NCBI GenBank assembly: GCA_965216755.1
Contig: CBDCGL010000011.1
Span: 608,001 to 672,000, forward strand
Direction of reading: 5' to 3'
DNA from: Alphaproteobacteria bacterium
GTDB lineage: Bacteria; Pseudomonadota; Alphaproteobacteria; UBA7887
DNA length: 64,000 nucleotides
Position numbers and translations under genes: made by a program. The notes under the pieces are model-generated. The model was not told where the DNA came from. It did not search any database and saw nothing but the letters and a program-made list of their open reading frames with translations. Positions 1 through 64,000 of this stretch are shown here, one piece after another. Positions within the stretch are counted from its first letter, which is position 1. Each line of letters begins with the position of its first letter.

Positions 1-1
1 T

Positions 2-343
2 CGGATCCGTGAAGCCAATACGCTGCAAGCCTTTGATGACGGATTTACTGCACCGCGCCACGGCTTTCGCGATGCAGAGCACTATTACGACCAATGCTCG
101 GCCGTCCGCTTTTTGCCAGCGGTTCGTGTTCCCACATTAATCGTACACGCGCGCAATGATCCGTGGATACCGGCGCGGCCTTATGAGGCGTTCAATTGGC
201 GCGCAAATCGCGCCTTGACACCGCTCTTGTCCGCAGGCGGCGGCCATGTCGGCTTTCATGATGGTGGCGCTCAGGCTTCCTGGCACGACCGCTGCGTCGC
301 CGTGTTCGTCGAACGTCAATCAGTTGAAACGTCAATCGGTTGA
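2..343 (+). CDS. YheT-like alpha/beta hydrolase, C-terminal part (truncated by window start)
   Basis: Frame is open from base 2: ...QAFDDGFTAPRHGFRDAEHYY...PTLIVHARNDPWIP...GGHVGF, containing the typical YheT catalytic Asp and His motifs. Confidence 0.85.
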   Translation, partial: RIREANTLQAFDDGFTAPRHGFRDAEHYYDQCSAVRFLPAVRVPTLIVHARNDPWIPARPYEAFNWRANRALTPLLSAGGGHVGFHDGGAQASWHDRCVAVFVERQSVETSIG

Positions 344-439
344 ATCGAAGGCCGCATTCGTGTGTCCGGTATGGTACCCGTACGGGGCTGTCGACCCTAT
401 TATCTTGATGAGACACTCGCCAAAGGAAGGACCGGTGCT

Positions 440-1378
440 ATGGAAGCGTTTGCGCCCAGCGCTCTACTGATCTTTGTCATCGCAGTCGTCATATTGTCCG
501 CGGTGACTATTTATGCCGGGGTCAAAACCGTGCCCCAAGCCAATGAGTGGACTGTTGAACGTTTTGGGCGCTACACGCGCAGCTTGCGGCCAGGTTTGAA
601 TTTCATCGTTCCGTACATGGATCGCATCAGTTACAGGCTGTCCATGAAGGAAACTGTCTTGGATATCCCAGCGCAGGACGTGATCACCTTTGACAACGCC
701 ACCGTGACGGCTGATGGCGTTGTGTTCTTCCAGATTGTCGATTCGGCCAAGGCGGCATACGAGGTCGCAGATCTGGAACGGGCGATTACCAATTTGGCAC
801 TCACCAACATCCGAACGGTGATCGGTTCCATGGCACTCGACGACGTGCTTTCCAAGCGCGACGACATCAACGACCGGTTGCTGGTTGTGGTCGACCAGGC
901 CACCAACCCCTGGGGGGTCAAAGTAACGCGCATTGAAATCAAGGATCTGGCACCGCCTGCCGATTTGGTTGCGGCCATGGGACAACAAATGAAAGCCGAG
1001 CGCGAGAAGCGCGCAGAGGTGCTGGCGGCCGAAGGCGAAAAGCAAGCGGCGATCTTGCGCGCGGAGGGTCAAAAACAAAGCGCGATTTTGGAGGCGGAAG
1101 GTCGGCGCGAGGCCGCGTTCCGAGATGCCGAGGCGCGCGAACGCGAGGCGAAAGCCGAGGCGGACGCGACGACATCGGTTTCGGATGCGATCGCCAAGGG
1201 TGATGTGCAGGCGATTAACTATTTTGTCGCCCAACGCTATACCCAAGCTTTGGAACATGTCGCCGCCGCACCCAACCAGCGGGTTGTCTTGATGCCACTT
1301 GAAGCGACTAAGATCCTCGGCAGCCTGGGCGGTATCGCCGAGTTGGCACGGGCCTCGTTCGACGGCAAGACTGGATAA
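440..1378 (+). CDS. qmcA: SPFH/band-7 stomatin-like protein (QmcA/YbbK type)
   Basis: N-terminal TM helix, VERFGRY..L.PGL.F..P, QDVIT.DNA, WGVKVTRIEIKD, AEREKRA coiled coil; ATG at 440 after AAGGAAGGA. Confidence 0.92.
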   Translation: MEAFAPSALLIFVIAVVILSAVTIYAGVKTVPQANEWTVERFGRYTRSLRPGLNFIVPYMDRISYRLSMKETVLDIPAQDVITFDNATVTADGVVFFQIVDSAKAAYEVADLERAITNLALTNIRTVIGSMALDDVLSKRDDINDRLLVVVDQATNPWGVKVTRIEIKDLAPPADLVAAMGQQMKAEREKRAEVLAAEGEKQAAILRAEGQKQSAILEAEGRREAAFRDAEAREREAKAEADATTSVSDAIAKGDVQAINYFVAQRYTQALEHVAAAPNQRVVLMPLEATKILGSLGGIAELARASFDGKTG

Positions 1379-1383
1379 CAGCC

Positions 1384-1860
1384 ATGGATGAATTCATTGC
1401 CTGGCTTTGGCAAGTTTCTTACTGGCACTGGTGGGCGCTGGGCATATTTCTGCTCGCCATCGAGGTTTTTGTGCCCTCAACATTTCTGATTTGGCCGGGG
1501 ATGTCGGCGGGTGTTGTCGGCGTGATTGTGGCGTTCGTCCCCGATCTCGATTGGCGCATGCAAGTTCTGACGTTCGCCGTGTTGGCAATGGCGTCAACTG
1601 TGGCGTGGCTGACCTGGCTACGGCGCCATCCAACCCAGACCGATGATCCGACGCTCAATGTGCGGGCACAGCGCTATGTCGGTCGGCGTGTCACCCTGGC
1701 GGAGACATTGGTCAACGGTCGTGGCCGGATAAAATTGGACGATACATGGTGGCTCGTGGAAAGCGACGACAGCGGGTCGATTGAGGAGGGCGTGACAATC
1801 GAAATCACAGGTGCCGACAGCACGACCTTGAAGATCCAAGCCGTTGGACCGCAGGATTAG
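1384..1860 (+). CDS. NfeD-like (YbbJ) membrane partner of the SPFH protein
   Basis: WxxLGxxLLxxE N-terminus, LN.R...YVGR, GRGRIKLDDTWW OB-fold segment; 5 bp downstream of the SPFH gene. Confidence 0.9.
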   Translation: MDEFIAWLWQVSYWHWWALGIFLLAIEVFVPSTFLIWPGMSAGVVGVIVAFVPDLDWRMQVLTFAVLAMASTVAWLTWLRRHPTQTDDPTLNVRAQRYVGRRVTLAETLVNGRGRIKLDDTWWLVESDDSGSIEEGVTIEITGADSTTLKIQAVGPQD

Positions 1861-1889
1861 CGGCGGACGACTGTGATCCGCGCGACGAG

Positions 1890-2885
1890 ATGACCACCGA
1901 CGAACCGATCTTCGGCCTGTTGGAGGTGCGCGCCCTGCGCCGCGCGGGCACGTTGTCGGCTTCGCAATTCGCGCGTGCCGCACACACGGTCCGCGATCAC
2001 GGTCATTGGCGTCAATGGGCATCGTGGGCGTTGTTGGCACTGGGTGCCGGGCACGTGTTGGTCGGCATTGTGTTCTTTTTCGCTTACAATTGGGCGGACA
2101 TGCCCGCGATCGCCAAGTTTGTGGTGATCGAGGTCGGCATCGTCCTGGCCGCGGTGGCGGCCCTGTGGTGCGGCATCGTGCGTCCCGCCGGTCGCGCCCT
2201 GCTGATCGCCGCGTCGGTGCTGACAGGCGTGTTGTTGGCGGTGATCGGCCAAGTCTATCAAACCGGCGCCGATGCCTATGAGCTGTTTGTTGCTTGGATG
2301 GTGCTGATCGTGCCCTGGGCGTTGGCGTCGCGCGATGCCGGTCATTGGCTGTTGTGGCTGATCGTTGTCGATGCGGCGGCAAGTCTTTATGCGGCCCAAG
2401 TCCTGGTGCCCTTGGGCCTTTTCACTGCGACCAGAAGCGCCCTGGTGGTTACGGCCATACCGATTGTAGCTCTGGCCATTCGCGAGGGTTTGGTTACGCG
2501 TGGTTTCGCCTGGCCGGCGGCCGTTTGGACCCGGCATCTCCTTCTGTTCATCGCCTTGGTGCAGCTTTTTGTGATGGCTGTCGGGTTTGTGTTCAATCTA
2601 AACAACGATCCGCTGACGGTCATCTTGTTTGGGGCCGCATTGGCGATCGCTGCCGCGGTTTATGTATTCCTGCGCCCGGATCCCTTGGGCGCGGCGCAGG
2701 CCATCGGCTTTGTTGGGTTTTTTCTCATGGCTGTCGGTGCGCGCGCGATCTCGCAGCTGATCGGCTTCGACTTTGACCAGATCCCCCACGCGGTCGGCGG
2801 TCTTGGTTTGCTGACGGCCTGGTGTATCGCCGTGACCGTTGTCATGGCAAAGTTGCTCCTGCCGAAGCGGGCATCTGCCCGATGA
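1890..2885 (+). CDS. DUF2157-family multi-pass membrane protein
   Basis: GIVFFFAYNW and LAVIGQVYQTGADAYELF..W motifs; many TM helices. Confidence 0.85.
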   Translation: MTTDEPIFGLLEVRALRRAGTLSASQFARAAHTVRDHGHWRQWASWALLALGAGHVLVGIVFFFAYNWADMPAIAKFVVIEVGIVLAAVAALWCGIVRPAGRALLIAASVLTGVLLAVIGQVYQTGADAYELFVAWMVLIVPWALASRDAGHWLLWLIVVDAAASLYAAQVLVPLGLFTATRSALVVTAIPIVALAIREGLVTRGFAWPAAVWTRHLLLFIALVQLFVMAVGFVFNLNNDPLTVILFGAALAIAAAVYVFLRPDPLGAAQAIGFVGFFLMAVGARAISQLIGFDFDQIPHAVGGLGLLTAWCIAVTVVMAKLLLPKRASAR

Positions 2886-3922
2886 TGGCCATGACTGAAT
2901 TCTGCGCAGAGTTCGGGCTCGAACCCGCAGATGTCCGGCGGGCTCTTGACGCAGAGAGGGCATCATCGCGACACGACGCGGCCTGGTACGTTACGGCGTT
3001 GCTGGCAGTTGCCGCTTGGGTAACCGCCTTGGTCATGATCGGTTTCGCTTTCGCTTTGCTCTATTTCGTTATTGGCATCGAAGAACCGTCGGCGTCTTTT
3101 GCTTTATTTGGTGCGGTGCTTTTCCTGGCCGGCGACTCTTTGCTTGGCAGCAAAGAAAAGGGTGTATTTCGCGCGCAGTTGGGCACGGTGTTGTCGTCGG
3201 CCGGCCTGATCATGGTCGTCACCGGCGTCACTGTTGAAACGGAATCGATATGGTCCGGTGTTCTGGCCGCAGGTGTGTTGGCATCGGTCGTCGCATGGCG
3301 TGGACGGAGCCGAATATTACAGTTTGTGGCGTCAGCGACGGCGGTTGTCACGGTGGCACTCGCGCTTCTGGATGAATCACGTGATTTCATTGTGATTGCG
3401 GCAGCTTGTCTGACGGCTATAGGTGCGGTGATGCTGTTGCGGCCGCCGCGTCGGGATCTTGAACCGACCGCAATGGTGCTACTGTTTTGTGCGCCGGTGT
3501 TCTCAATATTTGGTTCGAACGCAATCGGATTCTATGCACAGGCAACAGAGTGGGTTTGGGTCGGCAAAGTCATGCTTATGGGCCTGTTCGTATACCTGGC
3601 CGCGACATTGTGGCGCCAGCATACGAGTGCGGTAATACGGCGGAATCTAGCGGTTGTCGCGGCCGTGGCTCTTTTTGCAGCGTTGTTGCTGCCTGTCGGT
3701 GGTGTGGCCGCTTTGGTGATAATGATGCTGGCCTACATCCTTGGCGCGCGCGTTTTGGCCGCGGCGGGCGTATTATGGGAGATCTTCTTCATCTCCCAAT
3801 TTTACTACGATCTGATCACAACATTGCTTAACAAATCATTGATCATGATAGCCGTCGGCGTGGCTACCATCGCGGCATGGGCATTTGTCTCTCGTCGTGT
3901 TGGCGCGCAAGAGGCGTCATGA
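2882..3922 (+). CDS. DUF4401-family multi-pass membrane protein
   Basis: C-terminal ISQFYYDL..TLL.KS motif, N-terminal AWYV motif; ATGA overlap with the upstream gene. Confidence 0.8.
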   Translation: MMAMTEFCAEFGLEPADVRRALDAERASSRHDAAWYVTALLAVAAWVTALVMIGFAFALLYFVIGIEEPSASFALFGAVLFLAGDSLLGSKEKGVFRAQLGTVLSSAGLIMVVTGVTVETESIWSGVLAAGVLASVVAWRGRSRILQFVASATAVVTVALALLDESRDFIVIAAACLTAIGAVMLLRPPRRDLEPTAMVLLFCAPVFSIFGSNAIGFYAQATEWVWVGKVMLMGLFVYLAATLWRQHTSAVIRRNLAVVAAVALFAALLLPVGGVAALVIMMLAYILGARVLAAAGVLWEIFFISQFYYDLITTLLNKSLIMIAVGVATIAAWAFVSRRVGAQEAS

Positions 3923-4422
3923 AAAAGGTTCGAATCGCATCGGTCCTGTTGGGTCTCGGATTGGTCCTTGGCGTGGCCAACATGAACATTTTGGCGAAAC
4001 AACGAACAATCAATAATGGACGGCCGGTTCTGCTGCCATTGGCGCCTGTCGACCCGCGTTCTTTGATTCAGGGGGACTATATGCGACTCCGCTATGAGAA
4101 CGAGGTGTTTCCGGATAAGGAAATGGCCAAGGATCTGCCACCGAAAGGCGCAATTATACTCGTGGTTGACGAACACAATGTGGGCCGTTTCGCGCGTCTC
4201 GACGACGGTGGTGGTTTGTCGGACCAAGAAGTTCGTGTGCGTTATCGCCTGCGCGATGCGGCAGGTCGCATGAGGCTCGGCGCCGAATCTTTCTTTTTTC
4301 AAGAGGGCGATGCTACGCTGTACCAAGACGCCGAATATGGTGTGTTGCACGTAGGCGCCCAGGGCGCGACCGTCCTGGTCGGGCTGGCGGACGCAGATCA
4401 TAGACTGATCGAACGGCCATAG
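3919..4422 (+). CDS. GDYXXLXY-domain membrane-anchored protein
   Basis: LAPVDPRSLIQGDYMRLRY signature, ESFFFQEG; ATGA overlap with the upstream gene. Confidence 0.92.
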   Translation: MKKVRIASVLLGLGLVLGVANMNILAKQRTINNGRPVLLPLAPVDPRSLIQGDYMRLRYENEVFPDKEMAKDLPPKGAIILVVDEHNVGRFARLDDGGGLSDQEVRVRYRLRDAAGRMRLGAESFFFQEGDATLYQDAEYGVLHVGAQGATVLVGLADADHRLIERP

Positions 4423-4447
4423 GTACGGCGCGGCCCGATGCGTGGCG

Positions 4448-5794
4448 CTACAACCATTCGTCTTTGATCGTGAAACCAGTATAGGCGGCCCGCAAATAGG
4501 TCTTGCGCAATGCTGGCGCTGGAAAGCGCGGCATCGGACCGCGTAGCACGGCTGGTATCCGTTCATCGGCGCGTTGCCCATTCGCTATCAGGTCGGCAAG
4601 GGCGTCGCCACACCAACTGGCCATCGCAACCCCGCTGCCGTGATACGCGAGGGACGTCCAGGCATTCGGCATGTCGCCGATCGGGCCAACATATGGCACC
4701 AGTTTGTAAGCAAGGCAGACAAAGCCAAACCAGAAACGTTCGGTTTCGACCAGCCGCCACGCAGGAAACATCGCCTCAAACGCGCGACGCAGTTTCCGGC
4801 GCATGCGCTGTACGGCGTGCGGCGCCGCATCGATCCCGCCGCGACCGCCAAACAAAAACCGGCCATCCGGCAAAAGACGAAAGTAATGAAGCAGGTTGCG
4901 CGTATCGCGCGCCATGATGTGGGTGGTCCAGCCCTGGGTCTCGCGTTCGACATTCGTGAGTGGACGGGTGACCAAGATATTGGACATGGTTGGCAATGTG
5001 CGACCGCCATGCCACGGCGGCAAATTCTCGGACCCGTAGCCATTCGTCGCCACAACCACCCGACGCGCTCGGATCTCGCCATGTGGCAATGTCAAGGTGT
5101 GCCGGTCACCGTCGCAACGCCAGATTTGGACAGGGCTGCCGCCGTGAATGCGTGCGCCTGCGTCGGCGGCGACGTCTGCCAATCCGCGCGCATAAGTCAG
5201 CGGTTGGACGCCAAAACCAATGGGCACATGGACGCCGGCGTGGAACTCCGGCCCGGCCACCCCAATCGACGCCAGATCGGCCCGGTTGAAGGTCGGCGAG
5301 TCGACGCCGAGAACATCGCGCACGGCGGCCGCCTCCGCATGCAACGCCGGGATCCGATTGAGACGATGCGCGAGCGTCAATTCACCTACGCCACAAACAT
5401 CCGCGTCCACGCTGTTTTTGGCGAGAAAAGAACGGACATGTTCCACAGCCGCCTGTTCGGTGCGCAAGAAATGGGCCGCGTTTTCGGTGCCATAACGCCG
5501 CGCGAGGGTGTCATGAGGTAACTTCGTGGAGCCCAAACAGCAGAAACCGCCGTTGCGTCCTGACGCGCCCCAACCCGGCGCGCCGCTATCGACCACGCGT
5601 ACGTCCATACCGTGCCGCCTAACGAGTGCCAACGCTGCCGACAGCCCCGTGAATCCGGCTCCAATAATGGCAATATCGCACGAGACCGAGTTCTGAAGCG
5701 GGGGGAAATCATGGCGCGATGGCGTCGCGGTGGCCAACCAATGACTGTCGACCGCCACCGACGTGTCAAACGCGCTGTTGTGATAGAGCCGCAT
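4448..5794 (-). CDS. FAD-dependent amine oxidoreductase (DAO family, PuuB/OrdL-like)
   Basis: DIAIIGAGFTGLSAA, GASGRNGGF, VVVATNGY, YHGSGVAM motifs; ATG at 5794 preferred over the longer ORF start. Confidence 0.88.
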   Translation of the reverse strand: MRLYHNSAFDTSVAVDSHWLATATPSRHDFPPLQNSVSCDIAIIGAGFTGLSAALALVRRHGMDVRVVDSGAPGWGASGRNGGFCCLGSTKLPHDTLARRYGTENAAHFLRTEQAAVEHVRSFLAKNSVDADVCGVGELTLAHRLNRIPALHAEAAAVRDVLGVDSPTFNRADLASIGVAGPEFHAGVHVPIGFGVQPLTYARGLADVAADAGARIHGGSPVQIWRCDGDRHTLTLPHGEIRARRVVVATNGYGSENLPPWHGGRTLPTMSNILVTRPLTNVERETQGWTTHIMARDTRNLLHYFRLLPDGRFLFGGRGGIDAAPHAVQRMRRKLRRAFEAMFPAWRLVETERFWFGFVCLAYKLVPYVGPIGDMPNAWTSLAYHGSGVAMASWCGDALADLIANGQRADERIPAVLRGPMPRFPAPALRKTYLRAAYTGFTIKDEWL

Positions 5795-5977
5795 GTTCGA
5801 ACTTCCCCGACCCAGTGCGCAAGCCGACGCTTGATTGCCAGCCGCCGTTTGGCACGCGTCACAATTCTTACTGAAAATATCCAACCGTTTGAATAAAATA
5901 ACCAAATAAGACGCGTCTGTGGAACGGCGCCACCGGTCAAGACGGCGCGTGTATCACAAGCCGGAGGGAGGATCAGA

Positions 5978-7039
5978 ATGGGCAAGTTCGTGTGTGGCAA
6001 AGCCGCCATGGCGGTTGTCGCGGTGGGAATTGTCGTAGGGTTGAGCGGCGGCGGGCGTGCCGCCGACAAAATCGTTATCTCAAACTGGGACGGCTACATG
6101 CCGGCCGACATGCTGGAAACTTTCACGGCGGAAACGGGGATTGAAGCGGAACTCTCAGTTCACGGCACCAATGAGGAGATCATGGGCAAGGTGGTCGCCG
6201 GGGGCGGTGTCGGCTATGACGTACTCTTTGTGTCGTCTCCGTTTGCCGAAGCGCTCAACGCATTGGGCCTGGTCGCGGAAATCGACCACAATCAAGTCCC
6301 AAATATGACCAACTTGTACCCAGAGGCCATGGCGCTGGAGTACGATCCCGGCAACACATTCTCGGTCCCCTATGCTTGGGGCACGACGGGCTTGTGCTAT
6401 CGCAGCGATATGGTTTCCGGAACGCCCGCCAGTTGGAACGACCTTTTGCAGCCGTCAGAGGATCTGAGTGGTAAGATCACCATGCTGTCCACCGACCGCT
6501 GGCTGCTGGGCGCGGCGTTTCTGTCGCTGGGTTACTCCGTTAATACAACCGACGACGATGAAATCGCGGCTGCGAGGGATTTGTTGATTTCAGCCAAGCA
6601 AGAGCTCTTGTCTTATGACGACACGACTTTCTACGCGAAGCTCGTTTCGGGCGAGGCATCGTTGGTGCATGCGTGGGACGGCTGGTGCAACTACGGCATC
6701 GCCGAAAACGCAGACATCAAATACGTGATCCCTTCTGAGGGCACGGACTTGTGGGTCGATACTATGGTTGTCGCGGCGGCGTCTGAAAACAAGGAGGCCG
6801 CACACGCGTTCATAGATTTCGTCTTGCGCGCGGACAATGGGGCGTGGGTACCATCCAACATCCTTTACAAAGTACCCAACAAAGCGGCCATGAATGCGTT
6901 GGACCCGGCTCTGGTTGAGCAATATCCAAACCTCGGCATGACGCCGGACGAGTTGATGACTCAAGAGCAACTACGCGACGTCGGCGCGACCCAAAAAGCC
7001 TATACCAAAACTGTTACCGAAGTTTTGGCATCGAACTGA
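5978..7039 (+). CDS. potD: Polyamine-type ABC transporter substrate-binding protein (PotD/PotF family)
   Basis: Signal peptide, ISNWDGY, SVPYAWGTTG, IPSEGTDLWVD; RBS GGAGGGAGG. Confidence 0.9.
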   Translation: MGKFVCGKAAMAVVAVGIVVGLSGGGRAADKIVISNWDGYMPADMLETFTAETGIEAELSVHGTNEEIMGKVVAGGGVGYDVLFVSSPFAEALNALGLVAEIDHNQVPNMTNLYPEAMALEYDPGNTFSVPYAWGTTGLCYRSDMVSGTPASWNDLLQPSEDLSGKITMLSTDRWLLGAAFLSLGYSVNTTDDDEIAAARDLLISAKQELLSYDDTTFYAKLVSGEASLVHAWDGWCNYGIAENADIKYVIPSEGTDLWVDTMVVAAASENKEAAHAFIDFVLRADNGAWVPSNILYKVPNKAAMNALDPALVEQYPNLGMTPDELMTQEQLRDVGATQKAYTKTVTEVLASN

Positions 7040-7105
7040 GACGGCGCCGCGCGCGTGTGGTAACGGCTCGTTGATGGAAAGGCGCATCAGATAACGCGGG
7101 CGAAT

Positions 7106-7954
7106 TTGCGTGATCTGGTCTTGTTGGGACCGGGGCTGGGATGGCTGGCCCTGTTCCTGATCGTGCCATGCGGCATAGTCTTCTTTTATGCTTTCTTTGA
7201 ACGCGGCGTTTATGGCGGTATCGACTACGTTTTTACGTTTGGTAATTTTGTCCGGGCGGTCGATCCGATCTACTTGTCGATATTATTGAGTTCAGCAAGA
7301 ATTGCTGGGATAGCGACGTTGGTCGCCTTACTGATCGGTTATCCAACAGCGTACGCGATTTCCAGGGCGCCGGAAGGACGTCAAACTGGCTATTTGGTGC
7401 TGGTCATGCTCCCGTTTTGGAGCAACTATCTCATACGAACCTATGCCTGGATTGTGCTTCTCAATCGTGAAGGGCTGGTCAATCGTGGCTTGGCCGGTCT
7501 GGGTATTGTCGATGAGCCACTGCCGTTACTTTACAATGAGTTCGCCGTTGTGACGGGGCTTGTCTACAATTATCTGCCCTTTGTTGTGTTGGCTATCTAT
7601 GCGTCGATTTCGCGGCTAAATCGAGAGGTACTGGAAGCATCCGAAGATCTCGGGGCGCCTTCATTCATGACCTTTTGTCGCGTTATGTTGCCGTTGACCC
7701 TGCCGGGCGTGGCTGCCGGCGCCGTGTTTGTGTTCGTCTTGTCAATCGGCAACTTCATTACGCCGGATTTACTGGGCGGCGGTCGGCTGCAGATGGTCGG
7801 CAACCTAATCTACGACCAATTTCTTACTGCGCGCGATTGGCCGTTTGGTGCCACGCTCAGTTTCATTCTGATCGGTATCATGATGATGTTACTTTTTGCG
7901 CAGGCCGTATTGGTACGCCGCGCGCAGGGCGATCGGGCCCCGGCCGATGCGTGA
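7106..7954 (+). CDS. potB: Polyamine-type ABC permease (PotB family)
   Basis: LPFWSNYLIRTYAW, EASEDLGA (EAA loop), TPDLLGG; TTG start. Confidence 0.9.
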   Translation: MRDLVLLGPGLGWLALFLIVPCGIVFFYAFFERGVYGGIDYVFTFGNFVRAVDPIYLSILLSSARIAGIATLVALLIGYPTAYAISRAPEGRQTGYLVLVMLPFWSNYLIRTYAWIVLLNREGLVNRGLAGLGIVDEPLPLLYNEFAVVTGLVYNYLPFVVLAIYASISRLNREVLEASEDLGAPSFMTFCRVMLPLTLPGVAAGAVFVFVLSIGNFITPDLLGGGRLQMVGNLIYDQFLTARDWPFGATLSFILIGIMMMLLFAQAVLVRRAQGDRAPADA

Positions 7955-8735
7955 TGCCATGGTATTGCGGCTGTGGTTAGGCGCGCATATGGGCCTTGTC
8001 TACGCGTTTCTCTACATTCCAATTGGCGTTTTAATGGTACTGAGTTTCAACGAGTCCGGACTGCCGACCGCTTGGACCGGGTTCTCGTTTCATTGGTATG
8101 TGGCGCTGACTGAAAATACCGCTGTTCTCAAGGCCACGCTTAATACGGTAATCGTTGCCACCGCGTCGACAATCTTGTCGACTGCGTTGGGCACTTTGTT
8201 GGCGATTGGTGTGGAAATCCGTCGACGCGGGTCGGGATTGGAGGCGGTTCTTTTCGCGCCGATGATCATTCCTGATATCGTGTTGGCTATCGCCCTGTTA
8301 TCCTTTTACACATTGTTGAATGTGACGTTGGGACTGCATTCGATCATTCTAAGTCATGTCGTGTTCAACATTGCATTTGTCTGCGCGGTCGTGCGAACGC
8401 GACTGCGACATTTTGATTGGTCGATTGTTGAGGCATCCATCGATCTTGGCGCCAGCGAATTCCGAACGTTTTTCCGCGTCACTCTACCGATGATTTTTCC
8501 CGGTGTACTTGCCGGGGCCTTGCTGGCTTTCACATTGTCTGTCGACGAATTTATTATCGCGTTTTTTACTGCCGGTGCCGGCCAGGATTCCACGACCTTG
8601 CCAATGCAGATTTATGCAATGATTCGATTTGGTGTGACTCCAGAGATTAATGCCATGGCGACGATCGTCATGGCGGTAAGTTTCACTTTGGTGCTGATGG
8701 CTCAAAGTCTGCATCGGGACACGTTGAGCGGATGA
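7947..8735 (+). CDS. potC: Polyamine-type ABC permease (PotC family)
   Basis: FLYIPI..L..LSFN, EASIDLGA, FTLSVDEF, TLPMQIY, GVTPEINA. Confidence 0.9.
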   Translation: MRDAMVLRLWLGAHMGLVYAFLYIPIGVLMVLSFNESGLPTAWTGFSFHWYVALTENTAVLKATLNTVIVATASTILSTALGTLLAIGVEIRRRGSGLEAVLFAPMIIPDIVLAIALLSFYTLLNVTLGLHSIILSHVVFNIAFVCAVVRTRLRHFDWSIVEASIDLGASEFRTFFRVTLPMIFPGVLAGALLAFTLSVDEFIIAFFTAGAGQDSTTLPMQIYAMIRFGVTPEINAMATIVMAVSFTLVLMAQSLHRDTLSG

Positions 8736-9808
8736 CCGCCAAGGCGATCATCACCGTGCACAATGTCACGAAGTGCTTTGGCTCCGTGACGGCCGTCGAG
8801 TCGGTGAATTTGGATGTGCGTGAGAATGAGTTTTTCGCGTTGCTGGGACCCAGTGGTTGCGGCAAGACCACTTTGTTGCGCGTCATCGCTGGGTTTGAAA
8901 GGCCGGATACCGGACGCATTTTGTTGGACGATTGGGATGTCACAGCGGTGCGCCCGAACAAGCGACCGATAAACTTGATGTTCCAGTCCTATGCACTGTT
9001 TCCACATATGTCCGTCGAGAGGAACATCGCCTATGGCCTGGAGATGGAGGGCAAGGCCAAGGGCGAAATCGCGGCGCGCGTGGCGGCAATGATGGACATG
9101 ACGAAATTGGCGGCGCTGGCGGGACGCAAGCCGGATCAGCTGTCGGGCGGCCAACGGCAACGCGTTGCCCTGGCGCGCGCGTTGGTCAAAAGGCCTCGGG
9201 TGCTGCTGCTCGATGAGCCGCTCGGCGCACTCGACAAGAAGTTGCGTGAAGAAATGGAACTTGAACTCAAGCGCATGCAGGATGAGATCGGGATTACATT
9301 CATTGTTGTGACGCACGACCAGGATGAAGCGTTGGTCATGGCGGATCGAATCGCGGTGATGCATGATGGTCGCGTTGTTCAAGTCGGTACGCCGCATGAT
9401 CTTTACGAGGCGCCGACAACACGGTTCGTCGCATCATTTATCGGACGCATGAATTTCTTTGACGGCACATTGGCGGACGAGGGCGTGCTTGTTGACGGGC
9501 ATGGTGTCTTGCGCGGGCATGTCGGTGCCAAGGCGAAGCGCGGCGGGCGCGCGACCTTGGCGGTACGCCCGGAACGTGTCGCCGTCGGCCGTGATCGGGG
9601 TGACATGGCGCACAATGCAGTGGCCGGAACAATTGCAGACGTTGCCTATCACGGTCAGGATATCGTGGTGCACGCAGCCGTGGACGGAACGGAGACCGTG
9701 TTGATGGCGCGGCTGCCGGTGCGTGGATTGGCGGACGAACCTTGGCACACAGGTGATCGTATTTGGTGTCTTTGGGACCCCGCCGATTCTCGCGTGCTGA
9801 CTGATTGA
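8732..9808 (+). CDS. potA: Polyamine-type ABC ATP-binding protein (PotA family, TOBE domain)
   Basis: GPSGCGKTT, LSGGQRQR, LLLDEP, VTHDQ. Confidence 0.93.
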   Translation: MTAKAIITVHNVTKCFGSVTAVESVNLDVRENEFFALLGPSGCGKTTLLRVIAGFERPDTGRILLDDWDVTAVRPNKRPINLMFQSYALFPHMSVERNIAYGLEMEGKAKGEIAARVAAMMDMTKLAALAGRKPDQLSGGQRQRVALARALVKRPRVLLLDEPLGALDKKLREEMELELKRMQDEIGITFIVVTHDQDEALVMADRIAVMHDGRVVQVGTPHDLYEAPTTRFVASFIGRMNFFDGTLADEGVLVDGHGVLRGHVGAKAKRGGRATLAVRPERVAVGRDRGDMAHNAVAGTIADVAYHGQDIVVHAAVDGTETVLMARLPVRGLADEPWHTGDRIWCLWDPADSRVLTD

Positions 9809-9861
9809 TCAAGGCTGCGGGGAAACGCCAGAATAGAATTCCGAGATGGGGATAGGGTGGA

Positions 9862-11151
9862 ATGAACGACAAAAAGATCATCGCATTTTTTCCGGAAGCG
9901 GCCTTTGGACCAGCATTAAACTCTGTCGGGATCGCACAGGCATGCGAGAAACGCGGCCATAAGGCGGTGTTTCTCACCGATCCAGGCATGGCCGGCGTTT
10001 ATGCCGGCTATGGCTTCGAGGAACACATGGTCAACATGTCGGAACCCATGGATCCGGAGGCGATGGCCAAATATTGGTCCGACTTTATCAATGGCCATAT
10101 TCCTAATTTCAATAAGTCACCGTATGATCAGATTGACAATTATGTGAAGGAATGTTGGGAAGCGATCGTCGATACGGCCCTTTGGGCCGAGAAAGATTTG
10201 CCGGCTGTGTTGGCGCGTGTGAAGCCGCATATTGTTTGTGTCGATAACGTGATTTTGTTTCCGGCCATTAAACGCTATAGCCGCGAAAATAAAGTGCCTT
10301 GGGTGCGGATTATTTCATGCTCGGAGAACGAAATCGTTGATCCAGACATTCCGCCACATCTGTCGGGCTGCGGCGTGGAAGACAAATCATGCTTTGAACG
10401 ATTTGAACGAAAGTTCAATGAAGTCATTAAACCAAGCCACGATGCCTTTAACGCGTTTCTCAAGGAATGTGATGAGGACCCGTATCCGATCGGGCAGTTC
10501 TTTGAAGCATCACCTTATTTGAACCTTCTACTTTACCCGGAACCGGTAAAATTCCAAAGGCGAACGCCGCTCGATCCGAAGCAATTCCAGTATTTGGAAG
10601 GCTGCGTACGCGACGAAGCGGACTATCAGATTCCGGATTTCGGATCCTATAATGACAAGCCGTTGCTCTATGTCAGCTTCGGCAGTTTGGGATCGGGCGA
10701 CACGGATCTGCTGAAGCGTCTGATCGCGGCAGTTGGTGCCATGCCGCTGCGCGCATTGGTCAATGTTGGCGACTACAAAGACGCCTACGACTCGCTTCCG
10801 GCGAACATTGTTATTGACAGTTGGTTTCCGCAGCCCTCGTTGATCCGCCAAGTTGATGGGGTTATCCACCACGGCGGCAACAACAGCTTTAACGAGTGCC
10901 TCTATTTCGGCAAGCCGGCAATCATCATGCCGTATGTTTGGGATGGTCACGACAACGCCACACGCGTTCAGGAAACAGGCCACGGATTTCATATGCACCG
11001 GGCGGATTGGACCGATGACGCATTGGCCGCGAAAATCGATGCTATGCTGAATGATACATCCATGCGCGCCAAACTGGCGGAGACTTCGGCGCATATGCAA
11101 AGTCGCCACGGGCCAACCAAGGCAGCCGATCTACTCACGGCACTCTTGTGA
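9862..11151 (+). CDS. GT-B fold glycosyltransferase-like protein (GT1/MGT family, atypical active site)
   Basis: LYVSFGSLG and WFPQ......D..IHHGGNNSFNE.L..GKP (PSPG-like UDP-binding box). Confidence 0.85.
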   Translation: MNDKKIIAFFPEAAFGPALNSVGIAQACEKRGHKAVFLTDPGMAGVYAGYGFEEHMVNMSEPMDPEAMAKYWSDFINGHIPNFNKSPYDQIDNYVKECWEAIVDTALWAEKDLPAVLARVKPHIVCVDNVILFPAIKRYSRENKVPWVRIISCSENEIVDPDIPPHLSGCGVEDKSCFERFERKFNEVIKPSHDAFNAFLKECDEDPYPIGQFFEASPYLNLLLYPEPVKFQRRTPLDPKQFQYLEGCVRDEADYQIPDFGSYNDKPLLYVSFGSLGSGDTDLLKRLIAAVGAMPLRALVNVGDYKDAYDSLPANIVIDSWFPQPSLIRQVDGVIHHGGNNSFNECLYFGKPAIIMPYVWDGHDNATRVQETGHGFHMHRADWTDDALAAKIDAMLNDTSMRAKLAETSAHMQSRHGPTKAADLLTALL

Positions 11152-11504
11152 ACCCGGGAATGCGGACAGCTTTGTTGCAGAGCCCCGACACCACGACCGA
11201 TTTGGTCGACTGGGGCGTGATTCCGACAATGATCGAAGGCGAATCGCGGACGTCGGGCAAGCTGCTGTTCAAGGACGATTCCGGATCGGGCGAAGCCGGG
11301 TTGTGGGTGTGCACGCCCGGATATTGGGCGTGCGAGGTAACGCACGATGAGTTTTGTCACTTTTTGCAGGGCAGTTGTACCTACACGCACGAATTGGGCG
11401 AGGTGCTCGAAATCACACCAAACACAAGCGCCTTTTTTCCAGCCGGATGGAAGGGCACGTGCCGCGTCCACGAGACCGTGCGAAAGGTCTACATGATTCG
11501 GTAA
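11148..11504 (+). CDS. Cupin (DUF861/EutQ-like)
   Basis: GLWVCTPG, DEFCHFLQG, FFPAGWKG.C.V.ETVRKVY; GTGA overlap with the upstream gene. Confidence 0.88.
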   Translation: MNPGMRTALLQSPDTTTDLVDWGVIPTMIEGESRTSGKLLFKDDSGSGEAGLWVCTPGYWACEVTHDEFCHFLQGSCTYTHELGEVLEITPNTSAFFPAGWKGTCRVHETVRKVYMIR

Positions 11505-11507
11505 GCC

Positions 11508-13022
11508 ATGGCTGTTTTTGATCCGCAAACGCCACAGATTTATGTTGATGGCGATTATTTGCCACTGGATGGGGTCGAGCCTCTCGATATTGTCGATCCG
11601 GCGAGCTTGAATGTTGTTGGTCGTTCGGCCCATTGCCCCGCCGATTACTTGGCTACCGTGATCGAGAGCGCCAATGCGGCCCAAATGAAATGGCGACAGA
11701 CCGATACCAAGACTCGCGCCGCATGCTTGCATCGCGTCGCCGACGCAATCGAAAAGTCGAGTTTCCATGACGTGGCCTTGCTCATGGTACGTGAGATGGG
11801 AAAGCCCTATCCGGAAGCCGTCGGCGAATTGGCCAATGTCGCGCCGGTGTTCCGTTATTTTGCCGAAATGGCCCGCGATCAGGCGGGCAAGATCGCCGGG
11901 ACAACGCAGCCCGGGTCATTCCAATATACTCGCGACGAGCCCTATGGTGTCAGCGTCCATATCGTACCATTTAATTTCCCCATTCTGCTCATGTGCTGGA
12001 CTGTGGCGGCGTCTCTTGCGGCGGGGAATGCGTGCATTGTTAAGCCGTCCGAGGCGACATCTTTGTGTACGCTCCGGTTTATGGCCCATTTCAATGAACT
12101 GGCACCTGGTTTGGTGAATTGCGTCGTGGGTGGTGCGTCAACCGCGCAGGCGTTGATCGAGAATGCGGGAACGCACATTGTTGCCTTTACCGGCGGAGTT
12201 GACGCTGGGCGCAAAGTGAACATGGCTTGTGCGCGTTTGATGAAGCCAGCGGTGATCGAAGCTGGCGGCAACGATGCCATGATCATCAGCGAGTCGGCGC
12301 CGTTGGATGTCGCGGTGCCGGGCGCCGTCACGGCGGCGTTTCACTTGTCCGGCCAAGTTTGCACGTCGACCGAGCGCCTTTTCGTGCACGATACAATACA
12401 TGACACTTTTGTCGCGCGTTTTGTCGCGGCCACGCGAGCGTTGCGCATCGGTCCCGGTTTGTCGAAAGCAGAGGTGGGGCCCCTGGTGAGCCGGGCCGCA
12501 CGCGAGAAGGTGATTGATCTGGTCGAAGGCGCAATTGCAGAAGGCGCGACGCTGGCCTGTGGCGGCGGTGTGCCGTCGCAACATAACACCGGCTGGTATT
12601 TTGAACCGACTGTACTCATCGATGCCCGCCCGGACATGACGATAATGCAGAACGAGATGTTCGGACCGGTCGTTGCCGTTTGCCGGATCAGTTCATTTGA
12701 AGAGGCGCTCCGCCTTGCCAATCAATCTCGTTATGGTCTCGGAGCATCAATTTTCACTTCCGACATGGCGGAAGCCCAGCGCGCCTCTGAAATGCTTGAG
12801 GCGGGCATGGTCTGGATCAACAATCCATTGATTGACAATGATGCGCTGCCGTTCGGAGGATGGAAGTTATCGGGTATCGGCCGCGAGCTCGGGCGCCACG
12901 GGTTGGACGCCTTTCGCCAAACGAAAATGGTGGTTACGGATGCTGTCCCAACCGTGCAAGAGTGGTGGTATCCCTATCCAGACGACTGGTTTTATGATGG
13001 CGCTGGCCGTAAATTTGACTGA
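11508..13022 (+). CDS. NAD(P)-dependent aldehyde dehydrogenase
   Basis: PFNFP, KPSE, FTGG, EAGGND, catalytic GQVC, EMFGPV, PFGGWKLSG. Confidence 0.93.
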   Translation: MAVFDPQTPQIYVDGDYLPLDGVEPLDIVDPASLNVVGRSAHCPADYLATVIESANAAQMKWRQTDTKTRAACLHRVADAIEKSSFHDVALLMVREMGKPYPEAVGELANVAPVFRYFAEMARDQAGKIAGTTQPGSFQYTRDEPYGVSVHIVPFNFPILLMCWTVAASLAAGNACIVKPSEATSLCTLRFMAHFNELAPGLVNCVVGGASTAQALIENAGTHIVAFTGGVDAGRKVNMACARLMKPAVIEAGGNDAMIISESAPLDVAVPGAVTAAFHLSGQVCTSTERLFVHDTIHDTFVARFVAATRALRIGPGLSKAEVGPLVSRAAREKVIDLVEGAIAEGATLACGGGVPSQHNTGWYFEPTVLIDARPDMTIMQNEMFGPVVAVCRISSFEEALRLANQSRYGLGASIFTSDMAEAQRASEMLEAGMVWINNPLIDNDALPFGGWKLSGIGRELGRHGLDAFRQTKMVVTDAVPTVQEWWYPYPDDWFYDGAGRKFD

Positions 13023-13024
13023 CG

Positions 13025-13930
13025 CTACAGATACGTACAATCACGGCAAGCCGGAACACAAAGGCGCGTCTTCGCATCGGCGCGAATGGCGCGTTGGGTC
13101 GGCGCGTTAAATATATCCAACAAGTTCTCATCGGCGACATTGCCGATTGGCCATTCGCCCCGGCCGTCCATGCAGCACATGGTCACCGCGCCTGTCGCCA
13201 TGATGGACAAGTCGAACCAACGGCGGCACGGTAAATCGGGTGCCTCGGCAAGCATGGCGCGTTCATCCACTTGTCCTTTCCAGTCTTTCCGCATGCTAAG
13301 CGTTGTCGTGAATGCTGGAAACATGTTGCGGCCCCACTGCATGAACTCTTCGTCCGTCGGGCTCCCGTCCATGACACGATTGATTGTAACCTGGTGCGGA
13401 AATGTACCCTCCGCCGTGAGTCGGTGCAGGAGTCGCAATCGGTCAACCGTCCGGTCGAAGGGCATGTGCATAAGTGTTTCATAGGGTTCCCGCCTGTGGT
13501 CGTTGAGTGAAATGACCAACGAGGTCACGTTCTCAATCGTGGCGAGGCGCCGCAAGACTGGCTCTGTAAATGCGGAGCCGTTCGAAAATAATGATAGTTG
13601 GGCATTCGGCAGCCGCACATTGACTTGGTGAAGAACCTCTACAAGTCGTTTGTCGAGAAATGGTTCGTTGACTTTGTATGGCGCTAGGGTGAAGGGGACT
13701 GATTGAGGAATGGCACTGAGATCGTCGATGATCTTCTCGATCAGTGCATCTGACATGCGTATTCCCTTGCGATCCAACGTCGGATACGGACAGAAATTGC
13801 ATGCGGCGTTGCAGACAGCCAGCGTCTCAAGATGCACGTGGCGCGGCCAGTCAATGTAAGACGATTCGCGATATGCTCTTACATCGGAGACGATGCTCCG
13901 AATGTGCTCCAAAATCCAAGCGCCGTCCAT
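13025..13930 (-). CDS. Radical SAM protein with SPASM/Twitch domain
   Basis: CNAACNFC (CxxxCxxC); C-terminal C...G.VTMCC...GNV...C..C..C; start may be 13930 or 13948. Confidence 0.88.
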   Translation of the reverse strand: MDGAWILEHIRSIVSDVRAYRESSYIDWPRHVHLETLAVCNAACNFCPYPTLDRKGIRMSDALIEKIIDDLSAIPQSVPFTLAPYKVNEPFLDKRLVEVLHQVNVRLPNAQLSLFSNGSAFTEPVLRRLATIENVTSLVISLNDHRREPYETLMHMPFDRTVDRLRLLHRLTAEGTFPHQVTINRVMDGSPTDEEFMQWGRNMFPAFTTTLSMRKDWKGQVDERAMLAEAPDLPCRRWFDLSIMATGAVTMCCMDGRGEWPIGNVADENLLDIFNAPTQRAIRADAKTRLCVPACRDCTYL

Positions 13931-14024
13931 CGGCCGAAACCACGTCAAATTGTTGGGGTTCTAGCCTCGGATGATAGTCTTTCGAATTATTTAACCATAT
14001 CAAGCAATTGAAATATAAAAGGAA

Positions 14025-15242
14025 TCAGTCTTTTGCCTTGTTGTACGGCGAATAGTGGGCACCAACTGCGGTGATCTCGTAGTCGATTTCATCGCGCTCG
14101 CGTTCGAGATAGTCGGCGACCGCCCGGCGGAACCCTGTGTCGGCGATCCAATGCGCGCTGTAAGTCAGGCGTGGCAAATAACCACGATGGACCTTGTGTG
14201 GTCCCTGTGCGCCGGCTTCGACATGCTTCAGCCCGTGGTCAATAGCAAATTCTATAGCTTGGTAATAACACGCTTCAAAATGAAGACAATCGTGGTCCTC
14301 GATGCAGCCCCAATTTCGACCGTAAAGTGTATCTGTGCCGATAAAGTTGAGCGCGCCGGCAATATAGCGGCCACCGCGGCGGCACATCACAAGGGCAACC
14401 TTGTCAGCCATCTTGTCATGGATAATATCGAAAAAACTGCGGGTCAGGTAGGGTGATCCCCACTTGCGGCTCCCGGTATCCGTATAGAATCGGAAAAAGG
14501 CATCCCAATGTTCGGGCTTGAGATCGGAACCCGTCAAAACCTGTATGTCGATACCGGCGGCGACGGCGGTTGCGCGTTCTTTGCGGATCGTCTTGCGCCG
14601 GCGTGCCGTGAGCACGCGCAAGAAATCGTCGAAACGCTCATAGTTGTCATTATGCCAGTGGAATTGCTCACCGGTCCGCCGTAGAAAGCCGCACTCGCCC
14701 ATCAGCCGCCATTCATCTTCGGTCGGAAAAGTCACATGAAGCGACGAAACACCGAACCTCTCGCCCACTTGCACCGCCGCGTTGATCAATGCCAGCTGGT
14801 GACGTTCGCGAAGCGGGCCCGGGCGCGTCAATAGACGCGGGCCGGTGACCGGCGTAAACGGTACCGATGCCTGCAGTTTTGGATAGTAGCGGCCGCCGGC
14901 GCGTTCAAAGGCGTGTGCCCATGAATGGTCGAAGACATACTCGCCCTGAGAATGGTTTTTGAGATACAGCGGCAGGGCACCGAGCAGTTCGCCGTCGCTG
15001 TCTTCCAAGAGCACATGCTGGGGCAGCCAGCCGGTCTCGGCTGCGCAAGAACCGCTTTCTTCCAAGGCCAGAAGAAAGGCATGACTCAAAAATGGGTTGT
15101 CGCTGCCCGCACAGGCGTCCCAGGCGGCTTCCTGAACCTGGCCTAGGTCGTCAACCGTGCGCGCGGTCATCGCCTGGCGCTCATGTGACTCGACCGGCCT
15201 TGCGGGTTGCACGCGCGCGGCGTGGCGTCGCTCAGCGGTCAT
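14025..15242 (-). CDS. GNAT-fold FemAB-like protein (DUF482)
   Basis: HSQGEYVFDHSWA, YYPKL...PFTP.TG.R, LYGRNWG, LHFEACYYQ, EAGAQG.HK..RGY. Confidence 0.93.
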   Translation of the reverse strand: MTAERRHAARVQPARPVESHERQAMTARTVDDLGQVQEAAWDACAGSDNPFLSHAFLLALEESGSCAAETGWLPQHVLLEDSDGELLGALPLYLKNHSQGEYVFDHSWAHAFERAGGRYYPKLQASVPFTPVTGPRLLTRPGPLRERHQLALINAAVQVGERFGVSSLHVTFPTEDEWRLMGECGFLRRTGEQFHWHNDNYERFDDFLRVLTARRRKTIRKERATAVAAGIDIQVLTGSDLKPEHWDAFFRFYTDTGSRKWGSPYLTRSFFDIIHDKMADKVALVMCRRGGRYIAGALNFIGTDTLYGRNWGCIEDHDCLHFEACYYQAIEFAIDHGLKHVEAGAQGPHKVHRGYLPRLTYSAHWIADTGFRRAVADYLERERDEIDYEITAVGAHYSPYNKAKD

Positions 15243-15290
15243 GGGCCACCGCTGTTGCGGCTGCGCCGTGGCTTCGGGGGATACGCACAG

Positions 15291-15639
15291 CTAGAGCGGC
15301 GCCCGGCCCTGCGGGTTCGCGGCCCGGCGGGCGCCCCGCAATGGGAATCCATGTGGACGACCACATTGGTCGGCCGACTTGCCCGATGCGCTCGTGCGGT
15401 GGATCGGACGTTCGCTTGATCTCGCAGCGAGCACCAGAGCGAACGTCCGATCCGTGAACCGCACGAGATCCAAATATTCGGCTCGTGTCCTGACGAAACC
15501 GAAGTTCGTAAGGTGCCTGGCGTCAGACGTGACGAACTTCGGTTTCGGGACACGAGCATCGCGCTGCGCTGCCCTTCGCGTGGATCGCCATGCCCGGCCG
15601 CGAACAGAATTGATTCAATATTATCGGACACTGCTCTAG
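15291..15639. mobile_element. Non-autonomous palindromic element (MITE-like) with CTAGAGC...GCTCTAG ends and a nested two-hairpin core
   Basis: Terminal inverted repeat (12/16 match), internal long-range stems and two 26-bp hairpins, all read directly from the sequence; no credible CDS; mobility is inferred. Confidence 0.7.
15390..15557. repeat. Double-hairpin core: two 10+16-bp stems separated by a 13-nt AT-rich spacer
   Basis: 15391-15400/15458-15467 and 15401-15416/15438-15453; 15481-15490/15548-15557 and 15494-15509/15532-15547 are perfect reverse complements. Confidence 0.95.
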
Positions 15640-16109
15640 GCCACTGAAATTTCGAAGATCCCGTCGGCCTCGACAGCCACATTGCGGGGCAACACATTGG
15701 TTCCGACGGCGAACCGAGCATGCCGACCCGCGTCGCCGAACACATCGACCATCAGATCGGAAATTCCATTGGCGACTTCCGGCTGTCGATCAAACATATC
15801 GGGGCAATTGATGAACACGCCCAGTTTGACGCACCGACGCACGCGGTCCAAGTCGCCGTCGCAGGCGACCTTGAGTTGTGCAAGCATGTTGAGACCGCAC
15901 AGGCGCGCGGCGCTTTTTCCTTCATCAACCGTGAAATCCTTGCCGACCTTGCCAACGTAGCGTACTTCGCCATTCCAAAACGTTATTTGGCCGGCGATGA
16001 ACACAAGGTTCCCGGTGGTCACGAATGGTATGTAGTTCGCGGCCGGCGTGGCCGGCTGCGGCAGCTCAATACGACTTTCGGCGAGGCGTGCGTCGATTGT
16101 ACCTGGCAT
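15636..16109 (-). CDS. RidA/YjgF-family protein
   Basis: PAANYIP, FIAGQI, VANG.SDL...VFG..G.HAR.AVG...LP....VE; RBS GGAGGA. Confidence 0.92.
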   Translation of the reverse strand: MPGTIDARLAESRIELPQPATPAANYIPFVTTGNLVFIAGQITFWNGEVRYVGKVGKDFTVDEGKSAARLCGLNMLAQLKVACDGDLDRVRRCVKLGVFINCPDMFDRQPEVANGISDLMVDVFGDAGRHARFAVGTNVLPRNVAVEADGIFEISVA

Positions 16110-16272
16110 GGTCGATCCTCCGAATGCATCCGTGCCACCATAACGCCGTCGGGCGCCGTGGTTCCAGTGAACCGTGGCTTGCGCCATGGTGGCAGCCACA
16201 CGTTCGGCGACAGTTCACCATGATTCATTGTATACTGCTTCGGTTACGACTGACGGGGCAGCCGAACTTTAT

Positions 16273-17304
16273 ATGACAACGCCAAAGCTCGATGGTCTGC
16301 ATATGCCGGCCGAATGGGATGCGCACAGCAAGTGTTGGATGGCGTGGCCGAGCAATCGCGCGGTCTGGGGCGAAACGTTGGTGGCGGCGCAAGCTGCCTA
16401 TATCAATGTCGCGCAGGCCATCGCGGATTTCGAACCGGTGACAATCGTTGCCGATCCGGCGTCCGCCGCCGATGTCTCACTTCGCGGTGGGCGCGGGATC
16501 AGCGTTTTTGCCTGTCCGCACGACGACGCTTGGATCCGTGACAATGGGCCCACATTTGTCACAGATGGCGCTGGCGGCCTGGCCGGTGTCGATTGGCAAT
16601 GGAATGCATGGGGCGAGATCTACCCGGACTACGAAAACGATGCGGCGGTTGCGCGCGAGATCCTGTCGAACCTCAGAATGCGGCGCTACGAAGCGCCGTT
16701 GGTGTTGGAAGGGGGATCAATCCACGTCGACGGCGAAGGCACAGCCTTGACGACCGAGGAATGCCTGCTCAATCCGAACCGCAACGCGAAATTGGATCGC
16801 CACGCGATCGAGGACCTCTTACGTGCCTATTTGGGCGTTGAAGCAATCATCTGGCTTGCGGGTGGCCTACAAGACGACGAAACCGACGGCCACGTCGACA
16901 ACATCGCGTGTTTCGCCCGGCCAGGAGTTGTGATCGTGCAGTCGGAAGCCGATCCGAACGACGGCAACTACACGGTCCTTCAAGAGAATTTGGCTCGTTT
17001 GCGGGCGGCGACGGATGCGCGGGGGCGGCAAATTGACATTATTGAACTGCCGCAGCCGCGCCGCGTTGACCATGGCGAGGCGCGATTGGCGTTGTCATAT
17101 GTGAATTTCTATTTGGCCAACGGAGCCGTGATTGCGCCGCAATTCGACGACGCCGAAGACTCGCGTGCGTTGAACTTGTTGAAAGACACGTTCCAAGACC
17201 GCAGCATCGTGCCGGTCGATGTGCTGGACATCGTAAAGGGCGGCGGTGGCATTCATTGTATCACGCAGCAGCAGCCAGCCGGCGAGGCATTGCCGCCGCA
17301 ATAG
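16273..17304 (+). CDS. aguA: Agmatine deiminase
   Basis: MPAEW, DAWIRDNGP, LEGGSIHVDGEGT, TDGHVDN, SYVNFY, GGGGIHCITQQQP. Confidence 0.95.
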   Translation: MTTPKLDGLHMPAEWDAHSKCWMAWPSNRAVWGETLVAAQAAYINVAQAIADFEPVTIVADPASAADVSLRGGRGISVFACPHDDAWIRDNGPTFVTDGAGGLAGVDWQWNAWGEIYPDYENDAAVAREILSNLRMRRYEAPLVLEGGSIHVDGEGTALTTEECLLNPNRNAKLDRHAIEDLLRAYLGVEAIIWLAGGLQDDETDGHVDNIACFARPGVVIVQSEADPNDGNYTVLQENLARLRAATDARGRQIDIIELPQPRRVDHGEARLALSYVNFYLANGAVIAPQFDDAEDSRALNLLKDTFQDRSIVPVDVLDIVKGGGGIHCITQQQPAGEALPPQ

Positions 17305-17510
17305 CGCGTCAATGCGTTGGCGCGGGTGGTGCCCTGCCGTGATCTCAGTTTCATTGGGCAGTATCGGCGTTCGCCGCGGCCTCCAATGATCTTCAGGCGC
17401 GCGCACGACTCGGCTTGCCAGCGGTCATGTTGGCGGCGATCATGCCGGGCCCGTTGCGCCGGCGCCAGAATGGTGCGTTGACAGAACGATGCTTAAATTG
17501 AGGTGATGCG

Positions 17511-18161
17511 ATGAAACTTTACTATGATCCGATTACCGTGAACTGCCGCAAGGTTGTTGCCGGGCTTGATCTCTTGGGTGTGGCCTATGAATCGGTTCAC
17601 GTCGACTATTTCGGTCAAGGCCACAAACAGCTCGACTTCCTGGCCATCAATCCAAACGGAGAGTTGCCGGCATTGGTCGACGGTGACCTGCAGCTATGGG
17701 AGTCAAACGCGATCCTTGCCTATGGCGCCGACGTTAAGGGCGAGACATCTGCTTATCCGAGCGATCCGAAAGTGCGGGCCGACATCCACCGCTGGTTCCT
17801 GTGGGAAGCCAGTAAATGGTTCGACGGCTGCTATGTGTATTTGGTGGAGAACGTCGTTAAGCCTCTGTTGGGCGAGCAGCCCGACCAAGCGGTCTTAGAT
17901 GGCCACGCGCCGACCTTCCACAATCTGGCCGGTATCCTGGAAAAGCGGCTCGCCGGGCGCCAATGGCTTAGTGCCGATGACGTGACTTTGGCAGATATAG
18001 CCGTGGCTGCGCCGATGCATTTGCACAGTTTTCAAAAACTTCCGTTGGACGATTATTCCAACCTACGAGGCTGGATGGATCGCGTGGAATCGCTGCCCTG
18101 TTGGCAGAAATCCGATCCAATCCCGATCATCGAGAAGAATTTGAACATCAAACTGCGGTAA
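17511..18161 (+). CDS. Glutathione S-transferase family protein
   Basis: INPNGELPAL.D, LWESNAIL.Y, TLADIA. Confidence 0.92.
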   Translation: MKLYYDPITVNCRKVVAGLDLLGVAYESVHVDYFGQGHKQLDFLAINPNGELPALVDGDLQLWESNAILAYGADVKGETSAYPSDPKVRADIHRWFLWEASKWFDGCYVYLVENVVKPLLGEQPDQAVLDGHAPTFHNLAGILEKRLAGRQWLSADDVTLADIAVAAPMHLHSFQKLPLDDYSNLRGWMDRVESLPCWQKSDPIPIIEKNLNIKLR

Positions 18162-18296
18162 CGACGGCGACATGTCGCTTGCGCGGCAAAGGGCTCGTGC
18201 GGTCGCCTCTATCTTGCGATTTGATGCGACGTGCGCCCGACCGGTCAAAACGCTGCCGACCCGATGTGATTGACAACCGACTCTCGCGTTGTTCGC

Positions 18297-18331
18297 GTGG
18301 TGGGATCGAAAGAGCTGCTCGATCCCATCAC
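18297..18331. terminator. 13-bp hairpin between convergent GST and SDR genes (possible bidirectional terminator or REP)
   Basis: GTGGTGGGATCGA-N9-TCGATCCCATCAC; no U-tract. Confidence 0.45.
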
Positions 18332-18361
18332 CACCAAGACAAGTGATTTGCATGGCTGCGT

Positions 18362-19129
18362 TCACGGCAGCATGACCAACCCACCGGACGCGACATAGGT
18401 TTGACCGGTCGTGAAGCTCGCGCGTTCGCTCAGCAAGAAATGTACGAGTTCGGCGATTTCTTCCGGCTGGCCGGCCCGGTTCAGCGGCGTCGCTGCATTG
18501 ATTTGCCGGCGCGCCGCCTCCGTGACATCGGCGGTCATGTCCGTCTCAATGAGGCCCGGTGCCACACAATTGACCCGAATATCGGGGCCCAGGGCCTTTG
18601 CACAGTTGCGTACGAAACCAATCACCGCGGCCTTGGATGTGCCGTAGGCGATCAAGCGGCCGTGCGAGATCATGTTCGGTACAAGACCGTTGATCGACGA
18701 AACGCAGACAATGCGGCCAAATCCGCGTTCGGCCATCTTGTCCTTGGCGCGCCAAACCGGATAAAACGTGCCGTCGACATTGACTGTCATTATCTCGTGC
18801 CAAATGTCATCGGACATGTCGGTTTTATCGCCCGATCGGGCGATGCCTGCGTTCGTGACCAACAGATCGACCGGGCCCAAGTCGCGCTCGATGTTGTCGA
18901 ACATGGCGTCATTTTGTGCCCGATCCGAGACGTTGGCCTGGTAGATTTCGCACTCGGCGCCGGATTTGACCACAATTGCGCGTGTTTCCTCGGCAGCGGC
19001 TCGGTTGGCGACATAGTTGATGGCGATTCGTGCTTGAGACTGGGCCAGCCGTTTGCAAATGGCGCGCCCAATACCGCGAGAGCCGCCGGTGACCAATGCG
19101 GTGCGATTTTCGAATTCTTTCCCGTCCAT
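18362..19129 (-). CDS. Short-chain dehydrogenase/reductase (FabG-like)
   Basis: TGGSRGIG, TNAG, YGTSK (YxxxK), VNCVAPGLIETDMT. Confidence 0.92.
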   Translation of the reverse strand: MDGKEFENRTALVTGGSRGIGRAICKRLAQSQARIAINYVANRAAAEETRAIVVKSGAECEIYQANVSDRAQNDAMFDNIERDLGPVDLLVTNAGIARSGDKTDMSDDIWHEIMTVNVDGTFYPVWRAKDKMAERGFGRIVCVSSINGLVPNMISHGRLIAYGTSKAAVIGFVRNCAKALGPDIRVNCVAPGLIETDMTADVTEAARRQINAATPLNRAGQPEEIAELVHFLLSERASFTTGQTYVASGGLVMLP

Positions 19130-19289
19130 ATCGCGCTATCCTCGAATCACGTTGTAGAAGTGCGGACACTGAACGGTCCGTTGCCAGCTTGCAATGTTGG
19201 ATCATCCGCCGCTGGGGTTTGCGGCAATCGCCCGGCGCCTGGCAACGGTCTCGATACCTGCATTTCCGCAGTACGCAGGGAGGAACGGA

Positions 19290-19565
19290 ATGAAGCACTT
19301 ATTGTTGATTGTCGCGGCGATGGTATTCACGGCGATCGCCGCATCCGCGATGGCGCAAGACGCGGACTATCCGATCGAAGCTTTCGAGGCCATGGCGCAA
19401 TGCGCGACAAACCCGGCGTGCCAATTGAAAGGTGAAGACAGACTCAGTGACTCGGTCGAAAGCGCCGCGGAAGTTACCTATACCGGAATATGCATGAGTG
19501 GATGTTGGACCGTGTGTAGCGCTGACGACTGCTGGTGCGAAGTGGACCCAAAATGTGAGCGGTGA
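19290..19565 (+). CDS. Small secreted cysteine-rich protein (91 aa, 8 Cys)
   Basis: GGGAGG RBS, Sec signal peptide MKHLLLIVAAMVFTAIAASAMA|Q, acidic mature region; fills an otherwise empty gap. Confidence 0.8.
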   Translation: MKHLLLIVAAMVFTAIAASAMAQDADYPIEAFEAMAQCATNPACQLKGEDRLSDSVESAAEVTYTGICMSGCWTVCSADDCWCEVDPKCER

Positions 19566-19640
19566 CGGCGCTTGTACGTTGAATTGTCGGTCAAGTCTTA
19601 AGTGGATTGTCGGTTCAATGCCGGTAATCGGGCATTGTCG

Positions 19641-20300
19641 ATGAATATTGCAGCGGACGCCTTTCGTGAATGGCTGGCGCCGCTGCCCCTTATCGCCATC
19701 TTGCGTGGTGTGAAACCGAGCGAAGTCGCCGAAGTCGGGGCGGCGTTGATCGACAACGGCTTCCGTGCCATCGAAGTACCGCTCAATTCGCCAGATCCGT
19801 ATCAAAGCATCGGCATTCTTTGTGACAAGTTTGGAGATCGCGCCCTGATCGGGGCGGGGACCGTACGTGATATTGCCGAAATCACTGATGTTGCCGCCGC
19901 CGGCGCCGCGTTGATCGTCATGCCTCACTGCAACGCGGACTTGATCGACGCGACCAAGCGTGCAGGGTTGGCGTGCGTTCCGGGTGTCGCGACGCCAAGC
20001 GAGGGGTTCGCCGCGCTGTCAGCTGGTGCTGACGCCCTAAAGTTGTTCCCAGGCGAGGCCATAGGGCCCGCCATTGTCAAGGCATGGTGCGCAGTGTTTC
20101 CAACCGATACTTGGCTGCTGCCAGTCGGCGGCATTTCACCGGACCGGCTAGAGCCCTATCTTCGTGCTGGCGCGAAAGGATTTGGTATCGGTTCAGCGCT
20201 CTATCGTCCGGGTATCAGCGCGAATGCCCTGAACGCAAATGCGGCACGTTTCTCTGCGACTTATGCCGGTCTTGGCGGTGGTGCCGACGGCTGTCCCTAA
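19641..20300 (+). CDS. dgoA: 2-dehydro-3-deoxy-6-phosphogalactonate aldolase
   Basis: PLIAILRG, IEVPLNSP.P, IGAGTV, LIVMPH, LKLFP, LPVGG, GFGIGSALY. Confidence 0.9.
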   Translation: MNIAADAFREWLAPLPLIAILRGVKPSEVAEVGAALIDNGFRAIEVPLNSPDPYQSIGILCDKFGDRALIGAGTVRDIAEITDVAAAGAALIVMPHCNADLIDATKRAGLACVPGVATPSEGFAALSAGADALKLFPGEAIGPAIVKAWCAVFPTDTWLLPVGGISPDRLEPYLRAGAKGFGIGSALYRPGISANALNANAARFSATYAGLGGGADGCP

Positions 20301-20394
20301 CCGCACTGGCGGCGGCGGGCAACGGAATGTTATCCAACTTGCGTTATCTGGGCGTGGTCCATAACGTAGCGCGCACACTTAACAATAGGCACCA

Positions 20395-21249
20395 ATGAAC
20401 GCCATGCCCCCATTCGCCCGTCTCCTGAGGCCCCTTGGATTCGTCCCTCTCTGGCTCCCGATGGCTCTCGCGCTGACGCCACAACCTGCGTCTGCTGTCG
20501 ATTTGACCACTCATCGCGCTATCTACGACATGCAGATGTTGGCGTCGCGTTCCGGTGGCGATCTCGCCGATATCTCTGGAAAGATGTTCATTGAGTGGCT
20601 GGACGCTTGCGATGGCTGGACCGTCACACAACGGGTGACGATGTTGTTTGTCCCGCGTGAGGGAGAGCCTTTTGAAAACGACTTCAGCTTTTCAAGTTGG
20701 GAGTCAAAGGACGGCAAGCAGTTCCGCTATGCGCTCAAGACAATGACGAATGGCGATATTACGGAAGAGGTCGACGGACGCGCCGATCTGAACCCGGAAG
20801 GTGGCGGAACCGCAAATTTCGTAATGCCTGATGAGCCGCCTCTGGCGTTGCCCGAGGGGACGGTTTTTCCGACCGAACATCTCTTCATGACCGTTGATCA
20901 GGCGATCGCGGGCAAGCGCATGCTCGCGCGCAATGTATTTAGCGGGACGGGTCCCGATAGCCTGAACCAAGTGACGGCCTTTATTGGGCGCGAGATTGCA
21001 CCCAATGCGCGGCCTTTGATCGGGCCGGAAGAAAGAGAACAAGCCATACTGGATTTAGGAAAACTGAAATCTTGGCAGGTCGATTTGGCGTATTTCCCGA
21101 TCGAAGGCGATGATGTCGAGCCCGAATTCGAAGTCCACTATCGCATTATGGAAAACGGCGTCGCGTCACATCTCGACCTGGACTATGGGGAATTCGCTAT
21201 TCGCGCGGTGTTGCAGCATTTGGAACTGCTGTCACCTGGCACGTGCTGA
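20395..21249 (+). CDS. eipB: Cell-envelope integrity protein EipB (DUF1849)
   Basis: Signal peptide, HRAIYD, ACDGW, SWESKDG..FRY, VFPTEH, ENGV...L.LDYG.F, C-terminal Cys. Confidence 0.88.
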   Translation: MNAMPPFARLLRPLGFVPLWLPMALALTPQPASAVDLTTHRAIYDMQMLASRSGGDLADISGKMFIEWLDACDGWTVTQRVTMLFVPREGEPFENDFSFSSWESKDGKQFRYALKTMTNGDITEEVDGRADLNPEGGGTANFVMPDEPPLALPEGTVFPTEHLFMTVDQAIAGKRMLARNVFSGTGPDSLNQVTAFIGREIAPNARPLIGPEEREQAILDLGKLKSWQVDLAYFPIEGDDVEPEFEVHYRIMENGVASHLDLDYGEFAIRAVLQHLELLSPGTC

Positions 21250-22470
21250 TTTTTGATCGGTCGCCGAGACAAACGGTTCTTCATCTTCAGGGTTGAATTC
21301 TAATAGGTCGGGTGGGTCGGCGTCATTCGTGTCGGTCAGCCGACCGGCACCGATACCAATCAATCGATAGTAGGTTCCATCGACTTCCTTCTTCAGAAGC
21401 GACGCGGCGGCTTGATGCAGAACTTCCGCGCGCTGGGTGGGGGTTGACAATGTTGTGCTGCGCGTTCGTAGCTGAAAATTGGCTGATTTGAGCTTCAGCA
21501 CCACGGATACCGTCGCCGCCTTGGCCCGTTGCAGACGCCGCGCAACATGATCGCATAGTTCGCGTGCTGCGGCGTTAAGCGCATCGAAATCGCCAATATC
21601 GTTTCGAAAAGTGGTTTCGGATGAGACGCTTTTGCGCGCGCTACGTGCGTGCACGTGGCGCCCGTCTTCGCCGGCCGCAAAGCTGGCCAATCGCCCGCCC
21701 ATGCTGCCGTAGCGCATGCTCAGTGTTTCCGCGTCCACCCCTTGTAGCTGGCCGATCGTGTTGATGCCGTCGCGCGCCAGGCGCCGCGCGAAAGAGGGGC
21801 CGACACCAGACAAGCGCGCGACTGGCAGTGGCGCAAGAAATGCCCGTGCTTCGCCACGGCCGACCACCGCAAAGCCGCGGGGTTTGTCCATGTCTGAGGC
21901 GAGCTTGGCAAGGAATTTGTTATAGCTGAGTCCGATCGATACCGTGATGCCGACATCGCTTTCGATGTTGCGCGCGAGCTCGACCAGCAATCTGGATGGG
22001 CTCTTGCCGTGATCCGCATGCGCGTCCCTCATATCCAAATAGGCTTCGTCGATCGACATGGGCTGCACGGCTGACGAAACCTGTTCCATCATGGCACGAA
22101 CTTGCCGACCAACTTCTTGATAGCGCTTCATGTCGGGCCTGACGACCGTGGCATCGGGACACGCTTCCAGCGCCTTGAACATGGGCATTGCCGAATGGAT
22201 GCCATACATGCGCGCGATGTAGCAGGCGGTGCTGACTACGCCGCGGCGGCCGCCGCCGACGATCACGGGCTTGTCGACTAGGTCCGGGTTGTCACGCTTC
22301 TCCACCGCCGCGTAGAACGCGTCACAGTCTAGATGCGCGATTGCCAGCCTATCCAGTTCCTCGTGACGCAGAAGCCGTGGACTACCGCATGCCGGGCAGC
22401 GATGGGCGTCATCAACTTTCACCGACGCGGCGCAATCGCGGCACAATCCGGAAAGCGCTGTGTTCATCAT
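21232..22470 (-). CDS. dinB: DNA polymerase IV with N-terminal Zn-ribbon
   Basis: HLDCDAFYAAVEKRD, STACYIAR, SIDEAYLD, KLASDMDKP; N-terminal CRDC...CPAC; ATGA overlap with the ROK gene. Confidence 0.95.
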   Translation of the reverse strand: MMNTALSGLCRDCAASVKVDDAHRCPACGSPRLLRHEELDRLAIAHLDCDAFYAAVEKRDNPDLVDKPVIVGGGRRGVVSTACYIARMYGIHSAMPMFKALEACPDATVVRPDMKRYQEVGRQVRAMMEQVSSAVQPMSIDEAYLDMRDAHADHGKSPSRLLVELARNIESDVGITVSIGLSYNKFLAKLASDMDKPRGFAVVGRGEARAFLAPLPVARLSGVGPSFARRLARDGINTIGQLQGVDAETLSMRYGSMGGRLASFAAGEDGRHVHARSARKSVSSETTFRNDIGDFDALNAAARELCDHVARRLQRAKAATVSVVLKLKSANFQLRTRSTTLSTPTQRAEVLHQAAASLLKKEVDGTYYRLIGIGAGRLTDTNDADPPDLLEFNPEDEEPFVSATDQKSARAR

Positions 22471-23381
22471 TTCTGAGCTGGCCACAGCCAAGCCGCGCCG
22501 CGGACACCACTCGAGTCGCCGTGGCGGTTGTGGAGCAACTTCGTGACCACTGTGTCGGAGAAAACATATGGCTGCCACCGGGGAGGTACTGAGGCATACA
22601 GGCGTTCGATATTCGACAGGCCACCGCCGAGAACGATGCTGTCGGGGTCGACAATGTTGATGACGTGGGCGAGTGCCCGTGCCAAACGATGCTCGTAGCG
22701 GCACAGTGCGTGCTCGGCTTCCGTATCGCCCTCCGTCGCGAGAGCCACAATCTCGATGGCGCTGTGGTGGCGCCCTGAAGCTGTCTCGAAATCTGCGGCC
22801 AGGCCCGGACCTGAGAGGAAGGTTTCGATACAGCCACTGCGGCCGCAATAGCAATCGGGCCCCGGGATCTCCGTGGTTGCTGACGCCATATCCGGCCAGG
22901 GCAAGGGATTGTGGCCCCATTCACCACCGATTGCGTTTGCGCCGGTTAGGGCTTGTCCGGCGACGACAATGCCGCCGCCGACTCCGGTGCCGATGATGAC
23001 GCCAAACGTGACTCCGTCACCCGCGGCGGCACCATCTATGGCTTCCGATAGCGCAAAGCAGTTGGCATCGTTGGCCAGCCGCACGGGGCGCTGCAAGGCG
23101 GCGGCCAAGTCGACGTCCAGTGGTTTTCCGATCAAACACGTTGAGTTGGCATTCTTGATGAGGCCAGTTGACGGCGAGGTCACTCCCGGTGTTGCGAAAC
23201 CAATTGTTGCGGTCGTCCCAATTTCAACTTCAATCGCCGCAACGAGTTGGCAAATAGCGCGGATCGTGGCGTCATAGTCGCCACTGGGTGTGGCCACGCG
23301 CCGGCGCAGGCGGATCGCGCCGTCATCAGCGAGCGCAATCGCCTCGATCTTTGTGCCACCGAGATCAACGCCAATTCTCAT
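22467..23381 (-). CDS. ROK-family sugar kinase (Mak/fructokinase-like)
   Basis: IGVDLGGTKIE, NDANCFALSEA, GTGVGGG, GEWGH, CYCGRSGCIE. Confidence 0.92.
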   Translation of the reverse strand: MRIGVDLGGTKIEAIALADDGAIRLRRRVATPSGDYDATIRAICQLVAAIEVEIGTTATIGFATPGVTSPSTGLIKNANSTCLIGKPLDVDLAAALQRPVRLANDANCFALSEAIDGAAAGDGVTFGVIIGTGVGGGIVVAGQALTGANAIGGEWGHNPLPWPDMASATTEIPGPDCYCGRSGCIETFLSGPGLAADFETASGRHHSAIEIVALATEGDTEAEHALCRYEHRLARALAHVINIVDPDSIVLGGGLSNIERLYASVPPRWQPYVFSDTVVTKLLHNRHGDSSGVRGAAWLWPAQK

Positions 23382-23428
23382 TTCTGAATCACGCTCATAG
23401 CACAGCAAGTCGCGACGTCACCGCCATA

Positions 23429-23444
23429 TGTTCACATTTTGTAC
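23429..23444. promoter_or_regulatory. Candidate alphaproteobacterial LexA (SOS) box upstream of ROK-dinB
   Basis: TGTTC-ACATTT-TGTAC, i.e. GTTC-N7-GTAC, one mismatch from GTTC-N7-GTTC; about 48 bp before the operon start. Confidence 0.55.
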
Positions 23445-23474
23445 CGGATCGGTAGAAATGTCATGTGCCAAATA

Positions 23475-23564
23475 TTTCGGTGACAGTTTACTAAATATAC
23501 TATATATAGATCAGATAAGATACAATACCCTGTATATTGTGTATTTAGTAAACTGTCACCGAAA
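23475..23564. repeat. AT-rich 35-bp inverted repeat (REP/MITE-like)
   Basis: TTTCGGTGACAGTTTACTAAATA perfect 23-bp arm, 32/35 over the full arm; followed by extra CACCGAAAC copies. Confidence 0.9.
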
Positions 23565-23595
23565 CCACCGAAACACAAGCTCACCGAAACGCGAG

Positions 23596-24534
23596 CTAGG
23601 CGGTAACCACCCGATTGCGGCCGGCATGTTTGGCGTCGTACAGGGCCTTGTCGGCACGGGTCAACGCGTCTTCGGGCTTGGCATCGTCGCGTCTGAGTTC
23701 GGTAACGCCAAAACTCGCGGTGATCGCAATCGACTCACCGCCACTTGGGATTGGCGCCTGCGCCAATGCGGCACGGATCCGCTCGGCCACATCTGCCGCC
23801 GCTGCCGCCGCCGTTTCGGGTAACAAAATCGCAAATTCTTCGCCGCCGATCCGAGCGGGAACATCGACCGTGCGCAGCTGCGCCCCACAGATTTGTGCCA
23901 GCGCGCGCAACACATCATCTCCGGCCGCGTGACCAAATTGATCGTTCACGTTCTTGAAATGGTCCAAATCGAGCGATATCGCCGATAGCTGGTGAATGTA
24001 GCGACGACTGCGGTCGAACTCGTAACTGAGTTTGTCAAAAAACGCGCGCCGATTGGCGATACCGGTTAACGGATCGGTCATCGATAATTCCAAAAGGCTT
24101 TGCTCAAGCTTTTTCTGTTCCGTTATGTCGCGTTCGATGGCGGCATAGTGCGTCACTTTGCCGGCACCATCCTGCAATGGAATCAGGTTGAGTTCGATCC
24201 AGTATTGTGTGCCGGTCTTACTGTAATTCAACAGTGTCGCGCGTATCGGCTCGTGTCGCATCAGCGCTTCTCGTATGCCGCGTTTGACCTCCGGGTCGGT
24301 GTCTTCGCCTTGAAGCATGCTCGGCGAATTGCCAATGACTTCGTCGGGCGTGTAGCCGGTCAGGGCGGTAAAGGCAGGATTGACGTAGATGATCCTAGGG
24401 CCCGCCCGCCCAGTATCGCTCACCTGGGTAATGATGATGATATCGTTCGCGTTCTCGATGATGCTTTGAAAGAATTTGCGCGCGGTCATGTTGGTGAAGA
24501 GCCGATCATTCAGTGCGCCGGCATCCGTAGACAA
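23596..24534 (-). CDS. PAS-GGDEF diguanylate cyclase
   Basis: PAS/PAC (IIYVNPAF..LTGY...E..G, NYSK.G..YW), DPLTG..NRR, DLDHFK.VND.FGH..GD, RTVD I-site, GGEEF; start may be ATG 24489. Confidence 0.95.
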   Translation of the reverse strand: MSTDAGALNDRLFTNMTARKFFQSIIENANDIIIITQVSDTGRAGPRIIYVNPAFTALTGYTPDEVIGNSPSMLQGEDTDPEVKRGIREALMRHEPIRATLLNYSKTGTQYWIELNLIPLQDGAGKVTHYAAIERDITEQKKLEQSLLELSMTDPLTGIANRRAFFDKLSYEFDRSRRYIHQLSAISLDLDHFKNVNDQFGHAAGDDVLRALAQICGAQLRTVDVPARIGGEEFAILLPETAAAAAADVAERIRAALAQAPIPSGGESIAITASFGVTELRRDDAKPEDALTRADKALYDAKHAGRNRVVTA

Positions 24535-24638
24535 CCAGATTGACTTCGGTCGATTAACATTCTTGTTAACATAGGCCTAGGGCCGAATTGGCCAAGTTCA
24601 AGGCACGATCATGACCTCGGCGTCCCGCGTGCCCGAGG

Positions 24639-25310
24639 TCAGAAGCCGCGTGCGTCCAGATATGCCTCGATCAACCGTCGGGCTCCCGGCCAATCGTCTA
24701 TCCGGTGGTGACAGGCCGGTGCCGGTCCAATTAGTCGCGCCAAGCGCGGGTCGTGGACAAAGTGCAAGCGGAGCACGTACTCCGCATGTTCGGCGACTGA
24801 TTGGTGGTGCGACGGCGAGTCATCCAGGAATATGACCGGCGCGCGCATGTCTGCGGCGAACATCTTGACTGGCGGTCCCTTGGGGCCGTGGCCGGCAACG
24901 AGGGGATAGTCCATGCCATGGCCGGCCAACGCGCGTCGTCGCACTTCACTTTGTTCTGGGGGCACGTTGCTCAATACGACGATCTGTGCGCGTCCGCTCA
25001 GCGTCGCAAGCGCGTCGGATGCGCCGGGCACCGCGGGAATTTCGCCGGTTTTCTCGGCAAAAAACTGCAGCAGAACATCGGTCACCGCCGCCTGGTCCAA
25101 TGCCATGTTGTCAGTTGATCGCTTCACATTGCCGGTAAGGCGATAGCTCGACCAATCGAAGATCAAGTCCTGGGCGTGAAGAAACGTCTCGAATGACGCC
25201 ATGAAGGCCAACAAGACCTCATCGGCATCGCAGACGATCAGCGGCAATTCCGGATCAATAGTAATGTCTTTAATTTCGGCTGCGATGTGGGGCAGGAGCG
25301 GCGCCGTCAT
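24639..25310 (-). CDS. HAD-like conserved alphaproteobacterial protein
   Basis: IVCDADEVL (DxD), VVLSN, GPKG, IFLDDSP motifs. Confidence 0.8.
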   Translation of the reverse strand: MTAPLLPHIAAEIKDITIDPELPLIVCDADEVLLAFMASFETFLHAQDLIFDWSSYRLTGNVKRSTDNMALDQAAVTDVLLQFFAEKTGEIPAVPGASDALATLSGRAQIVVLSNVPPEQSEVRRRALAGHGMDYPLVAGHGPKGPPVKMFAADMRAPVIFLDDSPSHHQSVAEHAEYVLRLHFVHDPRLARLIGPAPACHHRIDDWPGARRLIEAYLDARGF

Positions 25311-25313
25311 CAG

Positions 25314-25586
25314 TCAATCATCCCAACCGGCGTTTGGCAACGCATGGCGTGCCCGAACGACATCCTCTGGCGCCATAGAGAGCTCAGTGGCGCAGGCCGC
25401 AACGCGGTCATCGTCGCCAAGAACGAAGTCGAGGACGCCACTCAAGAAGTCCGGATCATCGATGTGTGCGCGGATACCGGCTTCGTCGATGCCGGACTGC
25501 ATCATGAATGTGCGCAGCATGTCCTGATCGGCGAGCACGTGGCGCAATGTGGCCAGAGCGATTGTGACGGCATCATCGACTCGCAT
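25314..25586 (-). CDS. DUF3572-family protein
   Basis: A.TIAL..L..V.AD...L..F...SG......R....DP.FL.GVLDF.L.DD. Confidence 0.88.
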   Translation of the reverse strand: MRVDDAVTIALATLRHVLADQDMLRTFMMQSGIDEAGIRAHIDDPDFLSGVLDFVLGDDDRVAACATELSMAPEDVVRARHALPNAGWDD

Positions 25587-25659
25587 TCCGGCGGGCATCC
25601 TTGAATATGGCGTGTCTTCAGACGATAACCCATTTCTGGCAATCGAGGGAGCACACGCC

Positions 25660-26157
25660 ATGCAGTTGGCCGGATCCTGCCATTGCGGCGCCGTAACATT
25701 TACGATCGAATCACACACGCCCCATCCCTTCAACCGTTGCTATTGCAACATCTGTCGTAAGACCAATGGCGGCGGCGGCTATGCGATCAATATCATGGGC
25801 GAGACCGACAGCCTGCGAATAACCGGCGCCAACCATGTCACGGTCTATCGCGCCCGTGGCGAACTCGTGGATGGCGGCGCCGACAGCGACGGACTGAGTT
25901 TCATGAGCCGGCATTTCTGCCAGCATTGTGGCAGCGCCTTGTGGTGCAGTGACACCCGCTGGCCTGAATGGGTATGGCCTTTGGCGTCGGCGATCGACAC
26001 GCCCTTGCCACGGCCACCCGAAATTGTCCATTTGATGTTGGCTTCGGCGCCAAAATGGGTCGATGTGCGGCAAGGACCGTCCCACAACCACTTCCAGGGC
26101 TATCCTGACGAATCGATTGCCGATTGGCACCGTCGGCGCGGCCTGGACGTCTCGTAA
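25660..26157 (+). CDS. GFA/CENP-V family Zn-binding protein
   Basis: GSCHCGAV, CYCNICRK, RHFCQHCGSALW; GAGGGA RBS. Confidence 0.92.
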   Translation: MQLAGSCHCGAVTFTIESHTPHPFNRCYCNICRKTNGGGGYAINIMGETDSLRITGANHVTVYRARGELVDGGADSDGLSFMSRHFCQHCGSALWCSDTRWPEWVWPLASAIDTPLPRPPEIVHLMLASAPKWVDVRQGPSHNHFQGYPDESIADWHRRRGLDVS

Positions 26158-26175
26158 CCCGCTGACGGCGGAGTC

Positions 26176-26202
26176 AAAACAGGCGGCAGTTACGCCGCCT
26201 GT
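26176..26202 (-). terminator. Intrinsic terminator after rpmG
   Basis: ACAGGCGGC-N6-GCCGCCTGT stem with a short U-run on the minus strand; lies between convergent GFA and rpmG. Confidence 0.7.
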
Positions 26203-26231
26203 AAGCCCGTTCCCGTTGCGCTGCGCGTCAG

Positions 26232-26399
26232 CTATTTGATCTTGCCTTCCTTAAACAGCACATGCTTGCGCGCGATGGGATCGTATTTCTTGATCTCCAT
26301 TTTGCCGGTTATGTTTCGCGGGTTCTTCTTTGTCACATAGAAGAACCCCGTATCCGCCGTGCTGTTCAGGCGGATCTTAATGCTCGCCGGTTTGGCCAT
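26232..26399 (-). CDS. rpmG: 50S ribosomal protein L33 (55 aa, below the ORF-track cutoff)
   Basis: Manual translation [55 protein letters not shown]. Confidence 0.97.
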
Positions 26400-26467
26400 G
26401 GCCTACCCCTGTCGAATCCGTCGTTGTCATGCACTTAACGGCGACGATAGCGCCGGTCAAGCCGCTG

Positions 26468-27646
26468 TCAAGCGTCGTCAATCGCGCCACGTGCACGCGG
26501 CAGGACAAAGGCAACCGCCAAAAACCCGATAAACGAAACCACCATTGCCAACGCCAGCCCTTGTGGAATCCAAATTCCCATGGCCGCGCCATACGCTGCC
26601 GGGCCGATCATGCTGCCCAAACCATATGACACCGTCATTACCACGTTCATGGCGGCCAAATCCGCGCCACGGAAATGTTGCCCCATCATGACCATCGCGA
26701 GTGTCCACAGGGCCACACCCATCCCACCAATCATGAACAGAATTGCGTAAAGCGCGTAGGCAGTTCCGGATGCCGCCGGCATAAAGAAAGCGCAGATCGC
26801 TGAGATCGCCGCGCAGGTCATGATCAAGCTCTCCCTGTCGATCCTATCCGCCAGCCAGCCGAGTGGCATTTGCAGGGCGATACCGCCCAACACCAATATC
26901 GCAACCAATCGGGCCGCGTGAACTTCGTCCAAGCCGATGCGCAAGCCGTAAATCGGCAGCAGGCCGATCGCACCGGCATCCAAGATTCCGAATGTAAAGG
27001 CGGCGGCAACAGCAATCGGCATGCGACCGATAAGGCCGCGCACGGGCTGCTCGGAGCGCCCTGCAATCGAGGGCGTGACATCGGCGGCGACAATGATCGG
27101 GATTATGGAACACAGCGAAATCAATGCGCCGGTGACGAAGGGCATTGCCCCACTGGTTCCGGTGAGCTCGATGATCACGGGTCCGAGGGCGAACCCAGTC
27201 GCCAGGATAGTGCCGTACAGGCCAATAACTCGGCCGCGCACGCGGTCGTCGGTCACTTCGTTAATCCAAGTCTCGCCGACGATAAACATCACGCCTTCCG
27301 CGCAGCCCAGAACAAAACGCAGTATCATCCAGCCGGCAAAACTGCTGAAAAATGGCATGGCCGCAATAGTGATCGCGGCCGTCGCGATCGACGCCAGCAT
27401 CAGGAAGACCACAGATCTGCGCGCAATCAGGCGCGGCACCACAAGACTAAACAGCAGAATACCGGCAAACTGAGCCATCGTGTTGAGGCCAATCAGCGTG
27501 CTGGAATAGCCCTGGGCTTCCAGGCCGAGCGACAACAGCGGCAAGGTCAGGCCAATGGTCGTACCAAGCGCGCCGATCGAAAAGATCGCGGCGGCGACGC
27601 TGCGAATGGCATCGTTGCGGGGTAGGGGATGGCTCGCCGACATCAC
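26468..27646 (-). CDS. MFS transporter (YcaD-like)
   Basis: About 12 TM helices, ETWINE....RGR..GLY, QMPLGWLADRIDR. Confidence 0.9.
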   Translation of the reverse strand: MMSASHPLPRNDAIRSVAAAIFSIGALGTTIGLTLPLLSLGLEAQGYSSTLIGLNTMAQFAGILLFSLVVPRLIARRSVVFLMLASIATAAITIAAMPFFSSFAGWMILRFVLGCAEGVMFIVGETWINEVTDDRVRGRVIGLYGTILATGFALGPVIIELTGTSGAMPFVTGALISLCSIIPIIVAADVTPSIAGRSEQPVRGLIGRMPIAVAAAFTFGILDAGAIGLLPIYGLRIGLDEVHAARLVAILVLGGIALQMPLGWLADRIDRESLIMTCAAISAICAFFMPAASGTAYALYAILFMIGGMGVALWTLAMVMMGQHFRGADLAAMNVVMTVSYGLGSMIGPAAYGAAMGIWIPQGLALAMVVSFIGFLAVAFVLPRARGAIDDA

Positions 27647-27696
27647 GGTTCTTGACTGGGCCTGAGGCCGCTTTGATCAACCTGTTGACCGGGACG

Positions 27697-28131
27697 TTAT
27701 GTCCGCGACCGTTTGTCCCATTTCGGCGGCGCAGTCACTGGATCCGCGTCGGACGCTTCAAATCCGTGCATGCGTAGCGCCCATTGCAGGCCGACCAAGG
27801 TGCCTTTGACACGAGGCAGGAACCACAGGCTCAATCCGATAGTCAACGGCAACCAAATCGCCATGTGCAGCCACGTTGGTGGCGAAAACGCGACTTCCAA
27901 CGACAGGGCCGCGGGCACGATGATATGGCCGATAATAAGAATCGTGAAATAGGGCGGTGCGTCGTCCGCTCGATGTTCGTGCAGCGCCAACGTACAAGAT
28001 GCGCACGTCGCGTTGACCTTGAGGTAGGCCGCAAACAACGTGCCCTGGCCACAGCGCGCGCATCTTTGTCGCCATCCATGGGACAGCGACCGCAACAACG
28101 GTCGCGGCGGCAAAGTTTCGTCCGGCGGCAT
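27697..28131 (-). CDS. DUF983-family protein
   Basis: RCARCGQG.LF..YLKV...C..C, ADDAPPYFTI, LPRVKG.LVGLQW. Confidence 0.92.
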   Translation of the reverse strand: MPPDETLPPRPLLRSLSHGWRQRCARCGQGTLFAAYLKVNATCASCTLALHEHRADDAPPYFTILIIGHIIVPAALSLEVAFSPPTWLHMAIWLPLTIGLSLWFLPRVKGTLVGLQWALRMHGFEASDADPVTAPPKWDKRSRT

Positions 28132-28257
28132 CTCGTCGTCACGCCGCTGCGGTGACACATCGTCGATCATCAGCAATACAATCCTCGCGCCGGACCTCCA
28201 TTCGCGATGGCACGCCCCGACAATGTGCGTTGTCATACCATCCGATCGGCAACGACT

Positions 28258-30501
28258 CTAGCGATGTTTGCGCCGTCGGCGACCCGACCGCTTCGGCTCA
28301 CGTCCTCGGATGTGTGGGGGGACGTCGTGGTCGACCAGCTCAAAGCGCAGTGCGCCGGTTACACTGTCGGCTTCAACCAACCGAACGCGCACACTGTCAC
28401 CCAAACCGTAAGTGTGCCCCGTTTCTGTACCAATAAGCCGGTGCCGGTCGGCGTCGTGGCGAAAGTACTCGCCCAAATGTCGCATGGGGATCAGACCTTC
28501 GGCGCCGGTTTGGTCGAGCGCGATGAACAGGCCAAACCGCGTCGCGCCGGAGACCCGAGCGTCGAAGGACGCACCAATTTTGTCCGTAAGAAAGCGGGCC
28601 GCGTAGTGGTCCAGGGCATCGCGCTCGGCGTTCACGGCGCGGCGCTCCGTCGCGGACACTTCTTGGCCGATGGAGTCCAGCATGGCCGCCGCGTCGTCCG
28701 ATAGACCGTCGACGCCGAGTTTGAGCTGGCGGATAAGGCTGCGATGCACGATCAGGTCGGCATAGCGGCGAATCGGCGATGTAAAATGGGCATAGCGGTG
28801 CAGATCTAGGCCGAAATGGCCAATATTGTGAGGGGCGTACTCGGCTTGGCTTTGAGCGCGCAGAACAACCGTCGCGACCAACTCGGCCTCCGGTTGGCCA
28901 GCCGATTTGCGGAGTATTTGATTGAAATGCGTTGCCGTCAGGTGGCGCGCGCGAGACAGTTTGTAGCCGAGTGAGCCTAGAAATTCCCGCAATGGTTCGA
29001 GTTTTGCGGCGGGCGGTTGATCGTGAATACGGTAGAGGCATGGAGCTAGCCGGGCCGTCAGCAGTTCAGCCACGGCGACGTTGGCGGCAATCATGAACTC
29101 CTCAATCACCCGGTGACTGGCATATCGTGGCCGTGCGTCGATAGATAGGATGTTACCCCCATCGTCGAGCCGCACGCGCCGTTCGGGCAGATCTAGATCC
29201 AGTGTGCCACGTCGCGCACGGGCCGCGGACAATGCCTCAAAAGCACCATAAAGTGGCGCGATTAGCCGTGCCGCATCGTCTGGCAAGGGCGCCTGGCCGT
29301 CATGCGCGGCCTGTACTGCGCGATATGTGAGCCGTGCTGTGGAACGCATGATGGCGCGCTCAAATCGACTGCGAAGCATGTTGCCATGGCGGTCAATCCA
29401 GATGTGTGCGGCGATACAGGCGCGATCTTGCCCGGGTCTCAGAGAGCACCAGTCATTGGACAGGGCCTCCGGCAGCATGGGCACGACACGATCGGGGAAA
29501 TAGACCGAGTTGCCCCGTTTTCGGGCCTCACGATCAATAGCGTCGCCGGCGCGGACGTAATAAGCAACGTCCGCTATGGCAACGACGATATGCCAGCCGT
29601 TGCGATTGTCCGCATCATCGTCCGGAGCCGCCCAAACTGCGTCGTCAAAATCGCGCGCGTCTTCGTCGTCGATCGTCACCAAGGCTAGGTCTCGCAGGTC
29701 GACCCGGTCCGCGGCCTCAGGAGCCGCAGCCTTTTCGGCCTGGGCGAGCACGTCGGCCGGGAAATCGTCCGGGATGCCATGGCTGTTAATCATCAGCCTG
29801 CTGATGGCGCCCGGTGACTCCATGTCGCCAAGTCGGTTGACGACCTTTGCTGTGGGGAGGCCAAGTTTGCGCGAGCGATCCGTTTCGACGATAACCAATT
29901 CGTTGTTGCGCGCGCCGGCCGTGTCGGCTTCAGCGATGGCGAATTCATGGCGTGCCCCGCGTTCGCTCGGTCGCACGCGTCCACCACCGCCAGCCAAACT
30001 TTGGAAAACGCCAACGACCCGCGACGGTTTGCCGCCGAGGCGGCGAATGACGCGCGCTTCAAGACGTTTGCCACCACGCTCACGGAGCCGCACCAACGCG
30101 CGGTCTCCGATGCCCACGGCTGTGCCGCGACGGCGACCGTCTGGCACAATCGTAATCGCCGGGGCGACGCCGTCTCCCTGCCATTTCAGCGGTCGGCCGA
30201 CTGGCTCACCGTCCAGATCGAGTTCGGTGATTTCCACCATCAGAACCGGGGGCAGCGACTCGGGCGTCGTCACGCGACGTTTGTGGCCGCGCGCCAAGAC
30301 ACCGTCGTTGATCAGTTCTTTGATAATGGCTTTCAGGGCTGCGCGTTGAGCCGCGTCCAGGTGGAAGGCCCGCGCAATGTCACGCTTGCTGACTTCCCCG
30401 TCCGCGGCGCTGACAAAGGCGACAAGTTGGTCCTTTGTGGGCAGCGCGGACCTGGCGTGTCCGCCGCGTTCACTGTCCTTGGATTTCTTCTTTTTTGCCA
30501 A
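28258..30501 (-). CDS. rnr: Ribonuclease R
   Basis: TIDDEDARDFDDA, RGNSVYFPDRVVPMLP, IEEFMIAAN, HFTSPIRRYADL, S1 domain. Confidence 0.97.
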   Translation of the reverse strand: MAKKKKSKDSERGGHARSALPTKDQLVAFVSAADGEVSKRDIARAFHLDAAQRAALKAIIKELINDGVLARGHKRRVTTPESLPPVLMVEITELDLDGEPVGRPLKWQGDGVAPAITIVPDGRRRGTAVGIGDRALVRLRERGGKRLEARVIRRLGGKPSRVVGVFQSLAGGGGRVRPSERGARHEFAIAEADTAGARNNELVIVETDRSRKLGLPTAKVVNRLGDMESPGAISRLMINSHGIPDDFPADVLAQAEKAAAPEAADRVDLRDLALVTIDDEDARDFDDAVWAAPDDDADNRNGWHIVVAIADVAYYVRAGDAIDREARKRGNSVYFPDRVVPMLPEALSNDWCSLRPGQDRACIAAHIWIDRHGNMLRSRFERAIMRSTARLTYRAVQAAHDGQAPLPDDAARLIAPLYGAFEALSAARARRGTLDLDLPERRVRLDDGGNILSIDARPRYASHRVIEEFMIAANVAVAELLTARLAPCLYRIHDQPPAAKLEPLREFLGSLGYKLSRARHLTATHFNQILRKSAGQPEAELVATVVLRAQSQAEYAPHNIGHFGLDLHRYAHFTSPIRRYADLIVHRSLIRQLKLGVDGLSDDAAAMLDSIGQEVSATERRAVNAERDALDHYAARFLTDKIGASFDARVSGATRFGLFIALDQTGAEGLIPMRHLGEYFRHDADRHRLIGTETGHTYGLGDSVRVRLVEADSVTGALRFELVDHDVPPHIRGREPKRSGRRRRKHR

Positions 30502-30531
30502 CGGATGGCTGATGCGTTGGCCAGGTGTCGA

Positions 30532-33213
30532 CTAAGCGTTCTCGACGGCGTCTTCGGACTTGCGCGCCGATTTGGTGCGTTTGCTCGTGCTCTTCTTGGT
30601 CGTGGTCTTGGCTTTGGGCTTGGTCGTCGCCTTGGCTTTTGTACCCGATTTGGCCTTAGATTTCGGTTTCGCGGTCGCACCGCCTCTTGATTTGCTGCCG
30701 GCCTTCTTCTTTTCAGCCTTTTCCGCCAAAAGCTGCAATGCCGTATCGAGTGTAACTTGCTCGGGTTGCATATCTTTCGGAACAGTCGCGAAGATGCGCT
30801 TGTACTTTATGTACGGGCCGTAGCGACCGGAAAAGACGGCGAGTTCGGTTTCGTCATCGGGATGCTTGCCAATGACATGCAGGGGCTTGGCGCCACCACG
30901 GCCACGATCTGGCTGGGCCAACAGGTCGACGGCGCGATTGATACCGATGGTCAGCACGTCGTCGCCGCTGGGGATCGATTTGAACTTGCCATCGTGACGC
31001 AAATACGGTCCGAAACGTCCTAAACCCGCAACAATTTTCTTGCCGCTTTCAGGATGCATCCCAACATCTCGCGGTAGGCTGAGCAGCCCTAACGCAATTT
31101 GCAGATCAACGGTCTCCGGCGCTGTCGTTTTTGGGACAGAAGTTCTCTTGGGCTTGCTGCCATTGTCGGCTTCGCCCGCTTGCACATACCAACCGTAGGG
31201 CCCCTTGCGCAGCGAAATCTCCAAGCCGTCTTCGTTTTGACCCAGCACTTTCGGGCCATCGATCCCAGCACTGTCGCCGTTCTCGTCGCCGACCACCTCC
31301 AGCTGGCGCGTATAGCGGCAGTCTGGGTAATTCGAACAACCGATGAAAGCGCCAAATTTGCCCAACTTCAGGCTCAATCGGCCATCGGCGCAGGATCGGC
31401 AGGCACGGCGGTCGAAACCGGACTCGTCGGCGGGGAAAATGTGGGGGCCCAGCACTTCGTCAAGTTTGTCCAGCACTTCGGCGACGCGCAGATGGCTGAT
31501 GTCGCCAACCGCCATCTCGAACGCATTCCAAAACTCACGCAGCACGGTCTTCCATTCGATTTGGCCGTTGGAAATGCGGTCGAGTTGATCTTCAAGATCG
31601 GCGGTGAAGTCATACGCGACGTACTGCTCGAAAAAGCTTTCGAGGAACGCGGTCACCAGGCGGCCACGGCTCTCGGGCGTGAACCGCTTCTTTTCCAACG
31701 CCACGTAGCCGCGGTCTTGTAGCACCGATATGATGCTTGCATATGTTGATGGACGCCCGATCCCCAGCTCTTCCAACCGTTTGACCAATGTGGCCTCGGT
31801 AAAGCGTGGCGGCGGTTCCGTGAAGTGTTGGTCTTTTCGCGTCGCGACTCGTTCCATGGTGTCGCGCTCCGAGACCTGGGGCAAGCGTCTTTCGGCGTCC
31901 GGATCGCCGTCGCCAACATCGTCGCGGCCCTCGCTATAGACCCGGATGAAGCCGTCAAACGCAATGACGGAACCAGTTGCGCGCAACACCGCTTGCCCGT
32001 CCGGACAGTCAAAATCGACGGCCACTTGGTCGACCTTCGCACTCGCCATTTGGCAAGCGATGGTGCGTTTCCAGATCAATTCGTACAAGCGCAAGCCATC
32101 ATTATCGAGGTGACCGGCCACGGCCTTGGGCGTCCGCGACGGCACCGTCGGACGAATGGCTTCGTGGGCCTCCTGGGCGTTGCGCGACTTGGTCTTGTAG
32201 AAGCGCGGCTTTTCGGGCACGTAGTCAGCGCCATAGGTCTCGCCGATCAAGTTCCGGCAGGCTTCCAACGCGTCATTTGCCAATGTGACACTGTCGGTAC
32301 GCATATAAGTGATCAGGCCGACCGTTTCGCCGCCGATATCGACACCCTCATAGAGCTTCTGCGCGATCCGCATGGTCTGTTTCGCGCTCATGCCCAATTT
32401 GCGTGAAGCTTCCTGTTGCAGGGTCGAGGTGGTGAATGGCGGTGCCGGATTTCGCCGTACCTGTTTGCGCTCGACCTTGGCCACCGAGAACGTGCGCGCC
32501 TCGATCATATCAACGGCGGCTTTAGCGTCGGCCTCGTTGCCGAGCGCGAACTTGTCGAGCTTTTGACCGTCAAGGTGCGTCAGACGGGCGGTCAACAACT
32601 GTCCCGCCGGCGTTCGCAGGTCGGCGTCGACCGTCCAATATTCGCGCGCCTTGAACGCTTCGATTTCTTTCTCGCGCTCACAGACCAAGCGTAGCGCGAC
32701 AGACTGCACGCGTCCGGCCGACCGCGATCCCGGCACTTTCCGCCAAAGGACCGGTGAAAGCGTGAACCCCACCAGATAATCGAGCGCGCGCCGGGCCTGC
32801 TGCGCGTTGACCAGGTTCATGTCGATTTGACGCGGGTGTTCAACTGCGTCTCTTACAGCGCCGCGTGTAATCTCATGAAACACCACGCGGTCGACAGGCA
32901 TCTTGCGCGAAATCACATCGCCATTGAGGTGATTTAGCACATGCCACGATATGGCCTCGCCTTCGCGGTCCGGGTCAGTCGCGAGGATCAATCGTTCGGC
33001 CGTCTTGGCCGCCTTCGCGATGGCCGCTAAATGCTTTTCGGACTTGGTATCGACAACATAGTCCATCGCGAAGTCTTCATCAGGGCGTACGGAGCCGTCC
33101 TTGGAGGGCAGGTCGCAAACATGCCCGTAGGTGGCCAAAACCTTGTAGTCCGGCCCCAGGATCTTTTCGATAGTTTTCGCCTTTGCCGGCGATTCAACGA
33201 CGACGATTTTCAT
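30532..33213 (-). CDS. topA: DNA topoisomerase I
   Basis: VVESPAKAKTI, LATDPDREGEAI, SAGRVQS, ITYMRTD, AQEAHEAIRP, Zn-ribbon, Lys-rich tail. Confidence 0.98.
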   Translation of the reverse strand: MKIVVVESPAKAKTIEKILGPDYKVLATYGHVCDLPSKDGSVRPDEDFAMDYVVDTKSEKHLAAIAKAAKTAERLILATDPDREGEAISWHVLNHLNGDVISRKMPVDRVVFHEITRGAVRDAVEHPRQIDMNLVNAQQARRALDYLVGFTLSPVLWRKVPGSRSAGRVQSVALRLVCEREKEIEAFKAREYWTVDADLRTPAGQLLTARLTHLDGQKLDKFALGNEADAKAAVDMIEARTFSVAKVERKQVRRNPAPPFTTSTLQQEASRKLGMSAKQTMRIAQKLYEGVDIGGETVGLITYMRTDSVTLANDALEACRNLIGETYGADYVPEKPRFYKTKSRNAQEAHEAIRPTVPSRTPKAVAGHLDNDGLRLYELIWKRTIACQMASAKVDQVAVDFDCPDGQAVLRATGSVIAFDGFIRVYSEGRDDVGDGDPDAERRLPQVSERDTMERVATRKDQHFTEPPPRFTEATLVKRLEELGIGRPSTYASIISVLQDRGYVALEKKRFTPESRGRLVTAFLESFFEQYVAYDFTADLEDQLDRISNGQIEWKTVLREFWNAFEMAVGDISHLRVAEVLDKLDEVLGPHIFPADESGFDRRACRSCADGRLSLKLGKFGAFIGCSNYPDCRYTRQLEVVGDENGDSAGIDGPKVLGQNEDGLEISLRKGPYGWYVQAGEADNGSKPKRTSVPKTTAPETVDLQIALGLLSLPRDVGMHPESGKKIVAGLGRFGPYLRHDGKFKSIPSGDDVLTIGINRAVDLLAQPDRGRGGAKPLHVIGKHPDDETELAVFSGRYGPYIKYKRIFATVPKDMQPEQVTLDTALQLLAEKAEKKKAGSKSRGGATAKPKSKAKSGTKAKATTKPKAKTTTKKSTSKRTKSARKSEDAVENA

Positions 33214-33268
33214 GGAAGCTCTTCGAGTAGTTACCGCGAGGCAGAGTCAAAGAAGTTTCTTAACCATT

Positions 33269-34411
33269 TCATAATGAAAGAGAAATGTTTCCGCCCTCCA
33301 GCCGCGATAGTCGACCCGCAAGCTCAAGTTCGAGCAGGACGGGCCATAGCTCGGCGGGAGTTACTTGGCATTGGCGGACCAATTCGTCAACCGAGACTGG
33401 GCTAGGACCAAGCAGATCAATAACCTGGCGTCGGACATTATCCGTCACGTCAGACGGATCGCATATCTCTCGAACAAACGGTCCATTGCCGCAACTTTGG
33501 CCCTGTATTTCAGGCATTTTCATGGGAAATTGTAGGTTATCGATAATGTCCTGAGCCGATTCGGTAAGGATCGCTCCTTCGCGAATCAGGCGGTTGGTCC
33601 CGCGATGACGCGGATCGGTTGGTGTTCCCGGGACTGCAAACACCTCTCGTCCTTGGTCGGCGGCGAAGCGCGCCGTGATCAGCGAGCCCGAGCGACTTGT
33701 CGCTTCGACGACCACAACTCCAAGCGACAAACCGGAGATCAGTCGATTGCGCCGCGGAAAATGCCGCGCTTGTGGGACAGTGCCCAGTGGCTGCTCGGAA
33801 ACGATCGCGCCTTGCTCCCGAATCAGCTCGTAGAGGGTTTCGTTTTCGGGCGGATAGATATTGTTGGCGCCGCCGGCGACGACGGCCACCGTGCCTGTTG
33901 CCAAAGCACCTTGATGCGTATGGGTATCGATGCCTCGGGCCAGCCCTGACACGACGACAAGTTGGGCACTGCCCAGCTCTTTGGCCAAATCATGAGCAAA
34001 GCGTCGTCCAGCAGCTGAAGCGTTGCGTGCGCCGACCATGGCAATGGTCGGGCGGGTGAGCAACGACGGCTCGCCGAGCGCTGTAATCAAGGGCGGCGCG
34101 TCTGCTATTGCCGCCAGGCGCGGTGGGTAGCCGGGGTCATCCTTCAGTAACATTCGTCCGCCGACACGCTCTACTGCGTCCATTTCTGCCAAGGCGCGGT
34201 CTTCGTCCGCCAATTTGATCGCCCGGCGGCGACCACCACGGCGCGCAAGTTCAGGCACGGCGGCCAACGCGTGGCGCGCCGACCCATAAATCGATAAGAG
34301 GTCGCCAAATGTTATCGGACCAACATTTTCACTGCGCGCCAGCCGGAGCCACGCGACGCGTTCCGCCCAGTCGAAGGTGGCAACGTCGGACGTGCGCTGG
34401 TGCTGCGGCAT
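33269..34411 (-). CDS. dprA: DNA-protecting protein DprA/Smf
   Basis: VGARNAS, VSGLARGID, HFPRRNRLISG, SGSLITA, C-terminal winged helix. Confidence 0.96.
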   Translation of the reverse strand: MPQHQRTSDVATFDWAERVAWLRLARSENVGPITFGDLLSIYGSARHALAAVPELARRGGRRRAIKLADEDRALAEMDAVERVGGRMLLKDDPGYPPRLAAIADAPPLITALGEPSLLTRPTIAMVGARNASAAGRRFAHDLAKELGSAQLVVVSGLARGIDTHTHQGALATGTVAVVAGGANNIYPPENETLYELIREQGAIVSEQPLGTVPQARHFPRRNRLISGLSLGVVVVEATSRSGSLITARFAADQGREVFAVPGTPTDPRHRGTNRLIREGAILTESAQDIIDNLQFPMKMPEIQGQSCGNGPFVREICDPSDVTDNVRRQVIDLLGPSPVSVDELVRQCQVTPAELWPVLLELELAGRLSRLEGGNISLSL

Positions 34412-34491
34412 AGCCTTAGACTCATGGACCGGACCAACGCGGTCAAGGTCGTATCGCGGCCATCGGCACGATAGTGGAGAAGTGTATCCTA

Positions 34492-35919
34492 TTAGCCGGC
34501 CGGCAAAGATATCGCGCCCGGAGCGCCTGGAGCGTCCGTTGGTGTGCCAATTGCATCACCGACAAACACTTCGTAGCCCGCGGCCGCCATATCCGCCAAT
34601 TGGTCCGGGCTATCCACGGATCGCAGTCCGCACTTCATGCCGCGCAACGCGGCGCGAATGGCAAACTTCGCAAGCAGACCGTTCGACGCACCGGTGTTTG
34701 CCGTGGTGAGAAGATATCCGGCGCCCGAACATTCAAGCCCTTCAATGCGGTCCAAACTGCACGGCACGCGCAACCGGGAATCTTTGGAGTGCCGGCGAAT
34801 GAACGACAAAACCTTTGGCAACTTTGTCTGATTGAATCCGTACAATGGGCAAATCAGTTCGATCAATTTGAGATCGGTCGGGATGATTTCTGAGCCTTCG
34901 AGGATTTGCGAAAGGTATTCGCGGGCAGATGCTTTCATCAGCACGCCAAAATGGAGTGCCAAAACCAGCGGCTTTATTTCATCTGCCGCCAGGGTCATCG
35001 CGTAGCATTCCATGGTTCGTAGCGTGATTAACGAATCGTAGGTCGATGCCAACACGCCACTGTCGTCGGCCAGGAACGCCGCTTCGCCAAACAGCGCTGA
35101 CAGGTTCGATGATGGCTTTGCGAGGACCGATTGCGCGTCCATAACAGCGTGCGTTCGGGCCGACCAAACGGGCCGAAAGCCAACCGTCACGTCCATGATG
35201 ATCGTCGCCGCTTTTTCGCGAACTTCTCTGCTAGCGCGGTTGTCGGGCGGCCCGATAAATGGAATGCGGCCCCCGCCAATCATCGGTTGGTCCGCCGCGT
35301 CGGGAGGTGCCATCGGCGCGCTTGTGTGGTTGCTCTCAGCGGCTACGGACGGTTCTGATCCGATTTCGACCCGGATCGGGGCGCCTTCCGTTGTGATAGC
35401 CTTGGTGTTAGAGGCGTTGCCGCGAGCGACCGTCAGCCGGGTCACATCGACGATGATGTCCACGTCGTAGTTGGACGGCGATACAGCGCGCAGCGCGTCG
35501 GAGAGTTCCCGGCCGATCTGTCGCGATCGTTCGATCGCCGTATCCTGGCAATCGGCGCGGTAGCAGATCGTGTAGTCGAACGCGCCCCCAACACTATAGG
35601 TTTCTCTCTCCGCCAGGTGCGCCGCGACGGCCTTGCGACCCAAATTAGACATGAGATCCATGACCTCGTGCCAATGGTCCGACAACGCCTCTGTCACGCG
35701 GTCGATATCGACCATTTTGGTTCGTGCCTTGAAAACCGTGCCGTTTTGGTCGGCAGCGGCGACGATCTGGGTGTTTTCGATGTCTCTTGTTGCGGTTCCG
35801 TTGACTGAAGCGTTGGCAGTTTGATCGGAGCGATTGCCTGAGCTTTTGTCTGCGGGCGGCACGGATTCCGAGTCATAAAAGAACTCGGCGACGCGCGATG
35901 TGATCCTGTGAGACGGCAA
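34492..35919 (-). CDS. Hypothetical protein with degenerate GGDEF-like and EAL-like domains
   Basis: 475-aa ORF filling the plsY-dprA gap; VGFRPVW and LRSVDS..QL......G...F.G..IG resemble the start and end of an EAL domain; catalytic motifs absent; start uncertain. Confidence 0.6.
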   Translation of the reverse strand: MPSHRITSRVAEFFYDSESVPPADKSSGNRSDQTANASVNGTATRDIENTQIVAAADQNGTVFKARTKMVDIDRVTEALSDHWHEVMDLMSNLGRKAVAAHLAERETYSVGGAFDYTICYRADCQDTAIERSRQIGRELSDALRAVSPSNYDVDIIVDVTRLTVARGNASNTKAITTEGAPIRVEIGSEPSVAAESNHTSAPMAPPDAADQPMIGGGRIPFIGPPDNRASREVREKAATIIMDVTVGFRPVWSARTHAVMDAQSVLAKPSSNLSALFGEAAFLADDSGVLASTYDSLITLRTMECYAMTLAADEIKPLVLALHFGVLMKASAREYLSQILEGSEIIPTDLKLIELICPLYGFNQTKLPKVLSFIRRHSKDSRLRVPCSLDRIEGLECSGAGYLLTTANTGASNGLLAKFAIRAALRGMKCGLRSVDSPDQLADMAAAGYEVFVGDAIGTPTDAPGAPGAISLPAG

Positions 35920-35992
35920 GAAATCCTCCGGTCAAATTGTCTAGGTCATCTGGCGGCGTGACGGAGGGTTGGGAACCACGGATTGTGGGCGC

Positions 35993-36664
35993 CTAGGACC
36001 GAATCGACTTCGACCCGTTACCGATTCGAGGTTCCGTGCCGACTATAAGACGTTTCACGTTCCCGATATGTTTCAAAAGAACCAAAACTGCTATGAGACC
36101 AAGAACTTCAACAAACTGAGGTAGGCCGGGCAGCCAATAAGGCAGATAGCTTTTGCCTTGACCATAGAGAATGAGGACCAAGTAGACCGGTGCGAGCGGG
36201 ATGGCGACGAGTGCGCCAACAGACGAAATTCGCGTCGTGACCACCAATGCGAGCCATGTAAGACAGGCAGCAATGGCCACCGGCCAAGACAGAGCGAACA
36301 TGACCCCAAGGCTTGTGGCCACGCCCTTGCCGCCACGAAATCTAAGCCAGATCGGCGCCATGTGGCCGACGACCACGCCGACCGCGGCGATTGCCTTGAA
36401 ATCGGGCCCGTAATAGCCGGCTGCCAGTACCGCGAGGGCGCCTTTGGCGCCATCCAGCAACAGGGTCGCGCCGGCCAAGCCGCGCCGACCAGTGCGCATG
36501 ACATTCGTGGCGCCAATGTTACCGGACCCGACGTGGCGGATATCTCCAAGACCGGCCCACTTCGTGAGCAGCAGCCCGAAAGGCACGGAGCCGACCAAAT
36601 AGGCTGCAAATCCTGTTGCATACCATGGCCAGGTGTAGCCGATGCCGCCCAGCAGGTCGGGCAC
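35993..36664 (-). CDS. plsY: Glycerol-3-phosphate acyltransferase PlsY
   Basis: YLVGSVPFG, GSGNIGATNV.R, FRGGKGVAT, KH..N..RL..G.E. Confidence 0.96.
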   Translation of the reverse strand: MPDLLGGIGYTWPWYATGFAAYLVGSVPFGLLLTKWAGLGDIRHVGSGNIGATNVMRTGRRGLAGATLLLDGAKGALAVLAAGYYGPDFKAIAAVGVVVGHMAPIWLRFRGGKGVATSLGVMFALSWPVAIAACLTWLALVVTTRISSVGALVAIPLAPVYLVLILYGQGKSYLPYWLPGLPQFVEVLGLIAVLVLLKHIGNVKRLIVGTEPRIGNGSKSIRS

Positions 36665-37998
36665 TAGTCCGAACCCTCTGTCTGTGAGAGCATATGCACG
36701 GTTCGCCCGGCAACCACGGTGCGTACCACTTTGCCTTGCACAGGCCGACCGTCATAGGGCGCATTGCGGGATTTGCTGTGCAGCGCCGCCGCATCTATGC
36801 GCCATGGTCGATCCAAATCGACGAGCGCCAAATCGGCGGACCGACCGGGTCGGAGGGCACCGGCGTCGAGACCGAGCAGTTGGGCCGGGCGCGCAGTCAG
36901 CTTGTCCAACAGCGGCAGCAACTCGATATGACCGCCATGGTAGAGTTCCAGGGCCAATGGCAACATGGTTTCCAGTCCAATGATGCCGTTCTCGGCATGC
37001 GCGAATGGAAGGCGCTTGGAATCCTGGTCGTGGGGCGCGTGATCGCTGGAAATCACATCGATTGTACCGTCGGCCAATCGGCTGACCACGGCCTGGCGAT
37101 CGGGTTCCGCGCGCAGTGGTGGCGATACTTTGGCGAACGTCCGGTAGTCCTCCACCGCGTTCTCGTTCAAAGCAAAATAGTGGGGTGCCGTCCCGCACGT
37201 CACATTGAGACCCGACGTCTTGGCGCGCGCGACGATGTCATAGGTATCCGCGATCGAACCATGGGCAACATGGTAGCGGCCACCATAGCGCCCCAATAGG
37301 CGCACATCACGTTCAACCACCAGCGCCTCGGCTATGGGCGGAATGCCTATCAACCCCAGGCGCGTGGCGAGTTCGCCCTCATTCATTTCGCCGCCCTCGG
37401 TCAGGGACGGCTCTTCGGTATGCTGCATGATCAAGGCGTTAAACGCCTTCCCATAAGCAAGCGCGCGGCTCATCACCAAAGAATCGGCGAGCGTACGATG
37501 GGCGTCGCTGAAGGCCAGGGCGCCAGCTTCCTGCAGAAGTCCTATCTCCGTGAGCTGTTCGCCCTTGAGCCCCCGTGTCAACGCGGCAGCCGCATAAATG
37601 CGCACCAAGCTGGTTTCACGCGCGCGGCGGGCAATGAACTCGATCAGCGCCGGGTGATCGATGACCGGGTCCGTGTTGGGCATGCAGAGCACACTCGTGA
37701 CGCCGCCGGCTGCGGCAGCGCGGCCCGCCGACTCCAATGTCTCCTTGTGCTCTTCGCCCGGTTCGCGCAGGTGCGCGCGCATGTCGACCAGGCCCGGCAT
37801 CAGGCACAATCCATCACACGCGACGTGTTCGGCACCGTCCGGCAATCCATCGCGAAAAAGGTGGGAGCCGAGATCGGCAATTTGGCCGTTTTCGACCAAC
37901 AGCCCGCCGACGGTGTCGAGGCGCGATTCGGGATCCAGTAGCCGCGCGTTGGTATAGGCTGTGCGGCCCCGATGCGGCGGTGGCTTGCTCGCAATCAT
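36664..37998 (-). CDS. pyrC: Dihydroorotase or dihydroorotase-like ATCase partner
   Basis: [37 protein letters not shown]; ATGA-coupled to pyrB. Confidence 0.9.
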
Positions 37999-38966
37999 GC
38001 CGCGCTCGCCGATGCACACTTTCCGAGCTGGCGTGACAGCACCGCCAAACAGGCCATGCGCACGGCGACGCCTAACTCGACTTGGTCCAAGATCACGCTG
38101 CGTGTGATGTCGTCGGCCAGGCCACTGTCGATCTCGATACCGCGATTGATTGGTCCTGGGTGCATGATCAAGGCATCCGGCTTGGCAAGAGTCAGTTTTT
38201 CCGAGTCGAGACCGAAGAACCGAAAATATTCGCGGGTCGAGGGGACAAATGTGCCGCGCATGCGTTCCGTCTGTAAACGGAGCATCATCACAATGTCGCA
38301 GTCGCGAACACCTTCACGAATATCGTGAAAAACCGAAACACCGAGTCTTTCCACGGCGGGCGGCAAGAGTGTCGGCGGCGCCACCAGCCTGATCCGCGCA
38401 CCCATCGTGTTCAACAGCAGGATATTCGAACGCGCGACACGACTGTGCAGTATGTCGCCACATATGGCGACGGTCAGGCCCTGCAAGGCGCCACGCCGCC
38501 GCCGAATCGTCAGCGCATCTAATAGGGCCTGGGTGGGGTGTTCATGGGAACCGTCTCCGGCATTGATCACAGCCACATTGACCTTTTCGGATAGCAACTT
38601 GACGGCGCCCGACTCGGGGTGGCGAACGACCAGCACATCCGGATGCATCGCGTTCAGGGTCATCGCGGTATCGAGCAGCGTTTCGCCCTTCTTGATCGAA
38701 CTCGAACCGACAGACATGTTAATGACATCGGCGCCGAGCCGCTTGCCCGCCAGTTCGAAGGATGTGCGCGTGCGGGTCGAATCCTCAAAAAACAGGTTGA
38801 TCAGCGTCCGGCCGTTGAGCAGACGCTGCTTTTTTTCCAGTTGCCGATTGAGGTCGACGTATGAATCTGAGAGGTCCAGCAGATCCGCAATGTGCTGCTG
38901 AGACAAACCTTCGATTCCCAACAGATGTCGGTGCGGAAACGAAGTATCGCGCGGAGGCATGGTCAT
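37995..38966 (-). CDS. pyrB: Aspartate carbamoyltransferase catalytic subunit
   Basis: [37 protein letters not shown]. Confidence 0.97.
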
Positions 38967-39139
38967 AAAACCGGACTATACGACTTGGTCCCGGCAAGGA
39001 GCAAGCGAACAGCCGACGCATCTGCAAGCCCGAGCTAACACGGCACGGTCGTCTCCGTCGATCTGACACGACAGCGCATTTTCTTGATTTTAATGTTGAG
39101 TGCATGGTGTCGTTTATGTATTCATGAATCCATATAGAA

Positions 39140-40018
39140 ATGTTCAAGAGTACAATTTGCACAAAGACTGCAATGAATCTGCAAAATATCTTCAGAACAA
39201 CAATATTTCTAGTTGTATTCACTGCATGCATCCTCGGTTCATGGGCTTTTTATTTTGAGCCGCGGAGCTTGACCAACAGTGCGTCGGACATGGTGATCGA
39301 ACCTTGGCCGGCTGCTTGCGACGGACTAAATGTTGTCGTGTTAGCGGATTTGCATGTCGGTTCACCTTACTTTGGTCTCGACAAACTCGAGACGATCGTT
39401 CGTGAAACAAACAGCAAAGATCCTGATCTGATCCTCCTCGCCGGCGACTATGTCATTCACGGTGTGATCGGTGGAAAATTCGTCACGCCGGAACCGATAG
39501 CCAGACAATTGAGCGTGCTGCGCGCCAAAATCGGCGTGTACGCCGTCCTCGGAAATCACGATTGGTGGTATGATGCCGCGCGGATCACAGCAGCTTTTGC
39601 GCAAAACGGGATTCCCGTTTTGGAAGACGCCTCGGTGCAGATCGGTATTGGAGACTGCGAATTTTGGCTGGTCGGGGTGAGTGATTTTTGGGAGGGGGCC
39701 CACGACGTACAAAAGGCGCTGCGGGGCGTCCCTGAAGGCGCGCCGGTCATCGCGTTTACCCACAATCCCGACGTCTTCGTTGAAATTCCGGATCGCGTAT
39801 CTTTGACTGTTGCGGGCCATACTCACGGCGGTCAGGTCAGCCTGCCCTTGGTCGGACGGCCGGTTGTCCCGTCACGATACGGTCAGCGCTTCGCCGTTGG
39901 GCGAATCAATGAAGGCGGTCGCCAGATGTTCGTCAGTCAAGGGCTAGGAACCAGCATCATTCCCGTGCGTTTCCGCGTGCCGCCGGAGATTTCGGTAATC
40001 ACGCTTCGCGCGAAGTGA
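39140..40018 (+). CDS. Membrane-anchored metallophosphoesterase (YkuE-like)
   Basis: DLH, GDY, GNHD, HNPD, GHTHGGQ motifs; start may be 39173. Confidence 0.92.
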   Translation: MFKSTICTKTAMNLQNIFRTTIFLVVFTACILGSWAFYFEPRSLTNSASDMVIEPWPAACDGLNVVVLADLHVGSPYFGLDKLETIVRETNSKDPDLILLAGDYVIHGVIGGKFVTPEPIARQLSVLRAKIGVYAVLGNHDWWYDAARITAAFAQNGIPVLEDASVQIGIGDCEFWLVGVSDFWEGAHDVQKALRGVPEGAPVIAFTHNPDVFVEIPDRVSLTVAGHTHGGQVSLPLVGRPVVPSRYGQRFAVGRINEGGRQMFVSQGLGTSIIPVRFRVPPEISVITLRAK

Positions 40019-40052
40019 ACCAGCCGCGGGAGATCTGGGCACACCGACCGGT

Positions 40053-40526
40053 TCATTTGATACCGACGGCACAGAGCGCATCCAGCGCACCCTGCAAGAT
40101 GTAGGCTGCGGCCAGTTGATCCACGACTTTGGCACGTTTGCGCCGCGAGAGGTCGGCCTCAAGCATGCCGCGCGTCACGGCCGCCGTCGACAGACGCTCG
40201 TCCCACAACAGGATCGGCAATGCGACATGTTTCGTGAGGTCGGCGGCGAACTGGCGCGTGGCCTGGCAGCGCGGTCCCTCGCTGCCGTTCATGTTGATCG
40301 GTAGGCCCAGCACAATCCCGGCCACGTCTTGCGCCGCGCATGTTTCGGCAAGGACAGCCAAGTCGTGGCGCAATTTGGTCCTCTGCAATGTACGGACGGG
40401 CGTCGCGACCGTGCGTGTCGCGTCCGACAGCGCCATTCCCACGGTCCGCGTTCCGAGATCCAAGCCCAATAGGCGCGTGCCGGCGCACGTCCGCGACGCG
40501 AAATCCGTCACTGTCTCACAAATCAT
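40053..40526 (-). CDS. ruvX: RuvX/YqgF RNase H-fold nuclease
   Basis: LLGLDLGTRTVG, GLP.NMNGSEG, WDERLST, D..AA..ILQ. Confidence 0.94.
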   Translation of the reverse strand: MICETVTDFASRTCAGTRLLGLDLGTRTVGMALSDATRTVATPVRTLQRTKLRHDLAVLAETCAAQDVAGIVLGLPINMNGSEGPRCQATRQFAADLTKHVALPILLWDERLSTAAVTRGMLEADLSRRKRAKVVDQLAAAYILQGALDALCAVGIK

Positions 40527-40648
40527 GGCTTGTGTTCGGTCGTTGGAAATGGCGGATCTCGCCGTTGTTATTGTCTTTGCCAGCTGTGGCGGGCGCGCGC
40601 CGCTGCCGCTATAGTCGAACGTCTCCCGCATACCGGAGTGGATACCCA

Positions 40649-40936
40649 ATGTCACTGGACAAGGCGACGGTTGCACGTATCGCCCGGCTCGCGCGCATCG
40701 AGATTGCCGAGGTCGAACTCGAACCGCTGGCCGAAGAGCTATCAAATATCATCACATGGGTCGAGCAATTGAACGAGATCGACATAGACGGCGTTGAGCC
40801 GATGACCAGCGTCGTCGCCATGGGATTGCGCCGCCGGCCGGACCTGGTCAACGATGGTGGCTACGCTTCTGATGTGTTGGCAAATGCGCCCGAGGCGGCG
40901 GATGGCCATTTCGTCGTGCCGAAGGTCATTGAGTAA
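40649..40936 (+). CDS. gatC: Asp/Glu-tRNA amidotransferase subunit C
   Basis: [17 protein letters not shown]...VEPMTSV...LANAP....HFVVPKVIE. Confidence 0.96.
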
Positions 40937-42432
40937 TGCCGGCGACCGGAGAGGGTGTTGGCCTCACCATCGCGGAAATGCGCGATGGTCTGAGGACGGG
41001 CGAATTCACCGCGGTTGCTTTGGCAGAGGCCCATATCGAAGCGACAGAGCAGGCCCGATCGTTAAACGGTTATATCACCGAGACACCGGAACAAGCTCTG
41101 GCCGAAGCGCGCGCATCCGACGCACGTCGGGCCAACGGGGATATCGGCGTCATGGACGGCATCCCTATCGCCATGAAGGACTTGTTCTGTTCGAACGGCG
41201 TGTTGACGACAGCTGGGTCACATATTTTGGACGGCTTCGTTCCGCGATATGAATCGACAGTTTCGGCGAATGTGCGCCGGGCCGGGGCGGTCTCACTCGG
41301 CAAGACCAATCTCGACGAGTTCGCCATGGGATCGGCCAACATCACCAGTTATTACGGTCCGGTCGAGAACCCTTGGCGAGGCAGCGGCGACAACCGGCCC
41401 TTGGTGCCTGGCGGGAGTTCGGGCGGCTCGGCCGCTTTGGTCGCGGCGCGTGCGGTGCCGGCCGCGACCGGCACGGATACCGGCGGCTCGATCCGCCAAC
41501 CCGCGTCGTTCTGTGGCGTGATCGGCTTGAAACCGACTTATGGTCGTTGTTCCCGGTGGGGCATTGTCGCCTTTGCGAGCTCTCTCGACCAGGCCGGGCC
41601 GATCACCCGAACCGTGCGCGATGCGGCGATCATGCTCGGTGCAATGGCCGGCTTCGACCCGAAGGACTCAACGTCGGTCGAAACGCCGGTTCCTGACTAC
41701 GAAGCGGGCCTCACCGGCGACATTCGCGGATTGCGCATCGGCATTCCGGCTGAGTATCGCGTCGATGGTATGAGCACCGAGATCGAGAATCTATGGCAGC
41801 GCGGCGCCACATGGTTGCGGGACGCAGGGGCGGAGCTGGTCGACATCTCGTTGCCGCACACAAAGTACGCCTTGCCTGCCTACTACATCATCGCCCCGGC
41901 CGAAGCGTCATCGAACTTGGCGCGTTACGACGGGGTCAAATACGGTCTGCGTGTGGACGACTCTGATTTGGTCCATCAGTACGAAAAAACCCGGGGTGTA
42001 GGATTCGGGGCCGAAGTACGGCGACGCGTAATGATCGGCACGTACGTCTTGTCGGCCGGGTATTACGATGCCTATTACCTGCGCGCGCAGCGAGTGCGCA
42101 CGTTGATTGCCCACGATTTTACCAATGCGTTCGGTTCCGTCGATCTTGTCTTGACGCCAACCACGCCATCAGCTGCCTTTCCGATTGGGGAACGGATGGG
42201 CGATCCCGTGGCCATGTATCTCAATGACGTTCTGACAGTTCCGGCAAGCCTGGCCGGATTGCCGGCAATCACTGTGCCGTCGGGCTTGTCCAGCGATGGT
42301 TTGCCGCTTGGCTTGCAGTTGATTGGGCGCGCCTTCGATGAGCCAACGCTGTTGCGCGCGGCCGAAGTTGTCGAGGCAGCCGCGGCCTTCTCCGCCGTGC
42401 CGGCCTTTACGGTGGAAGGGGGTGTATCGTGA
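40936..42432 (+). CDS. gatA: Asp/Glu-tRNA amidotransferase subunit A
   Basis: Amidase signature [29 protein letters not shown]. Confidence 0.97.
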
Positions 42433-43892
42433 GCGAAAGCCCGTTGCTGCAGGGGCGCACCGGCGACTGGGAGACGGTGATCGGCCTCGAGGTCCACGCC
42501 CAGGTCGTTTCCGACAGTAAGCTGTTTTCCGGCGCGGCCACGGCGTTCGGTGCCGCGCCCAACAGTCAGGTATCGTTGGTCGACGCGGCGATGCCGGGCA
42601 TGTTGCCGGTGATCAACGAAGTATGTGTCGCGCAAGCTGTGCGCACAGGACTTGCGCTCAATGCCGAGATCCACCAGGTCTCCGTTTTTGACCGGAAGAA
42701 CTATTTCTATCCCGACCTGCCACAGGGATACCAAATCTCTCAATATTCCCGGCCAATTGTTGGCCATGGAACAATCGACCTCGATTTGGAAGACGGCACG
42801 ACACGTCAGGTTGGGATCACGCGATTGCACCTTGAACAGGATGCCGGCAAGAGTATGCACGATCAGCATCCGACCAAAAGCTATGTCGACCTCAACCGCT
42901 CGGGCGTCGCGCTCATGGAGATCGTTTCGGAGCCGGATCTGCGCAGCGCCGATGAAGCCGCGGCGTATCTGCGCAAACTGCGGTCCATTTTGCGTTATAT
43001 CGGCACTTGCGACGGCAATATGGAACAAGGCTCCATGCGCTGCGATGTCAATGTTTCCGTACGCAAGCTGGGCCAAGCCTACGGAACCCGATGCGAAATC
43101 AAGAACGTCAATTCCGTGCGCTTTGTCCAGCGGGCGATCGACTATGAAGCCGCGCGACAGGTCGAGGTTATCGAAGACGGCGGCGAGATTCAGCAAGAGA
43201 CGCGCTTGTACGACGCCAACCGCAACGAAACACGCTCTATGCGCTCGAAAGAGGAGGCGCATGATTACCGCTACTTCCCCGATCCCGATTTGTTGCCGTT
43301 GGAACTCGATAGTGACTGGATCGAGATGTTGAAGAGCGGCCTCCCGGAATTGCCGGATGCAAAGAAAGCGCGGTTTCTGGCCGACTATGGGCTCAAGGGA
43401 TACGATGCGGGCGTCTTGGTCGCGGAACCCGAAACCGCCTCTTATTTTGAATTGGTCGCGGATGGCCGCGACCCCAAGATCGCGGCCAACTGGGTGACGA
43501 GTGATCTCTTCGGTGCCTTGAACAAAGCCGATTTGGCGATCGAAAACTCGCCGATTTCGGCCACGCAACTTGGCGGTCTCATCGACCTGATTTCGGACGG
43601 CACAATCTCTGGCCGTATTGCCAAGGATGTGTTTGCCGAAATGTTTCGTACTGGGCGCGATGCCGTCGACATTGTCGAAGATAAGGGCTTGAAGCAAGTC
43701 ACGGATACAAGCGCCATCGAAAGTCATGTTGATTCAGTTATCGCGGCCAACCCGAACCAAGTCGCGGAGTTCAAGGCGGGCAAGGACAAGCTGATGGGAT
43801 TTTTTGTCGGACAGGTCATGAAGGCCAGCCAAGGCAAGGCGAATCCCAAACTGGTCAACGAATTGCTGAACAAGAAGTTGCGCGGCGATTGA
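42429..43892 (+). CDS. gatB: Asp/Glu-tRNA amidotransferase subunit B
   Basis: [34 protein letters not shown]. Confidence 0.98.
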
Positions 43893-43965
43893 TTGGGCTC
43901 TGGCCTGGCCAAGCTGGAAGCACGCGCGTAGGCTTCAAGAAAGGCCGTATTGACGGGAGGCAAGC

Positions 43966-45063
43966 ATGGCGAAGCACGTAAGACGACGGGCAATTCTGCG
44001 TGGTGGTGTCGGGGGCGCCGGTGCTATCGCCGCCATGGCGGCCACCGGGTCGGCACCGGCCATTGCACAAGGGCGGGTTCAATGGAAGATGGTCACCGCC
44101 TGGCCCAAGGGGTTTCCGGGCCTGGGAACCGGATCGGAGCGCATCGCCGAATCGGTCACGGCGATGTCGGAAGGGCAATTTACGATCAAGGTCTATGGCG
44201 CCGGCGAGCTGGTTCCTGCCTTCGAAGTCTTCGACGCGGTCCGCGATGGCACCGCCGAATGTGCGCATGATGCGCCCTATTATTGGATCGCCAAGCATCC
44301 GGCGACGCCGTTTTTCTGCAGCGTACCGGGTGGTCTCACCGCGCAGGAACACATGGCATGGATCTACTTTGGCGGCGGGCAAGCCCTGTGGGACGAACTC
44401 TATAGTTGGTTTGGGCTGAAAGGCTTTCTGGCGGGGTCTGGCGGTCCAAATGTCGGTGGCTGGTTCCGCAAGGAAATTCGATCGGTGGATGACCTGAAGG
44501 GCCTGCGCATGCGCATTCCTGGGCTCGGTGGCGAAATGCTCAATCGGCTTGGCGGCGTTGCGGTCAATTTACCCGGTGGCGAGATTCTCACCTCACTTCA
44601 GTCCGGGACCATTGATGCCGCCGAATGGATTGCGCCCTATAACGACTTGGCCTTTGGGTTCCACAAAGTGGCTGACTATTGTTACGCGCCGGGCGTGCAT
44701 GAGCCGGGGCCAGGCGTCGCGGTCACTGTCAACAAAGAGGCCTATGAAGCTCTGCCGAGCCAATTTCAAGAAATGATTCGGCGCGCCACGGGCGATGAAG
44801 CCGGGCGCATGCTCGCCGAGATGACGGCCGGCAATGGGCGCGCCTTGAAAGCGTTAATTGAGTCACACGGAGTGCAGTTGCGGCGCTTTCCCGACGATGT
44901 CGCCCAAGCCATGCTGAGTGTCTCGGCCGACATTCGCTCGGAAGTCGCGCAAGCTGACGAAATCAGCAAACGCATTTACGAGAGCTGGTCCGCATTTCGA
45001 GATGAGATGCGTGCCCTGGCACCGCTGACCGAGCTTGGTTACTTGACCTACAGATCGGGCTGA
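43966..45063 (+). CDS. TRAP transporter substrate-binding protein (DctP/TakP type, Tat signal)
   Basis: RRRAIL twin-arginine leader, APAIAQ, GGWFRKEI, MRIPGLGGE, IDAAEW. Confidence 0.92.
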   Translation: MAKHVRRRAILRGGVGGAGAIAAMAATGSAPAIAQGRVQWKMVTAWPKGFPGLGTGSERIAESVTAMSEGQFTIKVYGAGELVPAFEVFDAVRDGTAECAHDAPYYWIAKHPATPFFCSVPGGLTAQEHMAWIYFGGGQALWDELYSWFGLKGFLAGSGGPNVGGWFRKEIRSVDDLKGLRMRIPGLGGEMLNRLGGVAVNLPGGEILTSLQSGTIDAAEWIAPYNDLAFGFHKVADYCYAPGVHEPGPGVAVTVNKEAYEALPSQFQEMIRRATGDEAGRMLAEMTAGNGRALKALIESHGVQLRRFPDDVAQAMLSVSADIRSEVAQADEISKRIYESWSAFRDEMRALAPLTELGYLTYRSG

Positions 45064-45109
45064 CGGTCCGTGTAGCAATGTCGTTGGCCCGGTCCACGCG
45101 GGCGCCAAA

Positions 45110-45685
45110 TCAGCGGCTGAGTTCGCGATGGCGAAAGCATTCGGCCAGGTGATCGTTGACCATGCCGATCGATTGCATGAACGCGTACATGATGGTTGAG
45201 CCGACAAAACGGAATCCGCGTGATTTCAGATCCTTAGACAGGCGGTCGGAAAGCGGTGTCGTTGCCGGCACTTGCGACATGTCTTTCCAGTTGTTTTGGA
45301 TCGGCGTGCCTTCGACGAATTGCCAGAAATAGGGGGCGAGTCCGCCGCGTTCCTCGCGTAGCGTCAACGTCGCTTGGGCGTTCGTCACGGCGGCGCGCAC
45401 TTTCAACCGGTTCCGTATAATACCCGTATCGGTCAGCAAGGCAGCGATTTTGGCTTCATCATAACGCGCTATTCGTTCCGCATCGAAGTTATCGAAGGCG
45501 CGTCGGTAGCCGTCGCGGCGCTTGAGGATTGTCAACCAGCTCAGACCGGCTTGCGCGCCTTCCAATATCAACATTTCAAACAGGCGCGTTTCATTGTGAA
45601 GCGGCACACCCCATTCGGTGTCGTGATAGGCGATATAGGCAGCGTCGGATCCCGGCCACGGGCAGCGCTGTTGGACCACTGACAT
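45110..45685 (-). CDS. tag: DNA-3-methyladenine glycosylase I
   Basis: RCPW, YHDTEWG, LEGAQAGLSW.TIL, IIRNRLK, GMVNDH..C. Confidence 0.96.
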   Translation of the reverse strand: MSVVQQRCPWPGSDAAYIAYHDTEWGVPLHNETRLFEMLILEGAQAGLSWLTILKRRDGYRRAFDNFDAERIARYDEAKIAALLTDTGIIRNRLKVRAAVTNAQATLTLREERGGLAPYFWQFVEGTPIQNNWKDMSQVPATTPLSDRLSKDLKSRGFRFVGSTIMYAFMQSIGMVNDHLAECFRHRELSR

Positions 45686-45696
45686 TCCATTCGGGC

Positions 45697-46599
45697 CTAG
45701 AAATTTGCCCAATCGGGTTTGACGGGTCGCAAAATGGCATCGCCCGCGCGAAACTCGCCGTCACTTTTGGCTGGTTGCGCGAGATGTTCCAGGCGGATCT
45801 GCGCCAAACCGATATTTTTCCGCCCTGAGCGCATAGCGCCGGCGTCGCGGCCATTTACGGTAATGGGCGTGCCGGGCGCTGGCAGCGGCCCTTCGACATC
45901 AACGCGCATCAAACGCCGGCGCACGGTTCCACGTCGTTTTTGTCGGGTCGTATTCTCTTGTCCGACGTAGCACCCTTTGGTGAAATCAATGCCGTTGAGC
46001 TCTTCGAAGTTGCTCTCCAGAAGGAATGACTTGTCCACCAAGATATCGCGGCTGCCGTCGGGCACGCCATGGCTGAGCCGTAGGTCGTCATAGGCACCAA
46101 AACCAGCGCGCCGAAACCCGTCTGCGGCCATCGGCGCAAACTCGACGTCTGCAGGTAACACGATACGCGCACCCAAGTCAGGCAAGCGCGGATCGACATA
46201 TGCGATTCCACTGTGATAGGCGCGCGCGGCACCTTCCTGGAGCGGCAGACCCAAGCGTTCGGTGGCTGACGCGCCAAATGCGACAGCGATCGCCCACTGC
46301 GCGGACTCATCTGAAATGGAGACGTCGGCACGGAGGCGAAACATACTGAGCCGCTTGATCAGATCGGTCGCGCGTGCCCGCTCGCAGTCGATCATGATGA
46401 CGTCGTTAATCTCGAAAATAAAAAAGTCGTGAAGGTACTTGCCCTGGGCCGAGAGCAAGGCCGCATAAACGGTCCGCGCCGGGCCGACCGACTCGACATC
46501 ATTGGTCACCAGTCCCTGCAAGAACGCACGCGAATCGCTGCCGTCGACAACAACAACGGTTCGGTCGGGCAGGGGGGCGTAGCAGTTTTCTGTCATCAC
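45697..46599 (-). CDS. ygfZ: Folate-binding Fe-S maturation protein YgfZ
   Basis: FLQGLVTND, KGCYVGQE. Confidence 0.95.
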   Translation of the reverse strand: MMTENCYAPLPDRTVVVVDGSDSRAFLQGLVTNDVESVGPARTVYAALLSAQGKYLHDFFIFEINDVIMIDCERARATDLIKRLSMFRLRADVSISDESAQWAIAVAFGASATERLGLPLQEGAARAYHSGIAYVDPRLPDLGARIVLPADVEFAPMAADGFRRAGFGAYDDLRLSHGVPDGSRDILVDKSFLLESNFEELNGIDFTKGCYVGQENTTRQKRRGTVRRRLMRVDVEGPLPAPGTPITVNGRDAGAMRSGRKNIGLAQIRLEHLAQPAKSDGEFRAGDAILRPVKPDWANF

Positions 46600-46703
46600 G
46601 CACCCATCTCACATCGCATCGTCTCAGACTTAAGATGATCTGTCGCCACGCGCAAGGGCGTACACTTTGCAGACCGCGTCCCCAGTGCGTATAAAGCGCG
46701 CCC

Positions 46704-47735
46704 ATGCTTGTGACATTCCTTGACGATACAGTGCCGTTCGACGGCCACAGCTCGAACAGCCGGCCCCTTGGCGGTCCGCAAAAAGCCATTGCTGCGCTGG
46801 CCGCGGCTATGGCCAAGCGCGGCCACGTTGTCCGTGTCTACAACAATTGCGAATTTCCCGTCGTCGTCGACGACGTGAGTTGGCGCAACATAGACGAGTG
46901 CGATGCGGTTCGGACCGATTGGCTGATCGCACACCGCAATCCGAAGCTACTCGGCCTGGTCCCAGACGCTGAACGCCGGGCGCTATGGTTGTCCGCGCCG
47001 GCGCGGGGGTTGGACAATGGCGAGTCGTATTCGATCGTCAATCAGCACAAGCCTGTCATAGTCTTGCAGGGGCTCTTCCATAGCTCGACGGTTCCGCCAA
47101 TCTATAACAGTCAGCGGACGGCGCTGATCATTGGCGGTGTTGGCGATCTGTACCGCGAGGCGGCCGCAATGACACCCGCCACACCGCCAAAGGCCGTGGT
47201 GACCGTCCATCCACGTGCCGGGCTGGGCTGGTTGCTGAACCTATGGATCGAGCATGTGTTTCCGCGCGTGCCGTGGGCGGAATTGCACGTTTTTTCTGCG
47301 ATCCTTGATCGCGGCCAGCTTGGCGCGGCGGTGCCCGACGATATCCGCCCAATATTGGAACGTGCGACAAATGCGGCAAACCAGGGCGTGCGGATCATGC
47401 GACCCTTGTCCGACCCCGATATGGTGGAAGCCTATCGCACGGCGCGGGCGCACCTCTATCCGGGATCCGAAAATGACGTCACTTGTAGTACTTTGGCGGA
47501 AAGCCAGGCAGTCGGGTTGCCGGCGGTGGTGCGCGCGCTTGGGGCGGCCAGCGAGCGGATCAGGAATGGCCAGACGGGCTATGTGGCGCCGGATGACGAA
47601 GCGTTCGCCAACCTTGCGGTGCGGCTGCTAGACGACGGAGACACGTTCCGCAAGCTCAGCGACGCTGCGCGCGACAGCCAGCGCGGCCGTTCTTGGGACA
47701 AAGTTACTGAGGAATTTGAACGCGCTTTCGTATAA
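46704..47735 (+). CDS. GT4-like glycosyltransferase
   Basis: PLGG...A...LA..GH.V, HPRAGL.WL, LYPG......LAESQAVGLP, ERI.NG.TG. Confidence 0.85.
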   Translation: MLVTFLDDTVPFDGHSSNSRPLGGPQKAIAALAAAMAKRGHVVRVYNNCEFPVVVDDVSWRNIDECDAVRTDWLIAHRNPKLLGLVPDAERRALWLSAPARGLDNGESYSIVNQHKPVIVLQGLFHSSTVPPIYNSQRTALIIGGVGDLYREAAAMTPATPPKAVVTVHPRAGLGWLLNLWIEHVFPRVPWAELHVFSAILDRGQLGAAVPDDIRPILERATNAANQGVRIMRPLSDPDMVEAYRTARAHLYPGSENDVTCSTLAESQAVGLPAVVRALGAASERIRNGQTGYVAPDDEAFANLAVRLLDDGDTFRKLSDAARDSQRGRSWDKVTEEFERAFV

Positions 47736-47990
47736 GCGCCGCGTCGCTCCTTGCTCTTGTCGCGCGGAGTTCCTAGAGCTTCCTCGGGCGGTCGACGGCA
47801 CTGCCGCGAACAGTGCCTGCACTTCGCGCATCGGCTGCCCGGTCAGATCCCGAGCGCTGGGTTTTTTGGTGCGTGGCTCGCGGCTGTCTTGGTGCCTGTG
47901 TCGGCTGATTCGTCATGACGGTTCTAAGAGCTTCGGCGACGGCGATCGGAGTGAGTGCGCGCCACAAGAACATGCGGGCTCCGAGGCGTC

Positions 47991-48203
47991 CTACGCCGCC
48001 TTTTGGCCGGAACCGGCTGCGGCCGGTTCGGGCGTAGGGTAATGGTGTGTTTCGTCGATCAGGGCCTGCGCGGTGGGCAGACATTTGCCGCATCTTGGTC
48101 CGCTACCAAGCCGATCGTAGGCGCTATGGGCGCAACGCGCGCCTGCCTGGGCCGCTGATCGAATTTCAGATTCTCGATATCCGTTACAAAGACAAACGAA
48201 CAC
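47991..48203 (-). CDS. bfd: Bacterioferritin-associated [2Fe-2S] ferredoxin
   Basis: MFVCLCNG...CGKC Cys pattern; GAGGGAGG RBS, GTG start. Confidence 0.92.
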   Translation of the reverse strand: MFVCLCNGYRESEIRSAAQAGARCAHSAYDRLGSGPRCGKCLPTAQALIDETHHYPTPEPAAAGSGQKAA

Positions 48204-48226
48204 TCAAACCTCCCTCAAGCCCCAAT

Positions 48227-48254
48227 AGGATAACTTGATGAGAATGAGTGTCAA
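48227..48254 (-). promoter_or_regulatory. bfd promoter with overlapping Fur-like box
   Basis: Minus strand TTGACA-N16-TATCCT; 7-1-7 palindrome TGAGAAT-G-AGTGTCA at 48239-48253. Confidence 0.7.
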
Positions 48255-48278
48255 TACCAATCATGTCGCAATCTGGCG

Positions 48279-48923
48279 TTACGGCTCTCTTGCCGATGAG
48301 TCCTCCGTTTCCGCCGGCTCTTGACCACCAAACAGCCTGAATATGAAACCGAAGACCTTCTTTATGCCTCGCCAGATTCTGGGCAATAGCCAGATCAGCA
48401 ACAGAACAAACACGACAAATGCGCCAAGGAACCACCAAGGATGCTGCAAAGCCGCCCATACACCGCCGATAACGGCCAGGTCCTCCGTGATCGAAGCGGT
48501 CCAGTTTGTGATGGGCTCGGGAGAGGTGTTGATGAGCACGCGACCGCCAGCCTTGGTCGCATGGGCGGCAGTGACAACGCCGCCGCCGACAAGTGCCGAG
48601 GCCAGCTCGATGGCCGGCCCCATACCCTCTGCGGCGCCATAAGCCATCATGATACCGGCCGGCAGGCGGACAAACGTGTGGATTCCATCCCATGCCGTGT
48701 CAATGCCTGGAATTTTGTCGGCGATGAACTCAACCACGAACATCAAGAATGCGGCGCCCATCACGAGCGGGTGGGCCAGGATTTCCAGGCCCGGTGGCAA
48801 CACAACCATGCCCGTCACATGCATGTAGCCCATGGTAAGCATGGCGGCATATAGGTTGATACCGCTGGCCCAGGCACTGCCAAGGACCACAGCGATTTGT
48901 TGGGCGATGGCGTCCAAATCCAT
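48279..48923 (-). CDS. DUF4126-family membrane protein
   Basis: WASGINLYA, EFIADKIPG.D..WD..HTFVR, NTSPEP..NW..S..ED. Confidence 0.92.
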   Translation of the reverse strand: MDLDAIAQQIAVVLGSAWASGINLYAAMLTMGYMHVTGMVVLPPGLEILAHPLVMGAAFLMFVVEFIADKIPGIDTAWDGIHTFVRLPAGIMMAYGAAEGMGPAIELASALVGGGVVTAAHATKAGGRVLINTSPEPITNWTASITEDLAVIGGVWAALQHPWWFLGAFVVFVLLLIWLLPRIWRGIKKVFGFIFRLFGGQEPAETEDSSAREP

Positions 48924-48976
48924 TGGCGCAAACCCCGTTCAATGCGTGACGTGGGGCAACATACGTGACCGCATAT

Positions 48977-50386
48977 TCAACGTCGATGGCCGTCGGCCTC
49001 GTCACTGGACAGCAACCCGCTAAATGCCTCGGTCAAGTCTTCGACCAACGCATCCCGACCTGACTCGTCGACCGGTTGGCGGCCCCCGTTCGACAACGTT
49101 GACCAGTCTCGGCGGCCGCGTGCCCGCTTGAGTAGCGAAGACACAACGGCGGGTCGTTCGCCGGGTTCGCGTGTTGTTTGCCGCACCGGTTCTTGAGCGC
49201 CATGGCCGCGACCGAGCAGGGCGCCAATTAGTGCCAGTTCACGCGAAATCATGACCTGGAGCGTTGAATCGGCCACAGTCATATCCGCATAGCCGCGGGC
49301 CAAGTCCAAAAGTCGCCCGCCATATCGCCGGAGGCCGTCGAAGACGACGCCGACGGTGGCCCCGGCAAGGGCCGCGGCGCCCAACGTTAAACCGCCCGTG
49401 ACCAAATCGATGGCCAGCCCGGCTGTTGCCCCCGTTGCGGCGGCTTTGGTGGTCTCGGCGCCAAGTCGCGCCAAAGTGGCCGGATCGAACAGATCTTGTT
49501 GCCAGGCCCCCTGCGCAAAGGGCAGCGCGTCCGAGACATAATCTGCTTCCGAGAAACGATGTAGGCGCAACAATGCCTGGACGGTACTTTGTTCGCGCTG
49601 ACGCACGTTCGCCTTCAATCGCTCCGCGGCCTGGTTCTCAGCCGGTTTGTCTTCGGCCGGGTAACTCAGCCGCGCCGCGGCGACATCAACAGTCAATTCG
49701 GCCAGGATGCGCGCGGATGCGCGTCTGAGTGCGGCGCGGGCCGCGGTAAGTTCGGCAATAAGTGCGTTCAGTATTGGGGCGAAGCGATCGGCGAGGGTCG
49801 CGATCTTGGCGTATAGGGCCAGTTCGTCCGCCTCGCGATAAACTACGGTATCAAATGGCACGACGGCGTGCATGTTGACACGCGCCAGCTGCGCGCGCCA
49901 CGCATCGGATTGGTTGGTATCGGCCGCAATGAAATTCAGAACCGGCAACACCGGTTTGCCGCAGCGCCCGAGTAGCTCAAGTTCGTCGCGATGTTTCGCA
50001 CGCACCGGATCACGCGCGTCAATCACGTAGAGCAGCACATCCGACGCCAGCACTTGGTTCAAGGCTTTTGCTTCCTGCCCAAACAGGCCGTGCAGCGATG
50101 GGTCGCCAGCAAAAGCTTGCAATGTCTCGATCCAGTCCTCCCGGCGGTTGGCTTTGAGGGTCTCGATATGGACCAACAGGCCGCTCGAATCCTCGAATCC
50201 CGGCGTATCGAAAAGGTGCATCACAGGGCGTCCGGCCACCGCCAGTTCCGCCATTTCGACATGGCGCGTGGTGGCCGGATGCGCAGATATTTGGCCGAAG
50301 TCGCGCCGCCGAGTCAGAGTGCGAAGCAAACTCGTTTTGCCAGTATTGGTGTGGCCGACGACAGCGATATCGGGGACCTCGCTCAT
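48977..50386 (-). CDS. Era/MMR-HSR1-like GTPase with DUF3482 domain
   Basis: G1 GHTNTGKTS, G2 TTRHVE, G3 DTPG, LYVIDAR; C-terminal glycine zipper. Confidence 0.88.
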   Translation of the reverse strand: MSEVPDIAVVGHTNTGKTSLLRTLTRRRDFGQISAHPATTRHVEMAELAVAGRPVMHLFDTPGFEDSSGLLVHIETLKANRREDWIETLQAFAGDPSLHGLFGQEAKALNQVLASDVLLYVIDARDPVRAKHRDELELLGRCGKPVLPVLNFIAADTNQSDAWRAQLARVNMHAVVPFDTVVYREADELALYAKIATLADRFAPILNALIAELTAARAALRRASARILAELTVDVAAARLSYPAEDKPAENQAAERLKANVRQREQSTVQALLRLHRFSEADYVSDALPFAQGAWQQDLFDPATLARLGAETTKAAATGATAGLAIDLVTGGLTLGAAALAGATVGVVFDGLRRYGGRLLDLARGYADMTVADSTLQVMISRELALIGALLGRGHGAQEPVRQTTREPGERPAVVSSLLKRARGRRDWSTLSNGGRQPVDESGRDALVEDLTEAFSGLLSSDEADGHRR

Positions 50387-51876
50387 GATCGGGTGCCAAA
50401 AAGCCGCGCATAGCGCTGTCGATCACTGGTGCCGAAGTTATCCAGATCGATCGCAACCATCCGCGTGCTATCAACGCCGGCAGCCTGCGCCGCGGCGACC
50501 CAATCCGCGGCCCGAATCCGAGCGTCTTGCGCGGACAAACGTCGATCAAGGCCGTTGGCACCTGTGAAAAGGACCGCTACGCGGTCGTCGGCGGCTGTGT
50601 TCAAGGCGGCGAGGGCCGCGGTCACGCCCCGGTCAGGCGTAGCCCGCAAATCAACGACAACGACCAACCGCGCCATCGGTTTGACGGCCCGTTCCACTTT
50701 CTGCCGCGCCCATTCTAGGTCGGCATGGCTATCGCGACAGCCAAGGTCATGCACCATCTCCGGCGTATCGGGCGGCGGCCAGCCAATCGCTGGCGGGTCG
50801 AGTTCCCAACCGAGCAGATAGAATTCGCCCGGTGGCGGCGGTGGCGCCGGCCGATCAAGGTCAGGAACGGTATCCAGGTACGTCCTTTGGTCGGTGTCAC
50901 CGTCGACGACGCGTATATCGGTCGCGATCGGCGCAAGCTGCGCCTTCAATTGCGCATAGAACGGAAGATGCATGTCGAGCGGGGTATTCGCGCCACGATA
51001 CAGCGCATACGCCAGGGACGCCACCAGCGCCAGTGTGCGTGGAGCAAGTCCATAGAGGCCAATCGACCCGACGAGCAACGAAGACCACAGGATTTCGTTG
51101 GCGCGTTCCTTCGACCCAGGCCACTCAGCGGCCAGCACGGCCGCCGTGTCCGGGACCGAGACACCCAGCCAGCCCGGCAACGCCGCCAACACGCCGGTCA
51201 GCCAGATATATGAATCAGCGTCGAGGATCGTTGTTTCCCAAACGAATATGTACCTCTGCAAGCCGAGCATAACCACTGACATGGCGAGGACTCCGAGAAG
51301 ATAGCCCAACCAAAACCAATGACTGAGAGCTGCGGTCAGCCAACGGCCCGCATTGCTTTGCCGCCAGCGAGTCGCCTGTGCTTCCAGTGCCGCTCTTCGG
51401 TGCTGCGTATCGCCGAACCGCGTCGTCAGATAGCGCCAAAGCGACATGACGGTCGAACCGAGAAAACCACCCCGCGTCGCGCCGGGGGCAGCGATCATCA
51501 ACAACAGCCAGACGATGAAGCTGATTGCGTGCAGCCCAAGAAGGCTCGTCAACAACCAGAAAAAATTGACCGTCGTCCCATCGCCGCTGCCAAACGCCGT
51601 GCGGGTGGTCGCGCCGCCCGCGATGACGGCGAAGATAAAGCCGGCGACGGTCAAGCCGCGCATCACCGTGCGTTGGCGCGATATCTCGTCGGCCAATTCC
51701 GCTGCGGCAGAGTGGGTCTTCGCATAGACGATGATCTTGGCTTCGACATTGCCCGGCGTGGCGCGCCCGGCATCCAATGCGACGTTGCTGCGAACCGACC
51801 GCGGCGTCTCGGTGGCGACCTCGTAGCACCGTATAGATTCTGCCAGCAGCCGATCCGCCGCACGCACTCGCGCCAT
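50383..51876 (-). CDS. DUF2868-family membrane protein
   Basis: VNFFW.L..LLG.H, H..WL..L.G, RY.F.WETTIL, YGL.PR, PDRG; ATGA overlap with the GTPase gene. Confidence 0.85.
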   Translation of the reverse strand: MARVRAADRLLAESIRCYEVATETPRSVRSNVALDAGRATPGNVEAKIIVYAKTHSAAAELADEISRQRTVMRGLTVAGFIFAVIAGGATTRTAFGSGDGTTVNFFWLLTSLLGLHAISFIVWLLLMIAAPGATRGGFLGSTVMSLWRYLTTRFGDTQHRRAALEAQATRWRQSNAGRWLTAALSHWFWLGYLLGVLAMSVVMLGLQRYIFVWETTILDADSYIWLTGVLAALPGWLGVSVPDTAAVLAAEWPGSKERANEILWSSLLVGSIGLYGLAPRTLALVASLAYALYRGANTPLDMHLPFYAQLKAQLAPIATDIRVVDGDTDQRTYLDTVPDLDRPAPPPPPGEFYLLGWELDPPAIGWPPPDTPEMVHDLGCRDSHADLEWARQKVERAVKPMARLVVVVDLRATPDRGVTAALAALNTAADDRVAVLFTGANGLDRRLSAQDARIRAADWVAAAQAAGVDSTRMVAIDLDNFGTSDRQRYARLFGTRS

Positions 51877-52120
51877 ACCCGATTACAATTCCATTGTGTG
51901 GGTCGCCGTTTCGCGTGGTCTTTATACCAATGACCGGCCGAAACGACTCATGGTAAGGGAGGTTTACACTATTCGATCGACAAAATTCGATACCGGTCAC
52001 GTGTTATTTGTAGTTCGCCGTGCGTGCGGTGTCTCGACCCGGATACAACAATCAACTTGACAAGAGTGCATGATAAGCCGTCCTTGAAAGGATTGTGCTT
52101 AATTGGTCGAGGTGCGCGAA

Positions 52121-52804
52121 ATGGCGGAAACGAAACTGGTGGACGGAGATCAAAACGCCAGCCCGACAAGCTTGACGGAGACCGCCTATCAGCAGATTGA
52201 GGAAATGATCGTCACTCTCAAGATCGAACCGGGTACCGTGGTCTCGGAAGCCGTCTTGGCCAATCAATTGGGCTTCAGTCGGACACCGGTTCGTGAAGCA
52301 CTGCAACGATTAGCGCGCGAGGGGTTGGTTCGTGTGATGCCGCGTCGCGGGTTGTTGGTGACTGAAATCGAGGTCGGCAAACAGCTTCGCATGTTGGAAG
52401 TACGGCGTGAAATTGAGCGGCTATTGGCGCGCTTGGCGGCGCGTCAAAGAAATGACGCAGAGCGTCGCGCGTTTGAAGCCATTGCCAGAGACATGGCGGG
52501 TGCCGGTGACGGTCAAGATCCAGACGCGTTCACGCGCGCGGACCGGGCACTAAACGGGCTGATAATCCGGGCGGCACGGAATGAGTTCGCGGCGGAGGCG
52601 ATGACGCTGCTGCAAGGTCTGTCGCGCCGATTTTGGTATAAGTTTTATCAACAGCATGCAGGGGTCGCCGAGTCTGCGGCTCTGCACAGCGCGCTCGCCT
52701 TGGCAATCGCTTCAGGTGACCAAGACGCGGCCGCCGCGGCGAGCGATTCCTTGCTGGACTATGTCCAGACATTTACCAGGGCAACATTGGAAAGTGGCGT
52801 ATAG
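52121..52804 (+). CDS. GntR-family regulator (FCD domain)
   Basis: SE..LA..LGFSRTPVREALQRL..EGLV...PRRG. Confidence 0.93.
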   Translation: MAETKLVDGDQNASPTSLTETAYQQIEEMIVTLKIEPGTVVSEAVLANQLGFSRTPVREALQRLAREGLVRVMPRRGLLVTEIEVGKQLRMLEVRREIERLLARLAARQRNDAERRAFEAIARDMAGAGDGQDPDAFTRADRALNGLIIRAARNEFAAEAMTLLQGLSRRFWYKFYQQHAGVAESAALHSALALAIASGDQDAAAAASDSLLDYVQTFTRATLESGV

Positions 52805-53016
52805 CCATGACGTGGGAGGTTTAGCGCATTTTCCGACCATATTGATTAGTTCTGTGGGCGCCCGCCGGTCGCCGCCCCCCAGGGTCGGGGGCCGTTCCGC
52901 CGATCTCGGGATTGTGGTCTTTGACCGCACGCCCGATACGCCCTGCGGACTGCGACTTGATTATGGCTGAAATGCGCTTTGGCAAAGTGGTTTAATACGA
53001 TCGGAAGGTGCGCTAA

Positions 53017-54015
53017 ATGCCAATCGGTAATCACAAGCTCGAGTATGAAGTCCTCGAAGGATGGGAGCAGTTGCCCGAAGGCTGGTCTTTCGTCGAAGTG
53101 GCCGGGGTCGCGGTTGATTCGCAAGACCGCGTGTACGTATTCAACCGTGGTGCTCATCCAGTCATCGTCTTCGACAAGGATGGCGCATTTCTCAACGCGT
53201 GGGGTGAGGGCGTGTTCAGCAGCGCCCACGGGATTTTCATTGATCGCAACGATCACGTTTATTGCGCCGACAATTTCGACCATACGGTCCGCAAGTTCAC
53301 TGTCGATGGCAGCTTGCTTATGACCTTGGGTGAAGCCAACAAACCGTCGGATACCGGTTTTGAGATCGGCGCGAGCCCCGTACAGCGCGCGGCCGGACCG
53401 TTCAACATGGTCACCAATGTCGCGGTCGCGAAGAGCGGTGAAATGTTCATCTCTGACGGCTATGGCAACGCGCGTGTGCATCGATTTTCGGCCGATGGGC
53501 GGCTGATCGCGTCGTGGGGGGAGCCGGGGACCGGCCTGGGTCAATTCAATCTGCCGCACGCAATCGCGCTTGATAGCGCGGAGCGTGTCTATGTCGCTGA
53601 TCGCGAGAATTCGCGACTGCAAATCTTCTCCGGCAACGGCGATTTTTTGGCCTGTTGGGATTGGGTCAACCGCCCCGATGACATATTTATCGATGATCAG
53701 GACAATATCTATATCGCGGAACTGGGCTGGGTGGTGCCAGTGCCCGACCGACCTCATTTTCCGTTTATGAAACATCCGCCATGCGGGCATTCGCCGATAG
53801 CGCGCGTGACAATTTGCGACCCTGATGGAAACATCCAAGCGCAAGTTGGTGGCGAAGAGGCTTTGTTGCCGGGTAATTTCATTGTACCCCATGGCATTTG
53901 GGCGGATTCACGTGGCGACTTTTATGTTGGCGAAGTGGTCAAGGCGTCCGGCGCGATTGACCATTTCGCACCGTTGACGTGCCATGCTTTTCAGAAATTC
54001 ATCCGTGCCGGCTGA
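53017..54015 (+). CDS. NHL-repeat beta-propeller (peptidylamidoglycolate-lyase-like)
   Basis: AHGI, SDGYGNARVHRF, GQFNLPHAI, YVADRENSRLQIF, PHGI. Confidence 0.9.
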   Translation: MPIGNHKLEYEVLEGWEQLPEGWSFVEVAGVAVDSQDRVYVFNRGAHPVIVFDKDGAFLNAWGEGVFSSAHGIFIDRNDHVYCADNFDHTVRKFTVDGSLLMTLGEANKPSDTGFEIGASPVQRAAGPFNMVTNVAVAKSGEMFISDGYGNARVHRFSADGRLIASWGEPGTGLGQFNLPHAIALDSAERVYVADRENSRLQIFSGNGDFLACWDWVNRPDDIFIDDQDNIYIAELGWVVPVPDRPHFPFMKHPPCGHSPIARVTICDPDGNIQAQVGGEEALLPGNFIVPHGIWADSRGDFYVGEVVKASGAIDHFAPLTCHAFQKFIRAG

Positions 54016-54045
54016 CGCTGTCATGGTTCTTATGGGAGACGGACC

Positions 54046-55350
54046 ATGTCACCAGGTTGCGAAGAGCAAAAACACACAGCGGTCATTGTCAATCCCGGGC
54101 ATTTTCACGCGGCATTGACTCTGCGCCGTCGCCACACGCGACTGAATGACGATGTCTACGTGTTCGCCGAAGACGGACCCGAGCTTGAGAAATTTACGAC
54201 GATTGTCGACTCGTTCAACAACCGGCCAAATGATCCGACACAGTGGTCACTTCACATGTATCGCGGTGACGACTACCTCGATGCGCTCTTGGCGCGCAAA
54301 CCCGGCGATCTCGCCATTGTCGCCGGCAAAAATGACACCAAAATGGCCACTATCCATAGGTTGCATCAGGCCGGATTTCACGTGCTGGGCGACAAGCCGT
54401 GGCTGATAAACCCCGAAATGCTGCCGCTGCTGGACGATGTTCTCGCGGCGCCGCCGCTTGCCGGCGATATTATGACGGAACGCAATGAGGTCGGCACGCG
54501 CCTGCAAAAGGCGCTGATTTCCAGTCGCGATTTCTTTGGGGAATTTGCCGGCGATGGGGAGCGGCCGGCCATAGAGATGAAGAGCGTCCACCACTTGTAC
54601 AAGACCGTTAATGGCGTTCCCCTGCAGCGGCCACCTTGGTATTTCGATAGTGCCGTGCAAGGCGAAGGCATGTTTGACGTTACGACGCATCTTGTCGATT
54701 TGGCGTTTGGATTGACAAATGCTGGCGGGGTGGCGGCCGACGAACAGATTGTGCTGCACGCGGCGCGGCAATGGTCTGTTTCTGTTTCACCAGAATTGTT
54801 TGCCAAAGCAACTGGCCACACCGACTTTCCACCGGCGCTGGGCCAGAAATGTGACAATGGCGCCCTACACTACCCGTGCAATGCTTACCTAGGCTATGCA
54901 TTGGGCGGCGTTTCAATTGACCTCGAAGCCACTTGGGATTTGATCGAGCCGGAGGGCGGTGGAGACATACATGACGTAATTGCACGCGGCACGAGAGCCA
55001 ATGTATCGGTCGTGTTCGGTCCAGAAACTGGATTTGCGACGGCGGTCTTCGTGGACGACCACGCGTCCTCACCTCGGTTCGAGGCCAACCTCGAAGCGTT
55101 GGTTGCCGAACTCCAAACAACGTTTGCCGGATTGGCCTATGAACGTGTTGATCCAGGCCATCGGCGTTGGCGGTTCATTATTCCCGATGCGCTTCGCACC
55201 ACGCATGAGCAGCATTTTGCCATGGTTTTGGATCGATTCTTGTCGGCGGCTGATAGAAATCTATCGGGCAGGGCTACCGATCCCACGCTCTCAAGAAAAT
55301 ATCGATTGTTGGCTGAAGCGGCGATCATGGCAGCTCGGTCGCACGCCTAG
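54046..55350 (+). CDS. Gfo/Idh/MocA-related putative oxidoreductase
   Basis: PGHFHAAL, VLGDKPW, DIMTER, SVHHLYK.V.G..L.RP.WYFD...QGEG..DVTTHLVD, HE.HF. Confidence 0.82.
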   Translation: MSPGCEEQKHTAVIVNPGHFHAALTLRRRHTRLNDDVYVFAEDGPELEKFTTIVDSFNNRPNDPTQWSLHMYRGDDYLDALLARKPGDLAIVAGKNDTKMATIHRLHQAGFHVLGDKPWLINPEMLPLLDDVLAAPPLAGDIMTERNEVGTRLQKALISSRDFFGEFAGDGERPAIEMKSVHHLYKTVNGVPLQRPPWYFDSAVQGEGMFDVTTHLVDLAFGLTNAGGVAADEQIVLHAARQWSVSVSPELFAKATGHTDFPPALGQKCDNGALHYPCNAYLGYALGGVSIDLEATWDLIEPEGGGDIHDVIARGTRANVSVVFGPETGFATAVFVDDHASSPRFEANLEALVAELQTTFAGLAYERVDPGHRRWRFIIPDALRTTHEQHFAMVLDRFLSAADRNLSGRATDPTLSRKYRLLAEAAIMAARSHA

Positions 55351-55634
55351 ACTATCTTTTTTTGTTTGGGCCGATCGGCGCGGTGTGCGCGTTACCGCCG
55401 ACGCGATGTGGAAAGTGCGATTCCGGGATTATCGCTACCAATTGCGACATTCATCGCAGCATCGTTTGCGGGGCAATGGTACGGTTCCTGAGCAACGTTT
55501 GCGAACGATGTATAGGTACTATTGGCGCTAGCAAATATTGCCATTTAATGCGCGGTAAACATCGGCCTAGGCGCGATTTTTGATTTCATCTGTTGCGACG
55601 ACAGGCTAAATTCCGCCGAGGGGCCCGTAGCACA

Positions 55635-55832
55635 ATGAAAACCGACACTGCCACGACTATACCATGGCGGAAAGGCAGCTTACGGCTGGACGATACCGCC
55701 GGTTCACACGATCAAGTCGGCGGCAAACAGCTGTCGCCGCGGCGTAAGCTCCTAATTTTGTTGATGTTTGGTGCGGTGAGTTGGGTGCTGGTCTTGGTCG
55801 CGTTTTCGTGGGTGATAAGTGTGCTTTTCTAG
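55635..55832 (+). CDS. Small protein (65 aa) with a C-terminal TM helix
   Basis: GAGGG upstream of ATG; SPRRK followed by a long hydrophobic C-terminus. Confidence 0.55.
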   Translation: MKTDTATTIPWRKGSLRLDDTAGSHDQVGGKQLSPRRKLLILLMFGAVSWVLVLVAFSWVISVLF

Positions 55833-55962
55833 TCGCAGTCATGTGGCGAAGAACGCAATTTTAGCAAAAAATTACGCGTATCGTTTCCAATTTTCCCATA
55901 CACCGTGGTAGTTTTTACGTCACGCATATTGGACGCGGCACGGCGAGGCGATAGGACGCGGA

Positions 55963-57498
55963 ATGGCTGGACTGGAAAGACTGGCGCATGAGAGGTCTGT
56001 GGATCTTGGCATGGCGTCGGGCGGGAGCGTTTCCGGCCCAGGCCTGCGTTTGGCGTCGGATGGATCGGCGGCAACGGTCGTTGGCCGTAGGCGCCGGTTT
56101 CGGGAGCGTTATTGGGGCGGTGCCGTGATGCTGTTGGCGGATGTTGCGGCGATGCAACTGGCGCTACAGCTGGGTATACAGACACGTTTGGCATTGACCT
56201 GGATGTGGCCGGTGGAGCTTGGCTGGAGCACGGTATCAGGGATGCATGTGGCGGTGGTGGCGGTTCCAGTGATCCTGTGGATGATGGGATTGACACCGGG
56301 CTATGGCGTGGGGCCCGTGGAGCGTATTCGCCGGCGTTTTTATGTGACGTTGTTTGTGTTTTCCTGTTTTTTCGCGTGGGACTATTTTCTGCAAGGGAAC
56401 AGTTGGTCGCGTGGTGTCTTGATCGCGACGTTGGTGATTGCGGCGATATTGCTACCGGTAATGGAAGCGGCTGTGCGTCACATATTGATCCGTCTTGGCG
56501 CATGGGGTGTGCCGGTGCTGTTGATTGTGAACGAGCGGTCACGTCCAGAGCTGTTGGAGAAGATCAGCGGCAATCCGACGGTGGGATTGGTGCCTGTGGG
56601 ATTGATGGTGGAAGACGGTGCGGCGGTTCCGGTGGGATTTGACGCACTGCCGGTTGTTGGCACGACGGCGACGGCGGATGAATTGCGTTGGAAAGTGCGT
56701 TCAGCGATTTTGGATTTGCCGGATCGGACGCCGGAACGGTTGGCGAGTCTGATATCGCGTTTGCCGTTTGAAAAGGTATTTATGGTGCCGGCGTTGCATG
56801 GTTTGCAAAGTCTGTGCATTACGACGCGGGATTTGGGGGGATTGTTGGCGTTACAGGTCGACAACAATCTGCGCCAGCGTCACAATTTGATCATGAAGAC
56901 GGTTCTTGACTATACGTTAGGGATAATAGCGTTTTTGTTTAGTTTACCATTGATGTTGTTGTGTGTTTTGGCCATCCGTTGCGTTGAATCGGGATCGCCT
57001 TTTTATGGTCAGATGCGGGAAGGGTTAAACGGCAAGCCGTTTCGCATGTGGAAGCTGCGGACGATGTATCGGGATGCGGATGCGCGCTTGGAACAGCATT
57101 TACAGCAGAGCCCGGCGGCGCGCGCGGAATGGAACCGATATATGAAGCTGCGCGACGATCCGCGTGTATTGCCAATTGTCGGCGACTTGTTGCGCAAAAC
57201 GAGTTTGGATGAATTGCCGCAATTGTGGAATGTGCTGCGTGGCGAGATGAGCCTGGTCGGTCCGCGCCCGTTTCCGGATTATCACTTGCGGCGATTTGAT
57301 GCGACGTTTCGGGAGTTTCGATGCCAGGTCAAACCGGGTCTGACGGGCCTGTGGCAAGTGAGCGCGCGCAGCGACGGCGATTTGACAGTGCAACAAGATT
57401 TGGACACCTATTTCATTCGCAACTGGTCGGTGTGGTTGGATCTGTACCTGCTGTTTCGCACTGTTACAGCCGTGTCCAGCCGCCGCGGCGCCCGGTAA
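55963..57498 (+). CDS. wbaP: Undecaprenyl-phosphate sugar phosphotransferase (WbaP type)
   Basis: Four N-terminal TM helices; KLRTM, KLRDDPRV, LRKTSLDELPQLWNVL.GEMSLVGPRP, KPGLTGLWQVS, YFIRNWS; start uncertain. Confidence 0.9.
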   Translation: MAGLERLAHERSVDLGMASGGSVSGPGLRLASDGSAATVVGRRRRFRERYWGGAVMLLADVAAMQLALQLGIQTRLALTWMWPVELGWSTVSGMHVAVVAVPVILWMMGLTPGYGVGPVERIRRRFYVTLFVFSCFFAWDYFLQGNSWSRGVLIATLVIAAILLPVMEAAVRHILIRLGAWGVPVLLIVNERSRPELLEKISGNPTVGLVPVGLMVEDGAAVPVGFDALPVVGTTATADELRWKVRSAILDLPDRTPERLASLISRLPFEKVFMVPALHGLQSLCITTRDLGGLLALQVDNNLRQRHNLIMKTVLDYTLGIIAFLFSLPLMLLCVLAIRCVESGSPFYGQMREGLNGKPFRMWKLRTMYRDADARLEQHLQQSPAARAEWNRYMKLRDDPRVLPIVGDLLRKTSLDELPQLWNVLRGEMSLVGPRPFPDYHLRRFDATFREFRCQVKPGLTGLWQVSARSDGDLTVQQDLDTYFIRNWSVWLDLYLLFRTVTAVSSRRGAR

Positions 57499-57769
57499 CA
57501 ATTCGCGGCCTTCCATACAATTCCCCGCGCGGCGGTTCCATTAGACGAACCATTTTTTGTATGCTTTTAAAACACCCTAGGATTTGCGACATCATGCGCG
57601 GGCGGAAAGCGCTCTAGGTTGCGACGCAGCGTGATTTGTCCGATCAGCTGGACATCGACATGCAAACCTCACGCGAAGACACGTGCAGCCGAGATCGGCG
57701 CCCGCCTTCGCTGTCGCTGGCGCGCGTGCCGCGTTAGTCGACGAATGTCTTGTGCTGGCGCAAGCGGAT

Positions 57770-58732
57770 CTAAGGCAGTAGACGCTTTACGCGAATGGCG
57801 CGTCCGGCAAGGATCCGGTAGATGTTGCGCAACGAGTCGGGCATGGCTAACAAAAATAGACCGCGCGCCGTCAATGAGTCAGACCGCCAAAGATCCCGGA
57901 CGATCGCGGCGCACGTGGTCAGGCGTCCTTTGTGCAAAGCTTGCTGAAATCCGTGCCGCTTGGTCCACGTGACAATTCCGCGACGGAACGCATCATAGGT
58001 AGCTTGGCCGCTTTCTCGAACGATCGTACTGGACCATTTTTCGCTAAACAGTTCAAATGACGCCAAGCGTTCCTCGGCCGACGTTGTCAGGCGCGCCAGG
58101 TCTTGGTTGCGATTGATGACCACAAGGCGGTCCGGCATTTCCATAAGAGCGCAGTGTTCGGACAACCGAAGCCAGAAATCGAGATCCTCGAAATTGGCAA
58201 AACGTTCATCGAATAGGATGTCGAATTTTTCGATGTAGCAACGCTTGATCAAAGCTGCCGGCATGGTCGGGGTCCATCCCGAAAGTAGGCGCTGCCGCAC
58301 ATCGGCTTGATCGATTTGCTTTTCGCGGGGGACAAACAAACAGGGCCAGGGGTCATGACGTAGGTAGGCGTGGCAATACACAGCCCCAACATCGGCCGCC
58401 GCGTCACGTATGCGGTCAAATTGGGATTCGAGCTTCCCCGGAAGATATTCATCGTCAGAGTCAAGAAACGCGATATATGGCGCGGTCGCGAGCGCAATAC
58501 CAACGTTCCGAGCCTTGGCCGGTCCGCAATTTGTGGCCAATCGATGATAAATGAATTGTGGCTGCGGGTAAGACTTTACGATATCGGCCGTGTCGTCGTC
58601 CGACCCATCGTCAACGACGATGGTTTGAAAATCCTGAAATGTTTGTCCGACCAAGCTACTGAGCGCGCGATTTAGAATACGCGCGCGATTGTAAGTTGGA
58701 ATAATAACGTCGATGCTCGGGCTAGGTGACAT
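57770..58732 (-). CDS. Glycosyltransferase family 2
   Basis: VIIPTYNR, VVDDGSDD, ARNVGI, FLDSDD, EDLDFWLR. Confidence 0.93.
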   Translation of the reverse strand: MSPSPSIDVIIPTYNRARILNRALSSLVGQTFQDFQTIVVDDGSDDDTADIVKSYPQPQFIYHRLATNCGPAKARNVGIALATAPYIAFLDSDDEYLPGKLESQFDRIRDAAADVGAVYCHAYLRHDPWPCLFVPREKQIDQADVRQRLLSGWTPTMPAALIKRCYIEKFDILFDERFANFEDLDFWLRLSEHCALMEMPDRLVVINRNQDLARLTTSAEERLASFELFSEKWSSTIVRESGQATYDAFRRGIVTWTKRHGFQQALHKGRLTTCAAIVRDLWRSDSLTARGLFLLAMPDSLRNIYRILAGRAIRVKRLLP

Positions 58733-58755
58733 CGCGGAACATGTGGCGTCTAATT

Positions 58756-58856
58756 CGATCTTCGTTCAAACGGATTCGTTCGAACGAAGCCAAATTGATC
58801 GGTATCCAACAGATAGAACATATCACACGAACGCATGTGAGCATGACATGCTCTAG
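58756..58856. repeat. Two-hairpin intergenic repeat ending in GCTCTAG (Bru-RS/RIME/CIR-like architecture)
   Basis: CTTCGTTCAAACG-GATT-CGTTCGAACGAAG; spacer CAACAGA; TAGAACATATCA...TGACATGCTCTA. Confidence 0.7.
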
Positions 58857-60697
58857 CTGTGCTGGGCGGAACTGGGTGCGAAATTATCTGTTTCGTCAAC
58901 GAGATCTAGTCCCTCGCCGTCTTGGAATTGAAGTCGATAGAGGCGCCCAAAATGACCATTCTGTTGCTTGAGTGAGCTAATGCTACCCTGTTCGACGATT
59001 TTGCCACGGTCGAGCACGACTATGTTGTCGGCACGTTCTATCGTAGACAATCTGTGGGCAACGACGACCACTGTTCGGTCGCGGCTCAATTCTTCCAAGG
59101 CCGATTGAATGAGATGTTCCGACACTGCGTCTAGCGCATTTGTCGCTTCATCCAAAATCAAAAAATCCGGATCCCGAATGAATGCTCGCGCAATGGTCAG
59201 GCGTTGTTTTTGACCACCGGAAAGGCGCACGCCGCGGTCGCCGACTTCGGTGTCGTAACCATTGTTGAATTGGACGATGAATTCATGCGCACGCGCCAAC
59301 TTGGCGGCTTCAATGATTTCTTCCTCCGTCGCGCCGGGCCGCCCGTAAGCAATATTGTCGCGAATGCTGGCGTTGAAACAATATGGCGTTTGTTCGACGA
59401 TGGCGATGCGCTGGCGCCAGGCCTTTAAGTCGAGATCCTCTAGAGGTGTGCCGTCGACCAGAATTTGGCCACTCGTCGGATCGTAAAAGCGGAGCAACAG
59501 CTTAATGACCGTGCTCTTGCCGGCACCGGAAGCACCCACCAAGGCGGTTGTCTTGCCGCGCGGGAAGGCCACGGAAATATCGTCCAAAGCCGGCGCATGT
59601 TCATTGCCGTATTTAAAGGCAACATCACGGAATTCGATCTGGCTGCGCAGGCCGTCGAACGGCACACTGCCGGAATGAACATAGGGCTTGTTGGTGCGTT
59701 CCAACAAGTAGGACGACTCCCGGACAGCCGCGACCTCGGTCGACAGCCGCACGCGCGCCATTTCGGCCGCCTTAATGTTGGGGGCGAGGCGCAGCATGAT
59801 GAAGATGAATACGATCAGTTCGGGTATTGCGTTGCCGAAATGCCCACTGCTGAGAAGGATGATCACCATGAGCAACGAGGCGAAAATCTCATAGATGGGG
59901 CTCACCATCTCGATAAAGATCGTCTTCTTAAACGTGAAATTGCGGTGATCTTTGGAATTGCGTTCGAATCTTTCGCGTTCATAGTCTTCCCGGCCGAACG
60001 CGCGTATGACGTTGATTCCTTCAACGCCTTCGATCATCCGCTTCGACAGCGCTTTGTTCGCCTCAGTAATCCAATGTCCGAAGGCTGAAGACCGATGGGC
60101 AAGCCACAACACAATGCCACCGACAGCGGCCGCCAAAAGGAAGAAAACAAGTGCCAGTTGCCAAGAAACGACGAACAACAGCGCGATATAGACGATGACC
60201 GTGCACAATGACGAAACCATCACCAAGAACACGATAATGGCATCGCTGGTGCGAACGGTTTCGGTGATCAGGGCATTCAAAATCCGACCGACGTCCGATT
60301 TCTCAAGAAAGCGGTGACTCACCGTCATAACTTGGTCGAAAATCCCAGAACGTAGACGGTGGCTAATATGAGATTGAAGCCATCCGGTCAGGACGCGGTT
60401 GGCATAGGCGAGTATCGACTGCATGAAAATGGCAGAAAGAATGGTCAATGAAATAAATGTAATGCGTGTTTCGCGCGAATAGTCCGCGAACAGGCCATTC
60501 ATCGCCGTGAGCCACCAATTGGTGGTGTCCGTCATCTCGGGCGTGTTCATCAAACTATGTAGGAAGGGGATGAACAGGCTGAGGCTCAAGCCGCCGGCGA
60601 GAGATGACAGGATACCGATAAGAATGACCGTGGGCATGGCCCATGGGTAGATGTTTATCAGTGGCAGGATCGCCCTGACTGTTTGAAGCGCGCGCAT
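58853..60697 (-). CDS. ABC exporter, fused permease-ATPase (MsbA/PglK/HetA-like), in a glycan locus
   Basis: TM domain, GASGAGKST, LSGGQKQR, ILDEAT, AHRLST. Confidence 0.93.
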   Translation of the reverse strand: MRALQTVRAILPLINIYPWAMPTVILIGILSSLAGGLSLSLFIPFLHSLMNTPEMTDTTNWWLTAMNGLFADYSRETRITFISLTILSAIFMQSILAYANRVLTGWLQSHISHRLRSGIFDQVMTVSHRFLEKSDVGRILNALITETVRTSDAIIVFLVMVSSLCTVIVYIALLFVVSWQLALVFFLLAAAVGGIVLWLAHRSSAFGHWITEANKALSKRMIEGVEGINVIRAFGREDYERERFERNSKDHRNFTFKKTIFIEMVSPIYEIFASLLMVIILLSSGHFGNAIPELIVFIFIMLRLAPNIKAAEMARVRLSTEVAAVRESSYLLERTNKPYVHSGSVPFDGLRSQIEFRDVAFKYGNEHAPALDDISVAFPRGKTTALVGASGAGKSTVIKLLLRFYDPTSGQILVDGTPLEDLDLKAWRQRIAIVEQTPYCFNASIRDNIAYGRPGATEEEIIEAAKLARAHEFIVQFNNGYDTEVGDRGVRLSGGQKQRLTIARAFIRDPDFLILDEATNALDAVSEHLIQSALEELSRDRTVVVVAHRLSTIERADNIVVLDRGKIVEQGSISSLKQQNGHFGRLYRLQFQDGEGLDLVDETDNFAPSSAQHS

Positions 60698-60836
60698 GGG
60701 GTTATTCAGGTCCCCGAGGTTTGACAAGCACGGCGGCGATGCACCCGTACGTCGGCGCACCGATCATCATTTCCACGTCATTTTGCGATGATTCCGGCAT
60801 GTAACGATCAGTTCCAAAAATGCCACGGTGCGGCTC

Positions 60837-61790
60837 TCACGAGAGCGTTTCCTCAAAATACGCGATGGTCTTCTTCAAGCCTTCTTCAAGCGGGATTTTT
60901 GGTTGCCAACCCAGTTGCGTCGTGGCCGTGGCGATATTCGGCTGTCGCTGCTTGGGATCATCATCCGGCAGGGGGTGACAGACCAATTCAGATTTGGATC
61001 CCGTGATCTCAATGATCAAGCGGGCCAGATCGCCGATGCTGATCTCAGTCGGATTTCCCAAATTGACGGGCCCGGTCACATCATCCGATGCGTCCATCAG
61101 ACCGATCAGCCCTTCGATCATGTCGTCGACATAGCAGAATGAGCGCGTTTGCCCGCCGCTGCCATAGATCGTAATCGGCTCGCCGTGCAATGCTTGTCGA
61201 ATGAAATTGGACACCACGCGACCATCATTTGGGTGCATGCGCGGGCCATATGTATTGAAGATACGGGCGACCCTGATATTAAGGTTGTGCTGTCGATAAT
61301 AATCGAAAAATAGCGTCTCGGCACATCGTTTGCCCTCATCATAGCACGCGCGGGGGCCTATGGGATTTACGTTGCCCCAATAGTCTTCCTGTTGAGGATG
61401 TACATGTGGGTCGCCGTAAACTTCACTTGTTGATGCCTGCAATATTTTCGCGCGTAGGCGCTTGGCAAGACCAAGCATATTGATCGCGCCATGGACACTG
61501 GTCTTAGTCGTTTGAACTGGATCAACTTGGTAATATACCGGCGATGCGGGGCAAGCCAGGTTAAATATTTCATCAACTTCGACATATAGAGGGAATGTAA
61601 CGTCGTGTCTAATTGCTTCAAAAAACGGATTGGACAGAAGACTTAGGATGTTCTCTTTGGATCCGGTAAAGTAATTATCTACGCAAATGACTTGATCGCC
61701 ACGCGCTATGAGCCGCTCACAAAGGTGCGAACCCAAGAATCCGGCGCCGCCTGTGACCAGAACTGATTTCCTCAATCTACGTCTCCCCAA
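60837..61790 (-). CDS. uxs: UDP-glucuronate decarboxylase (UDP-xylose synthase)
   Basis: [53 protein letters not shown]. Confidence 0.94.
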
Positions 61791-61983
61791 TCACGCATGA
61801 TGGGCGTTTCGTTCTCGGCGCCAATCTAACGATCGGTCCGTCGGGCGGCGTTCTGCCAGGTGTTGCGTGTCGGGACCGTACCGCGGGCCGGGACGCCCCA
61901 GTATTGGCTTTGGGGCCTACCGCACGCTCTTCTGCGTCGGTTGTCCCCTATGAGTGGGTATCGCGCCGGAAGCGGCGCCCAAG

Positions 61984-64000
61984 TCAGCCGGTATAGTAGC
62001 GTCGCACCTCGCGATAAATCATGCCTGAGGTGCCGGTGTCATAGCTCGCATACCGACCGACATCGACCATCGTGATCAAGACGCCGATGACTTTGGCGCC
62101 TGCATCGGTAATCTTTTCCAGAGCCGCCGCCGCGGCTTTGATCGGCGTTTGCCCCCAGCGCGACAACAGGACCGTCGCGTCAGCAAGCTCACCAAGAACC
62201 AGGCTATCGGTGACGGCCAGAATCGGTGGCGAATCGAGAATGACCAGATCGTACTGCTCGCGTGCCGAATTCACCAAATCGCGCATCCGCTGCGACGCGA
62301 GAACCTCGGACGAACGTTGGACGGGGCGACCACCGGTCAACACATTGGCCTGGGTCACGGGATCCGTTTGCACAGTATCAGCAAGCGCGGCATTGGCACG
62401 GAGGCAATCGCCCAGACCGGGCCGTTTCGGCAGTTCAAACGCACCATGAATCGAAGGGCGTCGCAAATCGCAGTCGATGGTCAGGACTCTTTTGCCAGTC
62501 GACGCGAGTAAGCGCGTCAGCGCCGCGCAAATCGATGTCTTGCCCTCGTTAGGCAACGCAGAAACGATCAAGACCACCTTCGCCGGGGTGTCGTCGCCGG
62601 CCATCAAGATGCTCGTGTAAAGACTGCGTATCGCCTCGCCGAACGCGGAGCCGGGCTTCTCCAGTACAAAACTGGATGGTGATGCTTCCGATCGCCATCC
62701 GGTCCGTAGCCGCGGCACGATTCCCAACGGTACGGCGCCGAGGCGTCGCTGGACTTGGTCTTCTGTCCTGATCGTTTGATCGAGCGCTTCCGCGATTAGC
62801 GCAATCAAAATTGCGACCGCGATCGACGCGGCACACGCCGCGGTCAGCAGCATATTTGTTCGTGGAAATGACGGAGACAGAGGAACACCGGCCTTCGAAA
62901 TAATCGCCGCATCCGGTTGTTGCACGGCCTCGCGCGAATCGGTTTCTTTGTAACGGGCGAGAAACTCCTCCAGCAAGGCGCGACTTGCTTCGGCTTCCCT
63001 TTCAAGTGCGCGAAGTTGAACTTCCTTTGAATTTTGCTGGCCCACTTCGCCCTTGAGTTCGTTGACGGCACGATTGAGCTCGGTCTCGCGCGCCTGAGCA
63101 ACCGCAACTTCATTGCGCAAGGCTTGGGTAATTTTGATGATTTCCGCGTTGATCGCGTTGCGCACGTCAACCGCTTCCGCGCGCTTGTTGATCATGGTCG
63201 GATGACGGTCGCCATACTCTTCGCCGAGTTCGGCGACTTCTTGGGCGATCTGGATCTCCCTTTGCCGCAGGCTGACGATCAGCGGCGAATTTAATACGTC
63301 GCTGACGGTATCAATCCCAGCGCCCGACTGAATGACGTATTCAATCTGGACCAATCGCGCCTCAGCCTCTGCGCGCGCCGACCGCGCAGACATCAGCTGG
63401 CTGCTCGCTTCCGAGACCTGTTCAGCACTCAGCGTCACATCTCGACCGCGTATGAGACCCGATGTCCGTCGGAACGTTTCGACGGCACTTTCGGCGTCAG
63501 CGACTTGGGCGCGCAATTCTTCGATGCGATCGCTCAACCACGCGTTGGCATTGCGGGTTGCCAACGATTTCTGGGCAATCTGCGATTCGATATACAGAGC
63601 GGCCAGTGTATTTGCGACGTGGGACGCGGTTTCTGCCTCGATGGACCGAACACGGAGATTGATGACCCGCGAACGTCCCTCTTGGGAGACGTCTAAGTGC
63701 GATAGAAATATGTTGATGATGAGTTCGCGCTCGCGATCGACCGGTCCGACTATGTCGACGCCGTTCACATGTCCGTCATCGGCAACCCCGTCGAAATCGC
63801 CACTGCCATTCGCGTCCGCCGCTGCGGTGTTGCGGTTGGCTTGCCGCGCCGCGTCCATCAGATCATTCCAGGTATCGGGTACCCAGGCGATGGCCTTGGC
63901 AAGAGCGCCTCGCTCCTTCGGCGGGCGCAGCCGCGGATTGAATTCCGGATTTCTATCCAGTCGCAAGCGGTCGACAACTTGGTCGGCAAGGGCGCGCGAC
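61984..64000 (-). CDS. Wzc/ExoP/GumC polysaccharide co-polymerase with BY-kinase domain (5' end beyond window)
   Basis: Coiled coil, P..PSFP, TM helix, Walker A SALPNEGKTS, IDCDLRRP, ILDSPP, Tyr-rich tail YASY...IY...YY. Confidence 0.92.
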   Translation of the reverse strand, partial: SRALADQVVDRLRLDRNPEFNPRLRPPKERGALAKAIAWVPDTWNDLMDAARQANRNTAAADANGSGDFDGVADDGHVNGVDIVGPVDRERELIINIFLSHLDVSQEGRSRVINLRVRSIEAETASHVANTLAALYIESQIAQKSLATRNANAWLSDRIEELRAQVADAESAVETFRRTSGLIRGRDVTLSAEQVSEASSQLMSARSARAEAEARLVQIEYVIQSGAGIDTVSDVLNSPLIVSLRQREIQIAQEVAELGEEYGDRHPTMINKRAEAVDVRNAINAEIIKITQALRNEVAVAQARETELNRAVNELKGEVGQQNSKEVQLRALEREAEASRALLEEFLARYKETDSREAVQQPDAAIISKAGVPLSPSFPRTNMLLTAACAASIAVAILIALIAEALDQTIRTEDQVQRRLGAVPLGIVPRLRTGWRSEASPSSFVLEKPGSAFGEAIRSLYTSILMAGDDTPAKVVLIVSALPNEGKTSICAALTRLLASTGKRVLTIDCDLRRPSIHGAFELPKRPGLGDCLRANAALADTVQTDPVTQANVLTGGRPVQRSSEVLASQRMRDLVNSAREQYDLVILDSPPILAVTDSLVLGELADATVLLSRWGQTPIKAAAAALEKITDAGAKVIGVLITMVDVGRYASYDTGTSGMIYREVRRYYTG

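What the first reader, a model, noticed from the sequence alone, without database searches (positions are those of the whole stretch)
15291..15639. 349-bp nested palindromic element: rod-like outer arms closing a symmetric double hairpin
Seen: terminal IR CTAGAGCGGCGCCCGG / TCGGACACTGCTCTAG (12/16); nested stems GTTCGCGGCC (15315-24) with 15596-605 (perfect), ATCCATGTGGA (15347-57) with TTCGCGTGGAT (15575-85, three G-U on the + strand), and GATGC (15385-89) with GCATC (15556-60), which closes a junction carrying two long hairpins. The right CTAG contains the ridA stop codon. It lies inside the ridA-to-DUF482 unit, where I recall a glycerophosphodiesterase gene in many alphaproteobacteria. Inference: a MITE nested within a MITE, or a large structured RNA or ssDNA element. 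No transposase is present in the window.
Basis: partly seen in the sequence, partly recalled or inferred. Interest (0 to 1): 0.75.

Follow-up and report, generated by a model that had tools for sequence, protein, structure and literature searches.

The report
Orphan palindromic insertion between ridA and DUF482
A 349-base non-coding stretch that folds into a rod capped by two long hairpins sits between two genes that abut in related bacteria; it looks like an ordinary, uncatalogued hairpin-type insertion rather than a new kind of system.

Summary
Window 15291-15639 is a nested imperfect palindrome, and it folds more strongly than any other 350-nt stretch of the 64 kb.

It lies on the transcribed strand between an intact ridA-like gene and an intact DUF482/FemAB_like gene. 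In the nearest relatives these two genes overlap or lie 0-105 bp apart. The ~350 extra bases are therefore lineage-specific. They are bounded by a 7-bp perfect inverted repeat that contains CTAG, a rare tetranucleotide here.

"MITE inside a MITE" does not describe it well. The whole element has one two-fold symmetry: arm, hairpin H1, 13-nt centre, hairpin H2 (mirror of H1), arm. H1 and H2 differ at 7 of 26 stem pairs. Every difference is changed on both sides.

No second copy or relative turned up in:
- the window;
- 80 related loci (1.35 Mb);
- the plasmid and phage collections;
- Rfam;
- protein searches with translations of the element.

The source genome itself could not be scanned.

Best reading: a non-autonomous palindromic insertion (MITE/REPIN-like), transcribed inside the ridA-DUF482 mRNA. 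Mobility and function are inferred, not shown. Interest is low to moderate.

The parts
15291..15639 (.). Whole palindromic element, 349 bp, 64% GC spacer context, non-coding
   Evidence: Folds at -201.0 kcal/mol on the - strand and -188.4 on the + strand as RNA. Folds at -114.9 kcal/mol as DNA, z -9.8. Its left half matches the reverse complement of its right half at 114 of 146 aligned bases, score 44 against a shuffle maximum of 19 in 300.
15291..15305 (.). Left terminal inverted repeat. It begins with CTAG (15291-15294).
   Evidence: I9: 15 nt, 80% complementary to 15625-15639. The outer 7 bp are perfect.
15625..15639 (.). Right terminal inverted repeat. It ends with CTAG (15636-15639), which holds the ridA stop codon TAG on the - strand.
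   Evidence: I9.
15315..15324 (.). Left strand of the perfect 10-bp rod stem. Its partner is 15596-15605.
   Evidence: (I6).
15596..15605 (.). Right strand of the perfect 10-bp rod stem
   Evidence: (I6).
15606..15624 (.). AT-rich stretch (16% GC) in the right arm with no counterpart in the left arm. It stays unpaired in the folds.
   Evidence: Alignment gap. Unpaired. GC content.
15384..15389 (.). Left strand of the 6-bp stem that closes the junction carrying both hairpins. Its partner is 15556-15561.
   Evidence: - strand fold.
15391..15467 (.). Hairpin H1, 77 nt: 10-bp foot, 4-nt bulge at 15454-15457, perfect 16-bp stem (15401-15416 with 15438-15453), apical region
   Evidence: I3, I13.: -55.9 kcal/mol, z -8.9.
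15468..15480 (.). 13-nt spacer between the hairpins. It holds the dyad centre (AATATT, 15473-15478).
   Evidence: I17.
15481..15557 (.). Hairpin H2, 77 nt, a mirror-image relative of H1: 10-bp foot, 3-nt bulge at 15491-15493, perfect 16-bp stem (15494-15509 with 15532-15547)
   Evidence: I2, I10.: -49.2 kcal/mol, z -9.4..
15636..16199 (-). ridA-like gene (YjgF_endoribonc), intact. The likely true start is the ATG at 16109, which has a GGAGGA upstream.
   Evidence: PF14588, 1.9e-27. Relatives align to residue 184-185 of 187. Start codon read.
14025..15242 (-). DUF482 / FemAB_like gene, intact. The start is either the ATG at 15242 or, matching relatives better, the ATG at 15170.
   Evidence: PF04339, 1.2e-159, profile positions 3-368 of 369. 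Relatives align from residue ~24.
15243..15290 (-). Spacer outside the element. This is what would remain between ridA and DUF482 without the insertion: 48 nt, or 120 nt if the start is 15170.
   Evidence: Relatives have spacers of 0-105 nt.

Best explanation
The element is a lineage-specific, non-coding, non-autonomous palindromic insertion of the MITE/REPIN kind. It landed at a CTAG that overlaps the ridA stop codon, inside what was a tightly coupled ridA-DUF482 operon.

Its build is an inverted duplication of one unit: an arm of about 100 nt plus a 77-nt hairpin. The ends therefore pair into a rod, and the middle forms two side-by-side hairpins.

Shown:
- the anatomy;
- the strength of the fold;
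- the lack of coding signal;
- the absence of the element from the same junction in relatives;
- the intact state of both neighbouring genes.

Inferred:
- It arrived by transposition in trans. The mechanism would be either duplication of TA within CTAG or a 4-bp CTAG duplication. Both would leave the ridA stop intact.
- It is now transcribed on the - strand as part of the ridA-DUF482 mRNA. There it folds in the order H2, H1, then rod closure.
- Translation of the two genes is uncoupled, since they overlap as GTGA in the closest relative.
- The 26-bp helices are candidate substrates for double-strand-specific RNase, or barriers to 3' exonucleases.
- Tight folding of the untranslated gap of 393-465 nt plausibly keeps Rho off, so DUF482 is still expressed.
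For: Insertion:
- The DUF482 tree puts the window next to L078 (SH-aLRT 98), in the half of the tree where 18 of 28 rows have ridA directly adjacent.
- In L078 the ridA stop overlaps the DUF482 GTG start.
- Among the 20 'adjacent' loci, 15 have spacers of 0-105 bp, 2 have 234 and 264 bp, and 3 abut or overlap. The window has 393-465 bp.
- Removing the element would leave 48-120 bp.

Ends:
- The terminal repeat is 7 bp perfect and 12 of 16 overall.
- Complementarity stops exactly at the CTAGs.
- CTAG occurs 41 times in 64 kb, against 236 expected from base composition.

Non-coding:
- Translations of all three frame classes found nothing. The 168-aa frame was run against 1.84 billion representatives (0 hits) and the word-indexed set. 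The other two frames were run.
- It is not a GDPD relic.

Structure.

Neighbours intact.

Precedent at the same junction:
- In L025 (Aerophototrophica crusticola) the ridA-DUF482 spacer holds an unrelated ~95-nt palindromic hairpin (z -4.9).
- That hairpin has a second copy, 82% identical over 95 nt, 3.6 kb away.

Literature:
- MITEs give stable stem-loop transcripts, and Correia elements in mRNAs are cut by RNase III (PMC10969869, passages read; PMC2649163, abstract in search listing).
- An IS5-like MITE duplicates CTAG or YTAA (PMC3189936, passages).
- IS630/Tc1 elements duplicate TA (PMC2170065, abstract and passages).
Against: No second copy and no relative was found anywhere I could look:
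- 0 further copies in the 64-kb window;
- nothing with E below 0.01 in 80 related loci, 1.35 Mb;
- with the hairpin covariance model, only a chance match inside a coding repeat;
- no match in the plasmid or phage collections;
- no Rfam family.

Other points against:
- By contrast, the L025 repeat showed a second copy within 21 kb.
- No transposase family was found in 54 ORFs of the window.
- CTAG is itself a palindrome. Its presence at both ends may simply be part of the inverted repeat and not a target duplication.
- The closest relative is only 62% identical in DUF482. 'Empty site' is therefore shown at the level of gene order, not of sequence.
- Short similarities between the arms and nearby flanks hint at a local origin. 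15300-15333 resembles 15191-15227 (1 of 200 shuffles as high), and a 10-mer of the rod recurs at 16035.
- No RNA data exist, so all functional steps are inference.
Confidence: 0.5

Rival explanations
1. The palindrome was made locally and never moved. Two rounds of inverted duplication or replication template switching in the ancestral ridA-DUF482 spacer produced first the 77-nt hairpin and then the mirrored 'arm plus hairpin'. Template switching within each quasi-palindrome has since kept the hairpin arms perfect.
For: - It is single-copy in everything searched.
- The left arm 15300-15333 resembles the adjacent flank 15191-15227, with 30 of 34 bases matched and 1 of 200 shuffles as high. A 15-mer with one free position occurs only at these two places in 64 kb.
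- The rod 10-mer has its only other copy in the window at 16035, inside ridA.
- Template switching is reported to make imperfect inverted repeats perfect and to homogenise their arms (PMC7202029 and PMC8604942, abstracts in search listing). This would explain 7 both-sided and 0 one-sided differences without any selection.
Against: - The flank similarities are short, GC-rich and only marginally above shuffles. They were found after looking at many possible matches.
- Complementarity ends sharply at a rare tetranucleotide that coincides with the stop codon. That looks more like a target site than the edge of a local duplication.
- Two rounds of inverted duplication plus 22% divergence between the halves is a longer history than one insertion.
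Confidence: 0.2
2. Whatever its origin, the element is now a selected cis-acting RNA of the ridA-DUF482 transcript. It would act as an intercistronic processing and stability module whose two hairpins are kept intact because they set the ratio of the two gene products.
For: - H1 and H2 are positional relatives. They share 17 unchanged stem pairs and differ at 7 of 26 pairs, always on both sides. 49 of 50 cells are paired.
- The outer rod, by contrast, has decayed to 56 of 71 identical.
- The mRNA-sense (- strand) fold is 12.6 kcal/mol better than the + strand fold.
- Neither a terminator-like nor a promoter-like site lies in the element, so read-through to DUF482 is plausible.
- Transcribed palindromic repeats are reported to alter mRNA cleavage or protection (PMC2649163 abstract; PMC10969869 passages; PMC3733652 section 14).
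Against: - The comparison rests on two hairpins from one locus. Both were picked because they pair, so their pairing follows from how they were chosen.
- Arm homogenisation by template switching gives the same pattern.
- No orthologous element exists in 80 related loci, so it is not a conserved regulator.
Confidence: 0.2
3. It is a single-strand DNA transposition substrate of the REP/REPIN type. A tyrosine (RAYT or IS200/IS605-like) transposase encoded elsewhere would recognise the hairpins as folded ssDNA and cut next to a fixed tetranucleotide.
For: - The architecture matches a head-to-head dimer of palindromic units that can fold either separately or as one large stem-loop. The partners also have different stems ('heterodimer'), as described for REP dimers (PMC3733652, section 14; REPIN definition from PMC3337134, abstract in search listing).
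- The DNA fold is as extreme as the RNA fold (z -9.8).
- The same tetranucleotide lies at both ends.
Against: - The units are 77 nt with 26 paired positions. Described REPs are 20-40 bp with 8-9 bp stems (PMC3733652, abstract and section 6).
- No GTAG occurs on either strand of the element. CGTC occurs only inside stems or loops, not as an unpaired end tag.
- No Y1-type transposase family was found among the 54 ORFs of the window.
- There is no second copy in 64 kb, whereas REPs are high-copy.
Confidence: 0.08

Closest known systems
Bacterial MITEs transcribed within operons, such as Neisseria Correia elements and the IS5-like MITEPsy1 of Pseudomonas syringae
   Same: - Small and non-coding, with terminal inverted repeats.
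- Intergenic, downstream of a stop codon.
- The transcript folds into a very stable stem-loop.
- MITEPsy1 inserts at CTAG or YTAA (PMC3189936, passages).
- Correia elements in mRNAs bind or are cut by RNase III (PMC2649163 abstract; PMC10969869 passages).
   Different: - The window element is GC-rich (64% for the spacer), whereas MITEs are described as typically AT-rich (PMC10969869).
- Its interior is not a simple core but two 77-nt mirror-image hairpins.
- No second copy, no parent IS and no unambiguous target duplication were found.
REP dimers, BIMEs and REPINs
   Same: - Two palindromic units in inverted orientation, separated by a short spacer.
- They can fold separately or as one long hairpin.
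- The partners have different stems (PMC3733652, section 14).
- They prefer sites between co-directional genes, downstream of coding regions (PMC3733652, abstract).
   Different: - The scale differs: 349 bp and 26-bp stems here, against 20-40 bp units with 8-9 bp stems.
- There is no GTAG or CGTC end tag.
- No RAYT gene lies in the window.
- It is not repeated in 64 kb.
The ~95-nt palindromic repeat in the ridA-DUF482 spacer of Aerophototrophica crusticola (locus L025)
   Same: - It occupies the same junction, between the same two genes, on the same strand.
- It is a strong hairpin (z -4.9).
   Different: - Its sequence is unrelated (no significant match to the window).
- It is a single hairpin with C5GC/GCG5 feet.
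- It is demonstrably repeated, with a second copy 82% identical within 21 kb.
Intercistronic hairpins that stabilise the upstream part of a polycistronic mRNA (the malE-malF REP of E. coli and the puf operon of Rhodobacter). These examples are recalled and come from no call.
   Same: A large stem-loop between two co-transcribed genes. This is the working model for what the element does to the transcript.
   Different: Those are short, conserved or high-copy elements with measured effects. No RNA data exist here.

Membership tests
MITE | Terminal inverted repeats | tested here: met
   15291-15305 pairs with 15625-15639, 12 of 15 complementary, the outer 7 bp perfect.
MITE | Flanking direct repeat (target-site duplication) | tested here: inconclusive
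   CTAG lies at both ends. Because CTAG is its own reverse complement, it can be read three ways: as a 4-bp duplication, as TA duplicated within CTAG, or simply as part of the inverted repeat.
MITE | Small and without coding capacity | tested here: met
   The element is 349 bp. Translations of all three frame classes found no relative. No GDPD relic.
MITE | Several copies in the genome or in relatives | tested here: inconclusive
   No further copy in the 64-kb window, in 80 related loci, or in the plasmid and phage collections. The rest of the source genome could not be searched.
MITE | Absent from the same site in relatives | tested here: met
   All 20 loci with adjacent ridA-DUF482 lack it. 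Spacers are 0-105 bp in 15, 234 and 264 bp in 2, and the genes abut or overlap in 3. The relatives are distant: at most 62% identity in DUF482.
MITE | A parent insertion sequence with matching ends and a transposase acting in trans | not testable with these tools
   No IS reference library was available. No transposase family was found in 54 window ORFs. No plasmid or phage record matched the element.
REP / BIME / REPIN | Units of 20-40 bp with short stems (8-9 bp in the CGTC families) | tested here: not met
   The units are 77 nt with 26 paired positions. Definition taken from PMC3733652, abstract and section 6.
REP / BIME / REPIN | Unpaired GTAG or CGTC tag at one end of the palindrome | tested here: not met
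   No GTAG or CTAC occurs in 15281-15650. CGTC and GACG occur only inside stems, the bulge boundary or loops.
REP / BIME / REPIN | Inverted pair of units able to fold into one larger hairpin | tested here: met
   H2 mirrors H1. The halves match at 114 of 146 aligned bases. The rod closes around both hairpins.
REP / BIME / REPIN | High copy number and an associated RAYT gene | tested here: inconclusive
   Neither is present in the window. The rest of the genome was not available.
Any Rfam RNA family | Match at or above the family's gathering score | tested here: not met
   0 matches in the whole window at gathering thresholds. The best sub-threshold match was a generic microRNA-precursor hairpin at 29.3 bits, against a cut-off of 90.
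Intrinsic terminator | GC-rich hairpin followed by a T run | tested here: not met
   No terminator-like site lies inside 15291-15639 on either strand.
Decayed GDPD gene (the gene found at this position in other alphaproteobacteria) | Residual protein similarity on the coding strand | tested here: not met
   tblastn of 10 intervening ORFs against 15101-15700 gave a best E of 0.008, on the wrong strand, with no consistent hits.

The most novel reading that the evidence does not exclude
The element would be the first seen member of an undescribed class of large, GC-rich, REPIN-like replicators. Each would be about 350 bp: a rod closing two mirror-image 77-nt hairpins, targeting CTAG. The hairpin itself would be the recognised moiety, and this would explain why the two copies differ at 7 stem pairs yet carry no uncompensated change. 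If so, the source lineage should hold further copies and a dedicated enzyme, either a single-strand DNA transposase or an RNA-level partner.
Probability: 0.12. Interest if true: 0.5.

Novelty: new member of a known kind. Interest (0 to 1): 0.25.

Why it matters
The practical value is for annotation and for reading this operon. An insertion has pulled apart two genes that are translationally coupled in the closest relative, and the downstream gene now sits behind about 400 nt of very stable RNA structure.

Two points of wider, modest interest follow. First, the same ridA-DUF482 junction has taken up unrelated palindromic repeats in at least two lineages. Second, the two mirror-image hairpins show only both-sided differences. 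If more copies can be found, this small case could help separate selection on structure from arm homogenisation by template switching.

Nothing here bears on a long-standing open question.

Tried and rejected
Known RNA family: rejected.
- Rfam at gathering thresholds gave 0 hits in 64 kb.
- At E up to 10 it gave only generic hairpin matches far below cut-off.

GDPD pseudogene: rejected.

Integron attC, dif-like site, retron, group II intron remnant:
- No supporting gene lies nearby, and Rfam gave no hit.
- The attC core motif order, as I recall it, is the reverse of the GTT...AAC order seen here. This motif is recalled and was not tested by a tool.

Terminator or promoter inside the element: none found by consensus scan.

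Search for copies through mis-called ORFs:
- I ran the 168-aa - strand frame, the 86-aa + frame and the 121-aa + frame.
- All returned 0 hits.
- This is only weak evidence of rarity, because it needs a gene caller to have called an ORF across a copy.

Sequence and structure searches of 80 related loci:
- blastn and nhmmer found nothing with E below 0.01.
- The covariance model R1, built from H1 and H2, returned 10 matches at E up to 10.
- Four of these were the model's own sources.
- One was at L007 4815-4875 (32 bits) and lies inside a repetitive coding region.
- The other five had E of 0.29 or more.

Plasmid and phage collections: no match.

Nested-MITE reading: rejected in favour of one mirror-symmetric element.

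Apical loops of H1 and H2: their similarity is not above chance (581 of 2000 shuffles as high).

The second long spacer among relatives (L069, 264 bp) is not notably structured (z -1.67).

The careful maximum-likelihood tree did not finish. The tree cited is the quick one, with SH-aLRT support only.

Full report
**1. What is there**

Window 15291-15639 lies between two genes on the - strand. One is a ridA-like gene (PF14588, 1.9e-27), whose stop TAG lies inside the CTAG at 15636-15639. The other is a DUF482/FemAB_like gene (PF04339, 1.2e-159) that starts at 15242 or, matching relatives better, at 15170. The spacer is therefore 393-465 nt long, and its transcribed sense is the - strand.

- A terminal inverted repeat, 12 of 16, with 7 perfect outer base pairs that include CTAG.
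- A perfect 10-bp stem, 15315-15324 with 15596-15605.
- An 11-pair stem with three G-U pairs that forms only on the + strand.
- A 6-bp stem, 15384-15389 with 15556-15561, that closes a junction carrying two 77-nt hairpins: H1 at 15391-15467 and H2 at 15481-15557.

**2. Is it more than chance?**

Yes.
- The spacer folds at -220.8 kcal/mol on the - strand (z -9.4) and -209 kcal/mol on the + strand (z -7.8), with 0 of 100 shuffles as good in each case.
- H1 and H2 alone have z -8.9 and -9.4.
- The element folded as DNA has z -9.8.
- In a GC-corrected sliding fold of the whole 64 kb, the three most extreme of 1273 windows all overlap the element.
- Of 13 inverted-repeat pairs with arms of 14 nt or more within 120 nt in the window, two are H1 and H2. 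Only one other is a comparable hairpin, at 23475-23564.

**3. Anatomy: one mirror-symmetric element, not a nest of two**

- Each hairpin has a 10-bp foot beginning CTCGTG, a 3-4 nt one-sided bulge, a perfect 16-bp stem and an apical region of about 21 nt.
- The bulge is on the 3' arm of H1 and on the 5' arm of H2 (+ strand). H2 is therefore H1 turned round.
- H1(+) aligns with H2(-). The 5' arms align better than 1991 of 2000 shuffles. The apical loops do not align above chance, with 581 of 2000 shuffles as high.
- The outer arms are also mirror images: 56 of 71 aligned bases identical, with 0 of 500 shuffles as high.
- The whole left half matches the reverse complement of the right half at 114 of 146 aligned bases.
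- The dyad centre is the AATATT at 15473-15478, within a 13-nt spacer.
- The right arm carries an extra AT-rich stretch (15606-15624, 16% GC) that has no partner.
- No direct repeats flank the inner core.
- I therefore read the element as an inverted duplication of one 'arm plus hairpin' unit.

**4. The two hairpins differ only by both-sided changes**

On the H1/H2 alignment, 26 stem pairs were counted. 17 are the same in both hairpins, 7 differ on both sides, none differs on one side only, and 49 of 50 cells are paired.

Both hairpins were chosen because they pair, so pairing alone says nothing. The point is that the divergence between the two is entirely compensated, while the outer rod has decayed.

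Two explanations fit, and I cannot separate them here. One is selection on the hairpin, as RNA or as folded DNA. The other is template switching at quasi-palindromes, which is reported to make imperfect inverted repeats perfect and to homogenise their arms (PMC7202029 and PMC8604942, abstracts seen in the search listing).

**5. Context in relatives**

One scan of the species-representative genomes with the DUF482 protein gave 564 relatives, of which 80 loci were kept. None is close: identity is 50-62%.

| Class | Loci (of 80) |
|---|---|
| Gene between ridA and DUF482 | 47 |
| ridA directly adjacent | 20 |
| No ridA nearby | 9 |
| ridA further away | 3 |
| Locus cut | 1 |

- The intervening gene is GDPD in 3 of 3 tested.
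- The window spacer holds no trace of GDPD.
- In a quick tree (the careful search did not finish), the window's DUF482 is sister to L078 (SH-aLRT 98), in the half of the tree where 18 of 28 rows are 'adjacent'.
- In L078 the ridA stop overlaps the DUF482 GTG start.
- In the 20 adjacent loci, the spacer is 0-105 bp in 15, is 234 and 264 bp in 2, and the genes abut or overlap in 3.
- Without the element the window would have 48-120 bp. The extra ~350 bp are thus specific to this lineage. Both neighbours are intact.

**6. Is it repeated?**

I found no second copy.
- Window: only self matches, and no dispersed repeat family of any kind.
- 80 related loci, 1.35 Mb: nothing with E below 0.01 by blastn or nhmmer.
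- With a covariance model of the hairpin: one 32-bit match that lies in a coding repeat.
- Plasmids and phages: no match.
- Translations of the element in all three frame classes, meant to catch copies mis-called as genes: 0 hits. This includes an exhaustive search of 1.84 billion representatives.
- No transposase family was found in the 54 window ORFs scanned.

**7. A precedent at the same junction**

In Aerophototrophica crusticola (L025) the ridA-DUF482 spacer is 201-234 bp. It holds an unrelated ~95-nt palindromic hairpin (z -4.9). That hairpin has a second copy, 82% identical over 95 nt, 3.6 kb away in the opposite orientation. This junction therefore accepts palindromic repeats, and such repeats are lineage-specific in sequence.

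**8. Ends and target**

- Complementarity stops exactly at the two CTAGs.
- CTAG is rare here: 41 occurrences, against 236 expected from base composition and 61 from a Markov estimate.
- Because CTAG is its own reverse complement, it cannot be told whether it is a 4-bp duplication, a TA duplication within CTAG, or part of the repeat. A 4-bp duplication is reported for an IS5-like MITE that inserts at CTAG or YTAA (PMC3189936, passages). IS630/Tc1 elements duplicate TA (PMC2170065, abstract and passages). A preference of IS630 itself for CTAG is my recollection and comes from no call.
- Under any of these readings the ridA stop codon is preserved.

**9. How it most likely works**

Shown: the anatomy, the fold, the lack of coding signal, the absence from relatives, and the intact neighbours.

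Inferred:
- A non-autonomous palindromic element inserted at the CTAG at the end of ridA.
- It is transcribed within the ridA-DUF482 mRNA and folds as H2, then H1, then the rod.
- It abolishes the translational coupling seen in L078.
- Its 26-bp helices may be cut by RNase III or may block 3' exonucleases, as reported for Correia elements and discussed for REP dimers (PMC2649163 abstract; PMC10969869 passages; PMC3733652 section 14).
- Its tight folding may keep the long untranslated gap from triggering Rho-dependent polarity.
- No terminator-like or promoter-like site lies in it.

**10. Rivals**

- A locally made palindrome. It is supported weakly by short similarities between the arms and nearby flanks and by the single-copy state.
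- A selected cis-acting RNA. It is supported by the compensated differences and by a fold 12.6 kcal/mol better on the mRNA strand. It is weakened by the lack of any orthologue.
- A REP/RAYT-type single-strand DNA substrate. The architecture fits, but the size, the end tags and the copy number do not (PMC3733652).

**11. Verdict**

The element is best filed as an uncatalogued member of the bacterial palindromic-insertion kind (MITE/REPIN-like). It has an unusual double-hairpin core and is single-copy as far as could be seen. Interest is low to moderate.

Noticed in passing
window 23475-23564 (context 23382-23596): A second long hairpin, AT-rich, with 35-nt arms 91% complementary. Just to its right, CACCGAAAC occurs twice, after a third CACCGAAA that closes the hairpin's right arm. 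It lies between the 3' end of a PAS-GGDEF gene and the start of a gene whose product begins MRIGVDLGGTK, which by eye looks like a ROK-type kinase. It is unrelated in sequence to the element studied.
   Followed up: partly
L025 9775-9874 and 6105-6198: Aerophototrophica crusticola carries a ~95-nt palindromic repeat with C5GC/GCG5 feet in its ridA-DUF482 spacer. A second copy (82% identical) lies 3.6 kb away in the opposite orientation, and an 18-nt fragment at 5383-5400.
   Followed up: partly
L078 11215-11289; L006 3762-3841; L045 12308-12409: Other long perfect hairpins in related loci. One has 27-bp arms and lies just downstream of DUF482 in the window's closest relative. Azospirillum loci carry hairpins with 25-37-bp arms built on a CCTCCCCCGC...GCGGGGGAGG motif. 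These are probably local repeat families.
   Followed up: no
window 15191-15227 and 16035-16052: Short similarities between the element's arms and its flanks. 15300-15333 resembles 15191-15227 (30 of 34 bases, 1 of 200 shuffles as high). The rod 10-mer has its only other window copy at 16035, inside ridA. This may be chance, a relic third arm, or a sign of local origin.
   Followed up: partly
window, whole: CTAG is strongly under-represented: 41 occurrences, against 236 expected from base composition. The window has no dispersed repeat family, no tRNA or other Rfam match, and no transposase family among the ORFs scanned. It looks like core chromosome (topA, dprA, plsY, pyrB/pyrC-like, ruvX, gatA-like amidase, RNase R).
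   Followed up: partly
L078 10000-10010: In the closest relative the ridA stop and the DUF482 start overlap (GTGA). This implies translational coupling, which the window has lost.
   Followed up: yes
L011: A contig labelled as an uncultured Mycobacteriaceae genome bin carries a ridA-DUF482 pair that nests among alphaproteobacterial sequences in the DUF482 tree. This is likely a binning or labelling error.
   Followed up: no
window 21232-22920: The 562-aa ORF holding the impB/mucB/samB (DinB-like) polymerase domains has its Pfam match starting only at residue 197. The called start is therefore probably too far upstream, and it overlaps the neighbouring kinase-like gene.
   Followed up: no
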